From: Escherichia phage vB_EcoD_Teewinot | Length of the DNA: 41,800 bases | Reading direction: 5' to 3' (one strand) | Sequence record: NC_073053.1 | In this document: positions 1-41,800 of the stretch, in pieces | How positions within the stretch are numbered: position 1 is the stretch's first letter | Layout: every line of letters starts with the position of its first letter | Position numbers and translations under genes: made by a program | Notes under the pieces: model-generated | What the model was told of the DNA's origin: nothing | What the model saw: only the letters and a program-made list of their open reading frames with translations | Databases searched by the model: none

Positions 1-31
1 CGGCAGCCAGTAATCCTCCCAGCCTGCCGAT

Positions 32-60
32 TTGGTGGGCTTTTTTGTGCCTGTTATAAT
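32..60 (+). promoter_or_regulatory. sigma70-like promoter upstream of the small terminase gene
   Basis: TTGGTG (32-37), 17-bp spacer, TATAAT (55-60), with TG at 52-53 (extended -10). The track ORF start at 32 is therefore probably an artefactual N-terminal extension. Confidence 0.4.
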
Positions 61-130
61 CCCACTTAGATGGCAGGGCCGTCTCCTATGTTGCCGATGG
101 TCGGCGCATATGAACAAAAGGGCTTATATC

Positions 131-682
131 ATGGCAGAAATCAAAGTTAAGGGCCGACGCGCCAAACTGGACGGACGAGTCGCAGTTACCCCGCGCCGTA
201 AACCAGGAGAGCAAACCGAGCACACCAATCTCGGACCTGAAATCGAGTACGGAAAGCGCCGCAAAGGCGGTAAATGCGGACGCCCTACGGACTACCGATC
301 CGTTTACTGTGACCAGCTTCGCCGCTATTTTGCCGACGCCGACGCCTGGCAGGTAAACTACTCCGATAAAGGCGCTGCGCAAGTAATCCCTCGCAACAAA
401 ATGCCAACCTTCGGTCGATTTGCCGCGGAAATCGGCGTGGGCGTAGCTTGCCTGTATCGCTGGGCGCGTGCGCATGAGGAGTTCGCCGAGGCGATGGCGG
501 ACGCTATGGAGTTGCAGAAAACTTTCCTGATGGAAGCCGGTGGTGTGACCATCGCGGCAGGCTTCGCTACATTCCTGCTTAAAGCGAACCACGGCGTCCG
601 CGACGATGTACCGCTGGATGACGACGAAGATGATAACGGCGACGTAGTTGTCGAACCTTCCGGCAAAGGCCAGGGTGAATAA
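131..682 (+). CDS. terS: terminase small subunit (putative)
   Basis: First gene of the structural block, ATG 131 (alternative ATG 109); stop overlaps the terL start at 682 (ATGA). Small protein with acidic C-terminus. Assigned by position and size, not by a recognised motif. Confidence 0.5.
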   Translation: MAEIKVKGRRAKLDGRVAVTPRRKPGEQTEHTNLGPEIEYGKRRKGGKCGRPTDYRSVYCDQLRRYFADADAWQVNYSDKGAAQVIPRNKMPTFGRFAAEIGVGVACLYRWARAHEEFAEAMADAMELQKTFLMEAGGVTIAAGFATFLLKANHGVRDDVPLDDDEDDNGDVVVEPSGKGQGE

Positions 683-2067
683 TGCGTAACTATGCGGCAG
701 AACACCGCGCCCTCGAACGGGCGATCGCAAAGCGAAATCGACCGCCGCGACCGACACGCGTTGCGCAGGCCGTCCGCCTGTATCAGCCTGATTGCTTGCC
801 GCACCAGGTTGAACTACTGCGCGACACAAAGACTAAAATCCTCGGCCTGTGTTCCGGCTTCGGCGGTGGAAAGTCGTGGGTCGCTGCGCGTAAGGTCATC
901 CAGCTTTTAACCCTGAACCCCGGTCATGACGGCATCGTTACAGAACCGACTATTCCCCTCCTGGTTAAGATCATGTATCCGGAACTGGAGAAGGCATTCG
1001 ACGAGGCAGGCTTCCGGTGGAAGTTCAATAAGCAGGACAAGATCTATAACGTGCTTGTGAAAGGCAAATGGACCCGCGTTATCTGTGAGTCGATGGAGAA
1101 CTACACCCGCCTTATCGGGGTTAACGCCGCGTGGATTGTTGCCGATGAATTCGATACCACGAAGCAAGACGTTGCGCTGGCGGCGTATCACAAATTGCTC
1201 GGTCGTCTGCGTGCAGGCTTTGTACGCCAGTTCGTCATAGTGTCCACCCCGGAAGGCTACCGGGCGATGTACCAGATTTTCGAGGTGGAGAAGGATAGCC
1301 AAAAGCGCCTGATCCGGGCGAAGACCACCGACAACCACCATTTACCGGCAGACTTTATCGACACGCTGCGCAGTCAGTACCCGGCTAACCTTATTGACGC
1401 GTACCTGAACGGCCTGTTTGTCAACCTTACATCGGGCGCGGTATACAAGATGTTTAATCGCGAGGAGAACGCCAGCACCGAAGAAGTACAACCGGAAGAC
1501 ACGCTGATTATCGGTATGGACTTTAACGTCACGAAAATGGCGGCGGTCGTGTATGTAAGACGGCAGCGTACCACCGAGAACAAGGAGTTCCGCGACGAGA
1601 TTCACGCCGTGGATGAATTCGTGGACCTGTTTGATACCCCGGCTATGATTGAAGCGATCGAGGAGCGCTACCCCGATCATTGCGCTGCCGGTCGTGTTGT
1701 CGTGTACCCGGATAGCAGCGGCAAATCCCGCAAAACGGTTAACGCTTCGTCGTCCGATATCGCGCAACTGGAAGATGCGGGCTTCGAGGTGGAATACGAC
1801 AGCGTTAACCCGCCTGTGAAAGACCGATTGATCGCGATGAATACGATGATGTGCAACTCGAAGGGCGTGCGCCAGTATTTTGTCAACCTGGATAAATGCC
1901 CTACACTAGCGAAATGTCTGGAACAGCAGGTTTACGACCTGAAGAAAGGCGAGCCGGATAAAACCGCCGGTGTGGACCACATGAACGATGCCGCGGGTTA
2001 TCCAATTGCGCACCTGTTCCCTGTGATTCGTCCAATCGCCGTTGTTCCTACCGTAGATTTCTACTAA
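682..2067 (+). CDS. terL: terminase large subunit
   Basis: 461 aa; P-loop-like GLCSGFGGGKSW followed by acidic IVADEFD (Walker A/B-like); position directly before the portal gene. Confidence 0.85.
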   Translation: MRNYAAEHRALERAIAKRNRPPRPTRVAQAVRLYQPDCLPHQVELLRDTKTKILGLCSGFGGGKSWVAARKVIQLLTLNPGHDGIVTEPTIPLLVKIMYPELEKAFDEAGFRWKFNKQDKIYNVLVKGKWTRVICESMENYTRLIGVNAAWIVADEFDTTKQDVALAAYHKLLGRLRAGFVRQFVIVSTPEGYRAMYQIFEVEKDSQKRLIRAKTTDNHHLPADFIDTLRSQYPANLIDAYLNGLFVNLTSGAVYKMFNREENASTEEVQPEDTLIIGMDFNVTKMAAVVYVRRQRTTENKEFRDEIHAVDEFVDLFDTPAMIEAIEERYPDHCAAGRVVVYPDSSGKSRKTVNASSSDIAQLEDAGFEVEYDSVNPPVKDRLIAMNTMMCNSKGVRQYFVNLDKCPTLAKCLEQQVYDLKKGEPDKTAGVDHMNDAAGYPIAHLFPVIRPIAVVPTVDFY

Positions 2068-2078
2068 GGAAACCGACC

Positions 2079-3599
2079 ATGACCGTTAACGTTGACAACC
2101 AGCACCCGCTCTATGCGCGCATCGCGCCAGAGTGGAAAATGATCCGTGACTGCGTAGCAGGGGAGCGCGCCGTGAAGGCGTGCGGCCCATTGTACCTGCC
2201 TCATCCCGCCAGTGGCGACAATACTGACCCGAAAGCACGGGCGCGGTATAAGGCGTACAAGCAACGCGCTGTATTCCTGAACGCCACCGCCCGCACACTT
2301 AACGCGCTGTTAGGCGTTGCCTTTGCTAAACCGGTAAGTCTGGACCTTTCCGGGGCGATGGCTGACCTGATTGACGACGTAGACGGCAGCGGTATGCCTC
2401 TGCCGCAACTCCTGCGCGGTGCTATGGCGGAAGTGCTGCAATCAGGACGTGCGGGCTTTATGGTGGACTACGACCGCCAGGCTAACTTTGATGAGCTGGG
2501 TAACGTAGTTCCGCAGACAGCCGCCGAGATGGCGTCACACCGCCCGCTTATACGCCTGTACACGGCAGAACAGATCATCAACTGGCGGCAGACCCACGGC
2601 GTCGATACGCTAATTGTGCTGAAGGAAACGGACGAAATCAGCACCGAAGACCCGGACGACTTCGCAAACCACGAAGTAACAATCTGGACCGAGCTTCGCA
2701 TGATTAATGGTGCGGCACACGCCCGCCGCTGGTACTACAACGCGGACACGTCCGAGGTGCAAATGGATTTGCCGCGTGGATTCACCCGCACCGACCTGGT
2801 GCCGCTGGTGGATGCCTCCGGTAATGCGCTTACACAACTTCCGTTTTGCTGGTGTGGTGCGGTGGACAACAACGCAACGCCTGACGCCGCTCCGCTGGCG
2901 GATATCGCGTCCATCAACATTAAGCACTACAACGCCGAAGCGGACGTCGCCGAGATTGCGCACATCGTGGGCCAACCTACCCTCGTTGCGACGGGCTTGA
3001 CCCAATCATGGGCTGACAAGAACCTGAAGGGCGGCATTGCCCTCGGTGCGACTAAGGGCGTTATCCTGGGCCAGAACATGGACGCTAAACTGATTCAGGC
3101 CGAGGAGCGCAACTTGTCTGTTGCGCTGTGTGAGCGTCGCGAATTGCAAATGGCTAAACTTGGCGCGGCCCTTGTCGAGAAGGGGACCGCACCTAAGACG
3201 GCAACCGAGGCGGCCTACGATGCGCAGACTGATAACAGTATCCTGTCGCTTATCGCCGGTAACGTTGAGACGGCTTTCAACCGTGCGCTGCAAATCGTCC
3301 AGCTATTCACGGGCGACACCGCCGACCAGCGTGTGACGCTGAATAAGTTCTACACCGAAATCACGGTTGATGCTCAGCTTATGACCGCGATGATGTCGGG
3401 GGTGCAGACTGGTACGGTCCGCCTGGCTGACTTCATCAAGTGGATGATGGCGCAGGGCGTCATAGACGACTCGCAAACCGTCGAGCAGGTGGAAGACGAA
3501 TTGCGAAATCAGAATCCATTGCCTCAAATGTCCCCTGATGCGGTAGAATCTACCGAAGAAGACCCGGACAAGGTAGCGGACAATGGCGAAGACAGTTAA
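2079..3599 (+). CDS. portal protein
   Basis: 506 aa ORF immediately after terL with acidic C-terminal tail; conserved gene order terminase-portal-head morphogenesis. Confidence 0.7.
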   Translation: MTVNVDNQHPLYARIAPEWKMIRDCVAGERAVKACGPLYLPHPASGDNTDPKARARYKAYKQRAVFLNATARTLNALLGVAFAKPVSLDLSGAMADLIDDVDGSGMPLPQLLRGAMAEVLQSGRAGFMVDYDRQANFDELGNVVPQTAAEMASHRPLIRLYTAEQIINWRQTHGVDTLIVLKETDEISTEDPDDFANHEVTIWTELRMINGAAHARRWYYNADTSEVQMDLPRGFTRTDLVPLVDASGNALTQLPFCWCGAVDNNATPDAAPLADIASINIKHYNAEADVAEIAHIVGQPTLVATGLTQSWADKNLKGGIALGATKGVILGQNMDAKLIQAEERNLSVALCERRELQMAKLGAALVEKGTAPKTATEAAYDAQTDNSILSLIAGNVETAFNRALQIVQLFTGDTADQRVTLNKFYTEITVDAQLMTAMMSGVQTGTVRLADFIKWMMAQGVIDDSQTVEQVEDELRNQNPLPQMSPDAVESTEEDPDKVADNGEDS

Positions 3600-4686
3600 T
3601 CAATATTTGGCGGATCGAATGATTCGCCGTCACATCTTCACCCAGCGCCTGAGCAATGATCAGGCGCGGAGGGTGCTGGCTATGTGGGAGAAGTTCCGGC
3701 CCACTTTACTTGGTAAGCTGACCGAGTTACTTGATGGCAAAAAGTCCATGAGCAACAAGGCACTTACCACACTGTTAACGCAACTCGACAAGACCGTCAA
3801 AACGGAACTGCGCGCCGAGTTTAAAGTGCTGGCGGAGAGCCTTCAGGAGTTCGCCGACACCGAGGCTGATTATCTCGCGGACACACTAACGGCAGCGATC
3901 CAGCCCGCTGTCGCCGTACCCGCTGTTGAAGTAGTTGGCGTTGTTACCGGCGCGCAGATTGCAGCGACGGCAATGAAAAACCCGTTCCAGGGTAATACTA
4001 TGATGCAATGGCCTGATTCCCTTTCCGAGTGGACCAGGACGCAGATCGGTAATCAGGTGCGCGCTGGCTTCATCCAGGGCAAGCCAACGATGGAAATTAT
4101 CGCGGACGTGAGGCGCGCGCTAGGCGGTCGTAGTGCGCAAGCCATCTCAAGCGTTGTTAAGTCCGCAGTAAACCACTATGCGGCGACTGCCCGCGAACTA
4201 ATGGTAAAAGCAAATGACGATATTCTCGAAGGTCGCCAATGGTTATCTACATTGGACACACATACTTCTCCCATGTGCCAGCTACGCGATCGCCTGTTTT
4301 ATCCGGTTGATGTTACTCCCGACACCAAAGGAAAGCGCGGCGGGAAAGTGGTGGCGGGGTCACAGTATGGCGCTGGCCCAGGCAAGCTGCATTATTGCTG
4401 CCGGTCAACGGAGACGTGGAAAGTCAAAGGCATGGAAGATTGGCCCAGTGGTAAGCGTCCGGCCCTGAAGGCTGACGCGGGTCGGTTGCTGAGTGAGCAG
4501 GTCGACGCGCAGACTGATTTCTTCTCCTGGGTGCAGCGCCAGCCGCGCCACATCCTGGAGGAATTATATGGGGTGCAGCGCGCGGACCAGATTATGCGCG
4601 GCGTGAAAGTGCCGAAGATGTTCACTGATACCGGCGAACTAATGACTGTTGCACAGCTTAAAAACCGGGGGTTATGGCGTGATTAA
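3583..4686 (+). CDS. head morphogenesis / minor head protein
   Basis: 367 aa ORF overlapping the portal stop; position typical of SPP1 gp7/Mu F-like head morphogenesis proteins. Confidence 0.55.
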   Translation: MAKTVNQYLADRMIRRHIFTQRLSNDQARRVLAMWEKFRPTLLGKLTELLDGKKSMSNKALTTLLTQLDKTVKTELRAEFKVLAESLQEFADTEADYLADTLTAAIQPAVAVPAVEVVGVVTGAQIAATAMKNPFQGNTMMQWPDSLSEWTRTQIGNQVRAGFIQGKPTMEIIADVRRALGGRSAQAISSVVKSAVNHYAATARELMVKANDDILEGRQWLSTLDTHTSPMCQLRDRLFYPVDVTPDTKGKRGGKVVAGSQYGAGPGKLHYCCRSTETWKVKGMEDWPSGKRPALKADAGRLLSEQVDAQTDFFSWVQRQPRHILEELYGVQRADQIMRGVKVPKMFTDTGELMTVAQLKNRGLWRD

Positions 4687-5008
4687 ATATGCAGCGATCG
4701 GGGTGGTTATCGGCCTGGCGGTTGGCTTCTGGCTGGGTGATTCCTACCGCGCTGGCGTTGTGGCGAGCGCGGCGCAAGAAGCGCAAGCGAAAGCCCGACG
4801 GCAGCAAACTAAGGTTGTCGAGGGGGCAGTGCAGGCAGAACAGGCCCGCGACGTAGAATACCGGACTATCACGAAAGAGGTTGTAAAATATGTTACGCGT
4901 CCTAACCGTCCTGATTGTAGTTTTGATGCTGAGCGCGTGCGGATCAAGCAACGTGCCGTTGATGCCGCTAACGGAGTCGGCACTGCGACCGCCGTGCAAG
5001 TTCGATAA
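4679..5008 (+). CDS. i-spanin (Rz-like), putative
   Basis: N-terminal TM helix (IKYAAIGVVIGLAVGFWLG) followed by A/Q/E/K/R-rich helical region. GTG 4679 preceded by GGGGGT; the track gives a TTG start at 4649. A lipoprotein ORF is embedded in the +1 frame over its 3' end. Confidence 0.5.
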   Translation: MIKYAAIGVVIGLAVGFWLGDSYRAGVVASAAQEAQAKARRQQTKVVEGAVQAEQARDVEYRTITKEVVKYVTRPNRPDCSFDAERVRIKQRAVDAANGVGTATAVQVR

Positions 5009-5120
5009 CCCGTCCGCGGACCCCGACGAAGATTTGATGATTGACGTGAAAAATATGGAATGCGGCGCGAAGCTAAGGGCGCAAGTGCTGGAGTTGCAGA
5101 AAATAATTCGGGGGCCGTGA
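4890..5120 (+). CDS. o-spanin (Rz1-like outer-membrane lipoprotein), putative
   Basis: Signal peptide with lipobox (VLMLSAC-GSS), proline-containing mature part with a Cys; embedded out of frame in the 3' end of the preceding TM protein gene; stop codon sits in the loop of a terminator. Confidence 0.55.
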   Translation: MLRVLTVLIVVLMLSACGSSNVPLMPLTESALRPPCKFDNPSADPDEDLMIDVKNMECGAKLRAQVLELQKIIRGP

Positions 5121-5134
5121 TGGCCCCTTTTGTT
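5111..5134 (+). terminator. rho-independent terminator
   Basis: GGGGCC-gtgat-GGCCCC followed by TTTTGTT. Confidence 0.6.
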
Positions 5135-5250
5135 AGCGTGGAATACCGCAGATTTCGAGAGTCCATCATGATTGATTTGGCTTCGGTCGCTATTTCGTGG
5201 TCGCGCAGGATGTTAGCCAGAATCTGGTTTTTAATGTCTTTCGTCAGTCT

Positions 5251-5311
5251 CATTAGTGTGTCCTCGTTGTTGGTGTGCAACCAATATATGCAACCAATAC
5301 GAGGATTGCAA
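5251..5311 (-). promoter_or_regulatory. leftward promoter-RBS-ATG cassette (duplicate of the cassette at 38308-38369)
   Basis: On the minus strand: -35 TTGCAA (5311-5306), 17-bp spacer, -10 TATATT (5288-5283), two ATTGGTTGCA copies, GAGGA RBS (5265-5261), ATG (5253-5251). The 28-nt stretch TATATTGGTTGCACACCAACAA(C)GAGGAC is shared with the promoter of the gene at 38367. Confidence 0.45.
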
Positions 5312-5318
5312 GCGAATT

Positions 5319-5346
5319 TTGCGATTATTTTTATCGCTGATAATAT
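5319..5346 (+). promoter_or_regulatory. sigma70-like promoter for the scaffold/capsid genes
   Basis: TTGCGA (5319-5324), 16-bp spacer, TAATAT (5341-5346). Confidence 0.3.
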
Positions 5347-5401
5347 TAGAAGCGTGAAGTCGAGCGGGTGGCCTGCTCTGCCACAATCCCAGGGGGATAG
5401 C

Positions 5402-6106
5402 ATGAAACTTACTAAAGCAGAATATGACGCGTTGCCGGAAGGTATGAAGGCGCTTTTTGTTGCCGATGGCGACGGGTATAAATCAACTTTCATGACCGCA
5501 GAAGAAGTACAGGCGGAAATCAAGGGTCTGAAAGAAAACAACGCGAAGCTGGTGAGCGAGAAGAAAGCAGAAGCCGAACGCCGCGCCGAAGCTGAGCGCC
5601 TTGCGAAAGAGAAAGAGGAAGCCGCCGCGCGCAAAAATGGCGACCTCGAAGCGATCGATAAGTCCTGGAAGGATAAGTTTGCGAAACACGAAGCAGATAC
5701 ATCGGGAAAAATCGAAGCCTACCGCAAGCAGATCCACGACCTAACCATCGGCAGCGCTGCCAAAGACCTGGCATCGAAGCTATTCGGTAAGAATGCGGGC
5801 ATCATGCAACGCCACGTAATGGACCGCCTGACGCTGGAAGACGGCGAAGATGGCAGCTTGAAAGTGCGTGTCTTGCAGGATGGCAAACCGTCCGCGCTGA
5901 CTATGGAAGAGCTTGAAAAAGAGTTCCGTAATAACGCCGATTTTGCATCCGTCCTGGCTGGCACGCCAGCCGGTGGCGCGCCTAGCAAACCGACGCAGGT
6001 TGTCGAAGATGTGAAGTCGAAAATCACTATGGGCCACAGCTTCGGTATCACTGACCTTACGAAACAGGCAGGTGAAATCATCGCTAAGATGGGCGACGAC
6101 GAGTAA
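5402..6106 (+). CDS. scaffolding protein (putative)
   Basis: ATG 5402 preceded by AGGGGGA; 234 aa, charged and helical (KEKEEAAARK-type coiled coil), immediately upstream of the major capsid gene. The track ORF start at 5060 is an upstream extension through the intergenic region. Confidence 0.6.
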   Translation: MKLTKAEYDALPEGMKALFVADGDGYKSTFMTAEEVQAEIKGLKENNAKLVSEKKAEAERRAEAERLAKEKEEAAARKNGDLEAIDKSWKDKFAKHEADTSGKIEAYRKQIHDLTIGSAAKDLASKLFGKNAGIMQRHVMDRLTLEDGEDGSLKVRVLQDGKPSALTMEELEKEFRNNADFASVLAGTPAGGAPSKPTQVVEDVKSKITMGHSFGITDLTKQAGEIIAKMGDDE

Positions 6107-6110
6107 GCAG

Positions 6111-6136
6111 ATTGCCCGCGAAAGCGGGCAATTTTG
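6111..6136 (+). terminator. terminator/attenuator between scaffold and capsid genes
   Basis: ATTGCCCGC-gaaa-GCGGGCAAT followed by TTTT. Confidence 0.45.
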
Positions 6137-6203
6137 CGAGCGCGTAAATCTAAGGTAACATTAACGTCACTGGGCGAATGCTCACAACTCAAAGGATTTC
6201 GAT

Positions 6204-7304
6204 ATGACTTTAACAGTGTTCCAGCGTAAACTCGTTACCGCGGTTACGCAAATGATCCCCGACAACCTGAACGTTTTCAACGCCGCCGCCAATGGCGCTG
6301 TTGTTCTCGGTACTGGTGAAGTGCTGAAGGATGTTATTGAGAAAATGTCCGTAGGCTTGATCGCCAACCTCGTTACCGACCGTAACGCCTACGCCCCTGT
6401 CGGTACTCCGGCAACCGCTAAAGTGCTGGCGCGTATGCTGACCAACTCCGTTAACCTATCCGCGAAAGTGGGTCCGGTAGCGATCACTAAGGCTATGATG
6501 GCTAAGATCGAAACCAACGTTAACAGCGTTGCGGCTGAGATTGCGGCGCAGGCCACTCAAGCGATTATGCTGCACTACCTGAAAGCGGGTATCGGTGCGG
6601 GTAAAGCGGCGATCGAAAGCAACGAAGCGGCAAAATACACCCAACCGGCGCGCGTTGACGGCGTTGGCGGTCGTACCTTCCCGACCCTGGCAGACTTCCC
6701 GCTGGCGGCTTCTAAGTTCGGCGATCAGGCGTCTTTGATTAAGTCCTGGTTTATGGACGGCGTTACCTGGGCAAACTTCATCGCGTACCAGGCACTCCCT
6801 TCCGCTGAACAGGTATTCGCAATTGGCGATCTCCAGGTAATGGGTGATGGCCTGGGCCGTCGTTTCATTATCTCCGATGCCGCTGCCGATGCTATGGGCA
6901 CGGGTAACATGCTGGGTCTGGTCCCTGGCGCGGTTGCCGTTACCACCAACGGCCTCGATATGCTGGCGCAGGAGAAAGGCGGTAACGAGAACATCGAACG
7001 CTGGTGGCAGGGTGAGTTCGACTTCAACGTGGCTGTTAAAGGCTACCGTCTGAAGGCGTCCGCTCGTACCCCGATCGAAGGTGTGCGCTCGTTCAAACTG
7101 GACGATATTACCACTTCCGCTAACTGGGAATTGGATCAGGGCCAGGTAGACAACGCACCGGCAACCGTTCAGGATGTTGGCGCGGTGGGTGATGTCGATA
7201 CTAAAGGTCGTCGTAAGACCCAGGCCGCACAGGCAGTGCCTACCCGTCACATCAAGGAAACCGCTGGCGTACTGGTTACGCTGACGGCGACCACAGCGTC
7301 TTAA
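6204..7304 (+). CDS. major capsid protein
   Basis: 366 aa ORF after the scaffold gene with AAGGA RBS, followed by a strong terminator; position and size typical of an HK97-fold capsid protein. Confidence 0.8.
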   Translation: MTLTVFQRKLVTAVTQMIPDNLNVFNAAANGAVVLGTGEVLKDVIEKMSVGLIANLVTDRNAYAPVGTPATAKVLARMLTNSVNLSAKVGPVAITKAMMAKIETNVNSVAAEIAAQATQAIMLHYLKAGIGAGKAAIESNEAAKYTQPARVDGVGGRTFPTLADFPLAASKFGDQASLIKSWFMDGVTWANFIAYQALPSAEQVFAIGDLQVMGDGLGRRFIISDAAADAMGTGNMLGLVPGAVAVTTNGLDMLAQEKGGNENIERWWQGEFDFNVAVKGYRLKASARTPIEGVRSFKLDDITTSANWELDQGQVDNAPATVQDVGAVGDVDTKGRRKTQAAQAVPTRHIKETAGVLVTLTATTAS

Positions 7305-7322
7305 TCGACGCACATCCCAAAT

Positions 7323-7349
7323 GGGCGGGCTTATGCCCGCCTTTTTTTA
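7323..7349 (+). terminator. rho-independent terminator after the capsid gene
   Basis: GGGCGGGC-ttat-GCCCGCC followed by TTTTTTT. Confidence 0.7.
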
Positions 7350-7363
7350 TAGGAGTGAATAAG

Positions 7364-7864
7364 ATGTATGGCGACCCGCAAACCTTTGTTGTTTATGCCG
7401 CTGCGCGAGGCGTTGAAATTACGCAGAGCGACGCAACGCGACACCTTACCATTGTTAATGACTTCCTTAACGGCATCGACTGGATCGGCGAACAAGCGGA
7501 CCCGACCGGAATTGACGCATGGCCCCGCGTCAACTACCCGTCAGACGGTAAGCCGGTGCAAAACACGCTTACTGAAGATTTGGCAGTAGTTCCCGCTGGG
7601 CAGATTGTAGACTTCGCGTCAATCCCTGTTGCCGTTGAGCAAGCCGTTTACCGGCTGGCTATGCTGGTGGCGGACGATGTTGATATTTCTCCGATCGGGG
7701 ACGGTAAGGAGACTATCCGCGAAACTGTAGGCCCGATCACGATGGAGTATGACCCCGCGACGATTGGTAGCGGGGTGTCGTTCCCGTGGTGGGATGGCTT
7801 GTTAGGCCACTGGGTTGATTCAGGCGGCAACGCCGCAGGCAATTTCGACGTATTCAGGGGGTAA
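7364..7864 (+). CDS. hypothetical head/connector protein
   Basis: ATG 7364 preceded by AGGAG (7351-7355); 166 aa; lies between capsid and tail genes. Confidence 0.5.
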   Translation: MYGDPQTFVVYAAARGVEITQSDATRHLTIVNDFLNGIDWIGEQADPTGIDAWPRVNYPSDGKPVQNTLTEDLAVVPAGQIVDFASIPVAVEQAVYRLAMLVADDVDISPIGDGKETIRETVGPITMEYDPATIGSGVSFPWWDGLLGHWVDSGGNAAGNFDVFRG

Positions 7865-7865
7865 T

Positions 7866-8084
7866 ATGAATCCTGCATTACTCGCGGCTATTATCGCCGC
7901 AAATACTAAACGCCGACAGGAACCGGAACCACCGGTACCAGCGCCAGAACCGGAACCACCGGTACCAGCGCCAGAACCGGAACCACCGGTACCAGCGCCA
8001 GAACCGGAACCACCGGTACCAGCGCCAGAACCGGAACCACCGGAACCAGCGCCAGAACCGGAACCACCGGTACAGGAGGGCTAA
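7866..8084 (+). CDS. small proline/glutamate repeat protein
   Basis: ATG 7866 preceded by AGGGGG; 72 aa, N-terminal hydrophobic segment followed by about five copies of PEPEPPVPA encoded by a 27-bp tandem DNA repeat. Confidence 0.5.
   Translation: MNPALLAAIIAANTKRRQEPEPPVPAPEPEPPVPAPEPEPPVPAPEPEPPVPAPEPEPPEPAPEPEPPVQEG
7920..8076 (+). repeat. 27-bp tandem repeat (about 5.8 copies) inside a coding region
   Basis: Unit GAACCGGAACCACCGGTACCAGCGCCA repeated head-to-tail from 7920; four exact copies, a fifth with one substitution, and a partial sixth. Confidence 0.85.
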
Positions 8085-8088
8085 GAAG

Positions 8089-8442
8089 ATGGCGGGCTTT
8101 AATTACGCAGGATTAAAGCGGAAAGTGAATCCGCTGATTAAAAAATTCGGCATGACCGTTACGGTTACGCGTCCGGGGTCGGTTGACCGTGTAGACGGCG
8201 AAGAAGTGGTCATCCCACCGACCTCGTTTGACGTCATCGGTCTTCGCGAGGAGTACAAGCCGAGCGAGATCGACGGAACGCGTATCGTTGCCGGTGATGT
8301 GAAGTTTTTATGTCGGGCGGTTGAGCAATTGCGGGTGGGCGACCTGGTTAACCTGAACGGTGCTGACTACCGTGTCGTCAATCCTAACCCACTGCAACCG
8401 GCTGGCACTACCATGCTGTTTCAACTACAGCTAAGGGGCTAA
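8089..8442 (+). CDS. hypothetical head-tail connector protein
   Basis: 117 aa ORF with AAGAAG upstream, in the connector region between head and tail genes. Confidence 0.45.
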   Translation: MAGFNYAGLKRKVNPLIKKFGMTVTVTRPGSVDRVDGEEVVIPPTSFDVIGLREEYKPSEIDGTRIVAGDVKFLCRAVEQLRVGDLVNLNGADYRVVNPNPLQPAGTTMLFQLQLRG

Positions 8443-8443
8443 C

Positions 8444-9037
8444 GTGGCTGAAGTCTACTCATTCGCCGCCACTATTGCTACGTGGGTGGACAAGACGAAG
8501 GAGAACAACGACAAGGCGGTGCGGGCGTACGGTATGCAAATACTCGGACGCCTGGTCGAGATCTCCCCAGTGGGCGACCCCCGCCGGTGGAAAATTAACA
8601 GGGCTTACGCGCTCGCCCGCCAGCACGCAAACAAGGTGAACGCCGCACAGCGTCGCAAGAATGGCGGCAAACTGAAGCGCGGGCAGAAAAAGCACGCCAG
8701 CGTGCTGGTATCATTCAAGACTAAAAACGGCAACGTCACGTTCCGCCAGCGTGGCTGGGCTGCGAAGAATTACACCGGCGGACGCTTCCGGGGAAACTGG
8801 CAGGTTACGTTCGACCGCCCGGCTGTTGGCGCTATTGACCGCGTGGACAAGGCCGGAACGGCAACATTAGCCGCTGGGCGTGAAGTGTTAGCGCACTATG
8901 ATTCGAGTGAATACGGGTCGATCTGGTTTACTAACAACGTGCCATACGCGCAGCGACTTGAGTATGGCTGGAGTAAACAAGCGCCAGCGGGGATTGTTCG
9001 CGTCGTAGCGGCAGAAATTAATTCGAAGGTGAAATAA
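8444..9037 (+). CDS. putative head-tail joining protein (HK97 gp10-like, from memory)
   Basis: GTG start after AAGGGGC; 197 aa; C-terminal NNVPYAQRLEYGW resembles the conserved end of HK97 gp10-family proteins as I recall it. Unverified. Confidence 0.4.
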   Translation: MAEVYSFAATIATWVDKTKENNDKAVRAYGMQILGRLVEISPVGDPRRWKINRAYALARQHANKVNAAQRRKNGGKLKRGQKKHASVLVSFKTKNGNVTFRQRGWAAKNYTGGRFRGNWQVTFDRPAVGAIDRVDKAGTATLAAGREVLAHYDSSEYGSIWFTNNVPYAQRLEYGWSKQAPAGIVRVVAAEINSKVK

Positions 9038-9459
9038 TGAGCAATACCGCAATCCGCAAAGCGCTTAACAGCGTGGTTGAAGAGTTATCGGCAAGCCTGA
9101 GCACAAGCCAGCGTCCGATTAGGGTTAACTGGGAGAACGTGAGCGGCGACCACGCAAACGGCAGCGGTGTCTACCTGGAACCGTACCTGCTTCCGGCCCC
9201 TACCCAGTTTGTGGGCTTCCAGCAGAAGGGCCGTATCTATGCCGGTGTGTATCAGGTTGCCGTGGTGTTTCCCGCAGGAACTGGAACACAGTACGCGAGC
9301 GAACTGGCGGACGCCATCGCTACGTCTGATAAGTGGCTGGAGGTGAAGATTTCCGGTGCGTCATTTCAGCTTCAGGACGCGCCATACACCAGTTCAGTGA
9401 TTGAAGACGTTGATCGCGCCCGCATCGTGGTTACAGTGCCCTATTCCTGTTGTGCCTGA
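9037..9459 (+). CDS. hypothetical tail-completion/connector protein
   Basis: 140 aa ORF, start overlaps the previous stop (ATGA); position just upstream of the major tail protein gene. Confidence 0.45.
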   Translation: MSNTAIRKALNSVVEELSASLSTSQRPIRVNWENVSGDHANGSGVYLEPYLLPAPTQFVGFQQKGRIYAGVYQVAVVFPAGTGTQYASELADAIATSDKWLEVKISGASFQLQDAPYTSSVIEDVDRARIVVTVPYSCCA

Positions 9460-9460
9460 T

Positions 9461-9489
9461 TTGGCGCTATTCTGCGCGTGCTGTATCAT
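9461..9489 (+). promoter_or_regulatory. sigma70-like promoter for the major tail protein gene
   Basis: TTGGCG (9461-9466), 17-bp spacer, TATCAT (9484-9489). Confidence 0.35.
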
Positions 9490-9520
9490 TAAACCGTATA
9501 TCTAAACAGGAGCGTTCATT

Positions 9521-10246
9521 ATGGGTTATCAACTCCCCAACGGGTCCAGCGTCCAGATTGGGTCCGTACTGGGCAACGGCATCGCTGTTACGGCAGCTAC
9601 CAACGCCGCCGCGTCGATCTCCGACCTTACGCAAGGTTGCGTAATTACCTGCGCGGAGTCTCACGGTCTGGTTGTTGGCGACGTTGTTATGTTCACTAAA
9701 ACCCCGTGGGTCCGTGCGCTGAACCGCGCGTTCATCGTTGGTAAAGTATCGGGGAACGACGTTACACTGGCGCGCTTCGACACCGAAGACGTCACAAAAT
9801 ACCCGACCGGCGCTTTCAGCGTAGGCACTCCGGGCGAAGTGGTGAAGGTGTCGAGCTTTATCGACTTCCCTTTCATTACTAACGTTGCCGTGTCTGGTGG
9901 CGACCAGCAGACGACTACATTCCAGCCGTTGCAGGTGAACACCGCAATCAGTCTGAACACCACGAAAAACCCGTTGGTTCAGACTTACACCTTCACCCAC
10001 GACGAAGAAGACCCGATCCGCCCAATCCTGGAAGACCTGGACGACACACAGAAAACCACTGTGATTAAGTTCACTAACCCGGCAGCGGCAAGCGGCAAAG
10101 GTGAGATCCGTATTTACCCGGCTAAGGTATCTTTCCAGAAGATTCCGTCCGCTGAAGTAAACAACGTGGAAACAGTACAAGCCACTCTGACCATGCAGTC
10201 TGATATGGTTATCTACCGTAAGGATCTTGTCGAGGCATTGTCTTGA
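9521..10246 (+). CDS. major tail protein (putative)
   Basis: 241 aa ORF with AGGAGCG RBS, followed by a strong terminator and then the G/GT chaperone and tape measure genes. Confidence 0.6.
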   Translation: MGYQLPNGSSVQIGSVLGNGIAVTAATNAAASISDLTQGCVITCAESHGLVVGDVVMFTKTPWVRALNRAFIVGKVSGNDVTLARFDTEDVTKYPTGAFSVGTPGEVVKVSSFIDFPFITNVAVSGGDQQTTTFQPLQVNTAISLNTTKNPLVQTYTFTHDEEDPIRPILEDLDDTQKTTVIKFTNPAAASGKGEIRIYPAKVSFQKIPSAEVNNVETVQATLTMQSDMVIYRKDLVEALS

Positions 10247-10276
10247 TTTGGTCGCTTAAATAGCGAGTGATAATAT

Positions 10277-10300
10277 GGGGCCAGCACGGCCCCTTTTTTA
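10277..10300 (+). terminator. rho-independent terminator after the major tail protein gene
   Basis: GGGGCC-agcac-GGCCCC followed by TTTTTTA. Confidence 0.7.
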
Positions 10301-10315
10301 TTGGAGAATACTACA

Positions 10316-10678
10316 ATGGCTAAAGCACCACTCTTTACACTTGACCCTAAGCCAACCTTTAAGCTGCCGATTGAGATCCCGCGCCCTGGCGAGAACGAAC
10401 CGGGCAAGATGACGTTTACCGTCCGCCACCGCCCGATCGACGAATTTTCGCAAACCATGCAGGAAACTGAACGAAAGCTATCGGAATATGACGACAATGA
10501 CCCGGACGGCTTTAACGTTATGGTCGAGGCCATCATGCACGTCGCAGAAGGCTGGAATCTGCCGGACGAATTTAACGCGGAGAACGTCCGCCGCCTGGTG
10601 GTCAACTATCCGCGCGCGTTTGGCGTGTTCCACACGTCGTACTATCTCGAACTGATGGGGTTGCGTGAAAAAAACTAA
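10316..10678 (+). CDS. tail assembly chaperone (G-like)
   Basis: ATG 10316 preceded by GGAGA; 120 aa, acidic; ends at TAA 10676-10678 directly after an A-run slippery site. Confidence 0.6.
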   Translation: MAKAPLFTLDPKPTFKLPIEIPRPGENEPGKMTFTVRHRPIDEFSQTMQETERKLSEYDDNDPDGFNVMVEAIMHVAEGWNLPDEFNAENVRRLVVNYPRAFGVFHTSYYLELMGLREKN

Positions 10679-10992
10679 TTGAGGCGGCGCGACGCTTTTA
10701 TGGCCCGCCGCCACCCTCCGAAGATTTAGCCGCAAGTTTATGGGGTGCGGCCCCCGAAGATGTTTGTCCGCCTGTTGCGCTATGGCCCGACAACGCGAAG
10801 GTAGTCGCAGTCTTCACAGATTGCTCCACGCAATGGCGCACCGGTTTTGGTGGCGCATACGGCATCGACTACGGCGTGCTGGAGTGGTTATTTAAGATGC
10901 ACGGTATCGAAAACGAGCAGCGCGCGTTTAAAGATATCAAGCTAATGGAGCGAATCGCGCTTGATGAGATGGCGCAGCAGAACCCCGCATAA
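10316..10992 (+). CDS. tail assembly chaperone GT-like fusion made by -1 programmed frameshift
   Basis: The -1 frame is open with no stop from 10675 to TAA 10990-10992 (hand-translated: LIEAARRFYGPPPPSEDLAASLWGAAPEDVCPPVALWPDNAKVVAVFTDCSTQWRTGFGGAYGIDYGVLEWLFKMHGIENEQRAFKDIKLMERIALDEMAQQNPA). It has no ATG of its own. Slippery heptamer A AAA AAC lies at 10669-10675. Confidence 0.55.
10669..10675 (+). promoter_or_regulatory. -1 ribosomal frameshift slippery heptamer (A AAA AAC)
   Basis: X XXY YYZ heptamer in the last codons of the G-like ORF; the downstream -1 frame is open for about 105 codons. Confidence 0.5.
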
Positions 10993-11135
10993 TGAAGCGG
11001 GACAGGCGGGACGTCCCGTTTTGTCCCGCCTCTGTAAAACTGCATATCTACTCACTTCCACTGCATAAACTCAAAACGGGACAAGCGGGACGTCCCGCTT
11101 TGTCCCGCCCTGTAAATGTGCATACCTATGCAGTT
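10993..11135. repeat. pair of 30-bp GGGAC palindromes with TGCATA-containing spacers
   Basis: Two near-identical imperfect palindromes CGGGACAAGCGGGACGTCCCGCTTTGTCCCGCC around 11003-11040 and 11084-11120, each centred on GGGACGTCCC, separated by CTGTAAA(N)TGCATA-type repeats. Confidence 0.7.
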
Positions 11136-11139
11136 TTAT

Positions 11140-11313
11140 TGCATAAAGTAAGCGGGACAAAAAGCGGGACAAACAAGGGGCGGGACAAAGCGGGACAGCA
11201 CCCCGTCCCCGCCAGTGCTGCCGCGGTTTTCAGCCGATCGGGACAGCGGGACAGCACCCCAGTCTTTCAGACTAGACGGGGGTCAATGGCCCCCCTCGTC
11301 TGAGACTGAATAA
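11140..11313. repeat. 174-bp GCGGGACA-array element, copy A
   Basis: Four tandem GCGGGACA units spaced about one helical turn apart, a variable centre, two more GGGACAG units, then a long imperfect hairpin (AGACGGGGG...CCCCCCTCGTCT). Near-identical copy at 37996-38169. Confidence 0.8.
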
Positions 11314-11331
11314 GGTTTGTTTTGAAATCGC

Positions 11332-11340
11332 TGATACAAT
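11332..11340 (+). promoter_or_regulatory. extended -10 promoter element upstream of the tape measure gene
   Basis: TGaTACAAT at 11332-11340; no good -35. Low confidence. Confidence 0.25.
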
Positions 11341-11376
11341 ATCCATCGGCAACTGCATAAAAAAGGGGACTGCATA

Positions 11377-14019
11377 ATGGCAGGTCAGGCAGCAGGCATC
11401 ACGCTAAAGGCTGATGTTGCACAAATCAGAACGGCAAATACTGTGCTGGACTCCTTCGCACAGAAATCCGAGAACACAGAAAACAAGGTTAAGAAATTAA
11501 ACGACACCCTCGGCAAATCCAAAAAGGTGACGAGTGACGCCGCGGGCGGAATGGAAAAGCTGGCAAACGAATCGCAGCGCGCCGCCGATGGCATGACGAA
11601 ACAGGAGCGACTCGCCAACAGGTTAGGCATGTCGACTAAAAACTTGGGCTTTGCCTCGCGTAACGCCGCATTCCAGTTACAGGATATCGCAGTTACGCTT
11701 GAGATGGGGATGCCGGTACACCGCGTTATGCTTCAGCAGTTACCGCAGCTAACTGGGGCGTTCGGTGGATTGGGTAACACTCTGCGTTATGTTGCTGGCT
11801 TCCTCGGTCCAGTTGGGATCGGCCTTGCTGCGGTAACGGCAACGTTAGGCGTGGGCGTAGCAATTACGTCCCGCGCAGAGAACCAGGTCGCAGCGCTTAA
11901 CAAGACGCTGGCGCTGTCAGGTAACATTTCCGGCCTAACGGCAAACCAGATCCTGGTGCTATCCGAGAACGCCGAGCGCATGGGCGGGTCGTTCCGCAAG
12001 ACGCGTGACACAATCCAGGCGCTGGCGGCGGCGGGTGTGAAAGCGGGGGCGGACTTCGGCCCGCTGGCGAAGGTTGTGAATGACTTCGCGAAGGCGTCTA
12101 ATCAGCCGATCCCTGACGTGGTTGAATCCATCTCAAAATTGTCGAACGACCCAGTGGGCGGACTGCGTGCGCTGGCGGATAAGTATCATGTCGTTACCGA
12201 GGCGCAGATCCAGCAGGTGCAATCGCTTGTAGATATGGGGCGTGAAACGGACGCGGTTGCTCTGGCTAACAAAACAGCCGCTGCGTCGTTCTCCAGCATG
12301 ACCGATGAGGTAAAGTCCAACATGGGTACGCTTGAGCGGTCGATGAACGTAGTTACATCGGCAGCTAAATCTATGTGGGATGCCATCCTGGATGTGGGCC
12401 GCGCGCAGTCCTCGAATGAGTCCGAGATGAAAGCGCGTGAGTCCTTGCAGCGCATGACCACGGCGTACTATGCCGAGATGAGGGCGGTAAACGCTGCCGG
12501 TGGGGTAATGACCGAAGCGCAGAAAGCGCGTATTAACATGCTTTACAGCGAACTGGTCGCCCAGGAAAAGGTAGTAGCGTCGCTCACCCTTCGCAACCGT
12601 GCCGAGCGAGACAGCGCCAGCGCCGCGGATGAAGCAGCAAAGGCGAACGAGGAGGCAAACCGCGCCGCCCGCGACCGCTCCGCGTTTGAGAAGGAGTACG
12701 CAACCAACGCGAAGCGGCGAGCCGACGAGATCGCCCGCCTAAATTTGCTGAATAAGCGCGGTGTTATTAACGAGAAAGAACTAGCCGAGGCGGTGAAGCA
12801 GGTCAACGAGCGTTACAAAGACCCCGCGCCGAAGAAAGCGGAGGCAGTTCGAGTCGATGCCGGGCTGAAAATGCTGGAAGTCGCGCGAAGCGAATTAGCC
12901 CAGCTTCGTGAGTCTGGAAAGCAGATCGAAGCCAACGCATCGACGCAGACCCGCACGCAACGCGCGCAAGCGTCCCTGAACAAGCTGATTGCCGATAATG
13001 AGCAGTTAATCACCGCGAGCAAGGAGCGCGCACTCACGGCAGCAGAAAAGCAGCAAACGGCGGCGTTCGAGGCGGTTAAATCGGTACGCGAGCAGATCGT
13101 CGAAGAAGCCAAATTGCTGGACGCGAAAGAGAAGCAGATCAAAGCACACGCCCAGGTCGATGCATTCATCAAGAACCAGAACGCCGAGCTAAAAGCCACC
13201 GCGGCGGGATATGCGCTTTCCACTCGCGAAGCGGCTAACCTGCGCGAAGAATTGCAGCTAATTGATCGCCTGAAGCGGGTGGGCGCTAACGATACCGATA
13301 TTGATCTGGCGGTGTCTAAGCTGCGCGAAGTGCAGGAAGCACAGACCGGTGCTAACGCCTCGCTATGGGATGGCTTCAGCCGCGGGCTTAAGGATAGTGT
13401 TGATGAAATGGGTAACGGCTATACGCAGATGACGTCACTCACAAAATTCACGTTCGGCGCTATGCAGGACACGATGAACGAGTTTTTCGAGACTGGCAAG
13501 CTGAACGCAAAAGATATGGTTAAGTCCATTCTGAGCGAATTAATAAAGCTGGCTACCTCGCAGGCGTTCAAGTCCATCGTTAGCGCTTTCGGCGGTGACG
13601 GCGGCAAAAACGGATTGTTCGGCGCTATTTTCTCCGGCCTCACTAAGAATGCGGACGGCGGAGCGTACGCAGGGGGCAACCTCGCGGCCTATTCGGGGCA
13701 AGTGGTAAGCCAGCCCACCTTTTTCAGTTATGGCGTCCAGGCGTTCGCTAAGGGCGCAGGATTGATGGGGGAGGCTGGCCCCGAGGCCATCATGCCGCTT
13801 AAGCGCGGGCCAGACGGTAAACTTGGCGTTGCCGCGGCAGGCGGTGTCGGGGGAATGATTGTAACGACCAACGTTAACATGGGGACCGGTAAGACGGATA
13901 CCAGTGTTAGCGGTCCAGACCCGCGCACCGCGCAGGCGTTCGGAAAGCAAATCACCGAGTCGGTCAAGGCCGAGATCGTGAAGGCGACGAAACCGGGTGG
14001 TGTACTTTACAAACGATGA
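11377..14019 (+). CDS. tail tape measure protein
   Basis: 880 aa, long helical A/Q/K/E-rich protein with glycine-rich C-terminal part, AAGGGGA RBS; located after the G/GT chaperone and before the tail tip genes. Confidence 0.85.
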   Translation: MAGQAAGITLKADVAQIRTANTVLDSFAQKSENTENKVKKLNDTLGKSKKVTSDAAGGMEKLANESQRAADGMTKQERLANRLGMSTKNLGFASRNAAFQLQDIAVTLEMGMPVHRVMLQQLPQLTGAFGGLGNTLRYVAGFLGPVGIGLAAVTATLGVGVAITSRAENQVAALNKTLALSGNISGLTANQILVLSENAERMGGSFRKTRDTIQALAAAGVKAGADFGPLAKVVNDFAKASNQPIPDVVESISKLSNDPVGGLRALADKYHVVTEAQIQQVQSLVDMGRETDAVALANKTAAASFSSMTDEVKSNMGTLERSMNVVTSAAKSMWDAILDVGRAQSSNESEMKARESLQRMTTAYYAEMRAVNAAGGVMTEAQKARINMLYSELVAQEKVVASLTLRNRAERDSASAADEAAKANEEANRAARDRSAFEKEYATNAKRRADEIARLNLLNKRGVINEKELAEAVKQVNERYKDPAPKKAEAVRVDAGLKMLEVARSELAQLRESGKQIEANASTQTRTQRAQASLNKLIADNEQLITASKERALTAAEKQQTAAFEAVKSVREQIVEEAKLLDAKEKQIKAHAQVDAFIKNQNAELKATAAGYALSTREAANLREELQLIDRLKRVGANDTDIDLAVSKLREVQEAQTGANASLWDGFSRGLKDSVDEMGNGYTQMTSLTKFTFGAMQDTMNEFFETGKLNAKDMVKSILSELIKLATSQAFKSIVSAFGGDGGKNGLFGAIFSGLTKNADGGAYAGGNLAAYSGQVVSQPTFFSYGVQAFAKGAGLMGEAGPEAIMPLKRGPDGKLGVAAAGGVGGMIVTTNVNMGTGKTDTSVSGPDPRTAQAFGKQITESVKAEIVKATKPGGVLYKR

Positions 14020-14028
14020 TAAAATGGC

Positions 14029-14054
14029 CCTCACTACAACGTGGGGGCTTTTTT
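14029..14054 (+). terminator. hairpin plus T-tract (attenuator-like) abutting the next start codon
   Basis: GGCCCTCAC-tacaac-GTGGGGGC (one mismatch) followed by TTTTTT, then ATG 14055 immediately; the only SD-like GGGGG is inside the stem. Confidence 0.35.
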
Positions 14055-14654
14055 ATGGCGCAAGGTACAATCACACTAACTAAGGGAAGTAAGACCATCA
14101 CAGGCGTGGGAACCGCGTTCTTGAGCGAGATCGGGAAGGTCCGCGTATTTACCCGCATCGACGGCAACGACTACACCGGAAAAATTGCGGCATTCAACTC
14201 TAACACCGTCATCACCCTGGCGGATAACTGGGCCGGACCGACAAAAGCCGGTGCAGCTTATGAGCTAATCGAAGCGCACGACCCGCGATCAAACGAATGG
14301 CCCTATTACTGGCACATGCAATTGCAAGGTGGCGGAGACGTGCAGTTGGCTTTCCGGTCCGAGGAATTGCAGTTTGGTAATGGCTACGGACAGAACATCG
14401 CGGACGGCCCGAACGCCGAAACGAAACAGTTCCCCGTGCAATTCGTCGGGCTGACTACGGACAAGTGGTGCAACCCTAAACTGGTTTACAACTTCCTTCG
14501 CGGGCACTTCGTCAAGCCGTTTGTCGTCACCGCGCCGGATGGCGAAACAGGTTTATTCGTGGTCGAGCGTTCGAGCTTGTCGTACACGGACAACGGACAC
14601 CTCACGGCAACCGTATCCGCCACCCTTAAGACTGCTATTGGATTCGTAAGATGA
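14055..14654 (+). CDS. minor tail protein (M position), fibre-like N-terminal domain
   Basis: 199 aa from ATG 14055 (MAQGTITLTKGSKTITGVGTAF...); the N-terminus is paralogous to that of the ORF at 21541. Confidence 0.5.
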   Translation: MAQGTITLTKGSKTITGVGTAFLSEIGKVRVFTRIDGNDYTGKIAAFNSNTVITLADNWAGPTKAGAAYELIEAHDPRSNEWPYYWHMQLQGGGDVQLAFRSEELQFGNGYGQNIADGPNAETKQFPVQFVGLTTDKWCNPKLVYNFLRGHFVKPFVVTAPDGETGLFVVERSSLSYTDNGHLTATVSATLKTAIGFVR

Positions 14655-15439
14655 ATAAACTTTATCGCGAGGCGACGCGCTTTGACCCATCGGGTCGCGT
14701 TCGCCTGATTCACATTGACGCGCAGGACGTGGAACCAGGCGACGGTGCGATCGGCGCGGGCCATCACTATTTCCACTACTGCTTTATTCCGCACACTGCC
14801 GAGGATATTGCTGCCGCCGGTGGTGACGAGGATAAGCTAAAACCTAAATCAATCTTCTTCGGCGGGCAGGAGTTCGAATTTTGGCCCTTCGATTTGTCCG
14901 GCCTTAACTTCTCCACATCGACGGCGGCAGAACCGCAACTAACAATCGTCGATATTGGCGGCATAATAACCCGGCTGTCGCTGAACCACGATCAGCTACT
15001 TGGCGCGAAGGTTGAGATCATTGATACGTTCGCGAAGTTCCTGGATAACGGGACAGATCCAGACCCGACGCAGAAACGAGTTCAGGAGTATTACATCGAC
15101 TCCCAGGTGGGCCGAAATCCGGGCAAGCAAATTACCTTCGCACTATCCTCGCCTGCGGATATGGAAGGGCAGGTCGTTCCCCGTCGCCAAATCATGAACA
15201 TGTGCGAATGGGCGCTCAACGGGAAGTACGCCAGCGGGGACGGGTGCACCTGGAACCTTGCGAAGCCTGGTATAAAGTATTATGACGAGCGAGGTAATGA
15301 AGTCATCGCGATGAACATGGACCGATGCGGCGGCTGTTTGTCAGACTGTTATCTTCGATTTGGGCAAGGGCTTGCGGACCCTAAAGCGGCGGTGCTGGAC
15401 TTCGGCGGCTTTCCGGGGTCCAGATTAATTAAGGGGTAG
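14651..15439 (+). CDS. minor tail protein L-like
   Basis: 262 aa; C-terminal cysteine cluster (C..C...CGGCLSDC), as in the Fe-S-binding C-terminus of lambda gpL; position after the M-position gene. Confidence 0.6.
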   Translation: MNKLYREATRFDPSGRVRLIHIDAQDVEPGDGAIGAGHHYFHYCFIPHTAEDIAAAGGDEDKLKPKSIFFGGQEFEFWPFDLSGLNFSTSTAAEPQLTIVDIGGIITRLSLNHDQLLGAKVEIIDTFAKFLDNGTDPDPTQKRVQEYYIDSQVGRNPGKQITFALSSPADMEGQVVPRRQIMNMCEWALNGKYASGDGCTWNLAKPGIKYYDERGNEVIAMNMDRCGGCLSDCYLRFGQGLADPKAAVLDFGGFPGSRLIKG

Positions 15440-15441
15440 TT

Positions 15442-16182
15442 ATGTTAACGAGAAAGGTTAAAAGCGATATCGCCGCACACGTTGCGGCGTGTCTGCCGGA
15501 AGAAGCCTGTGGGCTGGTCGTCATGGTGGGTCGTAAGCAAGTATTCGTACCATGTCAGAACGTATTCGAAGACCCGACCGGCGTGCGCTCCCGCAAAGAC
15601 GCTTTTACGATTAGTGATATGGCCTGGATGGATGCCGAGGATATGGGCGACGTCGTGCGCGTAGTCCACTCACACCCGGGTCAGCGCGAGTTAACCCCCT
15701 CACTGGGCGACGTTAACGGATGCAACGGCAGCGGCGTAGTGTGGACCATCACTAACGAATATGGCGACTTTATTGAGATTGACCCGGAAGACCCGCCGCT
15801 GGTAGGCCGCCGATTTGTTCTCGGAATTACGGATTGTTACGGCCTCGTCATGGACTGGCACAAAAAGCAGGGAGTAAATTTGCCAGACTTCCGCGTGCCG
15901 TATAACTGGTGGGAGACAGGCGAAAATCTGTATATGGATAACTGGTACGGCGCTGGATTCAGGGAATGCGAGGAGAATACGCCGGGGGCGATGGTCATCA
16001 TGCAGATTAGCGCGCCAGTGCCTAACCACGCCGGGATATTCCTTCCGGGCAACCAACTCCTACACCATATCTACGGCAGTCTGTCGAGCGTGATACCCTT
16101 CCGGTCAGGATTTTTCCGGGACAATGTGGTTAAATGGGTACGTCATAAAGACCTACCGGGGAATATAACAGAATGGCAATGA
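15442..16182 (+). CDS. tail assembly protein K-like (JAB/MPN plus NlpC/P60-type)
   Basis: 246 aa; VVHSHPGQRELTPSLGD resembles the JAMM metal-binding motif, offset by one residue; position between L-like and I-like genes. Confidence 0.65.
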   Translation: MLTRKVKSDIAAHVAACLPEEACGLVVMVGRKQVFVPCQNVFEDPTGVRSRKDAFTISDMAWMDAEDMGDVVRVVHSHPGQRELTPSLGDVNGCNGSGVVWTITNEYGDFIEIDPEDPPLVGRRFVLGITDCYGLVMDWHKKQGVNLPDFRVPYNWWETGENLYMDNWYGAGFRECEENTPGAMVIMQISAPVPNHAGIFLPGNQLLHHIYGSLSSVIPFRSGFFRDNVVKWVRHKDLPGNITEWQ

Positions 16183-16790
16183 CCACATTTAAATTATACG
16201 GCGTTTTAGGACGTCGATTCGGTAAAGTGCATAAGCTGGACTGCTTCACACCGGGCGAGGGTATCACCGGCCTGTGCGTGAAGTTACCCGGCTTACAGGA
16301 CTTTCTAATGTCGGCCCACCTGGACAATATGATGTTCAAGGTGCGCAAAGGCGACCACACGATGACCGGCTATGATGAGCTGGGCGAGTTCCACGGCAAC
16401 CGCGTAGTTACCATCGCGCCGGTTATGACGGGCGCAAAAAGCGGGTTGGGACAATTGCTGGCGGGTGTCGCGATCGTAGTGGCGTCGTTCTATACGGGCG
16501 GACTTGCTGCTGCCGCTTTCGGGGCTTCGGCTGCAACCGCTGCCGCTATCGGGACGGCGACGTTTTCGTTCGGGATGTCGATGGCGCTGGGTGGCGTTAT
16601 GCAATTGCTGTCGCCACAACCGAAAGGATTGCAGACAAGGCAGGACGTGGATAACAAAGCGTCGTACGCGTTCGGCGGGCCAGTGAATACAACAGCGCAA
16701 GGCACGGCGCTTGGTGTATTATGGGGCGAGCGTGAGATCGGCGGCGCTATTATTTCAGCCGGAATCGTAACCGAGGACTTGAACGAATGA
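16173..16790 (+). CDS. tail assembly protein I-like
   Basis: 205 aa with glycine/alanine-rich hydrophobic central segment, overlapping the K-like stop and the J-like start. Confidence 0.55.
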   Translation: MAMTTFKLYGVLGRRFGKVHKLDCFTPGEGITGLCVKLPGLQDFLMSAHLDNMMFKVRKGDHTMTGYDELGEFHGNRVVTIAPVMTGAKSGLGQLLAGVAIVVASFYTGGLAAAAFGASAATAAAIGTATFSFGMSMALGGVMQLLSPQPKGLQTRQDVDNKASYAFGGPVNTTAQGTALGVLWGEREIGGAIISAGIVTEDLNE

Positions 16791-19700
16791 CGATTATCTA
16801 CGACGTCACTGGGCATAAAGGCGGCGGCGGCAAACAGCACACCCCGCAGGAAACGCCGGATAGCCTGCATTCCCTGGCTAAAATCCGCATCTTGCTTGCG
16901 CTAGGGGAAGGGGAATTCGAAAGTATTACCAGCGCCAGCGAATTACGGCAGCGCGTATATCTGGACGGAACACCGATCCAGAACGCCGACCTATCGGAAA
17001 ACTTCCCCGGCGCGCGCGTGGAGTTCCGCCCCGGCACACAGCACCAGGATGTGATCCACGGATTTTCAGCGGTGGAAAGTGAGCAATCTGTCGGCGTAAA
17101 ACTGGAAAACGGTACGCCGTGGGTACGCCAGATTAACGATACCAGTCTGGACGCCGTTCGCATTCGCATCGGAATTCCGGCCCTGTACACTACCGAAGAT
17201 AATGGCGACCTGGTTGGCGGACGCATTGACTATAAGATCGTTGTGTATACGGATAACGCCGACCCGCGTGAGTTCAGATTCGCCGCCGTTGGTAAAACAA
17301 TATCGCTGTATGAGCGCGACCACCGCATCGAATTACCGCCGAACGTGAATACCGGCTGGCGCGTGGAGGTGCACCGCATAACGGCAGACTCCACATCGGC
17401 GAAAGTGGTTAATGATATCCGGGTGCAGTCCATCACTGAGATTATTGACGCCCGCCTGCGTTACCCGCTAACCGCGCTGTTGTTTGTGGAGTTCGACGCC
17501 AAAGCGTTCCAGAACATCCCGCGCGTGTCCATCAAGTGCAAAGGTCGCAAAGTTCTAATACCGAACAACTACGACCCGATCAATCATACCTATTCCGGGG
17601 ACTGGGACGGCACGTTTAAACGCGCATGGACGGATAACCCTGCGTGGCACTGGTACGATATTTGTATTACTGAGCGCTTCGGCCTCGGTCGGCGTATCAA
17701 ACCGCAAATGCTAAACCGATACGCGCTCTACCAGATTGCGCAGCGCTGCGATCAGTTGGTCAGCGACGGCAACGGTGGTCGAGAAATCCGCTTTAAGAAT
17801 GATATGTACATTCAGTCACAGACGGATGCCTGGACCGTGCTTAAGGATTTAGCCGCCATCTTCGCCGGAATGACCTGGTGGGGCAACCAGATGTTGAATA
17901 TCGTCAGTGACCAACCGGTCGCAGCAGTGTCGCACACTATCACCAACGCCTCGGTTATTGATGGGCGCTTCGACTACGCGTCCGGTAGCCAGAAAACTCG
18001 GTACTCCACGTTCGCAGTAGCATACGGCAACCCGAAGAACCACTATGAAGATGCTATCGCAACGGGGCAACGTGTCGAACTGGTACGCCGCCATAAGATT
18101 AACCGTCTCGATATTACGGCGATCGGCTGTACGCGTGAATCTGAAGCGCAGCGTCGCGGGCACTGGGCGCTAATTTCCAACCAGCTTGACCAGCAAGTTA
18201 GCTTTAAAGTTGGCATGGAAGGGTTATTCTTTATTCCCGGTAGCGTAGTCGCGATCGCGGATACAAACATTTCTGGCGGTTTTGAGACGCGCGGCGGTCG
18301 ACTGTTGTCGGACCCCGGAACTCGTACCGTGCTGAACACGGACAGCGAAATCACATTCCGCCCTGGCGATAAGTTCCTGGTACGCACCGATAGCGGTAAT
18401 GTGGAGACTCGCGAGATCGCCAGCGTCAACGGCAACAAGGTAACGCTAAAAACCGCACTGGACGCCAACCCTATTCCTGACCAGCCGTTTTGCGTTGATG
18501 GCGACGATATCCAGTTGCAGAAATTCCGCATCACCGACCTGGAGTATGACGACTCTACGAGCACTTTCTCGGTGCGCGGGATTGAGTACAACGATAGCAA
18601 GTATGATGCCGTTGATAATGGCGCGCGCCTTGATCCGGGTATCTTTACGCAAGTGCCTGACGGGGTAATGAAGGGGCCGGAATCCGTGACCATCACCCCG
18701 TCGCAGATTTCATCGCAAGGGCAGCTAATCACCAACGTGGATATTGTATTCCCTCCGGTGAAGGATGCCGTGGTGTATGAAATCCAGTGGAGGCGTACCA
18801 GCCTTCAGAATATGGAAATCCAGTGGGGTAACGACTGGGTGAATATCCCACGCACGGCGTCGAATGGGGCGCACATCCCTAACGTGTTCTCCGGTAACTA
18901 CCAGGCACGCGTCCGCGCGATCGGTATGGGCGAGATTTCATCTCCGTGGGTGTCGTCCGCCATCACGCCGGTGGAAGGTCGTCTCGGTGGGCTTAACGCA
19001 CCAATCATCACCAACGCTATTTCGGGCCTTCACCAGATCTTGTGGAAGTGGAACCACAACAACGCCGCTACTGATATCTCGTACACCGAGCTTGAAGTGC
19101 GCAAGACCGGTGAGACTGAATGGAAATTCCTTACCAACGTCCCATATCCGGGGGCGGAGTATGCGCAAACATCGCTGGAGTTCGGAATTTACCAGCAGTT
19201 GCGCGCCCGTGTAGCGGATAAAATCGGCAACCTGTCGGACTGGTCGGCCCCGTTTGAAGGGCAGGTGAGTGACAAAGTTGACGAGTACATGAAGGGGCTT
19301 GATAACGAGTTCTTGACTTCCGAGGATGGTAAACGCTTCCAGGAAGCAATCAACACGATCCCGCAGGGTATTTACGAGGCGATGCTCACCGACGCGCATC
19401 AATTGTTCAACGCCCGCGCCGAGTACAAGGGTATTTATGCGGAAATCTCGGTCGCGTATAACGTGGCGGCGGACGCCCACAAGGCGGTCTCTCAACTGGA
19501 GACGTTGATCGGCACGCGACTTGATGACGCGGAAGCTGCGATCCACACGTTGCAGACCGCGCAGAGCACACATGAACAAGCGTTCGCCCAGTACCAGCAA
19601 ACTGTTGCCGCTAAGTTCAGGGAACAGGAAGCCGCCATCCAGCAGGTACAAACGGCAACCGCAGACGTGGCGGGAGCGCTGGCGGAATATAAGACCCAGG

Positions 19701-20206
19701 TCGCTACACAGTTCGGTCAGCAGTCCGCCGCTATCGAGCAGAAGATGACGTCCTCGTTTAACCACTCTGGTGGTAGCGCCACGTATAGCCTTAAGGCTGG
19801 CGTGACATATAACGGGACTTATTATGATGCGGGTATGCAGCTTTCCGTTGTGACGTCTGGCAACGCGGTTAAATCGCGTATTGCGTTCAAGGCGGACCAG
19901 TTCTACATCATGCATCCGTCCAATGGGACGCTGTCGTCTGCGTTTATTGTGGACGGTGGCGCGGTGTATATCGACACGGCACGCATCAAGAACGCGTCCA
20001 TCAACTTCGCGCATATAACAGACACGCTGCAATCGAATAACTACGACGGCAGCACGCGCGGCTGGCGCTTAGGGAAAGATGGAACGTTTATCAACCTGGG
20101 CACCGGTAGCGGCGGCGGGATGAAACAGACGAACACAAGAATCAGCGTGAAGGACGGAAACGGCGTTCTCCGCGTGCAGATTGGTGAGCTTACTGGTAGC
20201 TGGTAG
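16787..20206 (+). CDS. central tail fibre / host specificity protein J-like
   Basis: 1139 aa, by far the largest ORF; follows the M/L/K/I-like genes in lambda order. C-terminal third is Q/A-rich helical then a probable receptor-binding region. Confidence 0.8.
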   Translation: MTIIYDVTGHKGGGGKQHTPQETPDSLHSLAKIRILLALGEGEFESITSASELRQRVYLDGTPIQNADLSENFPGARVEFRPGTQHQDVIHGFSAVESEQSVGVKLENGTPWVRQINDTSLDAVRIRIGIPALYTTEDNGDLVGGRIDYKIVVYTDNADPREFRFAAVGKTISLYERDHRIELPPNVNTGWRVEVHRITADSTSAKVVNDIRVQSITEIIDARLRYPLTALLFVEFDAKAFQNIPRVSIKCKGRKVLIPNNYDPINHTYSGDWDGTFKRAWTDNPAWHWYDICITERFGLGRRIKPQMLNRYALYQIAQRCDQLVSDGNGGREIRFKNDMYIQSQTDAWTVLKDLAAIFAGMTWWGNQMLNIVSDQPVAAVSHTITNASVIDGRFDYASGSQKTRYSTFAVAYGNPKNHYEDAIATGQRVELVRRHKINRLDITAIGCTRESEAQRRGHWALISNQLDQQVSFKVGMEGLFFIPGSVVAIADTNISGGFETRGGRLLSDPGTRTVLNTDSEITFRPGDKFLVRTDSGNVETREIASVNGNKVTLKTALDANPIPDQPFCVDGDDIQLQKFRITDLEYDDSTSTFSVRGIEYNDSKYDAVDNGARLDPGIFTQVPDGVMKGPESVTITPSQISSQGQLITNVDIVFPPVKDAVVYEIQWRRTSLQNMEIQWGNDWVNIPRTASNGAHIPNVFSGNYQARVRAIGMGEISSPWVSSAITPVEGRLGGLNAPIITNAISGLHQILWKWNHNNAATDISYTELEVRKTGETEWKFLTNVPYPGAEYAQTSLEFGIYQQLRARVADKIGNLSDWSAPFEGQVSDKVDEYMKGLDNEFLTSEDGKRFQEAINTIPQGIYEAMLTDAHQLFNARAEYKGIYAEISVAYNVAADAHKAVSQLETLIGTRLDDAEAAIHTLQTAQSTHEQAFAQYQQTVAAKFREQEAAIQQVQTATADVAGALAEYKTQVATQFGQQSAAIEQKMTSSFNHSGGSATYSLKAGVTYNGTYYDAGMQLSVVTSGNAVKSRIAFKADQFYIMHPSNGTLSSAFIVDGGAVYIDTARIKNASINFAHITDTLQSNNYDGSTRGWRLGKDGTFINLGTGSGGGMKQTNTRISVKDGNGVLRVQIGELTGSW

Positions 20207-20210
20207 TATA

Positions 20211-20229
20211 GGGGCTTCGGCCCCTTTTT
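20211..20229 (+). terminator. rho-independent terminator after the J-like gene
   Basis: GGGGC-ttcg-GCCCC followed by TTTTT. Confidence 0.7.
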
Positions 20230-20242
20230 AACGAGGTTATTT

Positions 20243-20545
20243 ATGGCATTCGGTATCGCAACGTGGGACGAGCAAGGACGCCCAAACAACTACGGCATTA
20301 AACCGGTAAGCGTGATCGGAAGGATTCATCTTGCGGAAGGACAAAAATCAGGCGCATGGTCATTCCCTGTACCGGCGGGGATGAAGGTCGGATACGTGGT
20401 CGCACTGGATAACGGCGCGGTCGGGCCAGGCCGCAGAATAACCGCCAGCGGGAACACTATCACGGTTTCCGCGGCAAGTGCGGTAGGTGGCGGGGTTTAC
20501 TCCGCATCTGAATGTGACGTTATTGTTTTTGTGGAGCGAGCATAA
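20243..20545 (+). CDS. hypothetical tail-associated protein
   Basis: 100 aa ORF with GAGG RBS after the J-gene terminator. Confidence 0.45.
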   Translation: MAFGIATWDEQGRPNNYGIKPVSVIGRIHLAEGQKSGAWSFPVPAGMKVGYVVALDNGAVGPGRRITASGNTITVSAASAVGGGVYSASECDVIVFVERA

Positions 20546-21219
20546 TGGCTAATTACGGCGCGTTGATTGACTTACCAAACGGCAACCCGTTTATCACACC
20601 AGAATCGACGCCGTTTTGTCTATTCCGCCGTGTGGTTGTTGGGTCTTCGGCTAACGGCACTATGCAGTCGGCGGCTGCCGATATTAATTTGGGTGGTGAC
20701 TACCCTGCAATAGCGTTTGTGAAAACTACGCACACCGCCCAGCCGACCGTCGTAGGGTCTTCTCGCGTTGGTAATGTGGTGAAGGTGAGCGCCAGCAATC
20801 CATTCGGGCAAGGCTTCACGATGACGGCTTACATCTTTGCCATATTCCCACAGACCCTTCCGCGGTGGGGCTTCGCTATTTGGGATAAGACGGGGAAGCT
20901 AGTGCTTACTAATGAGAGTCGCGTACTAAGCGATTTAGTTACCGTCGGATCGCCAGGCGCTAACGGGGGGATTAACATTGACCAGACGCTAAATGGCAGC
21001 TACGCCGTCGCTCCGGGCATATTGGGGTCTACGCTGATCCGGTTTTTTGTGCAGGGCCAGCCGCAAGTAATATCGATAACGGCGTACACGGGGGCCAGAT
21101 TTGATGGGTCGCGAACGCGTATATCGGCAGCGTCGGCGGGGAGAGCCACGGGGGGTGTGGTGGGGTATACTAACAACGGCAACGCGATTATGGCGATTAA
21201 CACGGCCAATTATGATTGA
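20545..21219 (+). CDS. hypothetical tail fibre accessory protein
   Basis: 224 aa ORF, start overlaps the previous stop (TAATG), glycine-rich; followed by a bidirectional terminator. Confidence 0.5.
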   Translation: MANYGALIDLPNGNPFITPESTPFCLFRRVVVGSSANGTMQSAAADINLGGDYPAIAFVKTTHTAQPTVVGSSRVGNVVKVSASNPFGQGFTMTAYIFAIFPQTLPRWGFAIWDKTGKLVLTNESRVLSDLVTVGSPGANGGINIDQTLNGSYAVAPGILGSTLIRFFVQGQPQVISITAYTGARFDGSRTRISAASAGRATGGVVGYTNNGNAIMAINTANYD

Positions 21220-21221
21220 AG

Positions 21222-21245
21222 AAAATCCCCTTTCGGGGATTATTC
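21222..21245. terminator. bidirectional terminator between convergent genes
   Basis: ATCCCC-tttc-GGGGAT flanked by an A-run on one side and T-rich sequence on the other; sits between the + gene ending 21219 and the - gene ending 21240. Confidence 0.55.
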
Positions 21246-21458
21246 GCAGGTGGTGTTTTTGAAATGGTCTACCGACACGTACTGGAAGCTAAACGGATAA
21301 CCCGCCCTTAGCATTTTATGCCCGGAGAAGTCCGCAACACCATACACAGGGACCACATAATCCATGCCGCTATTCTGGTATGTGGCGTCGCAGACTTTAG
21401 CGGGCATGTCGGCACAACCTGACAAAAGAACCGCACAAATCATAATTAAAGTTTTCAT
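21240..21458 (-). CDS. small lipoprotein (candidate Cor-like superinfection exclusion protein)
   Basis: 72 aa, signal peptide with lipobox (AVLLSG-C), GAGGA RBS, own promoter; only minus-strand gene inside the tail gene block. Confidence 0.55.
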   Translation of the reverse strand: MKTLIMICAVLLSGCADMPAKVCDATYQNSGMDYVVPVYGVADFSGHKMLRAGYPFSFQYVSVDHFKNTTCE

Positions 21459-21491
21459 GGTATCATCCTCTATATATTTGGTTGAGTTTTA

Positions 21492-21519
21492 GTATTACAC
21501 CGCTCAACCAGGATTGCAA
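21492..21519 (-). promoter_or_regulatory. sigma70-like promoter for the lipoprotein gene
   Basis: On the minus strand: ATTGGTTGCAA supplies -35 TTGCAA (21519-21514), 16-bp spacer, -10 TAATAC (21497-21492). Confidence 0.4.
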
Positions 21520-21540
21520 CCAATTTATGGGGATTTAGCT

Positions 21541-22281
21541 ATGGCAGCGGGTACGCTATCCGTAACGAACAATAGCACGGCGGTAGTAGGAGTCGGCACA
21601 ACGTTTACCGCGTTTAAAGCTGGCGACTTCTTAACGCTGGTGGTAGGACAAGTGCCTTACACAGTGGCGATCGCATCAATCGAAAGTAACACGGCGCTTA
21701 CGCTGGTGTTGCCGTTCGACGGCCCAACGGCAACCGGCCTTGCTTGGGATGGTGTTAAGCGCGATACCATGTCGCTGGCAACGATGGGCGTTACCGTACA
21801 GGCACAGAAAGCGTTGCGATTGATGATTGCAGATGAAAACAACTGGCGTGCGATCTTCGGCGACGCTGAAGAAATTACCGTGACGTTACCTAACGGGCAA
21901 GTCATGCAGGGTATGTCATGGGGCTATCTGTCGAAATTGCTTAAGAACGTAGATCTGGTTGAGATGCGCGACCTCGCAGCGCAAGCCGAAGCATCAAAAT
22001 TGGCAGCGCAGGGATTCCGCGATCAGGCTGAGGAGTGGGCCCGCCAGCGCTTCGGTATTATCGCCGAGGAAGCGGAGCTAATTGCGCCGCAGTACGTTAA
22101 ACACCACGAGTTCCCGATCGAGGATATTCTCGACGAAGACGGCAACAAGATCGGGGAGAAGATGACGGACCGCCCATCCATCGACGTTAACCCGATCGTA
22201 ATGGACTTGATGGGATGTGTTCAATATCTCAATAAGCAGGTGGAGGAGTTGAAGGCCGAGATCGCGGCGTTGAAGAAATAA
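21541..22281 (+). CDS. tail fibre-like protein with C-terminal coiled coil
   Basis: ATG 21541 (the track start at 21514 is a TTG inside the promoter motif); N-terminus MAAGTLSVTNNSTAVVGVGTTF... is paralogous to the ORF at 14055; C-terminus ends in a heptad-like EELKAEIAALKK. Confidence 0.5.
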   Translation: MAAGTLSVTNNSTAVVGVGTTFTAFKAGDFLTLVVGQVPYTVAIASIESNTALTLVLPFDGPTATGLAWDGVKRDTMSLATMGVTVQAQKALRLMIADENNWRAIFGDAEEITVTLPNGQVMQGMSWGYLSKLLKNVDLVEMRDLAAQAEASKLAAQGFRDQAEEWARQRFGIIAEEAELIAPQYVKHHEFPIEDILDEDGNKIGEKMTDRPSIDVNPIVMDLMGCVQYLNKQVEELKAEIAALKK

Positions 22282-22288
22282 ATAGAAG

Positions 22289-22310
22289 GGGCCATACGGC
22301 CCCTTTTTCT
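22289..22310. terminator. bidirectional terminator between convergent blocks
   Basis: GGGGCC-atac-GGCCCC with an A-run upstream and T-run downstream; separates the plus-strand late block from the minus-strand block. Confidence 0.6.
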
Positions 22311-22884
22311 AGTTTGAGTTTTCCCAGGCCATTTTGCGCCGCACCAACGGGCTTTCGTAATACTCCTTTCCCTCCACTTCCACTAAGGGCCAGTCATTAA
22401 CAATGACGTATGGTTCCGCGATATCTTCAATAACGCCGTGCGCGCTTTGTGGCCCGAACGATACGCCCACCAGGATAACACCGGCAACTCTACGGGTGAG
22501 ATACTCGCGAGCGCAACGTGCTTCCACCAATCCGCGACGGATGCCGCTGGTGGCCTTAACCTCGTAGGTCCAGACGGCATCGATCACATGCTCGCGGAAG
22601 TCGGGGCCGGATTTAACCTTGCGCTTACCGACCATGATGATATCGCCGCGGTCGATGGTATTGGCGCTGAACAAGCCGGTACGCATGAGCAAGCCTTGCG
22701 GGATACAACTGCGCCCGCCTGCGTGCCCTTCTAGGTACATGCCCGCAAACATTTCGCCCAGCACACCGACCAGTCGGCTTTGCTTGCACGAGTCGGACGT
22801 TAAGCGCCATTGATCAAACTCGATGCTTGCTATCATTGCCGCCAGGTGGAATTGTTTACCTGATATTTCATATTCGCCGTACAT
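22309..22884 (-). CDS. hypothetical protein, possible PD-(D/E)xK nuclease
   Basis: 191 aa; contains GPDFREHVIDAVWTYEVK, i.e. a literal PD...ExK arrangement. Function is inference only. Confidence 0.4.
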   Translation of the reverse strand: MYGEYEISGKQFHLAAMIASIEFDQWRLTSDSCKQSRLVGVLGEMFAGMYLEGHAGGRSCIPQGLLMRTGLFSANTIDRGDIIMVGKRKVKSGPDFREHVIDAVWTYEVKATSGIRRGLVEARCAREYLTRRVAGVILVGVSFGPQSAHGVIEDIAEPYVIVNDWPLVEVEGKEYYESPLVRRKMAWENSN

Positions 22885-22926
22885 CGTGTGGTCCTCATTG
22901 ATGCGGGCCGAAGCCCGCGATTAGAG

Positions 22927-23448
22927 TTATTTAAGTGCGCCCGTCACCAGTGTTTTTTCCATGTTACGGAAGTCTTCCGGCGTCATGAGGATTTTCGTTC
23001 CGTCCTCGCCAGTGAGCACTACCATCGGCTGGACGTCCTTGGATACGACGCCGAAATTGGCGGCTTTGACAGTCTTGCCCGCCGATGCCGAAGGATGCCA
23101 CGTTCCGCCGGTGGCGATGGGCCAACCTTTAAGGCTGTCGTATTGCGCTGCCGTTGTATCGACCTGAATCTCGTCGTGTACGGTCATGTACGACTCGCCC
23201 AGCAAGGCCGCATACGCTACCAGGTCGACGATATTGTCTTCCTGGTGCTTACGGTGCTGGCGAACCAGCTTCAGGCAGATCAAGAAGGTCCAGGCTTCTT
23301 GCTCGGTCAGGTCGCGCCCGGTAAGCGCGTTAAACACGTCAGCGATTTGTTTAGCGCTGCGTTCTTCTTTCGCGTTGTCATAGCCGTTTTCTTTCCCGCG
23401 CTGCTCCATAGTGGTGGCGGCGTTTTTGCAGTATTCGTATGCTTTCAT
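22927..23448 (-). CDS. hypothetical protein
   Basis: 173 aa from the ATG at 23448 (AAGGA RBS). The track start at 23472 lies in the loop of a GGGGC/GCCCC hairpin. N-terminal helical region with EQEAWTFLICLKLVR; not confidently recognised. Confidence 0.5.
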   Translation of the reverse strand: MKAYEYCKNAATTMEQRGKENGYDNAKEERSAKQIADVFNALTGRDLTEQEAWTFLICLKLVRQHRKHQEDNIVDLVAYAALLGESYMTVHDEIQVDTTAAQYDSLKGWPIATGGTWHPSASAGKTVKAANFGVVSKDVQPMVVLTGEDGTKILMTPEDFRNMEKTLVTGALK

Positions 23449-23496
23449 TATGTGGTCCTTTTTAGGGGCCATATCGCCCCGACGCGTTAACTATAG

Positions 23497-23518
23497 TGCA
23501 ACCAACCTATTGGTTGCA
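23497..23518. promoter_or_regulatory. perfect inverted repeat of the ATTGGTTGCA motif (operator-like)
   Basis: TGCAACCAA-ccta-TTGGTTGCA; the TAG stop of the HAD gene lies in the 4-bp spacer. Confidence 0.5.
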
Positions 23519-23977
23519 AGTAAATTTTGCAACATTTATTGCGTAAATTTTCGGTACCAGATCGCTGCACGCCCGACGAATTGCCGCGATGTTATTCTCG
23601 CAATCTTCAATGATGACCAGTTCCGACACGTCTGCATAGCAGACCATTTTGAATACAGCGCACGCCTTAAACTCCGGCGGCGGGGTGTCGTCCAGCATGT
23701 GGCGCATAAACAACCGGCCTACGGGGAATACTTCCAATTGCTCGACGGTAGTCTCCCAGCATTCTCGCTGCCGGTTTGTCAGATACGCGATCTCGAAGCC
23801 TTGCTCTTTGTACATGCGCAACAGCGGCAGCATATCCATGTTCAGGTCTTCGCGTACATGCGCTTTGTGCCACTTTGCCCAAAAGGTTGATTTCGTTTTT
23901 ATCCCCGGCACCAGGTCGGCACGCGCATCGCTTGAACCGTTAATAACGCCATCCAGATCGCAAATCAGTAATTTCAT
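23507..23977 (-). CDS. HAD-superfamily phosphatase (putative nucleotidase)
   Basis: 156 aa beginning MKLLICDLDGVI, the DxDG(T/V) nucleophile motif of HAD hydrolases. Confidence 0.6.
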   Translation of the reverse strand: MKLLICDLDGVINGSSDARADLVPGIKTKSTFWAKWHKAHVREDLNMDMLPLLRMYKEQGFEIAYLTNRQRECWETTVEQLEVFPVGRLFMRHMLDDTPPPEFKACAVFKMVCYADVSELVIIEDCENNIAAIRRACSDLVPKIYAINVAKFTCNQ

Positions 23978-24198
23978 TTCAACTCCTCGATCAGATTCAT
24001 ACGAACAACACGGGCAGAAAAAGCGTCACACACAAGATGACAACGGGCGGTCATTACAAGCCAGCCGGTGAGGTCAAGGCCCATGATGTATTCGGGGCGA
24101 GACGCGCGCACCACACGATTGCGTCGCGGGTCAATACAGTAGTATTTTTGCATTTGGTCTACTACCGCGGGGTCGCGGTCAACGATTAAGATATTCAA
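23974..24198 (-). CDS. hypothetical protein
   Basis: 74 aa ORF, start and stop overlap neighbouring genes (translational coupling). Confidence 0.4.
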   Translation of the reverse strand: MNILIVDRDPAVVDQMQKYYCIDPRRNRVVRASRPEYIMGLDLTGWLVMTARCHLVCDAFSARVVRMNLIEELK

Positions 24199-24664
24199 GG
24201 AGTTCTCCTTCGCTCATTATTTCAATTTGTGCGCTGCCGATGGGTGGCGCTTCGTCAAAGATTATCAATTGCTGGCACTTGTTATTGCGAGGCCCGACTT
24301 CGCCGGTGACGGCGTGAATGAATCTAATCCGCCAGTCCAGAAGAATTATCAGGTTTGCAGTCTTCCTGGCCAGCTTCGCCCACTTCGTCGACGTGTCCTG
24401 ATTCAGTAGCATGACAGTCCGGCGTCCGTGCGCTGCACACTCGACCCACGGCAGCGGATCGGAATACGGCGGATTGCACCACTTCCACCCTTTCAACTCT
24501 GACCAGTCCACATCAAGCGCGCTGTGCTCTGCCGTGAAGTAACGCGGTAGCAGATGGTTGGCGTAGCTTGCCGCCATATCGTAACGGAATCGGAACTTAC
24601 GGCGCAGCGGTTTAAATAAAGCTGGCGGCGTGCGCCAGCTATCTTTCTGCTCACTCTTCTGCAT
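24179..24664 (-). CDS. DNA N6-adenine methyltransferase (phage Dam-type)
   Basis: 161 aa with DSWRTPP near the N-terminus and WCNPPYS (NPPY catalytic motif). Confidence 0.7.
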   Translation of the reverse strand: MQKSEQKDSWRTPPALFKPLRRKFRFRYDMAASYANHLLPRYFTAEHSALDVDWSELKGWKWCNPPYSDPLPWVECAAHGRRTVMLLNQDTSTKWAKLARKTANLIILLDWRIRFIHAVTGEVGPRNNKCQQLIIFDEAPPIGSAQIEIMSEGELLEYLNR

Positions 24665-25094
24665 AGTCTGGATCTATCGCATACAGGGCGGTTTTCTTGC
24701 TGCTGGATAGCACGCGTTGGACTCTGGACATCTCCTCCTTACTGAGCTGTCGGCTATCGGAATAGTAGCTGCCGTTTGCACGCCACGCTATACGCACCAG
24801 TCCTTTCAGCGGTATCGAAGACTTGCGACCTTTGGGGCGCACGTACGCCTCGGCCCGTTTGCAATGCTCGCGCAAACCTTCTGCTGTGAGTCGATTTAGT
24901 GCGACGGTGCGCTGCATAATACCCATCAACTCATACAGCAGATCGAAGCGCTCCTCTAATTCCTTGCGCGCCTTCTCCTCGCCTTCATAGCTCGCCAGAT
25001 AGGTGTCTGCCAGCGCGCTAACACGTTCGGCCTGTTCGCGGGCTTCGAGGCATTGCGCGGCCCAGTAATTTTTCTCTTCTTGTAAAATTTTCAT
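24651..25094 (-). CDS. hypothetical protein
   Basis: 147 aa, helical charged N-terminal half; GGAG RBS. Confidence 0.45.
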   Translation of the reverse strand: MKILQEEKNYWAAQCLEAREQAERVSALADTYLASYEGEEKARKELEERFDLLYELMGIMQRTVALNRLTAEGLREHCKRAEAYVRPKGRKSSIPLKGLVRIAWRANGSYYSDSRQLSKEEMSRVQRVLSSSKKTALYAIDPDYAEE

Positions 25095-25337
25095 TTATTT
25101 AATCTCCGTAGTGCGGATTTCCTTGCGCGGAATAAATTTGCCGTCTTTCTCGACCCAGCAAGTTCCGAAACGCCATTGGGTATTACGGCCTGTTTGCTCG
25201 GCATATACGGTCTTGCATTCGTAGCGTTCCGTATAGTAAATAGCCGCGGTAGGTACGAAAATACAAACGGCAAACATGAGGGTGAGTATCACCCAAAATC
25301 GAAGGTCGCCGTCGTAGTCGAAAAATAATGATCTCAT
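25095..25337 (-). CDS. small membrane protein
   Basis: 80 aa with one clear TM helix (FWVILTLMFAVCIFVPTAAIYY). Confidence 0.45.
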   Translation of the reverse strand: MRSLFFDYDGDLRFWVILTLMFAVCIFVPTAAIYYTERYECKTVYAEQTGRNTQWRFGTCWVEKDGKFIPRKEIRTTEIK

Positions 25338-25351
25338 CGTGTTGTCTCCAG

Positions 25352-25383
25352 GTATTAAAAAGGGCGTCCAAACAGGACACCCT
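25352..25383 (-). terminator. minus-strand terminator
   Basis: On the minus strand AGGGTGTCC-tgttt-GGACGCCCT followed by TTTTAAT; the mismatch is a G-U wobble only in the minus-strand RNA. Confidence 0.5.
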
Positions 25384-25401
25384 TAATGTAATGCAACCAA
25401 T

Positions 25402-25725
25402 TTACGCATAAAAGTTTGGGTCGCGTGCAACGTCTACCAGGTAAAGGTTGCTTATGCGGTTGCCGTAGTGCCCTGGAGTGCGCTGGCGGCACACAACGGC
25501 GAAGCCTGGAGGGATTGTATTGCCCGTCTCAATAATCCATGCCACGCGTGCGCCAGACAGCGTCTTGCCGTTGCATTCGATGCGTGTCCCACCATCGGCA
25601 GTATTGATGTTGCCAATCTTGCATCCGGTGGACTTCAGACGGATGACTCCGGTTTTGCTGTCGTAGGTGAATAGCTGGTTAGTCATTGCGACCGAAAAAT
25701 CGATTGGTTCGTATGTAGCGTTCAT
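25402..25725 (-). CDS. HNH_3-like protein with degenerate catalytic motif
   Basis: 107 aa; ARVAWIIETGNTIPPGFAVVCRQRTPGHYGNRISNLYLV aligns by eye to the HRLVWE...G.IP.G..IDHINGD..DNR..NL pattern of HNH_3 homing endonucleases, but the DH of IDH is replaced by VC. Confidence 0.45.
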   Translation of the reverse strand: MNATYEPIDFSVAMTNQLFTYDSKTGVIRLKSTGCKIGNINTADGGTRIECNGKTLSGARVAWIIETGNTIPPGFAVVCRQRTPGHYGNRISNLYLVDVARDPNFYA

Positions 25726-25907
25726 TTTAAATTTTCCTCGTTAACCGCTATCGCGAAGCCGCGCGGAGTGAGCGACCGGATTAATTTTGTGCGGGCTGAT
25801 TTACCACCGAGGCGACTATACTGTTTCGAGTACCCTTTTTCAACGAAAACAGGTTTCTTCTCTGGCATACGGAAGCCGCTGCCGTCAAACAATGGCCAGA
25901 TTATCAT
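25722..25907 (-). CDS. hypothetical protein
   Basis: 61 aa ORF tightly packed between helicase and HNH-like gene with overlapping start/stop codons. Confidence 0.35.
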   Translation of the reverse strand: MIIWPLFDGSGFRMPEKKPVFVEKGYSKQYSRLGGKSARTKLIRSLTPRGFAIAVNEENLK

Positions 25908-27328
25908 TTGCGCGCCTTCTTAGCTTTCATGTATTCCATCAAGTCGTCCTGAATGTCTCGCTTACTGTCGCGACGCTCGGCGACCAATTCGTCCAGTGTC
26001 CCGCGAGCCTGGATAATGTAGACGAATACTGGTCGAGGGTGTCCGGCTTGCATCTGGCGAACCGGCCCGATACGTTCAACGATCTGCGAAAAGTGTTCAA
26101 AGTTCCAGGTGTCGGAGAAGATTGCCAGGTGATGACCGCCGTCCTGCAAGTTAAGGCCGTGGCCCGCCGATGCCGGGTGTGCAAACATGATGGGGATCTC
26201 GCCCCTGTTCCATGCTTCCATATCCTTATTGCCCTGCTTACCTTTACCCAACGCAACGCCGTGCGGGAATTTCTTCTTGAGACGTGCCAGATCATGCTTG
26301 TACTGGTAGGCAACGAGCAACGGTGCGCCGTTCAACTCCTCCACGATACTTTCCAGCGCGTCCAGTTTAGCGTCGTGAATTTTCACCCATTCGTCGGTGC
26401 GCTCGCCGTCTTCGTCGACCTTATACACGGCCCCGGAAGCAAGCTGAAGGCACTTAATAGTCTTCGAAGCAGCGTTCGCCGCCTCCACCGTTCCGCTTTC
26501 CAGTTCGGCAAATAGCTCCGCTTCGAATTGGTCATAAATCTTGCGGGCTTTTTTCGGCAGGTCCACAACAACCGGCGTATAGATTGGCTTGTCACACCCG
26601 AAGTATTCAGCCGCATCAACGGTTAGCGACACGTCGGACAGTCGTTGTTGTATTTCTTTCTCGGAGTTCTTAAGCGGGGCGTGCTGCATCGTGAAGCTGC
26701 CAGGCTTAACAGGCTTGCTAATAAACCAGCGGTCCGTGAACGCCTTATAGCTACTGCCGAGACGTTCGCCGCCGTCGACAAACCACGTCTGACCCCATAG
26801 GTCTTTCAGCCCGTTCGGTGCGGGTGTGCCAGTCAGGTTAATCCAGCGCTTGACGTGCTTATGTGCGATCGCTGCCAGCGCACGGGCGCGCTTACTTCCC
26901 TGCTTGCTTCTATAGCCTTTCAGCTTAGTCGATTCATCGGCAACAACGACCGTAAAGGGCCACTCGTCGCCGTAATAGTCGACCAGCCACTCAACCACAT
27001 CGTAGTTAACACAAACCACGTTAGCGTCGCTCTCAAGCGCCGCAATACGGTCCTTCTCCGGCCCGGTGCCGTCTACTACCAGCAAGGCTGGGAAGCGCCA
27101 TTTCTCCTGTTCCGGGGGCCATGTACCGGACGCAACGCGCAGCGGGGCCAGCACCAGTACGCGGTCATCCTGGTTGGACAGGATGCCAGTCTGGAACATT
27201 TTATTCAGCGCCCACATGGTCGCGCCGGTTTTACCCGACCCCATTGTCGCCCAAATATTGCAGCGCTTATGCTTGAGGATGAACGCGGTTATCAACTTCT
27301 GATATTCGCGACGTCGGAAACGTGCCAT
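25904..27328 (-). CDS. SNF2-family helicase
   Basis: Walker A TMGSGKTG, DExx box VVADESTK, C-terminal helicase domain. Start placed at ATG 27328 (MARFRRREYQ); the alternative ATG 27418 has no RBS. Confidence 0.75.
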   Translation of the reverse strand: MARFRRREYQKLITAFILKHKRCNIWATMGSGKTGATMWALNKMFQTGILSNQDDRVLVLAPLRVASGTWPPEQEKWRFPALLVVDGTGPEKDRIAALESDANVVCVNYDVVEWLVDYYGDEWPFTVVVADESTKLKGYRSKQGSKRARALAAIAHKHVKRWINLTGTPAPNGLKDLWGQTWFVDGGERLGSSYKAFTDRWFISKPVKPGSFTMQHAPLKNSEKEIQQRLSDVSLTVDAAEYFGCDKPIYTPVVVDLPKKARKIYDQFEAELFAELESGTVEAANAASKTIKCLQLASGAVYKVDEDGERTDEWVKIHDAKLDALESIVEELNGAPLLVAYQYKHDLARLKKKFPHGVALGKGKQGNKDMEAWNRGEIPIMFAHPASAGHGLNLQDGGHHLAIFSDTWNFEHFSQIVERIGPVRQMQAGHPRPVFVYIIQARGTLDELVAERRDSKRDIQDDLMEYMKAKKARK

Positions 27329-27514
27329 ATCTTTATTCCGCCTTTTTCCAGACTTCTGTTTCACTGTTCCAGTTCCTTTTTGTGGCGTCGTAGTTGGTGG
27401 CGTGTCCGATGTGCACACCGGTAGCCCGGTTTACATTCGCCCAGCTTGGTGAGTCGGTAGTGTTCTTTCATCGTCATGTCTCCCAAAAATGGCGGGACAA
27501 GCCCGCCGTATTAA

Positions 27515-27690
27515 TTATTTTTGTTCTGCACGGTAGCGGCGCTGCCGTTCGCGCTCTTTCTTATTGCGGCACGATTTGCACTCTGCCCGATACCCGTCTG
27601 GACTGCGCGCAGTCTTACCGGTGTATTTGTGGAACTGGGATAGCGGCTTTACACAGCCGCAATTACTACAACGTTTTTCTTCAATCATCT
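27515..27690 (-). CDS. small zinc-ribbon protein
   Basis: 58 aa from ATG 27690 (GAGGA RBS): CSNCGCVKPL...ECKSCRNKKERERQRRYR; the same module occurs twice in the N-terminus of the HNH protein at 28004-28606. Confidence 0.4.
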
Positions 27691-27728
27691 CTAAAATCCT
27701 CGATATGGCTAACCGGCACACTATACCG

Positions 27729-28007
27729 CTATGCGACCAATTCAGCAACCAATAAATCGCAGTCGGCTATGTTGTCGATAACGCGAACGTCCGCACCGCG
27801 GCGGGCCATTCGATCATGTTCACGTACTTGGTGCGGCTTCGGTTTTCCTCCGGGGCGCTTCACTTCGACGAACACTATTTTGCCGTTGATGATAATAATC
27901 AGGTCGGGAGCACCTGCGCGCCCCTCCCATGCCAGTTTTCTGCAGAATCCGCCGACCTCTTTAACCCGTTTCATAAGGTGACGCTGCACCTTGCCTTCTG
28001 GTGTCAT
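27729..28007 (-). CDS. VRR-NUC domain nuclease
   Basis: 92 aa from ATG 28007; DLIIIINGKIVFVEVKRPGGKPKPHQ is the characteristic D...E.K core with downstream Q; start overlaps the HNH stop (ATGA). Confidence 0.6.
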   Translation of the reverse strand: MTPEGKVQRHLMKRVKEVGGFCRKLAWEGRAGAPDLIIIINGKIVFVEVKRPGGKPKPHQVREHDRMARRGADVRVIDNIADCDLLVAELVA

Positions 28008-28606
28008 TGTCGGCTTTTCCTTACGGCAGCGATGGCAGGTCCGATAAACTTCTTCATTTCGTCCGGGGTAAACCGGTCTCCGCGGGCTATGTTGCACTCT
28101 ACGCAGCACGGCACGCAGTTATCTTTCGTATGGCCTACTGCGTTGTCGAGTCGGTCCGCGCCATTGTCGCCGGTGAATCCGCAGTATGCGCATGGTTGAG
28201 AAGTAAGGCGTAGCACGTCCTCGGTGGTTAGGTCGGTGTTTAACCCCTTCCTTTCGTCCGCCTTACGGTACTGAAAGAGCTTATAGTAAGCTCGGATCTC
28301 TGGTGTCCGGCGGTTGTACTCACGGCGGGACTTATTAGCGCACGACCGGCATTCTTTACGAATGTGTGACTGGCTTGCCAGGTTTCCGGGCCGGAAGTTT
28401 TCCGGCGTAAGCGGCTTACGTTCCCCGCACTGACGGCACGTTACGATCTCCCCGGTATACTCTCGCCATACTTCGCGCGGCGGCGCTCCTCTTTCCTTAT
28501 CTCGTCTCTCTTTCTTATACGCCGCCATGCATTTGGCGCACCACGACTGACCCTTGTTGAAAGCGGACTCATCTTTATCCGTATTACAACGCCCACAATG
28601 TTTCAT
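28004..28606 (-). CDS. HNH endonuclease with two N-terminal zinc-ribbon modules
   Basis: 200 aa from ATG 28606 (GGGGGGT RBS); C-terminal CAYCG...GHTKDNCVPCCVECNIARGD HNH motif; inserted between the polymerase and VRR-NUC genes. Confidence 0.65.
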   Translation of the reverse strand: MKHCGRCNTDKDESAFNKGQSWCAKCMAAYKKERRDKERGAPPREVWREYTGEIVTCRQCGERKPLTPENFRPGNLASQSHIRKECRSCANKSRREYNRRTPEIRAYYKLFQYRKADERKGLNTDLTTEDVLRLTSQPCAYCGFTGDNGADRLDNAVGHTKDNCVPCCVECNIARGDRFTPDEMKKFIGPAIAAVRKSRQ

Positions 28607-28673
28607 ATACCCCCCCGAAAAATAAAACGCCAGACAATATTGCCCGACGTTTCCGCTAAAAGCAACATTTCCG

Positions 28674-30965
28674 CTACTTGCGGTAGCGATACATACAATC
28701 ACCTTCTGCGGCAAGTGGGAAGCCTTTCGCCCAAATAGGCAGGTCGCACATCAGCGCGCAAAGCTCCTCTGTCGTGTAGTCGTCGGTGTCCGGCACTTCT
28801 GTGATCAATTCATCATGCACCGATAGAACGATTTCATATCCGGCGGCTTCAACGCCAGGCATGGACCACGCGAGAATATCGCGGCACAACGCCTGTACGA
28901 TGTTCTCCGTCAGTTTGCCGCCGTAGGTATACTGGAAGCCCCACTGGCGCGTCGTCTGATTCTCGCCCTGATATTTAATGCGTGTGCTGGTGCGCTTCTT
29001 GCCGGTGTCCTCGTCGATCTCGGTCGTGACCGACAGCGCGATGCCCGGGTAGCTCATGATGCGCCCGGACGGCAACTCAATTTTCAACCACCACCCCGCG
29101 GCGTTCGGATCGTCGCGCTCCTCGTCGAAGGTTGGGTCGTGCTTCGCCTTCGTGCGCACAATCTTGAGCGCTTTCCTACCGTCCGGGCGAACGTTAGCGC
29201 CAGCCCAGTATGCTTTGCCCGGATTGCGGATTGCACACAACACCGCGTCCTCAAGCTCGGCCCAAAAGGCGACCGTCTTCGGGTGAGCCTCGCGCCACAT
29301 GCGTTTGATTGCGTCACAAGTCAGCCATACGTTTTTCGGAAGTATGTATGTTGGGCGCTCGTCTTTCTTGCCTGGCTTCGGTGGGCGTTTCGCTTCGTTA
29401 ATACGAGCGTACTCATAACCGCGTTTAGCTGCCGCCCAAATGTGATCGGGGAATGTACCCTTCATCACGTCCGCCATAGCGTAAAGGTCGAGGCCCAGGT
29501 TTTTAGCGAACTGCAAGAACGCCGCGACGCCGCCACCATAGCCCAGTCCCAATTCACACGCCTTACCGATCTGGCGCAAGTCTTTGCGGTTGGCTTTAAT
29601 GTAGTCCGGGTCCAGGCCGAACATCTTACCGGCAGTCTCACAATAGATATCGCGACCGGCCCTAAACACCATTAGCGCGGTTTTCTCGCCCGCGATCCAG
29701 GCAAGTCCACGCCCTTCCACGTTGGAGTAGTCCGCTACGACAAACTTCTTGCCCTTAGCCGGGATAATGCACCCGCGAACGGTAGAGGCTGTTAGCTTAG
29801 ATATGTCATACGCCCAGTGCGCGGTCCCGCGTAACAGGGAATTGATGCCGTTGGTGAGCATGTGCGACCGGACCCAAAACGAGACGTCGCTTTCACCCTC
29901 GCGGCGTTTAATCTTCCCTTCGTGGTCGTCGCTGTACTCGCCACGTGCCAGGTTTTGAGGCTGGAAGCCTTTACCCGCCCAGCGCAGCGTGCGCTTTGCG
30001 CCACCATACTGAAGACACCCACGGCGGCGACCATCTGCGGATAAGCCGTTAACTAGCGGATTGTACTTAGTCGATGCCGTTGATGACGCACCGAGGCGCA
30101 TTTCGATAAGCGCTTTGCCTTCGTCGGGGAAGTCCGGGTCTTCAAGCAGGTCGTTAAGTGTGGATTTCTGCGCGTTGTGGATTGTGAACGCCGGGGCGAT
30201 ATCACGCAGGATTGGCAGGAAGTCATTGCCTGTCAGTTTACCACCAAATCGCTCCCAGGCTTCCTCCTTCAATTCTTCCTTATGCGCCTGCACCGCTTTG
30301 ATCGCGGCGTTCGCCAGGTCAACGTCCACATAGAAGCCGCGGTCGTTGATCAACTGGTCGATAAGCAGGATTTCATCTTCCTTCGGAGTATTACCCCAGT
30401 CCGGTATGCGCCAGTAGACCTCACGCATCGCGATAATATCCAGCGCGGCATATCGCAAAAATTTGGCCCATTCTTCAGGGTGAGTCTCGCGAGTGTAGCG
30501 GCGGATTTTGTAAGTCTTAGGGGTTGGCTTACAGAAGCGTTTGATCAGCGCCTTGCCAGCCTTATCCTTCGCGTGTTCTGCGTCAACGCCCAGCACCTGG
30601 CATTGCATGTCGAGACTACCGGGCAGCGCGTGGCGAAAGGCCATAATCATGGTGTCTTCGATCTGGCTTACCGGCAGGTCAATACCCCACTTCTCGCGAA
30701 TAACCAGGCGGTCAAACAGGAGGCCGTTAGCCATCACTATTTTTGCTTTCTTGCGGGAAACATGGCGGAGCGCCTTGCGCAGTTCACGCGGCATTGTGGG
30801 GGATTCAGTGCAATCCCATGTCTGCACGCGGCCCTCGTCGATGGCGTATGTGCAAATCATAATCTCGGTGGTTGGGTGCTCTGCGTAGGCGTACGCCCCA
30901 ACTTTCTTCAGGTCCACCCCGCTAAATGTCTCGGTGTCGAGAAACAGACGTTCGAAGTCTTTCAT
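28674..30965 (-). CDS. DNA polymerase, family A, with 3'-5' exonuclease domain
   Basis: 763 aa; N-terminal LFLDTETFSG (exo motif I-like), C-terminal SVHDELITEV (motif C) and K...YG region; GAGGATAAAG RBS. Confidence 0.85.
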   Translation of the reverse strand: MKDFERLFLDTETFSGVDLKKVGAYAYAEHPTTEIMICTYAIDEGRVQTWDCTESPTMPRELRKALRHVSRKKAKIVMANGLLFDRLVIREKWGIDLPVSQIEDTMIMAFRHALPGSLDMQCQVLGVDAEHAKDKAGKALIKRFCKPTPKTYKIRRYTRETHPEEWAKFLRYAALDIIAMREVYWRIPDWGNTPKEDEILLIDQLINDRGFYVDVDLANAAIKAVQAHKEELKEEAWERFGGKLTGNDFLPILRDIAPAFTIHNAQKSTLNDLLEDPDFPDEGKALIEMRLGASSTASTKYNPLVNGLSADGRRRGCLQYGGAKRTLRWAGKGFQPQNLARGEYSDDHEGKIKRREGESDVSFWVRSHMLTNGINSLLRGTAHWAYDISKLTASTVRGCIIPAKGKKFVVADYSNVEGRGLAWIAGEKTALMVFRAGRDIYCETAGKMFGLDPDYIKANRKDLRQIGKACELGLGYGGGVAAFLQFAKNLGLDLYAMADVMKGTFPDHIWAAAKRGYEYARINEAKRPPKPGKKDERPTYILPKNVWLTCDAIKRMWREAHPKTVAFWAELEDAVLCAIRNPGKAYWAGANVRPDGRKALKIVRTKAKHDPTFDEERDDPNAAGWWLKIELPSGRIMSYPGIALSVTTEIDEDTGKKRTSTRIKYQGENQTTRQWGFQYTYGGKLTENIVQALCRDILAWSMPGVEAAGYEIVLSVHDELITEVPDTDDYTTEELCALMCDLPIWAKGFPLAAEGDCMYRYRK

Positions 30966-31132
30966 TGCTTTATCCTCACTACGGCGTCAGCGCTGCCGAT
31001 CATGGAGAAGATGCCGTCTGACAGGGCGATCTCTTCGCCGTTGTTGCGAATCTCGGCAACTGTGAAATATTCCCCCAGTAGCTTGGACCATACTTGCATT
31101 CCGACTTTTACTTCGCTGGCTTTAATACGCAT
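30962..31132 (-). CDS. small hypothetical protein (absent from the ORF track)
   Basis: 56 aa (MRIKASEVKVGMQVWSKLLGEYFTVAEIRNNGEEIALSDGIFSMIGSADAVVRIKQ) with AGGA RBS; its stop overlaps the polymerase start (ATGA). Confidence 0.35.
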   Translation of the reverse strand: MRIKASEVKVGMQVWSKLLGEYFTVAEIRNNGEEIALSDGIFSMIGSADAVVRIKQ

Positions 31133-31144
31133 TTTTCATTGTCC

Positions 31145-31171
31145 TATTAAAAAGCCCGCATTAAGCGGGCT
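31145..31171 (-). terminator. minus-strand terminator after the SSB-like gene
   Basis: On the minus strand AGCCCGC-ttaat-GCGGGCT followed by TTTTAAT. Confidence 0.55.
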
Positions 31172-31190
31172 TGAATAGTGGGCTTTGCCC

Positions 31191-31973
31191 TTAACGGCGG
31201 CGACGTTTACGTGGCGCTTCGTCTTCGTCGTCGTCCTCATCTTCGTCATCGCGTGGCTTACGACGTTTGCGAGGTTTTTCATCTTCCTCATCGTCGTCGT
31301 CATCGCGGCGCTTGGATTTCTTGGACTTGCGCGGCTTGTCATCTTCATCATCGTCATCACGACGTTTTGACTTTTTGGACTTGCGCGGTGCTTCGTCTTC
31401 GTCGTCGTTGTCCAGGTCTTCATCGGAGCAAGAAGACCCGCCACCTCCGAAGGCTTCGCCGTCTTCACGGAATCGCAGACCCAGCAAGCCAGCCCCGAGA
31501 CCCTTGCCGTTGGTATTGTTCCATGCCCAAATATCAAGGGACACGTTGCAATAACAACCGGAGTAGATCTCCTGGCCTTCAATCTCGTCGCCGTCGATGG
31601 TCAGACCTTGTTCAGTCTGCTTCTCGCCGAGTGACGTTTGAATGATCGGCTGTTTGAACGATTTGGCGTTGATGTACAACATGCCTTCGAATTCTTCGGT
31701 TACTTCGTCGCGCTCGTCACCGTCGCGAACTGCGCATTCCTTAGAATCCTGGGCGTAGTGGCGGTCCATCCACTTATCAGCATTCTTCTCGGATTTCAGC
31801 TTGTCGGTGAGCACTGCGCGCGCTGCCGCTTCCACTTTGTCCACCTGCGGATCTTCTTTATCAAGGAGAATCACTGCACGGTATGCCGGTTTTTGTCCAT
31901 CCTGTTTAGGGGTATCACGTTCCCAAATTTTCAGGAAGCATACGCGCACATTTTTCAGGTTGACTTTAGCCAT
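31191..31973 (-). CDS. ssDNA-binding protein (T7 gp2.5-like/DUF2815-like, from memory) with charged repeat tail
   Basis: 260 aa from ATG 31973 (GAGGA RBS), beginning MAKVNLKNVRVCFLKIWE; the C-terminal third is a DDDEDDKPRKSKKSKRR-type repeat ending in RKRRRR; sits between polymerase and Cas4-like nuclease genes. Confidence 0.5.
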   Translation of the reverse strand: MAKVNLKNVRVCFLKIWERDTPKQDGQKPAYRAVILLDKEDPQVDKVEAAARAVLTDKLKSEKNADKWMDRHYAQDSKECAVRDGDERDEVTEEFEGMLYINAKSFKQPIIQTSLGEKQTEQGLTIDGDEIEGQEIYSGCYCNVSLDIWAWNNTNGKGLGAGLLGLRFREDGEAFGGGGSSCSDEDLDNDDEDEAPRKSKKSKRRDDDDEDDKPRKSKKSKRRDDDDDEEDEKPRKRRKPRDDEDEDDDEDEAPRKRRRR

Positions 31974-32063
31974 TTTCCAATTCCTCATTTTCACATGTAT
32001 CGGGGTTATTGTGAGCCACCCCGTCCGGCTTGGTTGCTAATTTACTTGGTTGCGCTTAAGCGG

Positions 32064-32306
32064 TCAAGCATTTTCATTAAAAAGATTTCTGGTAACGTAG
32101 TCGGTAGCGTTCTCGATCCAGCTTAATGGCGGGCGGTCGATATTCTTCGCCACCCAATCGGCGGCAGCTTTGCTATAACCGTCATCCCGCCAGCGGGTCG
32201 GATGCCGAATCATCCACGCCACCATTAACACGCCATGCACACAATGCAGGATAAAGCCCAGCGCGCCGATAACAAACATCAATAATATTGCGAATACTTT
32301 ATTCAT
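32064..32306 (-). CDS. small membrane protein
   Basis: 80 aa with two hydrophobic helices (FAILLMFVIGALGFILHCV and GVLMVAWMI). Confidence 0.45.
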   Translation of the reverse strand: MNKVFAILLMFVIGALGFILHCVHGVLMVAWMIRHPTRWRDDGYSKAAADWVAKNIDRPPLSWIENATDYVTRNLFNENA

Positions 32307-33729
32307 TGCTTAAGTCCTCGTCAGTAGCTACAGACCACGCAGGGCGCGGGTCGTCGATGGGTGCTAATACCGGTTTAGCCGGTGCGCGCGTTATTATATC
32401 ACACAACTTTGCCCACACTTTCGGCTTCTCGTCCTTCAGTACCTTCTCGGCATCAGTAGGGCTGAGTAATGTTTCTTTGTACATAACATCGCGCTTGATC
32501 CGGGCCTTCGTGAAGATTTCAATCACTTCGCTTTCGTCCGCCCACTTGCGGATCCCTTCCTTACCGGCAACCATTTTGAGGCCCAGCGATTCGCCTTCGC
32601 CAGCCATAACCGCCTTGAATACCGCGGACTCTATAGCCTTGATGTGCTGGCGCATTGCGTCTAAACCTTCATATGCCTTGCGCAGTTCTGCGGCGGTCAT
32701 AGCGCCTGGGGCCGCTTCTTTCTTACCACGCTTCGCACGTCGTGCCGCTTTGCGGGCTTCGCGGGTCATATTGCGATCGTGATTGGCGCATTCTTCCTCT
32801 GTCGCAATACTCACGTCGTCGCCCAGGTCTTCGTCTGTTGCCGTTGGTGGGGTCATCGTGTCGATTGCGGCCTTAGCGCGGGCGCTACACTGATCCGCAA
32901 ATCGGCACCACTGACACGCATCAACGCTCGGTCTGAAGTCGGCACGGGTGAGTCCCTTTTTGCCGCGGGCGTACGCTTCCAGGGCGGCGATAGCACGCTT
33001 GGACGCAAACTTCGCGAATATCTCCAGGGCTTCTACCGAAATATCCCACTCCGACGCCCCGCCGCAATACGGCTGGAAGATAACCAGGCGCACGGTCGTA
33101 ATGTCGTACATAGTTTTCAGCTTGCGCAGCAGGCCGAGCGCGTACAACATAAGCTGTTTGTTTTCTTTCGCCTCGACCTTATGTCGTCCCGTCTTCAGGT
33201 CGCCAACAATCAGCATGTACGTGCCGTCGGTCTTCTTCATGACCATAACCATATCGGCAGTACCGAACGTCTTAACCAGGTTGCCGTCGATCTCGAAGCC
33301 TGAGTGAAGGACGCGGGTCAGATCGGCGCGCATCTCAAGCTGAACAAACTCCGCCACTTCGAGGAGCGGTCGCCAGTGGTCGATGTACGCGTCGCACTGT
33401 TTCACCATGTCGTCGTTGACCAGTACGCCGCCTTTCGGTGCTTTCGGGTGGGCCTTTACTGGCCCCTTGCCTTCGTTCTCGACGTAGCACCCTTTATACG
33501 TCTTCGCGGTTATCAGCTTCTCACCGGCGATAATGCGGTTTAGCACGACCTCTGATACGGTGTGCATACTCGTACCGTTAATCGCCGCTTGCCCGGATTC
33601 GTTCGGGATATCTTTTTCCACCACCAGGGCGGCAGGGCAACCCATCCATTTTTTAGCACCGGACGGCCCGAGTAATGAGTGTTCCGTGTTGCTACCGGAT
33701 TGCGTTTTACGTTTTGGTTTAATCGCCAT
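32299..33729 (-). CDS. Cas4/RecB-like PD-(D/E)xK nuclease (DUF2800-like)
   Basis: 476 aa; central GDLKTG...K region and a C-terminal cysteine cluster (C-x2-C-x5-C in SVDACQWCRFADQCS) as in Fe-S-containing Cas4-like nucleases; conserved neighbourhood with SSB-like and polymerase genes. Confidence 0.6.
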   Translation of the reverse strand: MAIKPKRKTQSGSNTEHSLLGPSGAKKWMGCPAALVVEKDIPNESGQAAINGTSMHTVSEVVLNRIIAGEKLITAKTYKGCYVENEGKGPVKAHPKAPKGGVLVNDDMVKQCDAYIDHWRPLLEVAEFVQLEMRADLTRVLHSGFEIDGNLVKTFGTADMVMVMKKTDGTYMLIVGDLKTGRHKVEAKENKQLMLYALGLLRKLKTMYDITTVRLVIFQPYCGGASEWDISVEALEIFAKFASKRAIAALEAYARGKKGLTRADFRPSVDACQWCRFADQCSARAKAAIDTMTPPTATDEDLGDDVSIATEEECANHDRNMTREARKAARRAKRGKKEAAPGAMTAAELRKAYEGLDAMRQHIKAIESAVFKAVMAGEGESLGLKMVAGKEGIRKWADESEVIEIFTKARIKRDVMYKETLLSPTDAEKVLKDEKPKVWAKLCDIITRAPAKPVLAPIDDPRPAWSVATDEDLSNE

Positions 33730-33896
33730 TATTCCACCCGTGTAAACTTGACAATTACATATTTCACATTAGCCAGGCCCGCTTTTTCGACTCGGCGCTT
33801 AACTTCATTTTGCGCGTCCACAAAGCAATTGCTTGCGAACAATAAAAGAAGTGTGATCGTTTAATTCGTGGCAAGTTGCCATGACGAAGAATTTCA

Positions 33897-34148
33897 TTAT
33901 TTTGTCTCCCAGCGGTCGATTGTTTTTGCTTCGGATGCAACTGCGAAGCGAACATATTCCAGATTGGAATCCGCCCAAATATAAAAGTCGGGGTTAGTAA
34001 AGGTGGTGCGCTTAATTTGCGCGGGGGTGTTACGGCGTTTATCTATTACGGCAACGCGTGACTGAAAGCTGCCGATGCGTTCGAATAGCCAATAGTACGG
34101 GCGCTGGTCGCGGGAGTCCACCGCCTCGATTAGCGTGAAGCGTGCCAT
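33897..34148 (-). CDS. hypothetical protein
   Basis: 83 aa ORF with GAGGACGAG RBS immediately downstream of a terminator. Confidence 0.5.
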   Translation of the reverse strand: MARFTLIEAVDSRDQRPYYWLFERIGSFQSRVAVIDKRRNTPAQIKRTTFTNPDFYIWADSNLEYVRFAVASEAKTIDRWETK

Positions 34149-34159
34149 TGTCTCGTCCT

Positions 34160-34190
34160 CTAAAAATAGGCCCGCAGATTAGCGGGCCGG
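34160..34190 (-). terminator. minus-strand terminator after the acidic protein gene
   Basis: On the minus strand GGCCCGC-taatct-GCGGGCC followed by TATTTTTAG. Confidence 0.5.
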
Positions 34191-34196
34191 AATACA

Positions 34197-34640
34197 TTAA
34201 TCTTCCAGTTCGAAATAGGTTTCGACGATTTCTTTTAAATCTTTGTGGAAGTCTTCAACGTCGTCGTCTTCCAGCTTGGCGATGGATTTAATTTCGAACG
34301 CTTCCAGCAGATCATCAAATTCGTCGTTCGCGTCGTCATCGTCACCACCGGCAATAATCGCGGCATACTGTTTGATTTCGTCGCGCATCTCTGCCAGCGG
34401 ATCGGCATCTTTCTTACCTTTGCCTTTCGCCGGTGCTTTTTTAGACTTAGCCGGTTTTTCGTCGTCGTCATCTTCTACGACTTCTTTTTTAGCCGGTTTT
34501 TCGTCGTCATCTTCGACAACTTCTTTTTTGGCCTTAGACGGCTTCTTGTCTTCCTGCTTACCAACGGTTTCATAATGCTTAGCGATGGTTTCCAGTGCTA
34601 CTACTCCGCGAGTGATCAGGTTTACGATTTGCTCAAACAT
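34197..34640 (-). CDS. acidic repeat protein (candidate early anti-defence/DNA-mimic protein)
   Basis: 147 aa from ATG 34640 (GGAG RBS); runs of D/E (EDDDE, EDDDDE, GGDDDDANDEFDD, EDDDVED) and a duplicated KKEVVEDDD(D)EKPAK unit; first gene after the leftward promoter, with its own terminator. Confidence 0.6.
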   Translation of the reverse strand: MFEQIVNLITRGVVALETIAKHYETVGKQEDKKPSKAKKEVVEDDDEKPAKKEVVEDDDDEKPAKSKKAPAKGKGKKDADPLAEMRDEIKQYAAIIAGGDDDDANDEFDDLLEAFEIKSIAKLEDDDVEDFHKDLKEIVETYFELED

Positions 34641-34836
34641 GGTATATCTCCGATTGGTTAAGTTTAGGTGTCGGCAGTTAACTTCGTCGGTGGCCTTAAC
34701 ATATTGCCAGGTTACGCGTTCTCCCGTTCGGGTAGTGGACCTGGTTATATAATCACGGTTGGGAATCCTGACACTTCGATCCGGCCCCTGCGTTGCCCCT
34801 CTCCAGTTTGCGTCCTGCATCCTGTCGACGGAGTGA

Positions 34837-34866
34837 ATGATAGATTGGTTGCAGGATGGGTGTCAA
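34837..34866 (-). promoter_or_regulatory. leftward sigma70-like promoter with ATTGGTTGCA in the spacer
   Basis: On the minus strand TTGACA (34866-34861), 18-bp spacer containing the motif, TATCAT (34842-34837). Confidence 0.4.
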
Positions 34867-34877
34867 CAACTAATTTC

Positions 34878-34913
34878 AAAAAAAAAAGCGCCGAGGCAAA
34901 ATGCACCGGCGCT
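34878..34913 (-). terminator. strong minus-strand terminator inside the divergent control region
   Basis: On the minus strand AGCGCCG-13 nt loop-CGGCGCT followed by a T10 run. Confidence 0.55.
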
Positions 34914-34943
34914 AACCAATAAGAGACAATGAGACGGGAATTA

Positions 34944-34971
34944 TTATTACACGCGTGCGCGCCCGTTTCAA
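34944..34971 (-). promoter_or_regulatory. leftward promoter candidate for a short terminated transcript
   Basis: On the minus strand TTGAAA (34971-34966), 16-bp spacer, TAATAA (34949-34944); the terminator at 34878-34913 lies about 30-60 nt downstream. Confidence 0.3.
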
Positions 34972-34983
34972 TATCCAAAGGAC

Positions 34984-35012
34984 TTGACACCTTGTGGTTT
35001 TAGGTGTAGTTT
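34984..35012 (+). promoter_or_regulatory. rightward sigma70-like promoter for the HTH/primase operon
   Basis: TTGACA (34984-34989), 17-bp spacer, TAGTTT (35007-35012); followed by inverted repeat TTGGT-cattA-ACCAA (35015-35029) and AGGAGA RBS. Confidence 0.45.
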
Positions 35013-35043
35013 CATTGGTCATTAACCAACAGGAGACTGAATT

Positions 35044-35373
35044 ATGAATATCAAAGAAGCAATTGAAGTGTTATCTAATGCAATCCGCGGCGAAGCGGGT
35101 AAATCCTGGTATTACACAAATGCGGTGGATACTCTGTTATTTGAAGTGTCCAGATTATCGCGTGCTGAGAAGGAGCTTACCGCGAAGCTGGAATTGCTCA
35201 ACGGCACGGCAGCAAGCAAGCTGCAAAAGCACAATGAAGAAATGGAAGAATACAAAAAACAGGTTATCCGTTTGCGCGCCGAGGGCAAATCCTGGGCGAT
35301 GATTGCCGAGTTGACCGGAATTAATCAGAGCACAGTGCGCTCCTGGGTACGCAATAATAAAACTTCTAAGTAA
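35044..35373 (+). CDS. HTH DNA-binding regulator
   Basis: 109 aa; C-terminal GKSWAMIAELTGINQSTVRSWV is a typical helix-turn-helix; first gene of the rightward operon. Confidence 0.65.
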   Translation: MNIKEAIEVLSNAIRGEAGKSWYYTNAVDTLLFEVSRLSRAEKELTAKLELLNGTAASKLQKHNEEMEEYKKQVIRLRAEGKSWAMIAELTGINQSTVRSWVRNNKTSK

Positions 35374-35383
35374 GGCCACGGCA

Positions 35384-37648
35384 ATGAACTTAATTAAATT
35401 CGCTGTAACACGACCCGCTAAAAAAGGCGAAAAAGCCAGGGCGGAAAACTTCCAGATGACCACCGATGAGTTTTTCGAATTTATTAATGATGCGAAAGAA
35501 ATATCCTCGGTGCATATCAACAAGACGGAAGATAAAGCGGAGTATGCGCGCCGCAAGCGTAAGGCTGATGGTATTGTGGCTTATACCCGTGACGGCTTAC
35601 GCCGCAAGACCAGTGCCGTGGACCGCTCGATCCTGTTCTTCGATATCGACCGTACCGACACCCGCACCCTGCGCCGCTGCCGTAAGGCTTTCATCGACGC
35701 GGGGCTGGAGCACGTATTTCACACCACAACCGGCGACCGCCACCCGCTGAAAGGCGGCACGCGTTGCGCTCGATTCCTGGTACTCACGGACAAGCCTGTA
35801 CCGGCTGAAGACCTGGGCCGTGTCCAGTATGCGCTATTACACCAACTGGGTCTGTCAGATGTGGACTTCGACGATTGCACGAAAGACACAAACCGCCTGA
35901 TGTACCTGCCACACCAGCAGTCTGTCGTTAAGTGCCACTACGGCAAGCGCGCCCGCGTCCGTCGTCTGCTCCGCCTGGCTGACAAGCTGGGAGTCGAGAA
36001 AGAGGAAGTACGCCGCGAACTGACCCAGGGCGATGATGGTGTGGCGGACGGTATTCTGGATTGGTGCTTCCAGGCGGGATTCGAACCGCTGTCGTCTGGT
36101 CGTGGTTATGAAGTGCCATGCCCGAACGAACACCTGCACAGCGGCGAAGGGTCCACCGCTATCTTGGTTAAGGATGGCGAGATCCGTTTCAAGTGTATGC
36201 ACACCGGCAACGAGTGTTGCTCGGAGCTGAACAGACACCAGCACCTGGCGCTACGTCTTATCGGGATCCCGGACCACCTGAACGTCGAGCCACACAACAT
36301 GTCCCGTAAGCAAATCGCCGCCATCCTCCCCGGACTGGACGACGAGGAAGTGGAATCGTGCTATGAACATATCGTTGATGCGGTCGGAGACGGCGACGAG
36401 TACGGCGTGTGTACTGATGCAGACCTGGACAACGAGCCGGTCGCACTGTTCAGTAAGCACGACCCGATCATCGAAGGCCTGGTCAACTTCAAATCGACCT
36501 GGTATCTCGCCGGTGAGTCGAACATCGGTAAATCGTTCTACGTGCTGGGGCAAATGGGTGCGGTTGCCGCGGGGATTCCGTTCGGCGGTGCGAAGGTCGT
36601 CCAGTCCCATTGCTTCTATTTCGACGCGGAAGGTGGCGAAGCCTCCAACCAGCGTAAGGAAGCATTGCAGATCAAATACGAGCACGACCTCGACAAGCTG
36701 CACATTATCGATCTGCAATCACGCGGCTGGGATATCACCAGCAAATCCGGCTTGCGTGAAGTTATCAGCTTCATCAACCGCACCGCTAACGGCGAACCGG
36801 TTGGCCTGGTGGCGTTCGACTCACTCAACCAGACGGTTGCGCTGCGGTCCGCCGATGCTAAACCGTTCGACGAGAACAACGCCAGCGATATGGGTGAAGT
36901 GGTCAAAGCGCTGAAGGCCATCGCGGAAAATACAGGCGGCAGTGCTGGCGTCATCCACCACCCGGCGAAGGGTGCAAACGGCAGCAGATCCCCCCGCGGG
37001 TCCGGCGCGCTGCATGGTGCTGTAGATTCCGCGTTCTTCCTGGAGCAACCGGACGACAATCAGCCCGGACAACTTAACCTGTATCACGAGAAGGCACGTA
37101 ACGGCATCAAGCAAGCGCCGCGCGGCTTCGTCCTGCTCAAGTGCAAGGTTAAGGTGGATCTCCGCAAGTCCGAGGCGTTCGAGGCGCACCAGTCCACCAG
37201 CACCGGGCCAGACTTCGGCGACGTGGTTGCCGGATGGGACGTCAAGCCGATTGCCTCCACGCCACGCGACGAGACTCTCTACCTCGTACCGGTCGCCCTG
37301 GCACCGTTCGCTATAGAACAGGCGAAGGCGGCTGGCAAGGCCGCGGTTAAGGACGAGAATGCCGCAGGACCGCGCAACGAAAAAGAGAAAGTGCTTTATG
37401 CGGCACTGGAAAAACTGATGGAAGATAACCCGGACCATACCGGATTCAGCAAATCGGCAATTGTCCGCCAGGCGGGATTGGCAAAAGGTGGAACATCTAC
37501 GAAGGCAATAGACGATATGGTTGAGCGCGGAGTGTTAGGTTTTTATACCGATCCGCACACCGGGGCCATCTATGGGTCGTCGAATATAGTCATCAAAACG
37601 AATATACCCATCACGCTTTCTGCGACCGATGACGACCTGAAAGATTAA
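35384..37648 (+). CDS. primase-helicase (AEP-type primase domain plus P-loop ATPase)
   Basis: 754 aa; N-terminal SILFFDIDRTD (hhhDhD primase-polymerase motif) and DDCTKDTNRLMYLP, a Cys/His zinc-binding segment, then Walker A GESNIGKS. Confidence 0.7.
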   Translation: MNLIKFAVTRPAKKGEKARAENFQMTTDEFFEFINDAKEISSVHINKTEDKAEYARRKRKADGIVAYTRDGLRRKTSAVDRSILFFDIDRTDTRTLRRCRKAFIDAGLEHVFHTTTGDRHPLKGGTRCARFLVLTDKPVPAEDLGRVQYALLHQLGLSDVDFDDCTKDTNRLMYLPHQQSVVKCHYGKRARVRRLLRLADKLGVEKEEVRRELTQGDDGVADGILDWCFQAGFEPLSSGRGYEVPCPNEHLHSGEGSTAILVKDGEIRFKCMHTGNECCSELNRHQHLALRLIGIPDHLNVEPHNMSRKQIAAILPGLDDEEVESCYEHIVDAVGDGDEYGVCTDADLDNEPVALFSKHDPIIEGLVNFKSTWYLAGESNIGKSFYVLGQMGAVAAGIPFGGAKVVQSHCFYFDAEGGEASNQRKEALQIKYEHDLDKLHIIDLQSRGWDITSKSGLREVISFINRTANGEPVGLVAFDSLNQTVALRSADAKPFDENNASDMGEVVKALKAIAENTGGSAGVIHHPAKGANGSRSPRGSGALHGAVDSAFFLEQPDDNQPGQLNLYHEKARNGIKQAPRGFVLLKCKVKVDLRKSEAFEAHQSTSTGPDFGDVVAGWDVKPIASTPRDETLYLVPVALAPFAIEQAKAAGKAAVKDENAAGPRNEKEKVLYAALEKLMEDNPDHTGFSKSAIVRQAGLAKGGTSTKAIDDMVERGVLGFYTDPHTGAIYGSSNIVIKTNIPITLSATDDDLKD

Positions 37649-37960
37649 ATTTTGCGCGCATTGGGAATTCCCATATCGCTAAAGATTAAATTTTGCGCGC
37701 ATTGGTTGCCATTTTGGGAATTCCCATATCGCTAAAGATTAAATTTTGCGCGCATTGGTTGCCGATATGGGAATTCCCATATCGCTAAAGATTAAATTTT
37801 GCGCGCATTGGTTGCCATTTTGGGAATTCCCATATCGCTAAAGATTAAATTTTGCGCGTATTGGTTGCCATTTTGGGAATTCCCATATCGCTAAAGATTA
37901 AATTTTGCGCGTATTGGTTGCCATTTTGGGTGTTTTTAACTGGTCGTATTGGTTGCCGTG
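37640..37960. repeat. iteron array, about six tandem 53-bp repeats (candidate origin of replication)
   Basis: Unit AAAGATTAAATTTTGCGCGCATTGGTTGCCATTTTGGGAATTCCCATATCGCT at 37681, 37734, 37787, 37840, a 41-bp first copy at 37640 (12-bp deletion) and a degenerate sixth; each has the palindrome TGGGAATTCCCA, extended to GATATGGGAATTCCCATATC in the third copy. Starts in the last codons of the primase-helicase gene. Confidence 0.75.
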
Positions 37961-37995
37961 TAGGGTGATTATTATGAATAGTTATGCAATAAAAC

Positions 37996-38169
37996 TGCAT
38001 AAAGTAAGCGGGACAAAAAGCGGGACAAACAAGGGGCGGGACAAAGCGGGACAGCACCCCCGTCCCGCCCCGGATGGCGCGGCTTTCAGAGGAGCGGGAC
38101 AGCGGGACAGCACCCCAGTCTTTCAGACTAGACGGGGGTCAGTGGCCCCCCTCGTCTGAGACTGAATAA
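37996..38169. repeat. 174-bp GCGGGACA-array element, copy B
   Basis: Same length as copy A (11140-11313); identical over the first 60-odd bp and the last 70-odd bp except one A/G difference, with a diverged roughly 40-bp centre. Confidence 0.8.
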
Positions 38170-38307
38170 AATCCCAATACACGGCAGCATAGTGAAAATT
38201 GCGTCGAGGGTAGAACTCGGCAACCAATGCGGGTTGGATAATGGAGAGTGGGAAATGCAGCCACCGCGGATAGCGATCAACTTTTTCATGCGCATGATTA
38301 ATATTGG

Positions 38308-38336
38308 TTGCATTCGTGCCAGCACCCTGCTATATT
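38308..38336 (+). promoter_or_regulatory. sigma70-like promoter built from two ATTGGTTGCA copies
   Basis: TTGCAT (38308-38313, from motif copy 1), 17-bp spacer, TATATT (38331-38336), then motif copy 2 (38334-38343), GAGGA RBS and ATG 38367. Confidence 0.45.
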
Positions 38337-38366
38337 GGTTGCACACCAACAAGAGGACTGCACAAA

Positions 38367-38708
38367 ATGAAATTTCCAGTAACTATCACCGGCAACGACC
38401 ACGGCACTTACGAGAGTACCAAAATGAAAGCATTAATCTGGAATTACACAATGGCGATGGCAAAGCTGAACGAAGCGAAAGCGCTGAACGGCAACATCGA
38501 CCGCGCGGCACATATCGTAATACTGGCACAGCAGGCAATCATGTGCGCGCTCGACGGCATGGATGAACTGGCGAAGGCAATTCACGAATACGCGCAGGCA
38601 TTCTCCCGTGAGCGCCTGGCATATCGCTTCGGGATCGGCGAGACGGCAGTGACAAACGTCGCCCGGATTAAAGCCCAGCGCGAACTATTCGCCCAGCTTG
38701 CGAAATAA
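38367..38708 (+). CDS. hypothetical protein
   Basis: 113 aa from ATG 38367 (GAGGA RBS); the track start at 38304 lies inside the promoter. Confidence 0.55.
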   Translation: MKFPVTITGNDHGTYESTKMKALIWNYTMAMAKLNEAKALNGNIDRAAHIVILAQQAIMCALDGMDELAKAIHEYAQAFSRERLAYRFGIGETAVTNVARIKAQRELFAQLAK

Positions 38709-38717
38709 GGGGTCAAA

Positions 38718-38987
38718 ATGGGCCGTAGGCGAGCAAAACAGCTTTCGTGGCATATTCCCCTGCATTGCATACGAATATGGGCTCAGAATGCGACTGAGGG
38801 CGATTCTGTGTCCTGGAGCTATCGCGATGATGTGAAGCCGCTGACGCAGACTCGCTACTTGCACCAGTTCGCAGCGCAACACGATTTCAGGGTGCGGACT
38901 TCCTTGCGACCAATGGGAATACGTATTACATTACGCAAGAAGCCCGCCATTGAGCGGGTGGGCAAACACTGGAGACTGAGCAAATGA
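38718..38987 (+). CDS. hypothetical protein
   Basis: 89 aa, basic, AAGGGG RBS. Confidence 0.5.
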   Translation: MGRRRAKQLSWHIPLHCIRIWAQNATEGDSVSWSYRDDVKPLTQTRYLHQFAAQHDFRVRTSLRPMGIRITLRKKPAIERVGKHWRLSK

Positions 38988-39076
38988 CACCAATGCAAAG
39001 AGCGCTAATGGCGGGATTCTCGCAGAAGTTTATTTCGGTAGGCGACTATAAGACTGTTGAGGAGACTGAGCAATGA
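38984..39076 (+). CDS. small hypothetical protein (absent from the ORF track)
   Basis: 30 aa (MTPMQRALMAGFSQKFISVGDYKTVEETEQ); start overlaps the previous stop and its stop overlaps the next start, both in GGAGACTGAGCAA(A)TGA contexts. Confidence 0.3.
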   Translation: MTPMQRALMAGFSQKFISVGDYKTVEETEQ

Positions 39077-39318
39077 GATTACTATTCCGCCGCATACTGA
39101 CCTGGATTCCTAAGTCCGCTTGCACCACGCGGCAAGCGATCGGGTATTCCGCGCATCGAAGGGCACATTGCCGCAGTTCTTCGAAGTCCTCACACACGAT
39201 ATTGAGCGCGGCGATGTGTTGCGTGATATTCGCGACGGGCAGCTATGGATCGTGGAGCACCCCACCAGGTTGCGCATGTGGTGGCTATGGTATCGGCAAG
39301 TGGTCCATTTTCGATTAA
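39073..39318 (+). CDS. hypothetical protein (frame uncertain)
   Basis: 81 aa ORF with coupled ATG and GGAGA RBS. Composition is odd (Cys/Ser/Arg-rich); the overlapping frame at 39120-39332 reads more protein-like but has no ATG/GTG start and no RBS. Confidence 0.3.
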   Translation: MRLLFRRILTWIPKSACTTRQAIGYSAHRRAHCRSSSKSSHTILSAAMCCVIFATGSYGSWSTPPGCACGGYGIGKWSIFD

Positions 39319-39336
39319 ATACGCAAGCGTGATATA

Positions 39337-39371
39337 GTCCCAGTGAGCTAAAACTTACTGGGACTTTTTTA
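39337..39371 (+). terminator. terminator abutting the holin start codon
   Basis: AGTCCCAGT-12 nt loop-ACTGGGACT followed by TTTTTT, then ATG 39371 immediately. Confidence 0.55.
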
Positions 39372-39661
39372 TGGATAAGCTAAACGAGTGGTTATTCGCC
39401 CTTGCGTGTCTTGCTGGTGGCTTCGTGGGCGCACGCATTCACGGCGAGGCAACGAAAGGGCCGTTGAACTTCGTTTTATATGTCGTAGTTGGCTTCCTGT
39501 GCGCCATATTTGGTGCGCCAGCCATTGCCGAGTGGTCTGGTTTGTCTGGCGAGCGCACTGTCGCCGGTTTGGGCTTCGTAACTGCAATCTTCTGGATGCC
39601 AATAGCCGCCCGGATCAGGGAGACTATTGAGTCGTTCCGACTTCCGGGGGGCGCAAAATGA
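39371..39661 (+). CDS. holin (putative, three TM helices)
   Basis: 96 aa with three hydrophobic helices (WLFALACLAGGFVGA; LNFVLYVVVGFLCAIFGAPAI; VAGLGFVTAIFWMPIAA) and a charged C-terminus; two genes upstream of the endolysin. Confidence 0.55.
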   Translation: MDKLNEWLFALACLAGGFVGARIHGEATKGPLNFVLYVVVGFLCAIFGAPAIAEWSGLSGERTVAGLGFVTAIFWMPIAARIRETIESFRLPGGAK

Positions 39662-39903
39662 TTATCTCCGTCCTGTTGTTTGTTATCATAGGGGCTTCGT
39701 CCCTGTTTAACGTGTATGCGCCGTCCGTCCAGGATGGCATTTTAGGCCGGGTGTTATATCTGCTAACGGCGATGATCTGCGTTATCGGATTGTTGCAAAC
39801 AGGAGACGTATCTGACACCACCTGGACCGCGTTAATCTGGTTGTTTGCATTGCGCACGCTGCGTAATGCTGTTTTGAATGGGGTAAAACATGCGATTCAG
39901 TGA
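39658..39903 (+). CDS. second holin-like membrane protein (holin/antiholin partner?)
   Basis: 81 aa with two to three TM helices, GGGGGG RBS, overlapping start/stop codons with its neighbours. Confidence 0.5.
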   Translation: MIISVLLFVIIGASSLFNVYAPSVQDGILGRVLYLLTAMICVIGLLQTGDVSDTTWTALIWLFALRTLRNAVLNGVKHAIQ

Positions 39904-40381
39904 CAACGGTCTACGATTTACGGCAGCATGGGAGACTTTCAGCCCAGTGCCGTATTTCGCGACTAAGAAAGAGCAGGCCCGCGGCCTGTACACCTGGGGT
40001 TATGGTCATACCGGCACTAACCCGCCTCGAAGCATTACCCGCGCGGAAGCGCTGGAGCTACTCAAGCGCGATGTGGCGTATGCTGAGGACCGGGTGAACA
40101 AATACGCACATCCGAGCATTAACCAGGCGCAATTCGACGCGCTGGTGGACCTGGTGATCAATGCTGGTCCCGGTCCGATCGTACCGGACGACGTAGCCGG
40201 TGACTTCGATGATGCGGTGCGACTGGGTGACTGGGCGAAGGTCCGTGCTACTCTGCCGCAGTTCCGCAAGCAAGGTGGGGAGGTGCTTAAGGGTCTGGTC
40301 CGTCGAGCAATCGGCAGGCAAGCGCTATTCGATGGAAAGCAGTGGGACGTTGCCGAGAAAATCGGTCGTAACGCAGCATAA
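39890..40381 (+). CDS. endolysin, GH24 lysozyme type
   Basis: 163 aa; recalled P22-type lysozyme landmarks match: SDNGL near the N-terminus, catalytic E (WETF), YTWGYGHTG, INQAQFDALVDLVINAG, C-terminal RRAIGRQALF. Confidence 0.8.
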   Translation: MRFSDNGLRFTAAWETFSPVPYFATKKEQARGLYTWGYGHTGTNPPRSITRAEALELLKRDVAYAEDRVNKYAHPSINQAQFDALVDLVINAGPGPIVPDDVAGDFDDAVRLGDWAKVRATLPQFRKQGGEVLKGLVRRAIGRQALFDGKQWDVAEKIGRNAA

Positions 40382-40397
40382 TACGAGGTAACACAGT

Positions 40398-40565
40398 ATG
40401 CTAAAAAGTATTCTTGATCATAACGCCGACGCGCTCGCCGCGCTGGCTAAAACCGAAGACCCAGGCGCACGCGCCATTATCGCGGACACAATCAGTCATG
40501 CGGGTGTCTTTGATGCGAAGCTGCCGAGTCCGCCACCGCAGGAGGAATCTGGTCCTGCAGCGTAA
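40398..40565 (+). CDS. small hypothetical protein in the lysis cassette (absent from the ORF track)
   Basis: 55 aa (MLKSILDHNADALAALAKTEDPGARAIIADTISHAGVFDAKLPSPPPQEESGPAA) with GAGGTAA RBS, followed by a clean terminator. Confidence 0.45.
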   Translation: MLKSILDHNADALAALAKTEDPGARAIIADTISHAGVFDAKLPSPPPQEESGPAA

Positions 40566-40572
40566 ACAATCA

Positions 40573-40597
40573 AGCCCGGAATTATCCGGGCTTTTTA
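40573..40597 (+). terminator. rho-independent terminator
   Basis: AGCCCGGA-atta-TCCGGGCT followed by TTTTT. Confidence 0.65.
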
Positions 40598-40657
40598 TTG
40601 CTTGACTCGGGACCGTGGTATATTGTCCTCTGACCAATAACCAGGAAGTTAATTAAT

Positions 40658-41800
40658 ATGCACCCGCAAACTAAAATCACCGACGAGCAATTGATCGCCG
40701 AGTTGCAATCCGGCACTACCTCGAAAGATATTGCGAAGAAATACGGCCTTTCCCTCCGAAATGTCTACATGCGAAAAGCCCGCCTGTCGAAGAAAGGGAT
40801 TGGACACGGCAATGATGCCGTAATCCGTAAGCGCGTTGCCGATGGATTTGGCGTTAAGCGTGTATCCGCCCTGGTGCGCGGCAATGGCGAAGAGGTCATG
40901 TCGTGGGTTATCACTGAGCAGGACAAGGAGCGCCAGCTTGAGGCGATGCGCGCAGTGCTGGATGGCATGAACAGCGAAATCACACCGGCAGCACCAGTTA
41001 GCGCCCCGCCAGTACCGATCCAGGCGCTCGACTTGCTCAACCTGTACACCGTGTCAGACTTCCACCTGGGCATGTTGGCATGGGGCGAGGAGACTGGCGA
41101 AGACTGGGATATGGCGATCGCCGAAGACCTGTTCTACCGCTGGTTTGTCGAAGCCTTCGCACGCGCCCCGGACGCAGGCACTGCCGTAATTAATATCCTC
41201 GGTGATATGGCCCACTTTGATAGCCTCGATGCTGTCACTCCGGCAAGTGGTCACATACTGGACGCCGACACCCGCTACCAGAAACTGGTCCGATACATGA
41301 TTCGCATGGTGCGCAACGTCGTCGAACTGGCGCTGCAAAAACACCACAAAGTCAAACTGCTAATCGTCCAGGGAAATCATGACGAGTCGGGTATGATTTG
41401 GCTGGCTGAGATGTTCAATACTCTGTACGAGAACGAGCCGCGCGTCGATGTGGATACGTCCCCGGACGTCTACAAAATGGTGCAGCACGGTAAGACCACG
41501 CTATTCTTCCACCACGGGCACAAAGCGCGATTCGATGCTATCGAGCAGGTTATGATTTCTAAATTCAGACAGGCTTTCGGATCCAGTGAGTACAGCTACG
41601 CGCACGTAGGCCACTTGCACCACCAGAAGATTGTAGAATCCCGCAACATGATTGTTGAACAGCACCGGACGCTCGCAGCGAAAGACGCCTACGCCAGTCG
41701 TGGCGGTTGGATGTCCGGTCGCAGCGCAAACGTCATTACCTACAGCGCCAACTACGGCGAAGTAGCGCGCTTAACCATTAGCCCGGAAATGTTGAAGTAA
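40658..41800 (+). CDS. SbcD/Mre11-like metallophosphoesterase nuclease with N-terminal HTH
   Basis: 380 aa; N-terminal HTH-like TTSKDIAKKYGLSLRNVYMRKARL; phosphoesterase motifs VSDFHLG, ILGDMAHFD, VQGNHDE, HHGH, GHLHH. Complete ORF ending at the window edge. Confidence 0.6.
   Translation: MHPQTKITDEQLIAELQSGTTSKDIAKKYGLSLRNVYMRKARLSKKGIGHGNDAVIRKRVADGFGVKRVSALVRGNGEEVMSWVITEQDKERQLEAMRAVLDGMNSEITPAAPVSAPPVPIQALDLLNLYTVSDFHLGMLAWGEETGEDWDMAIAEDLFYRWFVEAFARAPDAGTAVINILGDMAHFDSLDAVTPASGHILDADTRYQKLVRYMIRMVRNVVELALQKHHKVKLLIVQGNHDESGMIWLAEMFNTLYENEPRVDVDTSPDVYKMVQHGKTTLFFHHGHKARFDAIEQVMISKFRQAFGSSEYSYAHVGHLHHQKIVESRNMIVEQHRTLAAKDAYASRGGWMSGRSANVITYSANYGEVARLTISPEMLK

Follow-up and report, generated by a model that had tools for sequence, protein, structure and literature searches.

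Between the head-morphogenesis and scaffold genes of Escherichia phage vB_EcoD_Teewinot lie two overlapping open reading frames (ORFs; 4679–5120), one for a protein with a transmembrane (TM) segment and one for a small lipoprotein. We asked whether this pair encodes the two-component spanin of the phage and, if so, how its location among head genes, away from the holins and the endolysin, is to be understood. The DNA analyzed (NC_073053.1, 41,800 nucleotides; hereafter the window) is nearly the entire genome of a Dhillonvirus, an HK578/SO-1-like E. coli siphophage, with 95–97% identity to published phages. The reference set for the comparison is the ‘Jersey’ i- and o-spanin families of the overlapped class, which comprise the spanins of HK578, JL1, EK99P-1, EP23, SSL-2009a, SO-1, Jersey, SETP3 and K1G (Kongari et al. 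2018, BMC Bioinformatics 19:326; PMC6139136).

Genomic setting of the gene pair

The locus contains the following features:

3583–4686, + strand: head-morphogenesis gene (SPP1 gp7/Mu F-like), upstream neighbor; phrog_241 at E = 9.4e-117
4667–4686, + strand: junction of the head-morphogenesis and predicted i-spanin genes, 8 nt overlap
4679–5008, + strand: predicted i-spanin gene, 109 aa, GTG start; phrog_2536 ‘Rz-like spanin’ at E = 1.6e-36
4890–5120, + strand: predicted o-spanin gene, 76-aa precursor, ATG start; phrog_5672 at E = 1.1e-26 and phrog_1267 at E = 5.3e-12, both ‘Rz-like spanin’
4890–5008, + strand: dual-coding stretch of 119 nt; last 39 i-spanin codons, and o-spanin signal peptide and mature N-terminus in frame +1
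5110–5133, terminator-like on both strands: G+C-rich hairpin GGGGGCC-GTGAT-GGCCCC, then TTTT
5151–5253, − strand: remnant of an Nmad5-domain gene, first 35 codons
5402–6106, + strand: head scaffolding protein gene, downstream neighbor; phrog_206 at E = 6.2e-49, start confirmed

The o-spanin stop codon sits in the loop of the 5110–5133 hairpin, which is kept in GeorgBuechner, and the consensus hairpin scan found no other + strand terminator-like site between 42 and 5109. The hairpin is the end of a block that runs from terS to the o-spanin gene, operon structure being read here from consensus hairpin and promoter scans only. Next to this block, the Nmad5-domain gene has lost ~646 bp compared with all relatives, and a promoter-like site is found near its remnant (5311–5283, − strand). 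In a search for another phage carrying the deletion junction, none of 127 relatives shared it; the deletion leaves the neighboring spanin genes untouched. Long spurious ORFs are common in the window, examples at this locus being the antisense frames 4658–4999 (−) and 4744–5634 (−).

The i-spanin gene

The GTG start codon (4679) is preceded by a Shine-Dalgarno sequence, GGGGG (4667–4671), identical to that listed for HK578 and JL1 (Kongari et al., Table S1). Both elements fall within the final part of the preceding head-morphogenesis gene (TAA stop codon at 4684–4686), and the short overlap makes translational coupling of the two genes likely.

As judged by simple hydropathy and regular-expression rules, which were used in place of dedicated predictors for both i-spanin topology and o-spanin lipidation, the encoded protein is predicted to be of type II, anchored in the inner membrane, with a periplasmic domain that is mostly helical. 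Its single N-terminal TM segment, AAIGVVIGLAVGFWL (residues 5–19, nt 4691–4735; mean Kyte-Doolittle value 2.35), is preceded by Lys3 and followed by 85 hydrophilic residues. The resulting periplasmic domain (~85 aa) contains one cysteine, Cys80, which together with a VKY motif is invariant in the alignment as far as Jersey, K1G and pIS4-A. A single-sequence AlphaFold2 model, of low confidence (pLDDT 56.7) and used for helix positions only, places helices at residues 3–72 and 84–97. The extreme C-terminus is variable, and GeorgBuechner-type relatives stop seven codons earlier. An earlier reading of the window (the first-pass annotation) had described a TM-plus-coiled-coil protein, of which the TM part stands; the coiled coil is weakly supported, since Pepcoil reports none in the i-spanins of HK578, JL1 and EK99P-1 and one in that of SSL-2009a (Kongari et al., Table S3; PMC6139136).

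The o-spanin gene

The second frame, with a Shine-Dalgarno sequence AAAGAGG at 4874–4880, encodes a predicted small Pro-rich lipoprotein. The signal peptide MLRVLTVLIVVLMLSA is followed by Cys17 in the lipobox context MLRVLTVLIVVLM-LSAC-G, and the codon of this cysteine, the predicted site of lipidation, lies at 4938–4940. The +2 residue is Gly here and, among the relatives, always G, N, Q or S, never the retention signal Asp, and the Lol pathway should therefore route the lipoprotein to the outer membrane. The mature protein of 60 residues contains seven Pro and two more cysteines, C36 and C58; these two, C17 and a D-x-D-x-D-L motif show no variation among Dhillonvirus, Jersey and K1G, and two constant o-spanin cysteines were also noted by Kongari et al. 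(PMC6139136). A scan of all six frames of the window for lipoprotein signals returned three candidates, against 0.17 per shuffled sequence. Apart from the o-spanin, these are an implausible antisense ORF, which is probably spurious, and Cor:

21240–21458, − strand: Cor; phrog_1119 at E = 3.1e-26

Cor is the sole other credible lipoprotein, and the window contains no other spanin candidate.

Overlap architecture and coding evidence

The i-spanin stop codon is at 5006–5008 and the o-spanin stop codon at 5118–5120, 112 nt beyond it, which places the two adjoining genes in the overlapped class. The first-pass annotation had given the same coordinates, which we reproduce exactly, and had likewise assigned the lipoprotein ORF to the +1 frame; its description of the pair as embedded does not hold, as the o-spanin gene runs past the end of the i-spanin gene. 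It had also named loss of the lipoprotein ORF from relatives as an observation that would count against a spanin pair, and the ORF is instead conserved: both frames are open in 18 of 18 distinct Dhillonvirus sequences examined and also in L018, Jersey and K1G, and both are kept in relatives down to 36–49% protein identity. Variation in the singly coding parts falls mostly at the third codon position (45 of 70 and 22 of 37 sites), and in the dual-coding stretch, where 40 of 119 sites are variable, no codon position of either frame is spared. Variability in the overlap is barely reduced relative to the flanks (0.336 vs 0.37–0.38) and adds no support for dual coding; the near-normal value is in keeping with what this stretch encodes, a signal peptide that tolerates change and an i-spanin C-terminus that varies.

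Assignment to the ‘Jersey’ spanin family

Both proteins are near-identical to the HK578, JL1 and EK99P-1 ‘Jersey’ family entries, from which the present pair differs by few substitutions, and lengths (109 and 76 aa) and starts are identical, as are the GTG/Shine-Dalgarno start context and the overlapped +1 arrangement. With 42–50% identity to Jersey and K1G in tblastn searches, the pair is a direct member of the family and belongs to its shorter ‘second subfamily’ (EP23 to SO-1), which is characterized by two helices, a linker with one beta element and variation at the extreme C-terminus (PMC6139136). The invariant cysteines of both proteins persist across ~35–50% identity, and Cys80 of the i-spanin and Cys36 and Cys58 of the o-spanin would be available in the periplasm for homotypic disulfides. 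The combined periplasmic length, 85 + 59 = 144 residues, is enough to span the periplasm, and lengths of 62–300 have been recorded over 528 spanin systems. Neither protein had a Pfam match above threshold, and two DUF matches (E 0.015–0.06) were treated as noise. Our literature search turned up no Jersey-family spanin that had been tested experimentally. Based on family homology and these hallmark signals, we propose that the gene pair very probably encodes a two-component spanin of the ‘Jersey’ family and of overlapped architecture.

Comparison with other spanin systems

The Guernseyvirinae (Jersey, K1G, phiEap-2, Tsm2, TS33 and Schulenberg) carry homologous, overlapped spanins of 36–50% identity in the same slot immediately 5' of the scaffold gene, unlinked from holin and endolysin. 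Their i-spanins are longer (~128 aa) and contain polyQ stretches, and a Hoc-like decoration gene and small ORFs intervene between the head-morphogenesis and spanin genes, so that the 8-nt overlap is absent. In Aeromonas phage pIS4-A (Roufvirus), the i-spanin is homologous at 37% identity and keeps both the invariant Cys and the VKY motif; its gene is overlapped by a lipoprotein ORF. These genes, too, are located downstream of the portal and head-morphogenesis genes, but they directly follow endolysin and holin in a canonical cassette. The o-spanin of pIS4-A (L021, 5092–5337) is unannotated and has no similarity to the present o-spanin that is detectable by tblastn.

Like lambda Rz/Rz1, the present pair combines a predicted type II inner-membrane protein with a predicted outer-membrane lipoprotein encoded in the +1 frame, has periplasmic cysteines for disulfide-linked dimers, and would be expressed late (PMC6139136). 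Lambda differs in that Rz1 lies wholly inside Rz (embedded), in its S-R-Rz/Rz1 cassette and in the two clear coiled coils of Rz, and the sequence similarity of the present pair is limited to PHROG-level families other than those of lambda. In T4, the architecture of the PseT.3/PseT.2 spanin genes is separated, and their sequence family is unrelated. The Drexlerviridae are the sister group of Dhillonvirus, and in one of them, the related small siphophage T1, the same last step of lysis is carried out by the unimolecular spanin gp11; no such gene follows the Dhillonvirus endolysin.

Position relative to the lysis cassette

The remaining lysis genes form a separate cassette (39371–40381), flanked by terminator-like hairpins at 39336–39365 and 40572–40593:

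39371–39661, + strand: holin; phrog_2359 at E = 9.4e-32
39658–39903, + strand: second holin or antiholin; phrog_2508 at E = 1.1e-26
39890–40381, + strand: endolysin; phrog_7 at E = 8.1e-35

The holin, endolysin and spanin genes are thus not contiguous. Beside the endolysin, the ORF at 40398–40565 was considered as a unimolecular spanin or second lipoprotein and rejected; it encodes a Big_2-domain protein truncated to its first 46 residues and has no lipobox.

Dhillonvirus assemblies circularize, their packaging is of the headful type according to PhageTerm predictions, and terS is the conventional point at which records are opened (PMC9022532; PMC13348001), so that a gap of 34 kb between spanins and cassette is an artefact of linearization. 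The figure, given by the first-pass annotation, is correct in window coordinates (5120 to 39371) and misleading as a true distance: counted over the ends of the window, the interval between the endolysin stop (40381) and the i-spanin start is ~6.1 kb long and contains six genes, all on the + strand. The same annotation had proposed an i-spanin/o-spanin pair apart from the holin-endolysin cassette, with which the PHROG and Kongari entries, the TM helix and the lipobox agree, and had regarded the split as unusual; however, in all of Dhillonvirus and Guernseyvirinae the same homologous pair immediately precedes the scaffold gene. Both the pair and its odd site near the head genes are already catalogued for Dhillonvirus and relatives. 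GenBank annotates the pair, for example as bas16_0005/0006 of GeorgBuechner, and spanins separate from holin and endolysin are in print for phage Schulenberg (PMC6763661).

Alternative interpretations

The TM gene is flanked by head-morphogenesis and scaffold genes and overlaps the former, a location that could reflect a role of its product as a head-module or virion-associated protein, such as a membrane-anchored assembly factor. The 102-aa homologue in EE09 (CDS34) was among the proteins identified by proteomics of a ‘cell-free lysate’, and the authors of that work guessed from its position that it was structural. We consider this role very improbable. The EE09 detection consists of one peptide, and the sample, filtered lysate pelleted at 82,000 g, also contained endolysin, terminase, scaffold, phosphoesterase and replication protein, and given the non-structural proteins in this pellet, membrane debris would explain the presence of an i-spanin. 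The peptide suggests that the i-spanin ORF is translated; coming from a crude pellet, it is not evidence that the TM protein is a virion component, the observation that the first-pass annotation had set against a spanin. The TM protein is, moreover, always paired with a +1-frame lipoprotein bearing a conserved Cys, and in pIS4-A its homologue comes last in an endolysin-holin cassette.

It is also hard to believe that the lipoprotein acts in superinfection exclusion or receptor masking, as Cor or Llp do, and overlaps the TM gene incidentally. Small phage outer-membrane lipoproteins of this kind exist, and the window itself encodes Cor, but Cor is already present at the receptor-binding locus of the phage, the lipoprotein matches spanin PHROGs and not the Cor or Llp families, and, as is usual for two-component spanins, it has an obligate TM partner and a conserved pattern of Cys. 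The probability that either ORF, or both, stayed open by chance in DNA that is rich in G+C is negligible. Long spurious ORFs are indeed frequent in the window (the antisense frame 4744–5634 is one), but E-values of 1e-26 to 1e-36 against curated families, frames conserved to 36–49% protein identity, the third-position bias and a lipoprotein-signal expectation of 0.17 per shuffled window all speak against chance, and the conservation data already refute it.

Proposed mechanism and expression

By analogy with lambda Rz/Rz1, the two spanin subunits would join via their C-terminal regions into disulfide-linked, periplasm-spanning complexes that would have no effect as long as peptidoglycan cages them. 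After triggering of the holins (39371–39903) and removal of the wall by the endolysin, the spanins would fuse or disrupt the outer membrane, completing lysis. From the gene layout, the spanin genes would be the last two of a terS-terL-portal-head-morphogenesis block, with the i-spanin probably coupled in translation to the head-morphogenesis gene, such that the spanins would be made late, together with the head proteins. Spanins that are harmless until the wall is gone do not need to be co-regulated with holin and endolysin, and the stability of the unlinked site across Dhillonvirus and Guernseyvirinae would follow from this.

We think it very improbable that the fixed position, instead of being an accident of history, reflects a functional link with the assembly of heads. 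Such a link could consist of spanin dosage or timing set by head-gene translation, or of i-spanin bound to assembling particles, at which the single EE09 lysate peptide might hint. As to history, the pIS4-A arrangement, with a full lysis cassette after the head-morphogenesis gene, could be ancestral, and later relocation of holin and endolysin could have orphaned the spanins.

Implications

The finding matters little beyond correct annotation, for which it has two consequences: (i) distances on linearized maps of circularly permuted phage genomes can mislead, and (ii) an overlapped o-spanin is often missed by automated annotation. The records of EE09, UDS3lw and pIS4-A have no o-spanin CDS, and many close relatives call both genes ‘hypothetical’. 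The spanin family is large, with homologues of the two proteins in 649 and 658 phage records, that is, in ~650 sequenced phages. With this pair very probably its two-component spanin, the phage would have a complete lysis system, together with two holins and an endolysin.

Identity and architecture of the spanin pair

The spanin pair consists of two plus-strand reading frames placed, as the first-pass annotation had described, between the head-morphogenesis gene (3583-4686) and the scaffold gene (5402-6106).

4679-5008, plus strand: i-spanin, GTG start, 109 aa
4890-5120, plus strand: o-spanin, ATG start after AAAGAGG, 76 aa

The i-spanin GTG (4679) is preceded by a GGGGG Shine-Dalgarno sequence and seven bases. 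A strongly hydrophobic segment spans residues 5-19 (AAIGVVIGLAVGFWL); the 85 residues that follow or remain outside it are hydrophilic and include a single cysteine. The o-spanin, which does lie in the +1 frame of this TM protein (ATG 4890), begins with MLRVLTVLIVVLM-LSAC-G, a lipoprotein signal with an LSAC lipobox in which the lipidated Cys is followed by Gly, not Asp; the mature protein has 60 residues, including seven prolines and two further cysteines. A six-frame scan of the window returned three candidate lipoprotein signals, compared with 0.17 per shuffled sequence, the other two being an implausible antisense ORF and Cor, the only other credible lipoprotein. Cor (21240-21458, minus strand; 72 aa, lipobox LSGC) is assigned by its match to the Cor superinfection-exclusion family (phrog_1119, 3.1e-26); its neighbours encode a “membrane associated protein” (20545-21219) and a tail fibre (21514-22281).

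A Pfam scan gave no model for either spanin. Their identity is supported by “Rz-like spanin” PHROG profiles (i-spanin: phrog_2536, 1.6e-36; o-spanin: phrog_5672, 1.1e-26, and phrog_1267, 5.3e-12) and by near-identical published entries. Among the 528 two-component spanins curated by Kongari et al. 2018 (PMC6139136), those of HK578, JL1, EK99P-1, EP23, SSL-2009a and SO-1, all Dhillonvirus, are assigned to the “Jersey” i-/o-spanin families of the overlapped class; the i-spanins in Table S1 are 109 aa long, share the GGGGG-N7-start context and are nearly identical to the one in the window, and the tabulated o-spanins likewise have 76 aa. For the Dhillonvirus subfamily the same paper describes two helices and, between them, a linker containing one beta element; the extreme C-terminus is unstructured and variable, and two o-spanin cysteines stay constant (PMC6139136).

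The pair had been read as embedded. The two frames share 119 nt and the o-spanin runs 112 nt beyond the i-spanin stop, and the architecture is therefore overlapped. In every respect that can be tested from sequence the pair agrees with a two-component spanin and with the Jersey family, and it has neither an embedded architecture nor a place in a contiguous lysis cassette. Lytic function and complex formation are predicted; a literature search found no experiments on any Jersey-family spanin.

The proposed TM-plus-coiled-coil layout holds for the hydrophobic segment, but the coiled coil is equivocal: the published Pepcoil table lists one in SSL-2009a (residues 29-56) and predicts none for HK578, JL1 and EK99P-1 (PMC6139136), and single-sequence AlphaFold2 places helices at 3-72 and 84-97 with low confidence (pLDDT 56.7). 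Based on these data, a helical i-spanin is supported.

Conservation and the virion-component question

Sixteen IMG/VR loci were fetched with the head-morphogenesis protein as query, so that their choice was independent of the spanins, and annotated records were added. Both frames are open, with the ATG, lipobox and cysteines intact, in 18/18 distinct Dhillonvirus sequences, and also in a locus of 70% identity (L018), Jersey and K1G; the lipoprotein ORF is thus conserved in relatives. In GeorgBuechner-type phages the i-spanin stop is shifted by seven codons, which fits the published variable C-terminus. Third codon positions hold 45 of the 70 variable sites in the i-spanin-only part and 22 of 37 in the o-spanin-only part; within the overlap, variable sites are spread across both frames. 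Alignments down to 34-49% identity retain o-spanin Cys17, Cys36 and Cys58 with a D-x-D-x-D-L motif, and i-spanin Cys80 with V-x-K-Y. Using tblastn, o-spanin homologues were found in 649 phage records and i-spanin homologues in 658, most from Salmonella and Escherichia siphophages.

We also considered whether the TM protein is a virion component. A 102-aa i-spanin homologue of phage EE09 (CDS34) was detected in a lysate pellet proteome with one peptide (12% coverage), and the authors guessed from gene position that it is structural. However, the sample, prepared by filtration and pelleting at 82,000 g only, also held endolysin, terminase, scaffold fragments, phosphoesterase and replication protein, so the detection shows at most that the homologue is made, not that it belongs to the virion.

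Genomic position

By megablast, 157 phage records match 3500-6200, nearly all Escherichia phages of Dhillonvirus, with 95-97% identity to Pubbukkers, slur05, GeorgBuechner and others. The pair is annotated at the same place in GeorgBuechner (bas16_0005 “i-spanin”, bas16_0006 “o-spanin”) and as “Rz-like spanin” in slur05, Zumzum and PS2. The Guernseyvirinae (Jersey, K1G, phiEap-2, Tsm2, TS33) likewise carry the homologous pair directly before the scaffold gene, with head morphogenesis and a Hoc-like gene preceding it. The placement, previously called unusual, is accordingly the regular one in these phages, and the first-pass observations on the pair were already known, having been annotated and published for Dhillonvirus and its sister subfamily.

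Some annotations are incomplete at this locus. The o-spanin CDS is absent from the GenBank annotations of EE09 (OR756193.1), where locus tags pass straight from EE09_34 to EE09_32, and of UDS3lw (PQ658967.1), in which only an “I-spanin” is annotated, beginning 30 nt too early. In EE09 the scaffold gene is annotated as three short CDSs, a break-up suggestive of frameshifts or sequencing errors.

The distance from the lysis genes depends on where the genome is opened.

32-682: terS
682-2067: terL
2079-3599: portal
6204-7304: major capsid
39371-39661, plus strand: first holin
39658-39903, plus strand: second holin
39890-40381, plus strand: endolysin

An exonuclease-like gene runs to the final base of the window, and its GeorgBuechner counterpart stops 130 nt short of the record end. 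This, together with the gene order, indicates that the window is in essence a single unit genome, opened at terS. Cohesive ends, which circularise on infection, were predicted for EE09 (PMC10673088). The proposed separation of about 34 kb is correct in window coordinates (34.25 kb from o-spanin stop to first holin), but across the ends only ~6.1 kb, with six plus-strand genes, lies between the endolysin stop (40381) and the i-spanin start (4679), or ~6.2 kb allowing for some 130 nt that may be missing. Other records are opened at different points, so that their spanins appear at 22, 34 or 40 kb; in P78 these genes are numbered ORF 33 (endolysin) and ORF 40 (spanin). The lysis functions are indeed split, but only modestly.

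The gene after the endolysin (40398-40565, plus strand) encodes a Big_2-domain (Ig-like) protein truncated to 55 aa; the GeorgBuechner protein has 137 aa, and 44 of the first 46 aligned residues agree between the two. In EE09 the homologous protein (CDS40) was found both in lysates and in infected cells.

Predicted transcription layout

An 8-nt overlap between the head-morphogenesis stop and the i-spanin start (GTGATTAA) suggests that the two genes are translationally coupled. Consensus scans, on whose pattern matches all transcription inferences for the pair are based, gave the following strong terminator-like hairpins and none on the plus strand between 42 and 5109.

21-41, plus strand: before terS
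5110-5133 (plus strand 5110-5128), both strands: G+C-rich, conserved, o-spanin stop codon in the loop
39336-39365 and 40572-40593, plus strand: flanking the holin-holin-endolysin cassette

The region 38600-41800 contains 7 terminator-like hairpins (shuffle expectation 2.9 +/- 1.9). From this distribution, the spanins would close a late unit that begins at terS and is separate from the holin-endolysin unit. Since the 5110-5133 hairpin lies midway through the head module, expression of the scaffold and capsid genes downstream would depend on read-through or on a promoter of their own; the plus strand yielded no sigma-70-like promoter.

In all relatives, a 765-nt minus-strand Nmad5-domain gene (Pfam PF18757, 6.3e-56) lies between o-spanin and scaffold, and the hairpin would also terminate this convergent gene. 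At 5134-5311 of the window it has lost about 646 bp, the junction near 5149-5151 lying in an imperfect short repeat (CGCAAATCTCG / GCCAGATTTCG) and being shared by none of 127 related phage records.

5311-5283, minus strand: promoter-like site of the Nmad5 remnant
5253 down to about 5151, minus strand: remnant of 35 N-terminal codons

The deletion shifts the frame, so the ORF that starts in the remnant runs antisense across the spanin genes as far as 4744.

Proposed mode of action

In lambda, the inner- and outer-membrane subunits Rz and Rz1 form disulfide-linked dimers, bind via their periplasmic domains and are kept inactive by the peptidoglycan mesh; after holin and endolysin action they disrupt the outer membrane, probably by membrane fusion (PMC6139136). 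The pair in the window most likely works in the same way. Like the pair in the window, the T4 spanins are unlinked (PMC6139136). Aeromonas phage pIS4-A has its homologous i-spanin at the end of a canonical endolysin-holin-spanin cassette, itself downstream of portal and head morphogenesis. An unannotated 81-aa lipoprotein ORF (5092-5337 of the fetched locus L021; NC_042037.1 about 13264-13509; MSPTRIVMCVFLMTTISGC..., lipobox ISGC) overlaps the end of its annotated “Rz-like spanin”, and is probably the missing o-spanin of that cassette. The family is therefore found both inside and outside lysis cassettes and, as spanins are inert until the wall is degraded, their unlinked late expression would be functionally adequate.

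Follow-up and report, generated by a model that had tools for sequence, protein, structure and literature searches.

The question raised by this locus is what purpose a well-formed promoter, ribosome-binding site (RBS), and start codon would serve where they face, from the minus strand, the o-spanin and i-spanin genes of Escherichia phage vB_EcoD_Teewinot. A sequence-only reading had noted that the promoter-RBS unit occurs a second time in this genome and that its ATG opens a long frame antisense to both spanin genes, and had proposed either a short protein overlapping the spanins or an antisense RNA that could time lysis. We propose instead, with a probability of about 0.9, that the site comprises the intact promoter, leader, RBS, and first 35 codons of nmad5, a gene lost by a 644-bp deletion, and that the remnant is functionless.

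End-to-end alignment with Escherichia phage Pubbukkers revealed that the window, i.e., the whole 41.8-kb stretch of DNA analyzed here, is a complete Dhillonvirus genome, circularly permuted by 54 nt, with a GC content of 54.5%. Identity per aligned block ranged from 83.6 to 100% and was mostly 90 to 97%, while more than 120 Dhillonvirus records matched the nmad5 region at 94 to 99.5% identity. At 41.8 kb, the window is somewhat smaller than the 43 to 46 kb quoted for Dhillonvirus genomes. The spanins of these phages have been placed in the overlapped "Jersey" family (PMC6139136). The features discussed below are collected in Table 1.

Table 1. Coordinates of features at the nmad5 locus, the adjoining spanin genes, and the second cassette
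Feature	Position	Strand	Basis or remark
i-spanin gene	4649-5008	+	Start possibly ~4689 instead, as in Bas84 annotation
Fortuitous frame after the frameshift	4744-5132	-	Antisense to o-/i-spanin; non-coding by codon score
o-spanin gene, overlapped Rz1-type	4890-5120	+	100% identical to Pubbukkers gp6
Bidirectional intrinsic-terminator hairpin	5110-5128		Flagged on both strands; o-spanin stop (5118-5120) in loop
nmad5 3' remnant, last 16 nt	5133-5148	-	Native TAA (5135-5133) out of frame; aligned to Pubbukkers, SECphi18, and SM_S24
Deletion junction, single CAGATTTCG copy	5149-5157		Base-by-base comparison with intact relative
nmad5 5' remnant, start codon and 35 native codons, MRLTKDIKNQILANILRDHEIATEAKSIMMDSRNL	5149-5253	-	Identical to Pubbukkers residues 1-35
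Shared 29-nt block, TATATTGGTTGCACACCAACAACGAGGAC	5260-5288	-	-10, predicted start region, leader, and Shine-Dalgarno GAGGA
Two TATTGGTTGCA copies, 13 nt apart	5276-5299	-	Downstream copy overlaps -10/start region; upstream copy in promoter spacer
-10-like hexamer TATATT	5283-5288	-	Promoter scan; first 6 nt of shared block; identical at site 2
-35-like hexamer TTGCAA of nmad5 promoter	5306-5311	-	Promoter scan; kept in relatives
Second cassette copy	38308-38358	+	TTGCAT 38308-38313, 17 nt, TATATT 38331-38336, block to GAGGAC 38353-38358
phrog_9839-family gene	38367-38708	+	Family found in Dhillonvirus only

The duplication described for 5251-5290 and for the DNA ahead of the gene at 38367 is real. 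The window contains exactly two occurrences of TATATTGGTTGCACACCAACAA, one on the minus strand (5267-5288; site 1) and one on the plus strand (38331-38352; site 2), and none of 100 dinucleotide-preserving shuffles contained a 22-nt exact repeat. At both sites TATATTGGTTGCACACCAACAA is followed by (C)GAGGAC and then, 6 or 8 nt on, by ATG (5253-5251 on the minus strand and 38367-38369 on the plus strand); the block with its ATG spans 5251-5288 (-) and 38331-38369 (+), with 22 nt exact and 28 to 29 nt alike when one indel is allowed. The Shine-Dalgarno sequence GAGGA lies 6 nt ahead of ATG 5253. The only sigma-70-like hit of the promoter scan in this region was TTGCAA-17 nt-TATATT, with 9 of 12 matches, and its TATATT is the -10 that the sequence-only reading had put at 5283-5288. 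The counterpart at site 2, TTGCAT-17-TATATT, scored 8 of 12, slightly below the threshold of the scan. Hence both sites present -35/-10-like hexamers at a spacing of 17 nt, within the 16 to 18 nt expected for sigma-70. At site 2, relatives keep both hexamers (with TAGATT in some) and the block that follows, whereas the 17-nt spacer is different in every genome, the pattern expected of a sigma-70 promoter; at site 1 all positions are too conserved to inform this comparison.

The likeness between the two sites consists of the 28- to 29-nt block and an additional, differently spaced copy of TATTGGTTGCA, which argues for a short functional element and against a recent segmental duplication. Upstream of the slot gene, the block is kept in all relatives examined, whatever the cargo. 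The conservation of the cassette at both sites throughout the genus makes it a plausible sigma-70-type promoter, leader, and RBS heading two accessory-gene slots, in keeping with the earlier view of a promoter-RBS unit; a search of the literature for Dhillonvirus promoters or transcriptomes returned nothing relevant. Two further candidate elements were rejected. A tandem promoter further downstream, with TTGCAC as the -35, was dismissed because the candidate -10 varies between the sites and among relatives, and a leader RNA hairpin, UUGGU-N5-ACCAA, would probably be untranscribed if transcription starts about 7 nt past TATATT and was taken as an inverted repeat at the DNA level.

The identity of the gene served by this cassette became evident from the relatives. 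In all top relatives, the same interval measures about 1745 bp, compared to 1101 bp in the window, and is annotated with a leftward 765-bp gene between the o-spanin and scaffold genes; its 254-aa product is labelled "nucleotide modification associated protein" or Nmad5 (Pfam PF18757). Pairwise alignment with an intact relative gave two blocks overlapping by 9 nt, with the window minus 644 bp, and the 644 bp are bracketed in the intact gene by a 9-bp direct repeat, CAGATTTCG (L001 2050-2058 and 2694-2702), a single copy of which marks the junction in the window. Loss between short direct repeats is a typical signature of slipped mispairing or illegitimate recombination. The deletion removed codons 36 to about 250 of nmad5, and since 644 is not divisible by 3, it shifted the reading frame and left the native TAA out of frame. 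Judged by its equivalence to the start in these relatives, ATG 5253 is the true start codon of nmad5.

Profile searches gave a consistent picture. The window open reading frame matched the Pfam Nmad5 profile PF18757 with 33.9 bits (cut-off, 27; E value, 4e-8) over profile positions 1 to 40 only, compared to the full 1 to 206 for the SECphi18 homolog (E value, 1e-57); the locus thus shows a significant family match and Dhillonvirus synteny but no full-length domain (1 to 206). By these measures we classify it as a pseudogene remnant of nmad5 and not as a functional member of the family. What is shared with the intact genes (SECphi18 gp24, YP_010844185; Bas84_0007; PhiSMS22 CDS6) is the locus, strand, promoter and RBS, start codon, 35 residues, and terminator; unlike them, the window retains profile positions 1 to 40 of 206, the rest having gone with the 644-bp frameshifting deletion. 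The flanks of the deletion are 99.3 to 100% identical to Pubbukkers, indicating that the deletion is recent, and for that reason the intactness of the promoter is uninformative on any function of the remnant. The exact junction had no match elsewhere, whether its 31-mer was sought in IMG/VR and metagenome contigs or by blastn against INPHARED, and the allele therefore rests on a single assembly. The accessory gene was already known, and its natural deletion allele described here is new.

Some records begin nmad5 further upstream, at a TTG or another start, adding 80 to 127 aa to the N-terminus (Pubbukkers 5079-6224; PhiSMS22, PMC11846954), and these extended models overlap the scaffold gene as well as the region of the divergent promoter. 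Because the Pfam profile starts at the ATG equivalent to 5253, with the conserved RBS before it, the 254-aa model is probably correct.

We then considered the open frame itself. From ATG 5253, the minus-strand frame is indeed open for 169 codons, to the stop at 4746-4744, antisense to o-spanin and i-spanin. Its coding potential was scored by a codon log-likelihood test trained on the genes of this genome versus their antisense frames. Codons 1 to 35 scored +0.52 bits/codon, compared to +0.35 ± 0.18 for genes in 35-codon windows. The remaining 134 codons, 36 to 169, scored -0.50 bits/codon, which is close to the antisense value of -0.48 and about 9 SD under real genes (+0.375 ± 0.095 in 134-codon windows). 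In relatives the same frame is broken by internal stops in five of eight cases, and about 40 other stop-free stretches of at least 134 codons lie outside annotated gene frames in this genome. The frameshift gave rise to the long antisense frame incidentally, and the tail of that frame is non-coding. The frame enters the terminator hairpin at codon 43 and reads through it as KGAITAP. The sequence-only reading had judged the first ~44 codons to be protein-like; the N-terminal part is indeed gene-like, whereas the true boundary, given alike by the codon score and the junction, falls at codon 35, the figure of ~44 corresponding to the codons ahead of the hairpin.

The hairpin is common to the rightward packaging/head-spanin genes and the leftward nmad5, and it is kept in relatives. 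Its predicted energy is -14.6 kcal/mol on the plus strand and -13.4 kcal/mol on the minus strand, with a U-tract that is clean on the plus strand (CUUUUGUU) and interrupted on the minus strand (CGAAUUAUUUUCU). Each strand therefore carries the GC-rich hairpin and U-tract of a bidirectional terminator, with an uncertain efficiency on the minus strand, where the interruption makes some read-through into the DNA antisense to the spanins plausible. From these elements the fate of the remnant can be sketched. Host sigma-70 RNA polymerase would still initiate from TTGCAA-17-TATATT, near 5276, and yield a remnant RNA of about 178 nt, mostly ending at the hairpin near 5100. An RNA ending at ~5100 would overlap the 3' end of o-spanin by at most ~22 nt and would contain no in-frame stop. 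Ribosomes stalled at the 3' end of a stopless mRNA are rescued by tmRNA; on such a non-stop message, ribosomes would be expected to reach the 3' end and the peptide to be handled by this rescue.

The proposal that RNA from this promoter reads through the hairpin, pairs with o-/i-spanin mRNA, and tunes the timing of lysis draws on a plausible promoter facing the spanin genes, on the imperfect U-tract of the minus strand, and on the shortened distance between promoter and spanin 3' end, about 150 nt after the deletion as against about 800 nt in relatives. We nevertheless hold it to be highly unlikely. A recent deletion in a single genome produced this arrangement, which is not conserved, and in all relatives that promoter serves a protein gene; a conserved GC-rich hairpin stands between the promoter and the spanins; and the overlap of the terminated RNA, about 22 nt, is far from the o-spanin start. 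An Rfam scan of 4600-5450 gave one sub-threshold chance hit and no match to an RNA family. Neither substantial complementarity to a target mRNA, usually around its 5' end or RBS, nor conservation as an RNA gene, as would characterize a regulatory cis-antisense RNA, was found here. Moreover, transcription converging on the spanins is ancestral, being the layout of every relative with an intact gene, and any antisense effect would accordingly be neither new nor designed. Phage lambda offers a partial parallel, its oop RNA being antisense to the 3' end of cII. Like oop, the predicted RNA is short and leftward, runs toward the 3' end of a gene transcribed to the right, and stops at a hairpin; it differs in that its promoter belongs to a protein-coding gene in all relatives, the short RNA is a by-product of deletion, and nothing is conserved at the RNA level.

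A new short protein with a function, made of 35 Nmad5 residues and a frameshifted tail (169 aa in all, or about 50 aa to the transcript end), would have a good Shine-Dalgarno GAGGA 6 nt before its ATG and an open frame to read. Such a product seems to us extremely improbable given that the codons of the tail are of the antisense type, the frame is unconserved, the Pfam match is limited to the truncated Nmad5 N-terminus, and the allele is unique to this genome, with a transcript that probably ends before any in-frame stop. Both proposals of the sequence-only reading thus give way to a simpler one, in which the cassette is the native expression signal of nmad5. It might also be argued that the phage carries an intact nmad5 and that the gap reflects mis-assembly or a deletion sub-population, as the junction is seen in no other sequence and the genome falls below 43 to 46 kb. 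To this we assign a minimal probability: a 9-bp repeat is far too short for collapse in a modern assembly, the loss of 510 bp from dcm by a deletion of the same kind, along with other length differences, fits a truly reduced genome, and SM_S24 is itself a natural nmad5 deletion.

The position occupied by the nmad5 remnant is an accessory slot across the genus. Nmad5 was present at 60% identity or higher in about 148 Dhillonvirus records, with at least 80% coverage in 147, and the same cassette precedes an intact gene for the 254-aa protein in four metagenomic Dhillonvirus contigs. In SO-1, EP23-like contigs, and about 16 other records, the slot holds an alternative cargo, a DnaN/RusA-like protein of 172 aa (519-bp gene; phrog_3007), and the cassette ahead of it is identical. 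The GC contents of the two cargoes are 52% and 47%, compared to about 55% in the flanks. Morons of lambdoid and HK97-like phages are reportedly units of promoter, gene, and terminator inserted among late genes. The nmad5 slot shows their hallmarks, namely its own predicted promoter and terminator, variable cargo, and deviating composition, and it appears to be a moron-like accessory cassette, leftward and self-contained, with its own promoter, gene, and shared bidirectional terminator. Like morons, it is a self-contained opposite-strand unit in a late gene block, with cargo that varies among close relatives and a lower GC content; unlike them, it resides in phages described as lytic, so that the classic context of prophage expression is inapplicable, and its promoter and terminator are predicted here. 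The SO-1 record carries the annotation "possible moron gene product."

An independent deletion within nmad5 is found in SM_S24 (PP920554, CDS 5019-5573), a phage from the same laboratory collection as that of Yamashita et al. 2025. As in the window, the promoter, 5' end, and terminator are kept; the downstream breakpoint lies about 4 nt from that of the window, and the same shifted frame runs through the hairpin (KGAITAP). The upstream breakpoint differs, however, so that about 170 native residues are kept in SM_S24 and TAA comes right after the hairpin, whereas the window keeps 35 residues and has no stop for a further 127 codons past the hairpin peptide. Viable deletions are probably restricted to the nmad5 interior, because the gene is flanked by the divergent scaffold promoter region and by the shared terminator.

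Yamashita et al. 2025 (PMC11846954) reported that a K-to-E substitution in a Dhillonvirus nmad5 led to escape from the Tmn defense system, that cloning of nmad5 was impossible owing to apparent toxicity, and that a synthetic nmad5-deletion Dhillonvirus could be built and plated and stayed Tmn-sensitive. The alleles of that study are K-to-E point mutants and an engineered deletion, whereas that of the window is a natural deletion. Since the published deletion phage is viable, natural loss is consistent with nmad5 being dispensable, and the natural knock-out in the window, together with the SM_S24 truncation, supports the published dispensability in Dhillonvirus.

A second deletion was noted in the gene of a C5-cytosine DNA methylase (dcm; 25725-25903, minus strand), which carries an in-frame internal deletion of 510 bp with its junction at about 25878-25887, between the near-identical 10-bp direct repeats GCCGCTGCCG and GCCGTTGCCG. 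The remnant is about 66 aa long and keeps only residues 181 to 236 of the 236-aa protein. This junction was found in no other deposited phage; PS2 and Bas84 have different length variants there. The genome has thus lost two DNA-modification genes through the same mechanism, and its nmad5/dcm-deleted genotype provides natural material on the role of Nmad5 and its relation to defense systems such as Tmn. Two other length differences were observed. Compared to Pubbukkers, the DNA polymerase gene is missing, at about 29546-29557 of the window, an insert of some 900 bp (an intein or an intron with an HNH gene, according to the annotation), and an extra segment of about 690 bp (28008-28699) lies between the resolvase-like and polymerase genes, at the position of the SO-1 HNH gene gp37. 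The nmad5 locus also carries a caution for the interpretation of phage genomes, in that the stump of a deleted gene can present itself as a well-formed expression signal (promoter, RBS, and ATG) ahead of a long antisense frame.

The second block copy (38331) is equally conserved in the genus and heads another variable region, the first gene of which belongs to phrog_9839. In the window this gene starts 19 codons, in frame, ahead of the usual start MKALIWNY at 38424, which adds MKFPVTITGNDHGTYESTK (38367-38423) to the N-terminus, and some metagenomic homologs have longer extensions, with 158 to 159 aa and the same beginning. AlphaFold2 predicted four long helices packed as a bundle (pLDDT, 86), for which no PDB structure match at an E value of 0.001 or below and no PDB sequence match was found. 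The C-terminal LAYRFGIGETAVTNVARI had suggested a helix-turn-helix (HTH) autoregulator binding the shared block; this idea was abandoned, as the Pfam matches were far below threshold and the model has no HTH fold.

A shorter motif is embedded in the cassette. The window contains 16 copies of its core, ATTGGTTGC, where 0.54 would be expected, and 15 of the 16 are non-coding; the loci are syntenic in Pubbukkers, SM_S24, and SO-1, with 12 to 14 copies each. At three places TTGC(A/T)x of the motif coincides with a -35 hexamer that is followed, after 17 nt, by a -10-like hexamer, and at two places the motif lies in the promoter spacer, adjoining the -10. From this placement, ATTGGTTGC(A) is probably an extended -35 element or the binding site of a regulator. 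A sigma-54/NtrC-type reading of the TGG/TTGCA motif was set aside, its spacing being unsuitable as judged by eye. The two accessory expression slots and the genus-wide promoter-associated motif could guide the choice of promoters and insertion sites in therapeutic Dhillonvirus engineering.

Five small early proteins were screened for a candidate regulator, and a single clear DNA-binding candidate emerged, a 109-aa protein (35044-35373, plus strand) whose C-terminus scored above the Pfam cut-offs for HTH_23, Sigma70_r4_2, and HTH_28. It is encoded by a genus-specific core gene, confined to Dhillonvirus and first in the rightward early operon, and public records label it resolvase, transposase, or "nuclease inhibitor gamma." One could imagine that this sigma-region-4-like protein recognizes ATTGGTTGC(A) and switches the accessory (DNA-modification/anti-defense) genes and possibly the replication origin; the 28-nt block would then be its operator, and the orphaned operator-promoter at the nmad5 locus would act as a decoy or as a source of read-through antisense RNA. 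We regard this scheme as speculative and unlikely.

Several other repeats were observed. A near-perfect palindrome, GCAACCAA-CCTA-TTGGTTGC, formed by an inverted pair of the promoter-associated motif and resembling a dimeric operator, lies at 23498-23517 between two leftward early genes. Six 53-bp tandem repeats (37608-37983), situated directly downstream of the primase/helicase gene, hold six of the ATTGGTTGC copies and, in most copies, ATTGGTTGCC and the palindrome GGGAATTCCC; the array is the counterpart of "region B" in the annotation of Sodalis phage SO-1 and may serve as an origin or in regulation. Upstream of site 2, an iteron cluster contains four to six copies of GCGGGACA (38001-38120). 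The iteron segment resembles an intergenic stretch in the tail-gene region (11127-11313) and matches SO-1 "region A" and "region B." The resemblance is crosswise between genomes, with window positions 37996-38169 resembling Pubbukkers 11609-11782 and window positions 11127-11313 resembling Pubbukkers 40076-40263.

Follow-up and report, generated by a model that had tools for sequence, protein, structure and literature searches.

A 27-bp tandem array in a small Dhillonvirus gene between the head-tail adaptor and head closure genes: evidence for recent in-frame amplification

A small ORF between two neck genes of Escherichia phage vB_EcoD_Teewinot was found to contain a 27-bp tandem array. Comparison with related phages indicates that the array arose recently, when 27 nt of ancestral sequence were amplified in frame, the enlarged tail roughly doubling the length of the protein. 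The explanation that we favor, and regard as reasonably probable, is that the ORF is a real Dhillonvirus gene in which a 27-bp unit was recently amplified in a near-neutral manner, and that its product is a virion-exposed accessory protein in which an anchor helix is followed by an acidic tail that remains free. The whole stretch of DNA analyzed (hereafter the window; 41,800 nucleotides, NC_073053.1) is a nearly complete Dhillonvirus genome (HK578-like E. coli siphophage), and its first 25 kb aligns with approximately 150 phage records, of which Envy and Sloth were the best at 95.2% identity.

The small ORF and its tandem array

The small ORF extends on the plus strand from an ATG at 7866 to a TAA at 8082..8084 (72 codons), and its product consists of MNPALLAAIIAANTKRRQ, the repeats, and PVQEG. 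Tandem Repeats Finder detected the array at 7920..8073 (+) with a period of 27, 5.7 copies, 98% matches, and a score of 301, and the array encodes (EPEPPVPAP)n. Four copies of the unit GAACCGGAACCACCGGTACCAGCGCCA, starting at 7920, 7947, 7974, and 8001, are exact. The fifth unit (8028) differs at a single base, A for T at 8044 (+), which gives GAA (Glu) instead of GTA (Val), and the array closes with a 19-nt partial sixth unit; the five or six near-perfect repeats described in the initial annotation were therefore borne out. The in-frame translation of the array is (EPEPPVPAP)4-EPEPPEPAP-EPEPPVQEG. The 72-aa protein contains 29 Pro and 14 Glu residues (60% Pro plus Glu) and has a pI of 4.05. 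No match to the repeat unit was obtained in any of 100 dinucleotide-preserving shuffles. A 53-aa antisense ORF with VPVLALVPV repeats at 7906..8067 (−) was rejected as a gene because almost all of it lies inside the array, which is absent from relatives; it is a by-product of the stop-free repeat.

Neck gene context and translation signals

The coordinates of the ORF and its position between connector genes were confirmed. PHROG profiles placed the scaffold gene at 5375..6106, the major head protein gene at 6204..7304, the head-tail adaptor gene Ad1 at 7355..7864 (+; phrog_477, 1.7e-37), the head closure gene Hc1 at 8089..8442 (+; phrog_161, 2.2e-31), Neck1 at 8444..9037, the tail terminator gene at 9037..9459, and the major tail protein gene at 9521..10246. 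The ENA contig L042, the Logan contig L043, and phage EE09 are the closest relatives at this locus, their flanks being 98% identical to those of the window, and the Ad1 proteins of the window and EE09 show 100% amino acid identity over residues 2-169. In addition, the gap between the major capsid gene and Ad1 contains, at 7323..7342, a strong hairpin that resembles a terminator (GGGCGGGC-TTAT-GCCCGCC, then a T run) and is probably an attenuator setting the ratio of capsid to neck protein synthesis.

The TAA stop codon of Ad1 precedes the ATG of the small ORF by 1 nt. Sequence reading revealed a Shine-Dalgarno-like AGGGGG at 7856..7861 (+), located within the end of Ad1 and 4 nt upstream of this ATG; the element is AGGGGG or CGGGGG in close relatives and AGAGG in L015. 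The Shine-Dalgarno sequence of Hc1, GGAGGG, was likewise read within the end of the small ORF at 8075..8080 (+), 8 nt upstream of the ATG at 8089, and is GGAGGG in L042 and L043 and GGAGAG in EE09. In relatives, the small ORF begins 1-2 nt past the Ad1 stop and has a 14-nt overlap with the start of Hc1, whereas in the window it stops 4 nt before the Hc1 ATG. The TAA at 8082..8084 (+), which is GAA in L042 and L043 and another sense codon in the remaining relatives, deletes the last five residues (EDGGL), and such a truncating codon was found in only one of 25 distinct variants, namely that of the window. In a moron test, neither a promoter nor a terminator of its own was found near the small ORF, the hairpin at 7323..7342 being the sole strong one. 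The RNA fold z-score of the region 7840..8110 was −4.0, which reflects repeated CCGG...CCGG palindromes, and the centroid was almost unstructured.

Two other coding arrangements were rejected. A programmed +1 frameshift joining Ad1 to the small ORF was discarded because the frame relation between them is not conserved, the ATG lying 1 nt past the Ad1 stop in most phages and 2 nt past it in L015. An N-terminally extended Hc1 reading through the array was discarded since the Hc1 frame contains no ATG, GTG, or TTG from the TGA at 7867 to 8089. An arrangement of the latter kind appears in the annotation of ZCEC10, where an upstream-extended Hc1, starting at a CTG and running through the tract in another frame, takes the place of the small ORF. 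The small ORF is unannotated in several GenBank records, including L044 (ZCEC10), L045 (Zar3M), L047 (Shigella phage 1b), and bov11C2/bov16_1.

Origin of the array

The corresponding sequence of L042 is ...CGA CCG GAA CCG GAA CCG GAA [CCA GCG CCA GAA CCG GAA CCA CCG GTA] CAG GAG GGC GAA GAA GAT GGC GGG CTT TAA, in which the bracketed 27 nt is the repeat unit, present once. When copy number was compared among isolates, as had been proposed in the initial annotation, the unit was single-copy in every relative examined (5.7 copies in the window versus 1 in L042, L012, L005, and L013). The distance from the small-ORF ATG to the Hc1 ATG is 223 nt in the window and 112 nt in L042, and the additional 111 nt are accounted for by four extra units and one codon. 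The window, L042, and L043 share the same ...EPEPPVQEG ending. On codon alignment, the final 1.6 copies of the window array correspond to the ancestral sequence, and the GAA at 8044 represents the ancestral left flank (CCG GAA CCA GCG CCA) and not a later mutation. The perfect identity of the four copies indicates that the expansion is recent. The change from GAA to TAA at 8082..8084 needs only a single G-to-T substitution.

No phage record in INPHARED covered at least 80% of the small ORF, and a junction-specific 24-mer was absent from IMG/VR, JGI metagenomes, and GTDB genomes. A unit-spanning 25-mer was present in three IMG/VR contigs, once per contig, and the exact 72-aa protein had no match in any gene index. 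The lack of a repeat junction in INPHARED, IMG/VR, JGI metagenomes, and GTDB suggests that the expansion is private to the window genome and recent. Because the array is private to one genome, its copy number comes from a single assembly.

A Dhillonvirus-specific gene family

The small ORF is an expanded member of phrog_11158, a 38-position profile: hmmscan aligned residues 1-33 of the window protein to profile positions 1-30 (2.9e-11), and its N-terminal motif, MNPALLAAIIAANTK, fits the profile. Residues 1-17 are identical in EE09, L042, and L043. The family includes HK578_010, EE09_26, Bas84_0011, K19_010, and JLBYU60_12, and at every Dhillonvirus locus examined the slot between Ad1 and Hc1 encodes the pattern MNPALLAAIIAANTK(R/Q)(R/Q/P)-PE-rich tract-(E/D)(D/N)GGL. 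The small-ORF region was matched in 137 phage records. A family-profile search of a collection of 5.8 billion proteins yielded 36 clusters of 34-44 aa, all of which are labelled "hypothetical" except two metagenome entries labelled "TAR DNA-binding protein". When the 72-aa protein itself was used as a homologue query, just four matches at E <= 0.01 were obtained among 8000 candidates scored. No paralogue of the N-terminal helix was found elsewhere in the window, and no Ad1 relatives were found in GTDB genomes.

Among 20 close relatives, codons 1-15 have three variable sites at first, two at second, and nine at third codon positions, and the synonymous pairs include CTC/CTG, GCT/GCG, ATT/ATA, GCA/GCC, and AAT/AAC. 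In a divergent lineage (L015 and L041; Ad1 72-76% identical), the hydrophobic helix is retained by conservative swaps (MNPAIIVAMLAALATK). The distance between the ATG codons of the small ORF and Hc1 takes eight values (94, 100, 103, 106, 112, 118, 157, and 223 nt), all of which equal 1 mod 3, so that the frame is kept. No ORF was present between Ad1 and Hc1 in any of five outgroup phages that share this neck module and have an Ad1-Hc1 gap of 0-3 nt (Serratia Smarc2, Pectobacterium Ymer, and Klebsiella KLB16, HBM00, and JVSB2). The third-position bias, the conserved frame, the conserved slot, and the absence from outgroups together indicate, at the level of sequence comparison, that the small ORF is a real, Dhillonvirus-specific gene whose N-terminus is under purifying selection. 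The conservation of DGGL is not independent evidence, because its codons overlap those of Hc1 (ATG-GCG-GGC-TTT-AA, encoding MAGFN).

The window protein departs from the usual size of phrog_11158, from its single short PE tract, and from its ...(E/D)(D/N)GGL end. Since the flanks are orthologous, as are the two ends of the tract, these departures mark a derived variant of the family and do not exclude the window protein from it. Plain family members, that is, those lacking an Ig domain, are 34-44 aa long apart from one 56-aa form, compared with 72 aa in the window; at the loci examined, the range outside the 56-aa form was 35-43 aa.

Variability of the tail and Ig-bearing orthologues

The expanded unit of the tract differs between lineages: the 56-aa protein of the bov phages has (PE)14, ZCEC10 has (PV)3, and Kenya-K19 has a 15-bp duplication (PEQPE), and Zar3M carries a PVPP variant of the tract. 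The expectation that the repeats are prone to copy-number change agrees with the in-frame length classes given above and with the lability of the tract among relatives, in which the homologous stretch is coding; the converse case, a repeat lying in noncoding DNA in relatives, was not encountered. The alignments indicate that the tail is an indel hotspot which evolves almost freely in both length and sequence.

A profile search of 1.84 billion representatives identified P0038 (122 aa), which occupies the same slot on the Dhillonvirus contig L050 (Ad1, 5499..5999; P0038 gene, 6001..6369; Hc1, 6356..6709). P0038 has MNPALLVAIIAANTKRPPEP at its N-terminus and EPEPEEDENGGL at its C-terminus, with an Ig-like domain between them. 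This domain matched Pfam Ig_3 (33.2 bits against a cutoff of 30), phrog_2973 "Hoc-like head decoration" (5.4e-20), and the major tail protein family phrog_158 (3.1e-14). An AF2 model of P0038 computed without an alignment (pLDDT 47.9) was too poor for a fold search, so that the Ig assignment derives from the Pfam and PHROG profiles. A homologue search with P0038 gave no match besides itself.

Phage SM_A2 (L051) encodes a 67%-identical Ig domain followed by approximately 17 PE repeats, with the N-terminus and gene slot of the family; its small gene ends right before Hc1 (TAA-C-ATG). Because the SM_A2 orthologue also stops before Hc1, the overlapping end of the small gene is dispensable. Besides SM_A2, the nearest matches of the Ig domain were lambdoid major tail proteins, a Hoc-like decoration protein, fibritin/whisker proteins, and a tail fiber protein, and tblastn of the domain against these families gave 38-43% identity. 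Ig-bearing forms are rare (two genomes). Ig-like domains of phages are typically found on exposed surfaces of virion proteins (PMC5292684). The location of the Ig domain between the helix and the PE tract in these orthologues indicates that the tract is not a stalk holding a payload.

In the SM_A2 record (PP920552.1), the Ig-bearing orthologue of approximately 147 aa at 1501..2075 is unannotated and a minus-strand ORF is annotated instead. The same record contains '(GAGCCA)n GAGCCGAAGGGGGAGTAACATGGCGGGATTTAACTACG' twice in tandem, and a misassembly at the PE repeat is possible.

The initial annotation had suggested a head decoration or a connector linker. The former gains indirect support from the two same-slot orthologues with a Hoc/gpV-like Ig domain, whereas the latter is disfavored because nothing is conserved past the tract. 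The DGGL end is set by the overlap with Hc1 and is lost in both the window and SM_A2, and the tract is therefore better described as a free C-terminal tail than as a linker.

Predicted structure and virion data

AF2 prediction using a five-sequence alignment gave a hydrophobic α-helix at residues 3-14 (PALLAAIIAANT; codons at 7872..7907, +), the sole strongly conserved part of the family, and otherwise no regular secondary structure (mean pLDDT 83, pTM 0.23). According to this model, the 72-aa protein is not globular. The helix is followed by K/R residues and then by the acidic Pro/Glu-rich tail. Alternating Pro-Glu sequences are probably extended and polyproline-II-like, as in segments of TonB and procyclin. 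If a rise of approximately 3.1 Å per residue for polyproline-II applies, the tail could reach approximately 17 nm (54 residues), compared with approximately 6 nm in relatives. With the array, the protein has six Pro-Pro motifs instead of one, and its translation could be slower when EF-P is lacking.

The hydrophobic run comprises approximately 9-12 residues, and the best 19-residue window scored +17.9 kcal/mol on the Hessa scale. A transmembrane or lipoprotein anchor was rejected on the basis of this value and of the lack of Cys, a lipobox, and a signal peptide. No Pfam family matched the window protein at E <= 10, and no sequence match was found in the PDB.

The only virion proteome found was that of EE09, examined by LC-MS/MS (PMC10673088 Table 1). 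As regards the virion proteomics that had been proposed as a check, this table does not list the 35-aa orthologue, and it does list Ad1, the terminator, and other neck proteins, mostly with one or two peptides each (PMC10673088). The nondetection is weak evidence, because such a small protein would yield one hydrophobic tryptic peptide and one acidic peptide without K/R and is thus poorly detectable. A Bil-system preprint on the Dhillonvirus SECphi4 contains gel-band MS only, and the small protein is not mentioned in it.

Proposed role and alternative explanations

In the favored explanation, the small gene would be translated along with Ad1 and Hc1 via stop and start codons that lie close together or overlap. 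The 27-bp unit, single-copy in the closest relatives, would have gained four copies, presumably by replication slippage or unequal recombination, with the tail of the window phage growing from approximately 20 to approximately 54 residues, and a G-to-T change would afterwards have converted the next GAA codon to TAA. The expansion was most likely neutral or nearly so, because the length and sequence of the tail are barely constrained. The N-terminal helix would act as a docking peptide, either onto the neck or head of the virion or onto an assembly partner synthesized in the same amounts, and production of the protein would presumably keep pace with that of the 12-mer neck proteins. The tail would jut into the solvent as a bristle that is polyanionic, prone to the polyproline-II conformation, and not critical in its length, and in two lineages the same exposed position would hold an Ig-like domain, as in surface decoration proteins. 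The Ig-bearing orthologues and the variability of the tail favor, without proving, a solvent-exposed accessory role in the virion. The points against a virion anchor are the small size of a 12-residue helix for this purpose and the EE09 table without the orthologue. A bolder version, which we consider improbable, is that a minimal virion display module arose in Dhillonvirus between once-adjacent neck genes. Its helix of approximately 12 residues would attach to the particle payloads as varied as a short acidic tail, a PE/PV brush of 54 residues, and an Ig domain, and the slippage-prone tract would retune surface charge or adhesion, e.g., mucus or surface binding or colloidal behavior, in which case the 27-bp expansion would be adaptive and not the result of drift.

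The protein might instead be an assembly-phase factor that leaves the virion, such as a chaperone or timer of head completion, whose helix binds Ad1, Hc1, or the portal transiently and whose acidic tail mimics DNA or keeps the complex in solution. We regard this as rather unlikely. The translational coupling to neck genes, the possible resemblance of the acidic disordered tail to some assembly factors, and the missing orthologue in the EE09 list are in keeping with such a role. However, the weakness of that MS result, explained above, applies here as well, and the relatives of the Ig domain are all exposed virion proteins, so that its presence would be unexpected on a transient intracellular chaperone. 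The same Ig domain bears on the idea that the ORF is a mere translated spacer coupling Ad1 and Hc1, its peptide being functionless and the length of its tract drifting. The tight juxtaposition or overlap of stop and start codons at both ends of the ORF, the almost unconstrained tail, the outgroups that manage without the ORF, and the explanation of DGGL conservation by the Hc1 MAGFN codons would all suit a spacer. Nevertheless, the first 15 codons are under purifying selection at the protein level (third-position bias and hydrophobic-only swaps), a folded Ig domain was gained in frame and retained in two lineages at 67% identity, and the direct juxtaposition of Ad1 and Hc1 works in the outgroups, so that a spacer is unneeded. 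The spacer explanation is accordingly judged to be quite improbable.

A low probability, similar to that of the spacer, is given to the explanation that the array is real and its copy number, perhaps together with the TAA, reflects an error of assembly or sequencing or a variant carried by a minority of the sequenced stock. Tandem copy number is often misjudged by short-read assemblers, not one repeat junction was found in any other genome or contig searched, and the SM_A2 record has its own suspicious duplicated stretch at the PE repeat. On the other hand, no assembler could build the array unless the junction GTA|CCA were present one or more times, 154 bp fits within an ordinary read span, and the array is in frame and ends in ancestral sequence, as a genuine duplication would. 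It is very improbable that the product is a small membrane protein, i.e., a moron-like or superinfection-exclusion factor with a hydrophobic N-terminal anchor and a TonB-like proline-rich rod. The succession of a hydrophobic stretch, K/R, and a Pro/Glu segment superficially resembles the N-terminal part of TonB, but the short hydrophobic run with its Hessa value does not make a transmembrane helix, and neither a lipobox nor a signal peptide is present. Furthermore, the gene is universal in the genus, lies within the late operon, and has no promoter or terminator of its own that could be found, unlike morons.

Comparison with known systems

The window protein shares its slot, N-terminus, and PE-rich tail with phrog_11158 and differs in its length of 72 aa, its unique 27-bp array, and the loss of EDGGL. 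[quoted passage not shown] The architecture follows a similar logic, namely, a helical N-terminal binder, a proline-rich segment, and, in two orthologues only, an exposed Ig-like domain. However, the pb10 anchor is a five-helix domain of approximately 77 aa and its linker joins two domains, whereas the window protein has a single 12-residue helix, a free C-terminal tail, and no Ig domain; no sequence similarity to pb10 was detectable with Pfam or the PDB. The likeness to Hoc-like decoration proteins, lambdoid gpV, and T4-type whiskers is through the Ig domains of P0038 and SM_A2 only, the window protein having none. In its presumed mode of working (an anchor plus an exposed part), the window protein is most like small decoration proteins of the Hoc/pb10 type, yet it has neither an Ig domain nor a multi-helix anchor.

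The likeness to the proline-rich region of TonB is compositional only, since the window protein has no N-terminal transmembrane anchor. The likeness to the EP repeats of procyclin (PARP) is also compositional only: the window protein did not match Pfam PF05887 (procyclin), and relatives scored 15.3 and 27.3 bits against a cutoff of 100. With coding VNTRs, the window array shares identical head-to-tail units, lengths in multiples of 3 nt, a single-copy ancestor, and independent expansions in sister lineages, and by between-genome comparison it qualifies as a coding VNTR. It cannot be called a contingency locus, as there is no evidence of on/off switching or selected phase variation.

The array is a tidy case of a coding low-complexity tract in a phage late operon that appears to have grown by in-frame slippage. 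Repeat expansion itself is ordinary; it is more useful that a "hypothetical" family can be described as a modular, probably exposed add-on of the neck gene cluster. The family appears to be genus-specific and modular at the head-tail junction cluster, and tolerates very different C-terminal payloads. The annotation is corrected as well, since several GenBank records lack the small ORF or call it wrongly, the Ig-bearing version of SM_A2 being among those affected. If the helix is truly a virion anchor, it would be among the smallest natural attachment tags and could serve in phage display on Dhillonviruses, a group to which BASEL phages (e.g., KarlBarth and JohannBuxtorf_Bas84) and phages under study for therapy belong. 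Current understanding would be altered only if the location of the protein were shown.

Other repeats and variable sites in the window

A 53-bp tandem array (5.1 copies, 96% matches, Tandem Repeats Finder score 505) is present at 37661..37930, just downstream of the primase/helicase ORF (35384..37648). It looks noncoding and contains the palindrome GGGAATTCCC. In most of the top-listed Dhillonvirus matches, only approximately 90-120 bp of the record is aligned (approximately 290 bp in SM_S24), which indicates that the copy number varies. This array could be an iteron- or origin-like element.

Clusters of GCGGGAC(A) with ACTGCATAAA boxes and a GC-rich hairpin (AGACGGGGGTCA(A/G)TGGCCCCCCTCGTCT) occur twice, at 10990..11310, between the tail chaperone and tape measure genes, and at 37990..38170, after the 53-bp array. 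Approximately 175 bp is shared with the chaperone-tape measure spacer of L042 (91%). These clusters are candidates for repeated modules of regulation or termination.

A second coding tandem repeat of the window genome was found at 31283..31408 (54 bp, 2.3 copies) in the ORF 31191..31994 (−), where it encodes a repeated acidic/basic tail (DDDDEDDKPRKSKKSKRR-like). At approximately 5157, in the gap between the head-morphogenesis and scaffold genes, the window lacks approximately 630 bp present in L042 (6651..7287) and L043. This insert carries a minus-strand gene with an Nmad5 domain, and the content of the slot varies among relatives.

Follow-up and report, generated by a model that had tools for sequence, protein, structure and literature searches.

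A probable programmed −1 frameshift between the G and T frames of the Dhillonvirus tail assembly chaperone

How does Escherichia phage vB_EcoD_Teewinot translate the open frame, here called T, that begins where its tail assembly chaperone gene, G, ends and that has no start codon near its beginning? An earlier note, made from the letters of the sequence, had read the two frames as a G/GT pair upstream of a tape measure gene, joined by a programmed −1 frameshift. We followed up this reading in the whole stretch of DNA analyzed (41,800 nt of NC_073053.1, hereafter the window) and in its relatives, and we put the probability at about 0.9 that G and T of Dhillonvirus are decoded as in phage lambda, with a programmed −1 ribosomal frameshift yielding a GT fusion. 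The G/GT frameshift in the lambda and HK97 chaperone genes is described by Levin (1993) and by Xu, Hendrix and Duda (2004, 2013, 2014), as cited in PMC5009743.

Anatomy of the G/T locus

The locus lies in a stretch (9500–11400) that is 98.6% identical to Escherichia phage vB_EcoD_Pubbukkers and matches 157 phage records, nearly all of them from the genus Dhillonvirus (HK578/SO-1 group) and infecting E. coli or Shigella. On the plus strand, which carries every feature of the locus, the order is tube gene, terminator-like hairpin, G, T and tape measure gene. The tail tube (major tail) protein gene (9521–10246; Pfam Phage_tail_3, E = 3.2e-33) stands directly 5′ of G, and its counterpart in relatives is annotated as a major tail or tail tube protein. 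A consensus scan placed a terminator-like hairpin, GGGGCC-AGCAC-GGCCCC followed by TTTTTT, between this gene and G, at 10277–10299; Rfam returned zero family matches anywhere in the 41,800-nt window. A Shine–Dalgarno sequence read from the sequence, GGAG (10303–10306), precedes the ATG of G by 9 nt. Standard decoding of G (10316–10678) gives a tail assembly (tape measure) chaperone of 120 aa that matches Pfam Phage_TAC_4 (PF08748) over the full profile (1–124 of 124; E = 8.7e-24; 84.5 bits against a cut-off of 21.1) and falls in PHROG 569/17368, category tail. The tape measure protein gene follows 3′ of G/GT at 11377–14019 (Pfam TMP_2, E = 1.8e-44; Tape_meas_lam_C, E = 7.6e-14). G and T thus stand where Xu, Hendrix and Duda (2004) look for such pairs, as two ORFs flanked by the major tail and tape measure genes.

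In the 0 frame, the 3′ end of G reads TTG CGT GAA AAA AAC TAA. The earlier note had the ORF ending straight after A AAA AAC, and base by base this is so: the slippery heptamer A_AAA_AAC occupies 10669–10675, in X_XXY_YYZ phase with the G frame, and the G stop TAA, a candidate part of the recoding signal, abuts it at 10676–10678 with a spacer of 0 nt. The −1 frame is closed two codons 5′ of the heptamer, so that the heptamer is the sole possible shift window; A_AAA_AAC is accordingly the in-phase slippery sequence within the overlap that Xu, Hendrix and Duda (2004) look for. From CTA at 10675 the −1 frame runs through exactly 105 sense codons (10675–10989) to a TAA at 10990–10992, in agreement with the roughly 105 startless codons, open to 10992, that had been claimed for it. 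Its earliest ATG, GTG or TTG is a GTG at codon 68 of 105, and the ORF list of the window holds no plus-strand ORF of at least 40 aa ending at 10992. T (10675–10992) overlaps the end of G in the −1 frame with neither a start nor a ribosome binding site of its own, another of the marks named by Xu, Hendrix and Duda (2004).

A heptamer followed by an open −1 frame is, taken alone, not especially rare by chance. Two of the 126 ORFs of at least 80 aa in the window carry a phased heptamer in their last 20 codons together with at least 80 open −1 codons. The second of them, ORF 39371–39661 with GGGGGGC at 39646, is an ordinary ATGA overlap in which the next gene has its own ATG, and it was set aside. 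What lifts the G/T case above chance is the missing start codon, a Pfam domain in the extension and conservation in relatives.

In the proposed decoding, most ribosomes would translate G and terminate at its TAA, releasing the 120-aa chaperone. A minor fraction would move one base back on A_AAA_AAC, with tRNA-Lys leaving one AAA for another and tRNA-Asn leaving AAC for AAA, bypass the stop and continue into CTA ATT GAG... This would give a GT protein, join(10316..10675,10675..10992), of a predicted 225 aa, whose C-terminal 105 residues contain a DUF1799 domain. The junction peptide of the earlier note, REK-K/L-IEAARR, stands in its flanks and is corrected at its center: with tandem slippage Asn would be decoded before the slip, giving ...REKN-LIEAARR..., and ...REKK-LIEAARR... 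would be expected solely from a slip confined to the P site or from insertion of an A during transcription. For lambda, PMC5009743 reports, after Xu, Hendrix and Duda, that G binds the tape measure protein, that T recruits the tube protein and that neither is in the virion. By analogy with gpG/gpGT, the G part of the Teewinot protein would bind the tape measure protein, the T part would recruit the tube protein, and neither G nor GT would be present in the virion.

Coding constraint and fold of the T frame

The comparison drew on 17 distinct Dhillonvirus sequences, made up of the window, three GenBank matches, six IMG/VR contigs and seven GenBank records picked for divergence. None has an indel in the 678 nt that begin with the start codon of G and end with the stop of T. 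Variable sites fall at codon positions 1/2/3 in the proportion 9/6/75 in G and, counted in the −1 frame, 16/7/66 in T (chi-square p = 1.6e-15). The bias is already present in the first 67 codons of T, where no start could serve (8/2/41, p = 5e-12). Such a pattern indicates that purifying selection acts on the −1 frame of T, beginning at the slip site. All 17 sequences have the same heptamer and stop, and the heptamer is unchanged in all 19 Dhillonvirus loci examined. In an 18th sequence, that of phage rolling, TGA replaces TAA, a change that keeps both the G stop and the Leu of the T frame (CTA to CTG).

T also holds a complete protein domain. DUF1799 (PF08809) covers T residues 23–99 (10741–10971) with the profile complete (1–80 of 80; E = 2.7e-21; 76 bits against a cut-off of 26), and it begins 45 codons 5′ of the earliest possible start codon. 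Both the G and T parts fall in PHROGs of category 'tail', and PHROG 17368 (profile length 213) aligns with G over its first half and with T over its last third; a family spanning G and T implies that some fused or joined entries exist, one of them from Serratia phage Scapp. Searches with T retrieved 1113 cluster representatives at E ≤ 0.001.

An AlphaFold2 model of T, built with 56 homologues, has a mean pLDDT of 79.7. Residues 1–37 are of lower confidence (pLDDT 53–68), and the core (residues ~38–102; pLDDT >88) is predicted to form a helix, a beta-hairpin and then two helices, with the invariant TQWR and DY motifs on the beta-hairpin. The best fold matches in BFVD bear the name 'Tape measure chaperone'; the top one is from Serratia phage Scapp (236 aa; TMq 0.79; E = 1.6e-6), and others come from Klebsiella phage Solomon (210 aa) and Enterobacter phage F20. 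The PDB gave no fold match for the T model and no sequence match for GT.

These results bear on the possibility that the −1 ORF is not expressed at all and is a decaying or accidental open frame 3′ of G, as its lack of a start codon of its own might suggest. A chance or decaying frame would have to accommodate the third-position bias and the zero indels in 17 sequences, a full-length Pfam domain with over a thousand related clusters and a confident predicted fold. The substitution pattern effectively refutes it, and we give it almost no credence.

A protein search with the 225-aa GT found three matches, none of them a fused homologue. With T alone, the best 150 of the 1113 cluster representatives are stand-alone ORFs of 38–150 aa with no in-frame G–T fusion, and their predicted starts are scattered from query residue 1 to 68. 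This scatter is relevant to a second alternative, in which T is translated separately by initiation or reinitiation, either at a near-cognate codon at the junction (ATT, 10678–10680) or at the GTG of codon 68. A product begun at that GTG would be missing both invariant motifs, TQWR and DY, as well as half of the high-confidence core. In favor of the junction start, two GenBank records (SO-1 gp16 and HK578_016) give a CDS from the ATT that overlaps the G stop, and PGAP proteins of prophage relatives begin at a junction CTG, ATC or ATT. No Shine–Dalgarno sequence stands at a usable distance before 10678, however.

The slip site in distant relatives

T used as a tblastn query hit 1156 phage records, of which 999 fall at <60% identity, among T1-like Drexlerviridae, Klebsiella, Ralstonia, Cronobacter and Pseudomonas phages and others. 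In SRT8, JLBYU26, phiES15 and Dina, homology to T starts at the very base where G stops, and G ends in GTA AAA AAC TAA (SRT8, JLBYU26), GAA AAA AAC TAA (phiES15) or CGG GGA AAC TGA (Ralstonia phage Dina). The T alignment, used as a query, retrieved 80 viral contigs and 13 bacterial genome loci, and its invariant residues begin at L1. The resulting set of 109 loci comprises 95 distinct junctions with T identities of 28–48%, drawn from T1-like Drexlerviridae, enterobacterial prophages, Ralstonia phages, beta- and alpha-proteobacterial contigs and one Tessaracoccus contig.

Every one of these junctions carries a slippery heptamer in the same phase and place: A_AAA_AAC in 86/95 and G_GGA_AAC in 9/95. 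A 0-frame stop follows directly in 93/95 (TGA 62, TAA 29, TAG 2). The first T codon is Leu throughout (CTG in 62 junctions, CTA in 31), homology to T sets in at this codon, and the second codon is Ile (ATN) in 74/95. The comparison of slippery sites across related phages that the earlier note had proposed as a check therefore favors the frameshift, with a phased heptamer in 95/95 junctions and a conserved −1 frame; the G/GT arrangement upstream of a tape measure gene that it had claimed is borne out by position, domains, selection and the conserved heptamer. Conservation of both the arrangement and the slippery site in relatives is also what Xu, Hendrix and Duda (2004) expect of a genuine pair.

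The frequent CTG and ATN codons at the start of T are at the same time what separate initiation would use. Yet T1-like relatives read CTA AAG here, with no near-cognate start, and still keep the heptamer and stop, and reinitiation leaves the phased X_XXA_AAC heptamer of all 95 junctions unexplained. The annotated ATT, CTG and ATC starts look driven by homology, given the missing Shine–Dalgarno sequence, the CTA AAG of the T1-like phages and the scattered ORF starts. Independent translation of T is, in our judgment, very unlikely.

The same junctions speak to a third explanation, that RNA polymerase slips on the A7 run (10668–10674) and inserts an extra A, placing T in the frame that a −1 ribosomal shift would reach and producing the junction REKK-LIEAARR. 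A run of seven A is present in 86/95 junctions. Bacterial transcriptional slippage sites usually need about nine or more A/T. In nine junctions, moreover, the sequence is G_GGA_AAC, which has only 3–4 identical bases in a row and is a ribosomal heptamer at the same place and phase, and Scapp has GAA AAG at this position. What is conserved is the phased X_XXY_YYZ pattern and not the length of a homopolymer; the exchange for G_GGA_AAC in particular argues for ribosomal over transcriptional slippage. We regard slippage by the polymerase as highly improbable and return to ribosomal frameshifting in what follows.

Known frameshift pairs and the strength of the signal

Like Teewinot, lambda (gpG/gpGT) and HK97 (gp13/GT) have overlapping ORFs between the major tail and tape measure genes, with a startless second ORF in the −1 frame, a slippery site at the end of G and similar sizes (~120 + 105 aa). 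HK97 shares a further feature, a putative terminator annotated 5′ of the G gene in the same relative place. The slippery sites differ. That of lambda is G_GGA_AAG. HK97 reads CGG GAA AAG, and its G stop lies six codons downstream, whereas the Teewinot heptamer ends in AAC and abuts the stop. The protein families differ as well: G and T are Phage_TAC_1 and Phage_tail_T in HK97 but Phage_TAC_4 and DUF1799 in Teewinot, and hhalign comparisons of the G and T family profiles with HK97 G and T gave probabilities of ≤0.5%, that is, no homology. The Teewinot pair appears to work like lambda G/GT, yet it is outside the lambda/HK97 sequence families. Because homology to the proven lambda and HK97 families is not detectable, the functional assignment rests on position, architecture and database names. 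The lack of homology fits the published statement that the G/GT arrangement is conserved despite low sequence similarity.

Closer comparisons come from other phages. In Serratia phage Scapp (MH553517, CPT_Scapp_029/030), G is likewise Phage_TAC_4 (E = 2.8e-20) and lies before the tape measure gene, and the record contains a joined CDS of 236 aa, 'Tape Measure Chaperone Frameshift Product', which is an annotation with no experiment cited. Its junction, CGT GAA AAG TAT TAA, has an A_AAG-type site, and the stop comes one codon later than in Teewinot. Annotators have thus already inferred a frameshift for one Phage_TAC_4 member, with a different slip motif. Among T1-like Drexlerviridae, the SRT8 gp18/gp17 pair and the JLBYU26 'tape measure chaperone' pair share with Teewinot A_AAA_AAC and an immediate stop; their T parts are homologous to Teewinot T at a low identity of 33–36%, and both pairs are annotated as two CDSs. 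Acinetobacter phage Loki gp12/gp13, another pair used for comparison, is likewise annotated as two separate CDSs. Literature searches found no report of a fusion protein detected for Teewinot or for any Phage_TAC_4/DUF1799 pair, and nothing relevant on frameshifting in Dhillonvirus/HK578.

The same A_AAA_AAC heptamer also occurs outside tail genes, in IS1 insA-insB′; that is a transposase gene, and the parallel speaks only to the function of the heptamer in E. coli. The heptamer of insA-insB′ is not known to have an abutting stop codon.

How efficient might the Teewinot site be? In E. coli, IS1 has A_AAA_AAC as its proven −1 site, which acts there at low efficiency with no established stimulator (PMC4066793). 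In E. coli reporters (PMC4066793, supplement), A_AAA_AAC shifted at 0.163% with no stimulator, 0.189% with the IS911 signals and 0.739% with the IS3 pseudoknot, and G_GGA_AAC at 0.164%, 0.222% and 0.888%, respectively; A_AAA_AAG gave 0.29%, 4.3% and 39%. The like values mean that A_AAA_AAC is interchangeable in strength with G_GGA_AAC, both being low. They also fall, for A_AAA_AAC (0.16–0.74%), below the GT:G molar ratio of ~1:30 given for lambda in PMC5009743, which counts against the frameshift reading. By the measure of the bare heptamer, GT would be made at low efficiency, and the abutting stop and a GC hairpin 7 nt downstream may perhaps raise it.

This candidate stimulatory hairpin (10683–10712) begins 7 nt 3′ of the heptamer and pairs GGCGGCG (10683–10689) with CGCCGCC (10706–10712) in a 7-bp, all-GC stem. 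At −17.1 kcal/mol it barely surpasses shuffled sequence (z = −1.86 in the local 45 nt; 10 of 200 shuffles fold equally well), and the fold of the 100 nt downstream is not significant in the window (z = −1.28). Among synonymous third positions in the 17 Dhillonvirus sequences, 0/5 are variable in the arms and 4/5 in the loop (Fisher one-sided p = 0.024, hand-calculated). SRT8 and JLBYU26 also have a GC hairpin 4–7 nt 3′ of the heptamer, with z = −5.1 in SRT8. Some other distant relatives have comparable GC hairpins, but the large group of enterobacterial prophages lacks them, and z averages −0.84 across 86 junctions, so hairpins are specific to lineages and do not amount to a family-wide downstream stimulator. 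The Teewinot hairpin could at best be a lineage-specific stimulator. As for an upstream stimulator, a Shine–Dalgarno-like motif was found 6–20 nt 5′ in 35/95 junctions, against 1–20 in control windows; it mostly reflects a conserved Gly codon and was rejected.

It is conceivable, if doubtful, that in Phage_TAC_4/DUF1799 chaperones the recoding signal requires the abutting stop, making it a '−1 shifty stop'. A release factor slow to read the stop would then leave the Lys and Asn tRNAs long enough to re-pair in the −1 frame. If so, termination would compete with the shift and thereby fix the GT:G ratio, tying it to release-factor activity and not to downstream RNA structure. In the 31 junctions where T begins with CTA, the immediate stop is achieved with a rare codon, CTA being a rare Leu codon in E. 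coli.

The frameshift reading adds little that is new in principle, since a G/GT frameshift is expected in almost every long-tailed phage. Its notable point is that an ...AAC heptamer, weak in E. coli, is paired near-invariantly (93/95) with an abutting stop. It would also correct the annotation of the whole genus Dhillonvirus. A search matched 155 phage records, nearly all Dhillonvirus, and in 60 records tabulated across the identity range the T region is labeled 'hypothetical protein', 'DUF1799 domain-containing protein', mislabeled 'major tail protein' or given no label; a chaperone product over T appears in 0/60. None of the 14 Dhillonvirus records that we examined has a joined G–T CDS. 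There T is left empty or is filled with fragments of 31–81 aa, antisense ORFs or a CDS with an ATT start, and a spurious antisense ORF crosses T in SECphi18 gp34 and Ioannina. The description of the arrangement as invisible to ORF callers, made in the earlier note, is apt for these records, with their fragments, forced ATT starts and missing joined CDS. PGAP treats bacterial prophage homologues of T in a similar way, naming them 'DUF1799 domain-containing protein' and forcing non-canonical starts. DUF1799 itself would gain a probable function, that of T domain in a tail assembly chaperone; the one paper found on DUF1799 lists it as a separate protein.

Position of the stop at the slip site

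The first codon of T, the −1 frame extension of the tail assembly chaperone gene G, is CTA in Teewinot (10675-10677), and it is this CTA that generates the TAA stop of G. CTA is a rare leucine codon in E. coli. Family-wide, it is the first T codon in 31 of 95 distinct junctions, and CTT is limited to the two junctions without an abutting stop. This pattern of first-codon usage suggests that selection acts on the presence of a stop at an exact position, and not on one particular Leu codon. Three relatives depart from the arrangement of a heptamer with an immediate stop: among the viral and genome contigs, L070 has G_GGA_AAC, then three sense codons before the stop; in a second contig, L100, the 0-frame stop lies about 30 codons downstream of A_AAA_AAC; and Serratia phage Scapp (L111 16530-16545) reads GAA AAG TAT TAA, an A_AAG-type site. 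Thus, judging from these sequences, a stop abutting the heptamer is not an absolute requirement in the Phage_TAC_4/DUF1799 family.

Among the relatives, the RefSeq record of phage vB_EcoS_L-h 1M (L102, NC_073086.1) contains numerous N bases near the junction, its CDS coordinates appear offset with respect to the sequence, and its ‘major tail protein’ covers the T region. These oddities probably reflect a problem of record quality, not biology.

Other open frames

Three mechanically called ORFs overlap T or the repeats that follow it: a 103-aa ORF in the repeat region (10992-11303, + strand), for which a Pfam search gave no match; a 55-aa ORF antisense to T (10698-10865, − strand); and a 58-aa ORF (10869-11045, − strand). 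The 55-aa antisense ORF is listed as a ‘hypothetical protein’ in the SECphi18 and Ioannina records, but the substitution pattern agrees with the + strand frame of T. All three ORFs are probably spurious.

Elsewhere in the window, a 96-aa ORF (39371-39661) carries G_GGG_GGC four codons upstream of its stop, with 83 open codons in the −1 frame. It was rejected as a recoding site because that open frame is simply the next gene (39658-39903), which starts at an ATG of its own within an ATGA overlap.

Hairpin and repeats flanking the chaperone genes

A terminator-like hairpin (10277-10299; GGGGCC AGCAC GGCCCC followed by TTTTTT) separates the tail tube gene from G, and in HK97 a putative terminator occupies the equivalent position. 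The hairpin may keep the chaperone and tape measure genes expressed at a lower level than the tube protein.

The 384-nt gap from the T stop to the tape measure ATG (10993-11376) is densely packed with repeats. It holds 11 copies of GCGGGAC, counting both orientations (23 in the window vs. 8.5 ± 3.2 expected), together with the palindromes GCGGGACGTCCCGC, 36-38-nt direct repeats at a spacing of 78-79 nt, and CTGCATAA motifs. The gap varies more than the genes on either side of it, with differences at 117 of 384 positions across 10 genomes, and the HK578 record places a rho-independent terminator at the first palindrome. The region is a candidate origin, protein-binding-site array, or terminator/promoter cassette. 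About 175 nt of the gap repeat (11140-11315) occur again at 37996-38170, within the stretch 37850-38170 and downstream of a 754-aa ORF, with ~92% identity; this copy adds seven further GCGGGAC, and beside it TTTTGCGCGTATTGGTTGCCATTTTGGG is repeated two and a half times. Both repeat regions are named in the SO-1 GenBank record, as ‘region A’ and ‘region B’.

Follow-up and report, generated by a model that had tools for sequence, protein, structure and literature searches.

The 384-bp stretch between the GT chaperone gene and the tape measure protein (TMP) gene of Escherichia phage vB_EcoD_Teewinot is paralogous to the control region located directly after the primase-helicase gene of the same phage. 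Being a second copy of that region, it most likely serves as an accessory site for replication (or packaging). Judged by its sequence, the block is cis-acting non-coding DNA, built of CGGGAC(A) arrays, TTATGCA/TGCATAA pairs and a conserved stem-loop. Teewinot is a Dhillonvirus, and the window is the whole stretch of 41,800 nucleotides analysed here (record NC_073053.1), to which all coordinates refer. The block is called region A and the control region after the primase-helicase gene region B. The block and its neighbours are as follows.

10316–10678, plus strand: tail assembly chaperone G (Pfam Phage_TAC_4, E = 8.7e-24), the left boundary gene
10672–10992, plus strand: T extension of GT in the -1 frame (Pfam DUF1799, E = 2.7e-21)
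10993–11376, no strand: the whole non-coding block (region A)
11377–14019, plus strand: tape measure protein gene (Pfam TMP_2, E = 1.8e-44), the right boundary gene

The -1 frame of GT is entered at the slippery run A AAA AAC (10669–10675) and ends with the stop codon TAA at 10990–10992; the tape measure gene also matches Tape_meas_lam_C. The gap from the GT stop to the TMP start is 384 bp, in agreement with the about 385 bp of non-coding DNA given in an earlier sequence-only reading. That reading closed the block at 11313, which is wrong, as the right edge lies at 11376. Within these limits, the block contains the following features.

10997–11029, no strand: palindromic unit 1, four CGGGAC half-sites (two forward, then two inverted) around GGGACGTCCC
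11039–11068, plus strand: in spacer 1, a direct pair of ACTGCATA(T/A) sites at a distance of 21 bp
11076–11108, no strand: palindromic unit 2, arranged as unit 1 around GGGACGTCCC
11126–11146, no strand: inverted pair cTATGCA-N7-TGCATAA, adjoining the array on its left
11139–11313, plus strand: 174-bp element, paralogous to 37990–38165
11152–11197, plus strand: four direct GCGGGACA units with A-rich spacers (starts 11152, 11164, 11180 and 11190)
11205–11237, no strand: central segment, with one inverted GTCCC (11205) and region-A-specific sequence
11238–11254, plus strand: two tandem CGGGACAG units (starts 11239 and 11247), abutting the hairpin
11260–11308, plus strand: imperfect stem-loop of 49 nt, CAGTCT..AGACGGGGG - loop - CCCCCC(T)CGTCT.AGACTG
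11332–11340, plus strand: possible extended -10 element TGATACAAT, 36 bp upstream of the start of TMP
11352–11377, plus strand: two ACTGCATAA sites, on either side of the ribosome-binding site of TMP and with overlap of its start codon

The two palindromes, the TGCATA-containing spacers and the long imperfect hairpin described from the sequence were thus all found in place. The palindromes belong to a 79-bp direct repeat of 2.1 copies (10998–11160), of which unit 2 is the second copy; the BEK2-2 record carries a single unit, and PNS1 has an identical internal change in both. TGCATA(A) sites map to 11041, 11062, 11119, 11127 (minus strand), 11140, 11354 and 11371. The four GCGGGACA units are also present, but the one-helical-turn, same-face phasing attributed to them did not hold: since the spacing is 12, 16 and 10 bp, they are only roughly one helical turn apart. 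GCGGGACA occurs 16 times in the window versus 1.78 expected, a count reached by none of 100 shuffles, with eight sites in the block and six of the other eight in the region-B copy. Counting both strands, the block holds 14 CGGGAC cores. Furthermore, CTGCATAA occurs five times in the window versus 1.13 expected.

The sequence-only reading described the 174-bp element, but overlooked its near-identical copy 17 or 27 kb away. The features around this second copy are listed below.

35384–37648, plus strand: primase-helicase gene (754 aa; primase-like N-terminus, RepA/RecA-like helicase core, C-terminal winged helix)
37661–37930, plus strand: 53-bp tandem repeat, 5.1 copies, each unit with ATTGGTTGCC, GGGAATTCCC and an AT-rich stretch
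37990–38165, plus strand: region-B copy of the 174-bp element, with array and hairpin (38116–38164), near-identical and in the same orientation
38263–38264, plus strand: inferred pac end, homologous to the common first base of the WF5505, PTXU06 and UDS3lw records

Within the genome, the identity between the two copies of the element is 0.92, as high as that between orthologs. The region-B copy lies downstream of the primase-helicase gene, about 100 bp left of the inferred pac end, and is preceded by a TTATGCA-N7-TGCATAA pair (37982–38002), the counterpart of the pair at 11126–11146 in the block. Its 49-nt stem-loop is conserved, about 470 bp past the primase-helicase stop codon, and has the same orientation as the hairpin of the block. 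At the position of the central segment, region B has a different sequence, which is equally conserved. The 53-bp tandem repeat belongs to region B and is absent from region A; a promoter-like element, TTGCAT-N17-TATATT, lies in region B at about 38306–38340. Region B adjoins a candidate initiator gene, following the primase-helicase, whereas the block, between GT and TMP, does not.

The search of related phages for the element and its position, proposed together with the first description of the block, retrieved it in 157 phage records, in 150 of which at least 80% of the block is covered. Identity among relatives was 0.78–0.92 for the block and 0.83–0.93 for the element, compared to 0.67–0.81 for the third codon positions of TMP. 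The conservation above that of TMP third codon positions suggests that the block is under purifying selection. In the alignments the 6-bp cores are fixed and the spacers variable, and the GCGGGACA cores are invariant across 37 distinct element copies. The block had been said to look like a protein-binding array, and these invariant cores, the variable spacers and the conservation beyond TMP third positions support it as a selected array.

The record of Sodalis phage SO-1 (NC_013600) already lists both repeat regions, under the names "region A" and "region B". There, region A (11214–11597) lies between gp16 and the tape-measure gene and region B (40178–40657) past the helicase-primase gene; the repeats are described as direct, inverted and palindromic and as mutually similar, in a note worded 'possible ...'. 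The SO-1 block is 89% identical to that of Teewinot and the two regions are the same element as here, although in SO-1 they exist as annotation alone. Our literature search retrieved no function, binding protein or comparative analysis for the SO-1 regions.

Then, we compared the two loci among more distant relatives. In Salmonella phage vB_STM-ZS, whose primase-helicase is 44% identical, a GGGGAGA array and a GC hairpin stand right after the stop codon of that gene, with no second cluster and no GT/TMP gap. The 49%-identity lineage has TTGCGAGT/GACTCGCAA repeats directly after the primase-helicase gene, and the lineage with a 68%-identical primase-helicase retains CGGGAC at both loci. Edwardsiella phage eiAU carries non-coding blocks at both loci, with a common 52-bp segment and TCGCCCCG motifs. 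From these comparisons, the motif differs from lineage to lineage and never between A and B; a lineage-specific motif common to both loci implies that both sites co-evolve with one trans-acting protein. The block is kept in place across the Dhillonvirus lineages and Eiauvirus, with its motif tracking region B, so that the two-site arrangement appears to be conserved from Dhillonvirus to Eiauvirus, with co-evolution of the motif at both sites. The ancestral site was probably the one beside the primase-helicase gene. In the Jerseyvirus and Kagunavirus relatives no array was found, and the primase-helicase gene is followed by a terminator and an antisense cro-like gene. A longer ACACGGCA(G/A)CA is common to region B of Teewinot, ZS and the 49% lineage. 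The sequence CGGCA[AG]C, considered as a start signal downstream of the hairpins, was discarded as too common (54 occurrences on the plus strand and 43 on the minus strand). A host, prophage or mobile-element origin was also discarded, since none of 5,426 complete E. coli genomes gave a match.

Changes of the motif among lineages (CGGGAC, TCGCCCCG, GGGGAGA, TTGCGAGT) are paralleled by changes in TerS, in the winged helix of the primase-helicase and in the small helix-turn-helix (HTH) protein of 109 aa that is encoded at 35044–35373, just before the primase-helicase gene. The recognition helices of all three are the same or alike in both CGGGAC lineages and differ elsewhere; in TerS, the helix-turn-helix segment IGVGVACLYRW is the same in these two lineages and different in eiAU, ZS and the 49% lineage. 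Identifying the binder from recognition-helix co-variation was therefore abandoned, because all three candidates fit. We infer that the C-terminal winged helix of the primase-helicase is the best candidate for binding the arrays. It spans about residues 666–737 in the order helix-helix-helix-strand-strand and matches the MarR, H1 and ORC winged-helix folds, although weakly (E = 6e-3 to 0.4), which counts against a role in origin recognition. In the same protein, the N-terminal region has a DxD motif and a Cys/His (Zn) cluster, and the helicase core has its closest structure in coverage in RSF1010 RepA (TM-score normalised to the target 0.64).

The stem of the terminal hairpin is invariant among copies, and the loop varies freely in sequence and length; 97.7% of cells are paired, versus 44–56% with the partner slid, and the core GACGGGGG..CCCC-T-CGTC is retained in region A of eiAU. 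Among 20 distinct hairpins, no pair was altered on both sides, and the 68% lineage offers one possible A:T to G:C swap that depends on the alignment register. Compared to shuffled sequences, the whole block folds far better (z = −6.9) and the 174-bp element somewhat better (z = −2.55). The search of Rfam 15 with the whole window gave no match at the gathering threshold, and with the block at E ≤ 1 it gave only sub-threshold microRNA hairpin models, at most 27 bits versus the 67–100 needed. The promoter and terminator scan of regions A and B found no convincing plus-strand terminator or sigma-70 promoter; TGATACAAT, which is invariant in six aligned genomes, was missed by this consensus scan because it has no -35 hexamer.

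We weighed these data against four other explanations. It is very improbable that the block is a protein-coding gene, or else a neutral and functionless remnant of a duplication. A 103-aa ORF (10992–11303) is open in the Teewinot window and in SO-1, and several records annotate a 'hypothetical protein' here. The sequence-only reading would have yielded to a conserved protein-coding gene at this place in relatives, and we found that the ORF is not conserved: in most of them it is frame-shifted or split into pieces of 92, 63, 64 or 40 aa, the alignment has non-triplet indels, and the ORF matches no Pfam or PHROG family. A neutral remnant is at odds with conservation above that of synonymous-type sites, with the maintained position and with a motif that tracks region B. 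Control of expression is a more substantial alternative, which we nevertheless regard as doubtful. The palindromes and the hairpin would attenuate or process the late transcript that arrives from the head and tail-shaft genes, and the arrays and TGCATAA sites would be operators through which a phage regulator acts on a promoter immediately upstream of TMP, with the region-B copy acting likewise on an early promoter to its right. Coherently, both copies lie between co-directional genes, in the orientation of transcription and upstream of a promoter-like element, the two ACTGCATAA sites flank the TMP ribosome-binding site and start codon, the RNA of the block folds strongly, and far fewer molecules of TMP than of the major tail protein are required. 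There is also a TTTT after palindrome 1, and the WF5505 and PTXU06 records annotate a 'terminator' under the block, in WF5505 on palindrome 1 itself. The T-runs behind the palindromes, that of palindrome 1 included, are however not conserved (variants read ATCT, ATCG or CCT), and the terminal hairpin is followed by AATAAGG in the block and AATAAAA in region B, with no U-run of an intrinsic terminator in either copy, while the phage uses ordinary intrinsic terminators elsewhere. Moreover, the motif stands on both strands and is swapped wholesale in other lineages, the ACTGCATAA sites at the TMP start (with the TGCATAA sites that overlap its ribosome-binding site) and TGATACAAT are missing from the 68% lineage, and the alignment gave no covariation for RNA pairing in the central segment, nor was there an Rfam family at threshold. 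We give hardly any credit to the idea that a gene for a small non-coding RNA is present here twice; in one version of this idea, the RNA is a CsrB-like protein sponge with repeated GGA units and an end hairpin. Two same-orientation copies, each ending in a stable hairpin, the GGA present in both CGGGACA and the GGGGAGA of ZS, and the folding of the element speak for it. Against it are the lack of any called upstream promoter, U-tract terminator or Rfam match, the motif TTGCGAGT of the 49% lineage, which has no GGA, and the inverted copies in the palindromes, which would sequester the motif; in CsrB-type RNAs many conserved GGA stand on one strand, whereas here the motif is on both.

Because the read-defined packaging end is about 100 bp from the region-B copy, the arrays could serve the terminase instead. 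In this case the CGGGAC arrays would bind TerS, region B would be the pac recognition site and the block an accessory terminase-binding site, either a second and weaker loading site or a partner synapsed with region B before the first cut; we consider this unlikely. In its favour, the WF5505, PTXU06 and UDS3lw records share their first nucleotide, which lies about 100 bp to the right of the hairpin of region B, and Korf et al. linearised contigs at the abrupt end of most reads. WF5505 has an exact terminal redundancy of 2,026 bp, PhageTerm assigned headful packaging with a pac site to UDS3lw and headful packaging to Opt-212 and BF9, and, as reported above, the HTH segment of TerS is the same in both CGGGAC lineages and different elsewhere. 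In the pac sites of the headful phages P1 and SPP1, short repeats cluster close to a defined first cut, as the region-B array does close to a read-defined end, and the layout of four sites, central segment and two sites recalls the pac hexamer clusters of P1. For T4, gp16 multimers of the small terminase have been proposed to pair two homologous sites. On the other side, the cut lies outside the CGGGAC array, midway between an inverted ATTGGTTGC pair (38220–38228, minus strand; 38303–38311, plus strand). Its context is unique in the window, where the 25-nt context has no second copy with up to seven mismatches, and the sequences downstream of the two hairpins have no similarity. The ZS array, which starts at the stop codon of the primase-helicase gene, is far from terS. 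In the related P22/Sf6-type TerS family pac lies inside terS, whereas the candidate site here is several kb upstream of terS. No record has a read-defined end in the block: starts in or near it are scattered or coincide exactly with an edge of the shared repeat, and this suggests assembly breaks. We accordingly rejected as physical ends those of BEK2-2 and PNS1, which start at different bases, of HH3, which falls exactly at the shared-repeat edge, and of CHD5UKE2 and Kente, which break inside the shared repeat. A cos site was rejected too, since several PhageTerm analyses indicate headful packaging and the lone 'cos' claim (EE09) is elsewhere in the genome. The proposal of a packaging site made for the block is therefore half right: a read-defined end does adjoin region B, but the cut-site context is missing from the block. 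The literature search on a dhillonvirus pac signal retrieved nothing beyond PhageTerm calls.

Among packaging, accessory origin and control of the tape measure operon, the three functions suggested in the sequence-only reading, the accessory origin fits best, because the paralogous copy directly follows the primase-helicase gene, as in known origin arrangements. Our reading, tentative and held at somewhat less than even confidence, is that region B may be a replication origin and the block a second, accessory origin-type module. A sequence-specific DNA-binding protein of the phage, with the primase-helicase winged helix as best candidate, would coat the arrays, oligomerise and open the adjacent DNA, exposing the strands of the stem-loop. 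The helicase would then be loaded and the primase domain would begin synthesis near the stem-loop. The two modules could fire as two origins, or the same multimer could join both, as P4 alpha does with ori and crr. Both the identity of the binding protein and replication as the process it serves are our interpretation. The block has the clustered short repeats, direct and inverted, of an iteron-type or P4-type origin. Points against the origin reading are the GC skew, which tracks gene orientation only and gives no signal at either site, and the arrays themselves, with cores of 6–8 bp at irregular 8–16-bp spacing, whereas classical iterons measure 17–22 bp. Also against it are the two hairpins, which share one strand, unlike ssiA/ssiB of RSF1010, and show no double-sided changes, the helicase, which is not of the SF3 class found in pRN1 and P4, the nearby packaging end, and the equally good fit of three candidate binders. 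The literature search retrieved no paper on origin mapping in dhillonviruses.

Among the closest known arrangements is that of pRN1, in which the operon orf56/orf904, encoding a repressor and a combined primase, helicase and winged helix protein, is immediately followed on its 3' side by the stem-loop that serves as origin; this stem-loop is needed for replication and still works when relocated (PMC4234260). Region B has a gene order and position like those of pRN1 and phage BIP-1, with a regulator/primase-helicase operon followed by a non-coding region, in which the stem-loop stands about 470 bp past the stop codon; the block has the same stem-loop but does not adjoin that gene. Primase, helicase and C-terminal winged helix are combined here too, with the small regulator gene upstream, but the helicase class differs, being SF3 in pRN1 and P4 and RecA/RepA-like in Teewinot. 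Furthermore, the pRN1 stem-loop is about 100 nt long, with no iteron arrays and no second copy, whereas here it measures 49 nt, has arrays and exists in two copies. In RSF1010, iterons and the RepA helicase are accompanied by ssi stem-loops, primed 3' of the loop by a dedicated primase (PMC4234260). Its oriV is similar to the present module in the repeat array, the RepA-type helicase core and the stem-loops; it employs three separate proteins, RepC, RepA and RepB', and 20-bp iterons, compared to one combined protein and short cores here, and ssiA and ssiB are on opposite strands within one origin, whereas the two hairpins here share a strand and lie far from each other. In satellite phage P4, repeats at the origin are bound by the winged helix of alpha (PMC4234260). 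Alpha is, as here, a primase-helicase with a C-terminal winged helix, but its primase is of the Toprim type and that of Teewinot is AEP-like. The repeats of P4 are 8-bp TGTTCACC octamers in two separate clusters, ori and crr, and crr, formed by two direct repeats, adjoins the alpha gene. The two P4 sites are 4.5 kb apart, compared to 17 or 27 kb here, and each module here also has a conserved stem-loop; binding and cis-requirement are proven in P4, whereas the present module is known from sequence.

It is also conceivable, although quite unlikely, that the two modules form one bipartite system, in which a single multimeric phage protein pairs region B, site of the likely origin and of the pac end, with the block 17 kb away. 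If so, the loop or synapse would couple the initiation of replication to the start of packaging, or sense concatemer formation. To our knowledge, no such two-site cis system has been described for a virulent siphophage.

Dhillonviruses are common coliphages, present with several members in the BASEL collection (among them Oekolampad, GeorgBuechner, TheodorHerzl and KarlBarth) and in sets of phage-therapy isolates. For these phages, the analysis provides a candidate origin and pac region, with an inferred first cut at about position 38264 of the window, and offers concrete short sites (CGGGAC, TTATGCA-N7-TGCATAA and one stem-loop) together with three candidate binders. In engineering these phages, the 174-bp direct repeat carries a risk of recombination and is a place where assemblies break, and the block is unsuitable as a free insertion site. 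The evidence indicates that the unusual 384-bp interruption of an otherwise tight GT/tape-measure junction duplicates part of region B and is kept by selection, and ties it to the same DNA-binding protein as region B.

The −1 frame extension of the GT chaperone gene ends at position 10992 and the tape-measure (TMP) gene starts at 11377, therefore the gap between them measures 384 bp. It contains everything that had been described there from the sequence alone, i.e., palindromes, TGCATA sites, a four-unit array, and a hairpin.

Features of the GT/TMP gap (region A, the block), of the region after the primase-helicase gene (region B), and of their surroundings
ends 10678: gene G (Phage_TAC_4)
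ends 10992: −1 frame extension of G (DUF1799)
10997-11029 and 11076-11108: two palindromic units, each with four CGGGAC half-sites (two rightward, then two leftward)
11126-11146: inverted pair cTATGCA-N7-TGCATAA, left of the array
starts 11152, 11164, 11180, and 11190: four direct GCGGGACA units
11260-11308: imperfect stem-loop of 49 nt
11332-11340: possible extended −10 element TGATACAAT
over the TMP ribosome-binding site and start codon: two further ACTGCATAA sites
starts 11377: tape-measure gene (TMP_2)
just upstream of the primase-helicase gene: 109-aa HTH protein (Sigma70_r4_2/HTH_23), candidate binder
35384-37648, + strand: primase-helicase gene, directly before region B
37661-37930: 53-bp tandem repeat (5.1 copies, 96% identity), directly after the primase-helicase gene and before the region-B element
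38263/38264: homologous packaging end, ~100 bp right of the region-B hairpin, midway in an inverted ATTGGTTGC pair
5277, 5290, 21516, 23509, 25393, 27745, 34844, 37701-37948 (six), 38220, 38303, and 38334: ATTGGTTGC sites

Both palindromic units are part of a 79-bp direct repeat, and the spacers of the block are filled with TGCATA(A) sites. The four GCGGGACA units are followed by an inverted GTCCC, two tandem CGGGACAG units, and the stem-loop. The window holds 16 GCGGGACA sites against 1.78 expected, and none of 100 shuffles had as many. The four units had been placed about one helical turn apart on the same face of the helix; since their spacing is 12, 16, and 10 bp, the phasing is only approximate.

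Six of the other eight GCGGGACA sites fall at 38008-38109. Indeed, the 174-bp element at 11139-11313 is repeated almost exactly, in the same orientation, at 37990-38165, upstream of the early promoter region, a copy overlooked in the sequence-only reading. The GenBank record of the Sodalis phage SO-1 marks both places as mutually similar repeat regions “A” and “B” (annotation of 2009-2010), therefore the repeats themselves are not a new sighting. Each unit of the 53-bp tandem repeat has an AT-rich stretch besides ATTGGTTGCC and the palindrome GGGAATTCCC; copies are fewer in UDS3lw and PTXU06, and the units could equally be iterons of an origin or promoter-like boxes in a row. In UDS3lw (PQ658967.1; 418-650 of the extracted locus L087), a tandem duplication covers the region-B element from GGGGCGGGAC through the hairpin, its 3′ two-thirds; either the copy number varies naturally here, or the repeat was misassembled.

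On the + strand of Teewinot, the terminase, head, and tail genes come in order; then, after replication genes on the − strand, the small HTH gene and the 754-aa primase-helicase gene lie on the + strand, followed by small early and lysis genes. The record (41,800 bp) is ~2.6 kb shorter than its closest relatives (about 44.4 kb) and ends exactly at the stop codon of a metallophosphatase-like gene (40658-41800); it may be incomplete or carry deletions. The block and its flanks show 99.4% identity to Escherichia phage Pubbukkers; a total of 157 phage records, nearly all Dhillonvirus, match the block, and none of 5,426 complete E. coli genomes does. Two records named “Campylobacter phage A144” and “E6” (MG065648.1 and MG065643.1), which show 96.6% identity to the Teewinot block or coliphage-type tail chaperones, look like mislabelled or contaminant sequences.

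The 103-aa ORF at 10992-11303 was rejected as a gene: it is whole in only a few genomes and is cut or frame-shifted in most (92, 63, 64, or 40 aa, in differing frames), and it has no family match in Pfam or PHROG. The proposed non-coding status thus withstood the search for a conserved gene in related phages. When 18 copies of the element from region A and 19 from region B are aligned, the CGGGACA cores never change, nor do the hairpin stems; the spacers and the hairpin loop vary, and the central ~35 bp is specific to A or to B. Across five genomes, identity is 0.78-0.92 for the block and 0.83-0.93 for the element, against 0.67-0.81 in the neighbouring TMP gene at third codon positions; inside one genome, A-versus-B identity (0.92) is as high as between orthologous copies. 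These comparisons indicate selection on a non-coding block. Palindromic units differ in number: BEK2-2 (L091, 143-230) has one, having lost a 79-bp unit, which suggests recombination between direct repeats. In PNS1 (L092, 130-330), the inner CGGGAC/GTCCCG is replaced by GGGGTGCTGTCCCG in both units alike, which suggests conversion between units or concerted change.

Repeat loci across lineages, with primase-helicase identity to Teewinot
main Dhillonvirus (reference): CGGGAC array and hairpin at both loci
68% lineage (68%; TMP 57%): CGGGAC array and hairpin after the primase-helicase gene and immediately 5′ of TMP; an antisense gene separates GT from the block
Edwardsiella phage eiAU (Eiauvirus): non-coding block at each locus
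Salmonella phage vB_STM-ZS (44%): GGGGAGA array (seven in 150 bp, one inverted) and GC hairpin after the primase-helicase gene
49% lineage (49%): TTGCGAGT/GACTCGCAA repeats after the primase-helicase gene

The two eiAU blocks have TCGCCCCG motifs and GCAACCAAC arrays in common, together with a co-oriented segment of 52 bp at 88% identity, and region A retains the hairpin core GACGGGGG..CCCC-T-CGTC. In vB_STM-ZS, which has neither the GT/TMP gap nor a second site cluster, a GAATAGTTATGCA element present also in Dhillonvirus region B follows the primase-helicase gene. Jerseyvirus and Kagunavirus (primase-helicase about 32%) have no array after this gene. From this distribution we infer an ancestral array beside the primase-helicase gene, from which the GT/TMP copy was derived. 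The short motif is lineage-specific, yet always identical between both loci; therefore, both would answer to one trans-acting, sequence-specific protein.

The antisense gene between GT and the repeat block occurs in the 68% lineage (L046 2865-3245, + strand of the locus) and in eiAU (L094 42365-42718, −), and the gap seems a hot spot for inserted genes. In the former, it has its own ATTGGTTGC-type promoter, and its 126-aa product, whose N-terminus resembles a signal peptide, has no Pfam match. The 16 ATTGGTTGC sites in the window are mostly intergenic and oriented like the downstream gene, and one overlaps a promoter-like TTGCAT-N17-TATATT element at 38303-38340. Related forms stand at matching promoters in the 49% lineage, in vB_STM-ZS (ATGTTGGCTGC), and, as GCAACCAAC arrays, in eiAU. 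ATTGGTTGC, a motif separate from CGGGAC, looks like a promoter or operator signature specific to phage. An 11-mer, ACACGGCA(G/A)CA, lies 16-75 nt past the region-B hairpin in Teewinot (38181-38191), vB_STM-ZS (L036 ~4140), and the 49% lineage (L041 ~12597), despite their differing array motifs; region A has only ATCGGCAAC. It might be a conserved start or recognition site, but its shorter core is too common in the genome to judge.

We treated the arrays as putative DNA-binding sites because the motif is present on both strands and wholly replaced from lineage to lineage, the central segment shows no covariation among the 18 and 19 aligned copies, the Rfam search gave no family at threshold, no U-run follows the terminal hairpin in either copy, and the T-runs that follow the palindromes vary between genomes. 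The protein-binding array proposed earlier is consistent with the invariant cores, the variable spacers, and the single motif at both loci, as a set of putative sites. The hairpin keeps its pairing potential (97.7% of cells paired versus 44-56% in slid controls) with a loop unconstrained in length and sequence; the formal covariation count found no double-sided change. The stem-loop, whose covariation support is weak, may act as a structure, either in DNA that is single-stranded or extruded or at the RNA level.

Candidate binders are the HTH protein, the primase-helicase, and TerS, which has a conserved helix-turn-helix segment. As modelled by AlphaFold (mean pLDDT 76), the primase-helicase has three parts: an N-terminal region with an invariant DxD and a Cys/His cluster, a RecA-like core for which RSF1010 RepA gives the best coverage (TM-score 0.64, normalised to the target), and a helix-helix-helix-strand-strand C-terminus that, modelled alone, matches MarR, linker-histone, and ORC winged-helix domains with weak E-values. 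The putative recognition helices of all three candidate binders behave alike: the two CGGGAC lineages have the same or a similar helix and other lineages a different one, a pattern that favours none of the three.

Three independently deposited genomes, WF5505, PTXU06, and UDS3lw, share their first nucleotide, CAGCAGATAGCGATCAAC. Korf et al. linearised contigs at the point where most reads abruptly end; WF5505 has an exact terminal redundancy of 2,026 bp, and PhageTerm calls UDS3lw headful with a pac site and Opt-212 and BF9 headful. The shared start maps beside the region-B hairpin, thus region B would hold the pac end as well as the arrays, and the first pac cut probably falls at 38263/38264, with terS several kb downstream. 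The idea of a packaging site at the block holds in part: the end maps beside the region-B copy, and the context of the cut has no copy in the block. The starts of records that begin in or near the block are scattered or coincide exactly with the edges of repeats, a pattern indicative of assembly breaks.

As a best, still tentative, explanation, the block may be an accessory origin-type module partnering region B, which would be the replication origin. P4 has two clusters of one octamer, ori and crr, a precedent for a two-site arrangement. At the pRN1 origin, which is experimentally supported, genes for a regulator and a winged-helix primase-helicase precede a stem-loop region (PMC4234260), and the order here is the same: small DNA-binding regulator, primase-helicase with a predicted winged helix, and non-coding stem-loop region. 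The same logic is seen in P4 alpha and in RSF1010, whose components are iterons, the RepA helicase, and stem-loops recognised by a dedicated primase (PMC4234260).

Binding of the block by terminase, favoured by the nearby pac end in region B, appears unlikely. Doubtful to a similar degree is attenuation or operator control of TMP expression, to which the orientation of the element, the hairpins, the possible extended −10 element, and the TGCATAA sites over the ribosome-binding site lend themselves. We consider a small RNA very improbable, and just as hard to credit is a coding ORF or a neutral remnant. The element is placed in no named family because several defining features of each fail or resist testing; as an origin-type module, its mode of action would come closest to that of an iteron-plus-stem-loop origin that has a remote partner site.

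New here are the comparative evidence of selection on the repeat block, the putative ancestral link of the array to the primase-helicase gene, the lineage-specific motif common to both loci across two genera, the predicted winged helix in the primase-helicase, and the probable pac end beside region B. The function of the element is readily testable in BASEL phages.

Follow-up and report, generated by a model that had tools for sequence, protein, structure and literature searches.

Genes and features of the tail-tip locus

The stretch of DNA analysed here (hereinafter the window) comprises 41,800 nucleotides of Escherichia phage vB_EcoD_Teewinot (NC_073053.1), and the open reading frames and Pfam matches around the locus under study identify it as the lambda-like tail-tip module of a Dhillonvirus (Table 1). 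Over about 10 kb, this region shows 92–98% DNA identity to Dhillonvirus Escherichia phages, including Opt212, JLBYU37, Envy, and GeorgBuechner/Bas16 (156 records). Two of its genes concern us, both of which are present where the initial annotation placed them (14055–14654, 199 aa, and 21541–22281, 246 aa). The first encodes the protein described there as occupying the 'M position', an assignment that agrees with its identification as a distal tail protein (DTP) of the lambda gpM type, the ring protein between tail tube and tail tip: its gene lies between those for the tape measure and gpL, as expected for a DTP, and its residues 86–192 match PF05939 (lambda gpM/Phage_min_tail) with 44.6 bits, the gathering cut-off being 39. 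Its core also matches structurally proven DTPs, namely T1 gp37 (9l9p_H, E 4.7e-12) and the F2-pyocin DTP (25vf_6, E 0.11), and the protein as a whole, hereinafter gpM, matches phrog_9922 end to end. The second gene encodes a lateral tail fibre, which matches the tail fibre family phrog_1980 and whose orthologues are annotated as 'lateral tail fiber protein' or 'tail fiber'.

Table 1. Coordinates of genes and protein features in the tail-tip region of the window, with the basis of each assignment.
Feature	Coordinates	Strand	Basis
Tape measure gene	11377-14019	+	PF06791, PF09718
Possible alternative upstream start of gpM	14016..14054	+	ATG overlapping tape measure stop (ATGA)
DTP gene, lambda gpM homologue with N-terminal extension, 199 aa	14055..14654	+	ORF, PF05939, phrog_9922, 23gd_B
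gpM N-terminal beta-barrel, aa 1-73, module common to fibre	14055..14273	+	AF2, BLASTP, 25ve_A match, BFVD
gpM linker from barrel to DTP core, aa 74-85	14274..14309	+	pLDDT drops to 51-79 past residue 73
DTP core, tail-tube-like fold, aa 86-199	14310..14651	+	PF05939, T1 gp37 match
gpL	14651-15439	+	PF05100
gpK	15442-16182	+	Prok-JAB (PF14464), NlpC/P60 (PF00877)
gpI	16173-16790	+	position
gpJ central fibre	16787..20206	+	PF24801, PF13550, PF09327
gpJ helix-rich shaft, putative fibre-anchor docking site, ~aa 830-990	19274-19756	+	inferred from pyocin structures
Two small ORFs (100 and 224 aa)	20243-20545, 20545-21219	+	no family match
cor	21240-21458	-	name from relatives
Lateral tail fibre gene (246 aa), allele with internal deletion	21541..22281	+	ORF, phrog_1980, name from relatives
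Fibre N-terminal beta-barrel, anchor domain, aa 1-72	21541..21756	+	AF2 pLDDT 89-97, PyoF13 profile match
Fibre stem helix, absent from gpM, aa 74-107	21760..21861	+	AF2 pLDDT about 90
Deletion junction, in-frame 1425 nt (475 codons) versus Opt212-type fibre	22028..22045	+	EEWA/RQRF
C-terminal Peptidase_S74 intramolecular-chaperone remnant, N-terminal part with Ser606/Lys611 motif gone	22042..22278	+	DT57C match

A near-identical protein already has a deposited structure: the chain 23gd_B, named 'Distal tail protein gp20', is ~98% identical to gpM across all 199 residues. This PDB entry represents a BASEL-type Dhillonvirus tail tip, in which gp20 is accompanied by gp21 and a 'J-like tail tip protein gp24', with the gpL and gpJ orthologues present; a search of PDB sequences with the fibre as query matched no fibre chain in it. 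The entry was not returned by our Foldseek search of the PDB (to April 2026), and a literature search found no paper on it. Three candidate sources were set aside: the Avs-1 'gp20/gp21' paper concerns an unrelated Aeromonas phage, the Oekolampad paper deals with the receptor-binding protein only, and the Frontiers paper on Dhillonvirus says nothing of the DTP. The start of gpM could also lie further upstream: an in-frame ATG at 14016 shares bases with the stop codon of the tape measure gene, and initiation there would lengthen the protein by 13 residues. The main database cluster, P0003 (212 aa), adopts this upstream start; the ATG at 14055, preceded at a distance of 7 nt by a G-rich stretch, is the one chosen in the PDB entry and in most annotations.

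Alignment of the window's fibre to those of Opt212 (721 aa) and Bas16 (600 aa) shows that it is an Opt212-type allele minus an exact, in-frame 1425 nt (475 codons), and the ends of the deletion share an imperfect 11-nt microhomology (GAGGAGTGGGC versus GATGAGCAGGC). The C-terminal remnant matches residues 965–1073 of the DT57C fibre (8hqz_d, E 1.4e-31). Opt212 matches PF13884 at residues 607–662 and has the S606/K611 motif; a PF13884 scan of the window's fibre gave no match, and the deletion, which takes the region up to residue 642, leaves it without a complete Peptidase_S74 domain and its Ser/Lys cleavage motif. The deletion takes away shaft, receptor-binding part, and the beginning of Peptidase_S74, and what is left is an anchor stub. 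The allele recalls those laboratory variants of lambda, T5, and T1 that are without fibres, and none of 50,697 phage genomes had a record covering at least 80% of positions 21300–22400.

The barrel family and fibre attachment

The initial annotation had proposed that gpM and the fibre share an N-terminal segment of about 70 residues followed by different C-termini, and both parts of this proposal hold. BLASTP aligns residues 1–70 of each protein (14055–14264 and 21541–21750) with 27/71 identities (38%), 54% positives, 2 gaps, and an E-value of 8e-9; the similarity ends at about residue 72, beyond which the two are unrelated, the PF05939 core of gpM having no counterpart in the rest of the fibre. 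Since G, T, V, and A are abundant in both segments, one might ask if these are simply two Gly/Thr/Val-rich N-termini that resemble each other by chance or composition. This is vanishingly improbable, and we reject it on three grounds. First, the Smith-Waterman score of the N-terminal 80 residues is 105, as against 27.6 +/- 5.1 in 5000 composition-keeping shuffles (z = 15), with 0/5000 reaching the observed score and a Gumbel P of about 2e-9. Second, searches with profiles agree with the pairwise result, the two barrels cross-matching each other's PHROG family; further, a phmmer search of all PDB sequences with the fibre recovers residues 1–73 of the gpM orthologue 23gd_B (E 3e-5). Third, the predicted strand order is identical: AlphaFold2 (AF2), run on a 98-sequence alignment, models gpM residues 1–83 as a six-stranded beta-barrel (pLDDT 87.8) with strands at 4–8, 14–18, 28–35, 38–47, 52–55, and 64–73, and the fibre barrel follows the same order.

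This barrel belongs to a family of side-fibre N-termini. By itself gpM matches residues 6–81 of the F2-pyocin side fibre (25ve_A, PyoF13) with an E-value of 0.003, and a profile of 98 barrels, of which five are from gpM, matches residues 5–111 of that chain with an E-value of 3.7e-30. The gpM barrel likewise matches the N-termini of phrog_1980, phrog_28473, and phrog_17834 (E 1e-14 to 1e-18) and those of fibre models in BFVD (TM 0.65–0.89). In searches with tblastn, PHROG, and BFVD, the barrel was located N-terminally in the side fibres of ES18 (gp33), HK225, the N15 gp25 type, Midgardsormr38, Rtp and other T1-like phages, Edwardsiella phage eiAU, and Pseudomonas phages, as well as in some tailspike-like enzymes. 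The window's fibre is a member of the group formed by the N15 gp25, ES18 gp33, HK225, and T1- and Rtp-type fibre N-termini, to which the gpM barrel is 39–45% identical and structurally similar (TM 0.65–0.84), and the order of genes after J (two small ORFs, cor, and the fibre) is the same in those phages; they differ in that their own gpM, of ~115 aa, has no barrel. When both window proteins and a set of family members were scanned with Pfam and NCBIfam, no model covered the barrel. The hitherto unannotated first 75 residues of the Dhillonvirus DTP gain a name and a family. As regards the depth of these searches, a two-sequence profile run against a database of 5.8 billion proteins recovered two fragments only, the matches apparently being confined to proteins of about the query's length; with a seven-sequence profile run against the same database, the best 120 of 153 matches were all partial or short, and we used them for alignment and not for architectures.

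The function of the fibre copy can be approached through the F-type pyocins (PyoF13/PA0643/PA0646; PDB 25ve, 25vj), which combine the same barrel family with a homologous tail tip. Their structures reveal three fibre trimers seated on a kinked, acidic coiled-coil stretch of the central-fibre shaft (PMC13455828, PMC12874032, bioRxiv 10.64898/2026.02.24.707460), with the barrel, named the 'OB domain' by the authors, and the stem helix clamping each trimer onto this gpJ-like shaft. Two protomers out of the three in each trimer contribute their barrels to a ring, in which they associate laterally (bioRxiv 10.64898/2026.02.24.707460). The window's fibre has the corresponding elements: a stem helix of 34 residues follows the barrel within the fibre-anchor profile, of which positions 2–119 align to PyoF13 residues 5–111, and residues 73–130 are 88–100% identical among eight Dhillonvirus-type fibres and 60% identical in the more distant L004. 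The G-D loop before strand 3, conserved at 97–98% in 93 fibre barrels, lies next to the residue that aligns with PyoF13 R30, a contact of the central-fibre shaft; the window's fibre retains G28-D29 and G36, as well as K26, which aligns with R30. Homology to the F-pyocin side-fibre N-domain identifies the fibre barrel as an attachment domain. The BASEL study found the far 5' end to be the only conserved part of the lateral fibre gene in its siphophages and proposed it as the site of virion attachment (PMC8594841); the barrel shared by the two window proteins is this conserved 5' end. Of the earlier suggestion of an attachment module on two tail proteins, then, the shared module stands, as does its attachment role in fibres, but the same role for gpM is not supported, for reasons considered below.

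The gpM copy has retained the fold and ~15 of ~20 near-invariant positions of the fibre barrels, with V29-R30 (or L/F) in place of G-D and D36 in place of G36. AF2 and Pfam concur that it is followed not by a stem helix but by a linker of ~12 residues leading into the DTP core, and short gpM homologues begin at the position of this linker (MA..(W/Y)PY(Y/W)W). The pyocin barrel is found on the N-terminus of a trimeric fibre, has a stem helix, binds a coiled coil, and coexists with a plain DTP of 113 aa, whereas one copy in the window stands on the DTP itself, with neither stem nor G-D loop.

Beyond fibres, the family links the 5' ends of side-fibre genes in small coliphages and F-type pyocins to SU10-type adaptors and long tandem-repeat proteins. 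Two copies of the barrel are found in proteins of ~350–380 aa (P0137, P0142, P0143, P0146, P0158, P0162, P0165, P0169, and P0193), and the SU10-type head-to-tail adaptor domain (PF24175, above threshold) was detected in 7/10 two-barrel proteins tested, making this adaptor another ring-forming virion protein to which the barrel is fused. Tandem arrays of 9–12 copies occur in P0134, P0136, P0270, and P0163, and of four to six copies in other proteins of 1.0–2.4 kaa such as P0135, P0144, and P0231; P0134, the sole tandem-barrel protein scanned for this, also contains PKD domains.

Distribution and divergence of the gpM fusion

Decorated DTPs, the structure of the fibre-anchor family in pyocins, and the deposited coordinates of a near-identical protein were already available; what is new is the rare fusion of a barrel of the fibre-anchor family to a DTP, the homology of which is solid. 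Among 1.84 billion cluster representatives scanned with phmmer, a single one (P0003) matches gpM residues 1–199, and the other DTP matches, of 94–125 aa (nearly all 112–125), cover residues 81–199 only. The fusion is therefore confined to one 50%-identity cluster among 1.84e9 representatives. The nearest non-fused DTPs are of 122–125 aa and 57–67% identical in the core. In the phage collection searched, the fusion occurs in 156/156 records of Dhillonvirus-type phages. We sought a second DTP fusion among ~200-aa proteins with an N-terminal barrel, and the candidates P0265, P0161, P0168, and P0186 proved to be without PF05939.

The relationship between the two barrels is old. A codon alignment of the two segments shows 51% nucleotide identity, falling to 30% at third positions, and a longest common word of 8 nt, values that speak against a recent duplication or gene conversion. 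That both copies reside in one genome and begin with M-A-x-G-T could otherwise be taken to indicate that the 5' end of one gene was recently copied onto the other within the genome, with no separate function as yet. Such an origin is highly improbable and is rejected on these divergence figures; moreover, the gpM barrel has more in common with barrels from unrelated fibres (up to 50% identity) than with that of the resident fibre (35–38%), and the fusion has been kept throughout the Dhillonvirus records with dN/dS below 1. More specifically, dN/dS is 0.09–0.69 in the gpM barrel versus 0.02–0.06 in the core, and one lineage displays a burst of amino-acid replacements in the barrel with dS unchanged. 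Purifying selection acts on the barrel, but in relaxed form, the core being far more tightly constrained.

Two metagenomic sister phages, L005 and L006, can be compared with the window. Their tails are nearly identical to that of the window in the tape measure (92%), gpK (98%), gpI (99%), and gpJ (98%), and their fibre anchors (aa 1–130) are 93–100% identical to the window's, yet their gpM has 123 aa and no barrel. Merely 35 nt separate the stop of the tape measure gene from the start of gpM in these phages, leaving no room for a barrel. The core of their gpM is only ~65% identical, as against 92–99% for the flanking tail genes, and their gpL (L005:10362-11609, L006:6133-7380) measures 415 aa versus 262, with a 153-residue insertion past residue 57 that is related to residues 502–617 of the 'Megatron protein' 8gtc_M (E 1.7e-4). 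This pattern of identities looks like that of a swapped gpM/gpL cassette. The more distant L004 has neither the gpM barrel nor the gpL insertion. The tube/tip junction thus varies among near-identical tails, which bear a gpM barrel, a gpL insertion, or neither; this argues that the junction carries exchangeable, dispensable decorations, and the three states offer a ready comparison set for the function of such decorations.

Plain gpM proteins of ~115 aa also coexist with barrel-anchored fibres in N15-, HK225-, ES18-, Midgardsormr38-, and F-pyocin-type systems, and a plain gpM is combined with such a fibre in L004 as well. Within Dhillonvirus, identity of the P0005 lineage to the window is only 71% in the gpM barrel, as against 94–100% in the fibre anchor, 99% in gpJ, and 98% in the gpM core; the gpM barrel and the fibre anchor hence do not co-vary, and the two are independent of each other.

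Position and possible roles of the gpM barrel

The position of the barrel on the tail can be predicted from the lambda system. The PF05939 alignment begins at W86, which corresponds to lambda gpM W6 in the alignment of the short homologues. In Ur-lambda, K2 and W6 of gpM lie on the outer surface and touch a 12-mer collar of Stf N-domains at the gpV/gpM junction (PMC12617516). As W86 is equivalent to W6, a barrel placed ~12 residues upstream should lie outside the ring, at the height of the collar and in six copies, a location that we infer from this equivalence and not from the coordinates of 23gd. The Ur-lambda Stf N-domain dodecamer, as well as T5 p132 and DT57C LtfC, surround the gpV/gpM junction with rings of small beta domains, and the gpM barrel would be tethered equivalently. 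Those collars consist of 12 copies of separate Ig-like proteins or fibre domains, in contrast to the window, where six domains of another fold family would be supplied in cis.

We accordingly favour, at roughly even odds (about 0.5), the reading that the gpM barrel is a built-in collar or decoration on the DTP ring with an accessory role, either in weak contact with the host surface or in stabilisation of the junction. The fusion may represent an old, lineage-specific co-option, in which a barrel of the fibre-anchor family was joined to the DTP N-terminus through the ~12-residue linker and kept its fold as the stem and the G-D loop were lost. Tethered a few residues ahead of the Trp equivalent to lambda gpM W6, which lies on the outer surface where tube and tip meet, six such barrels would line the exterior of the DTP ring where Ur-lambda has its side-fibre collar, and could there touch the host surface weakly during adsorption or stabilise the tube/tip junction. 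The exchangeability of the junction decorations is easier to reconcile with an accessory domain such as those of T5 pb9 (an OB-fold domain), JBD30 gp49 (two OB domains), and 'evolved' Dit proteins (carbohydrate-binding modules) than with a conserved socket. By analogy with these, which likewise place small beta domains at the periphery of a DTP ring, the gpM barrel probably works as such a decoration, although the window's extra domain is N-terminal, rather than inserted or C-terminal, and is homologous to a fibre anchor; its structural match to T5 pb9 is weak (Foldseek probability 0.38–0.44, TM about 0.4). A glycan-binding or adhesion role could be proposed purely by analogy, given that the barrel family binds protein, in the form of a coiled coil, and not glycan in every solved case.

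Against the decoration reading stands the fact that DTPs often serve as docking platforms, as in Sf11, Avs-1, JBD30, and monocin, and its main rival is an auxiliary contact between the gpM barrel and the fibre, to which we give a minor share of the probability. In its fuller form, likewise a minority possibility, the six gpM barrels would constitute a platform for the lateral fibres, with pseudo-homotypic barrel–barrel contacts building a mixed collar around the DTP ring out of these six and a further six, which three fibre trimers would contribute at two per trimer in the manner of the pyocin. The common domain family of gpM and fibre, the pyocin ring made from two of three protomers per trimer, the collars of 12 small domains that anchor fibres at the same position in Ur-lambda and T5, and the DTP extensions on which spikes or fibres dock in Sf11, Avs-1, and JBD30 are all consistent with such a platform. 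To these may be added the SU10-type adaptors with barrels: the SU10 adaptor ring is the docking site of its long fibres (PMC9509320), and barrels inside such adaptors keep the docking idea for gpM alive. However, the L005/L006 pair shares the fibre anchor and gpJ with the window and dispenses with the gpM barrel; L004, the N15-like phages, ES18, and the pyocins all make do with a plain gpM; the gpM barrel and the fibre anchor do not co-vary; the former has neither G-D loop nor stem; and the homologous anchor binds the central-fibre shaft, not the DTP, in three pyocin structures. Comparative evidence from these genomes indicates that the gpM barrel is unnecessary for fibre docking. The fibre-docking domain that the initial annotation had envisaged on the M-position protein is thus not supported, and the lateral fibre is probably held by a socket other than the gpM barrel, a point that counsels caution against using this barrel as one in phage engineering.

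A related proposal, which we consider doubtful, is that the gpM barrel is a DTP-borne mimic of the fibre anchor that recruits the lateral fibres to the tube/tip junction in a mixed 6 + 6 collar; in the sister phages the same fibre would then have to dock elsewhere or fill the collar alone. If true, it would represent an undescribed mode of side-fibre attachment, in which a socket evolved from a copy of its plug.

The site suggested by the pyocins for the Dhillonvirus fibre is instead the gpJ shaft. The gpJ protein matches the F2-pyocin central fibre 25vf_A with an E-value of 7e-222, its C-terminal part aligning with residues 977–1187, and gpL matches the pyocin tail tip with an E-value of 1e-29. 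By this homology the fibre would dock on the helix-rich shaft of gpJ. The docking kink of the pyocin central fibre (aa 950–961) falls between aligned blocks when sought in Dhillonvirus gpJ, so that the shaft remains a putative docking site. The gpJ shaft is rich in Ala, Gln, and Glu and has a likely helix break, I-P-Q-G, near residues 858–861 with acidic flanks; this is reminiscent of the acidic docking kink of the pyocin, although the pyocin segment does not align there.

The gpM barrel might alternatively act in assembly, binding either the final ring of the tail tube or the tape measure and chaperone system during tail initiation and being inactive in the mature virion. [quoted passage not shown] We regard it as improbable: the sister phages, whose tape measure is 92% identical and whose tube genes are the same, build their tails with no such barrel, six barrels would seem too large for the lumen of the tube, and the relaxed, lineage-specific change of amino acids in the barrel ill suits a conserved assembly contact.

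A further variable region of these tails is the slot after gpJ, which in the Dhillonvirus-type phages compared (the window, Ioannina, and L004/L005/L011) holds one of two alternative modules. The window has two ORFs on the plus strand, coding for 100 and 224 aa (20243–21219), and Ioannina, L004, and L005 have minus-strand DUF6453 and lipoprotein genes; the choice between the modules is independent of the presence of the gpM barrel.
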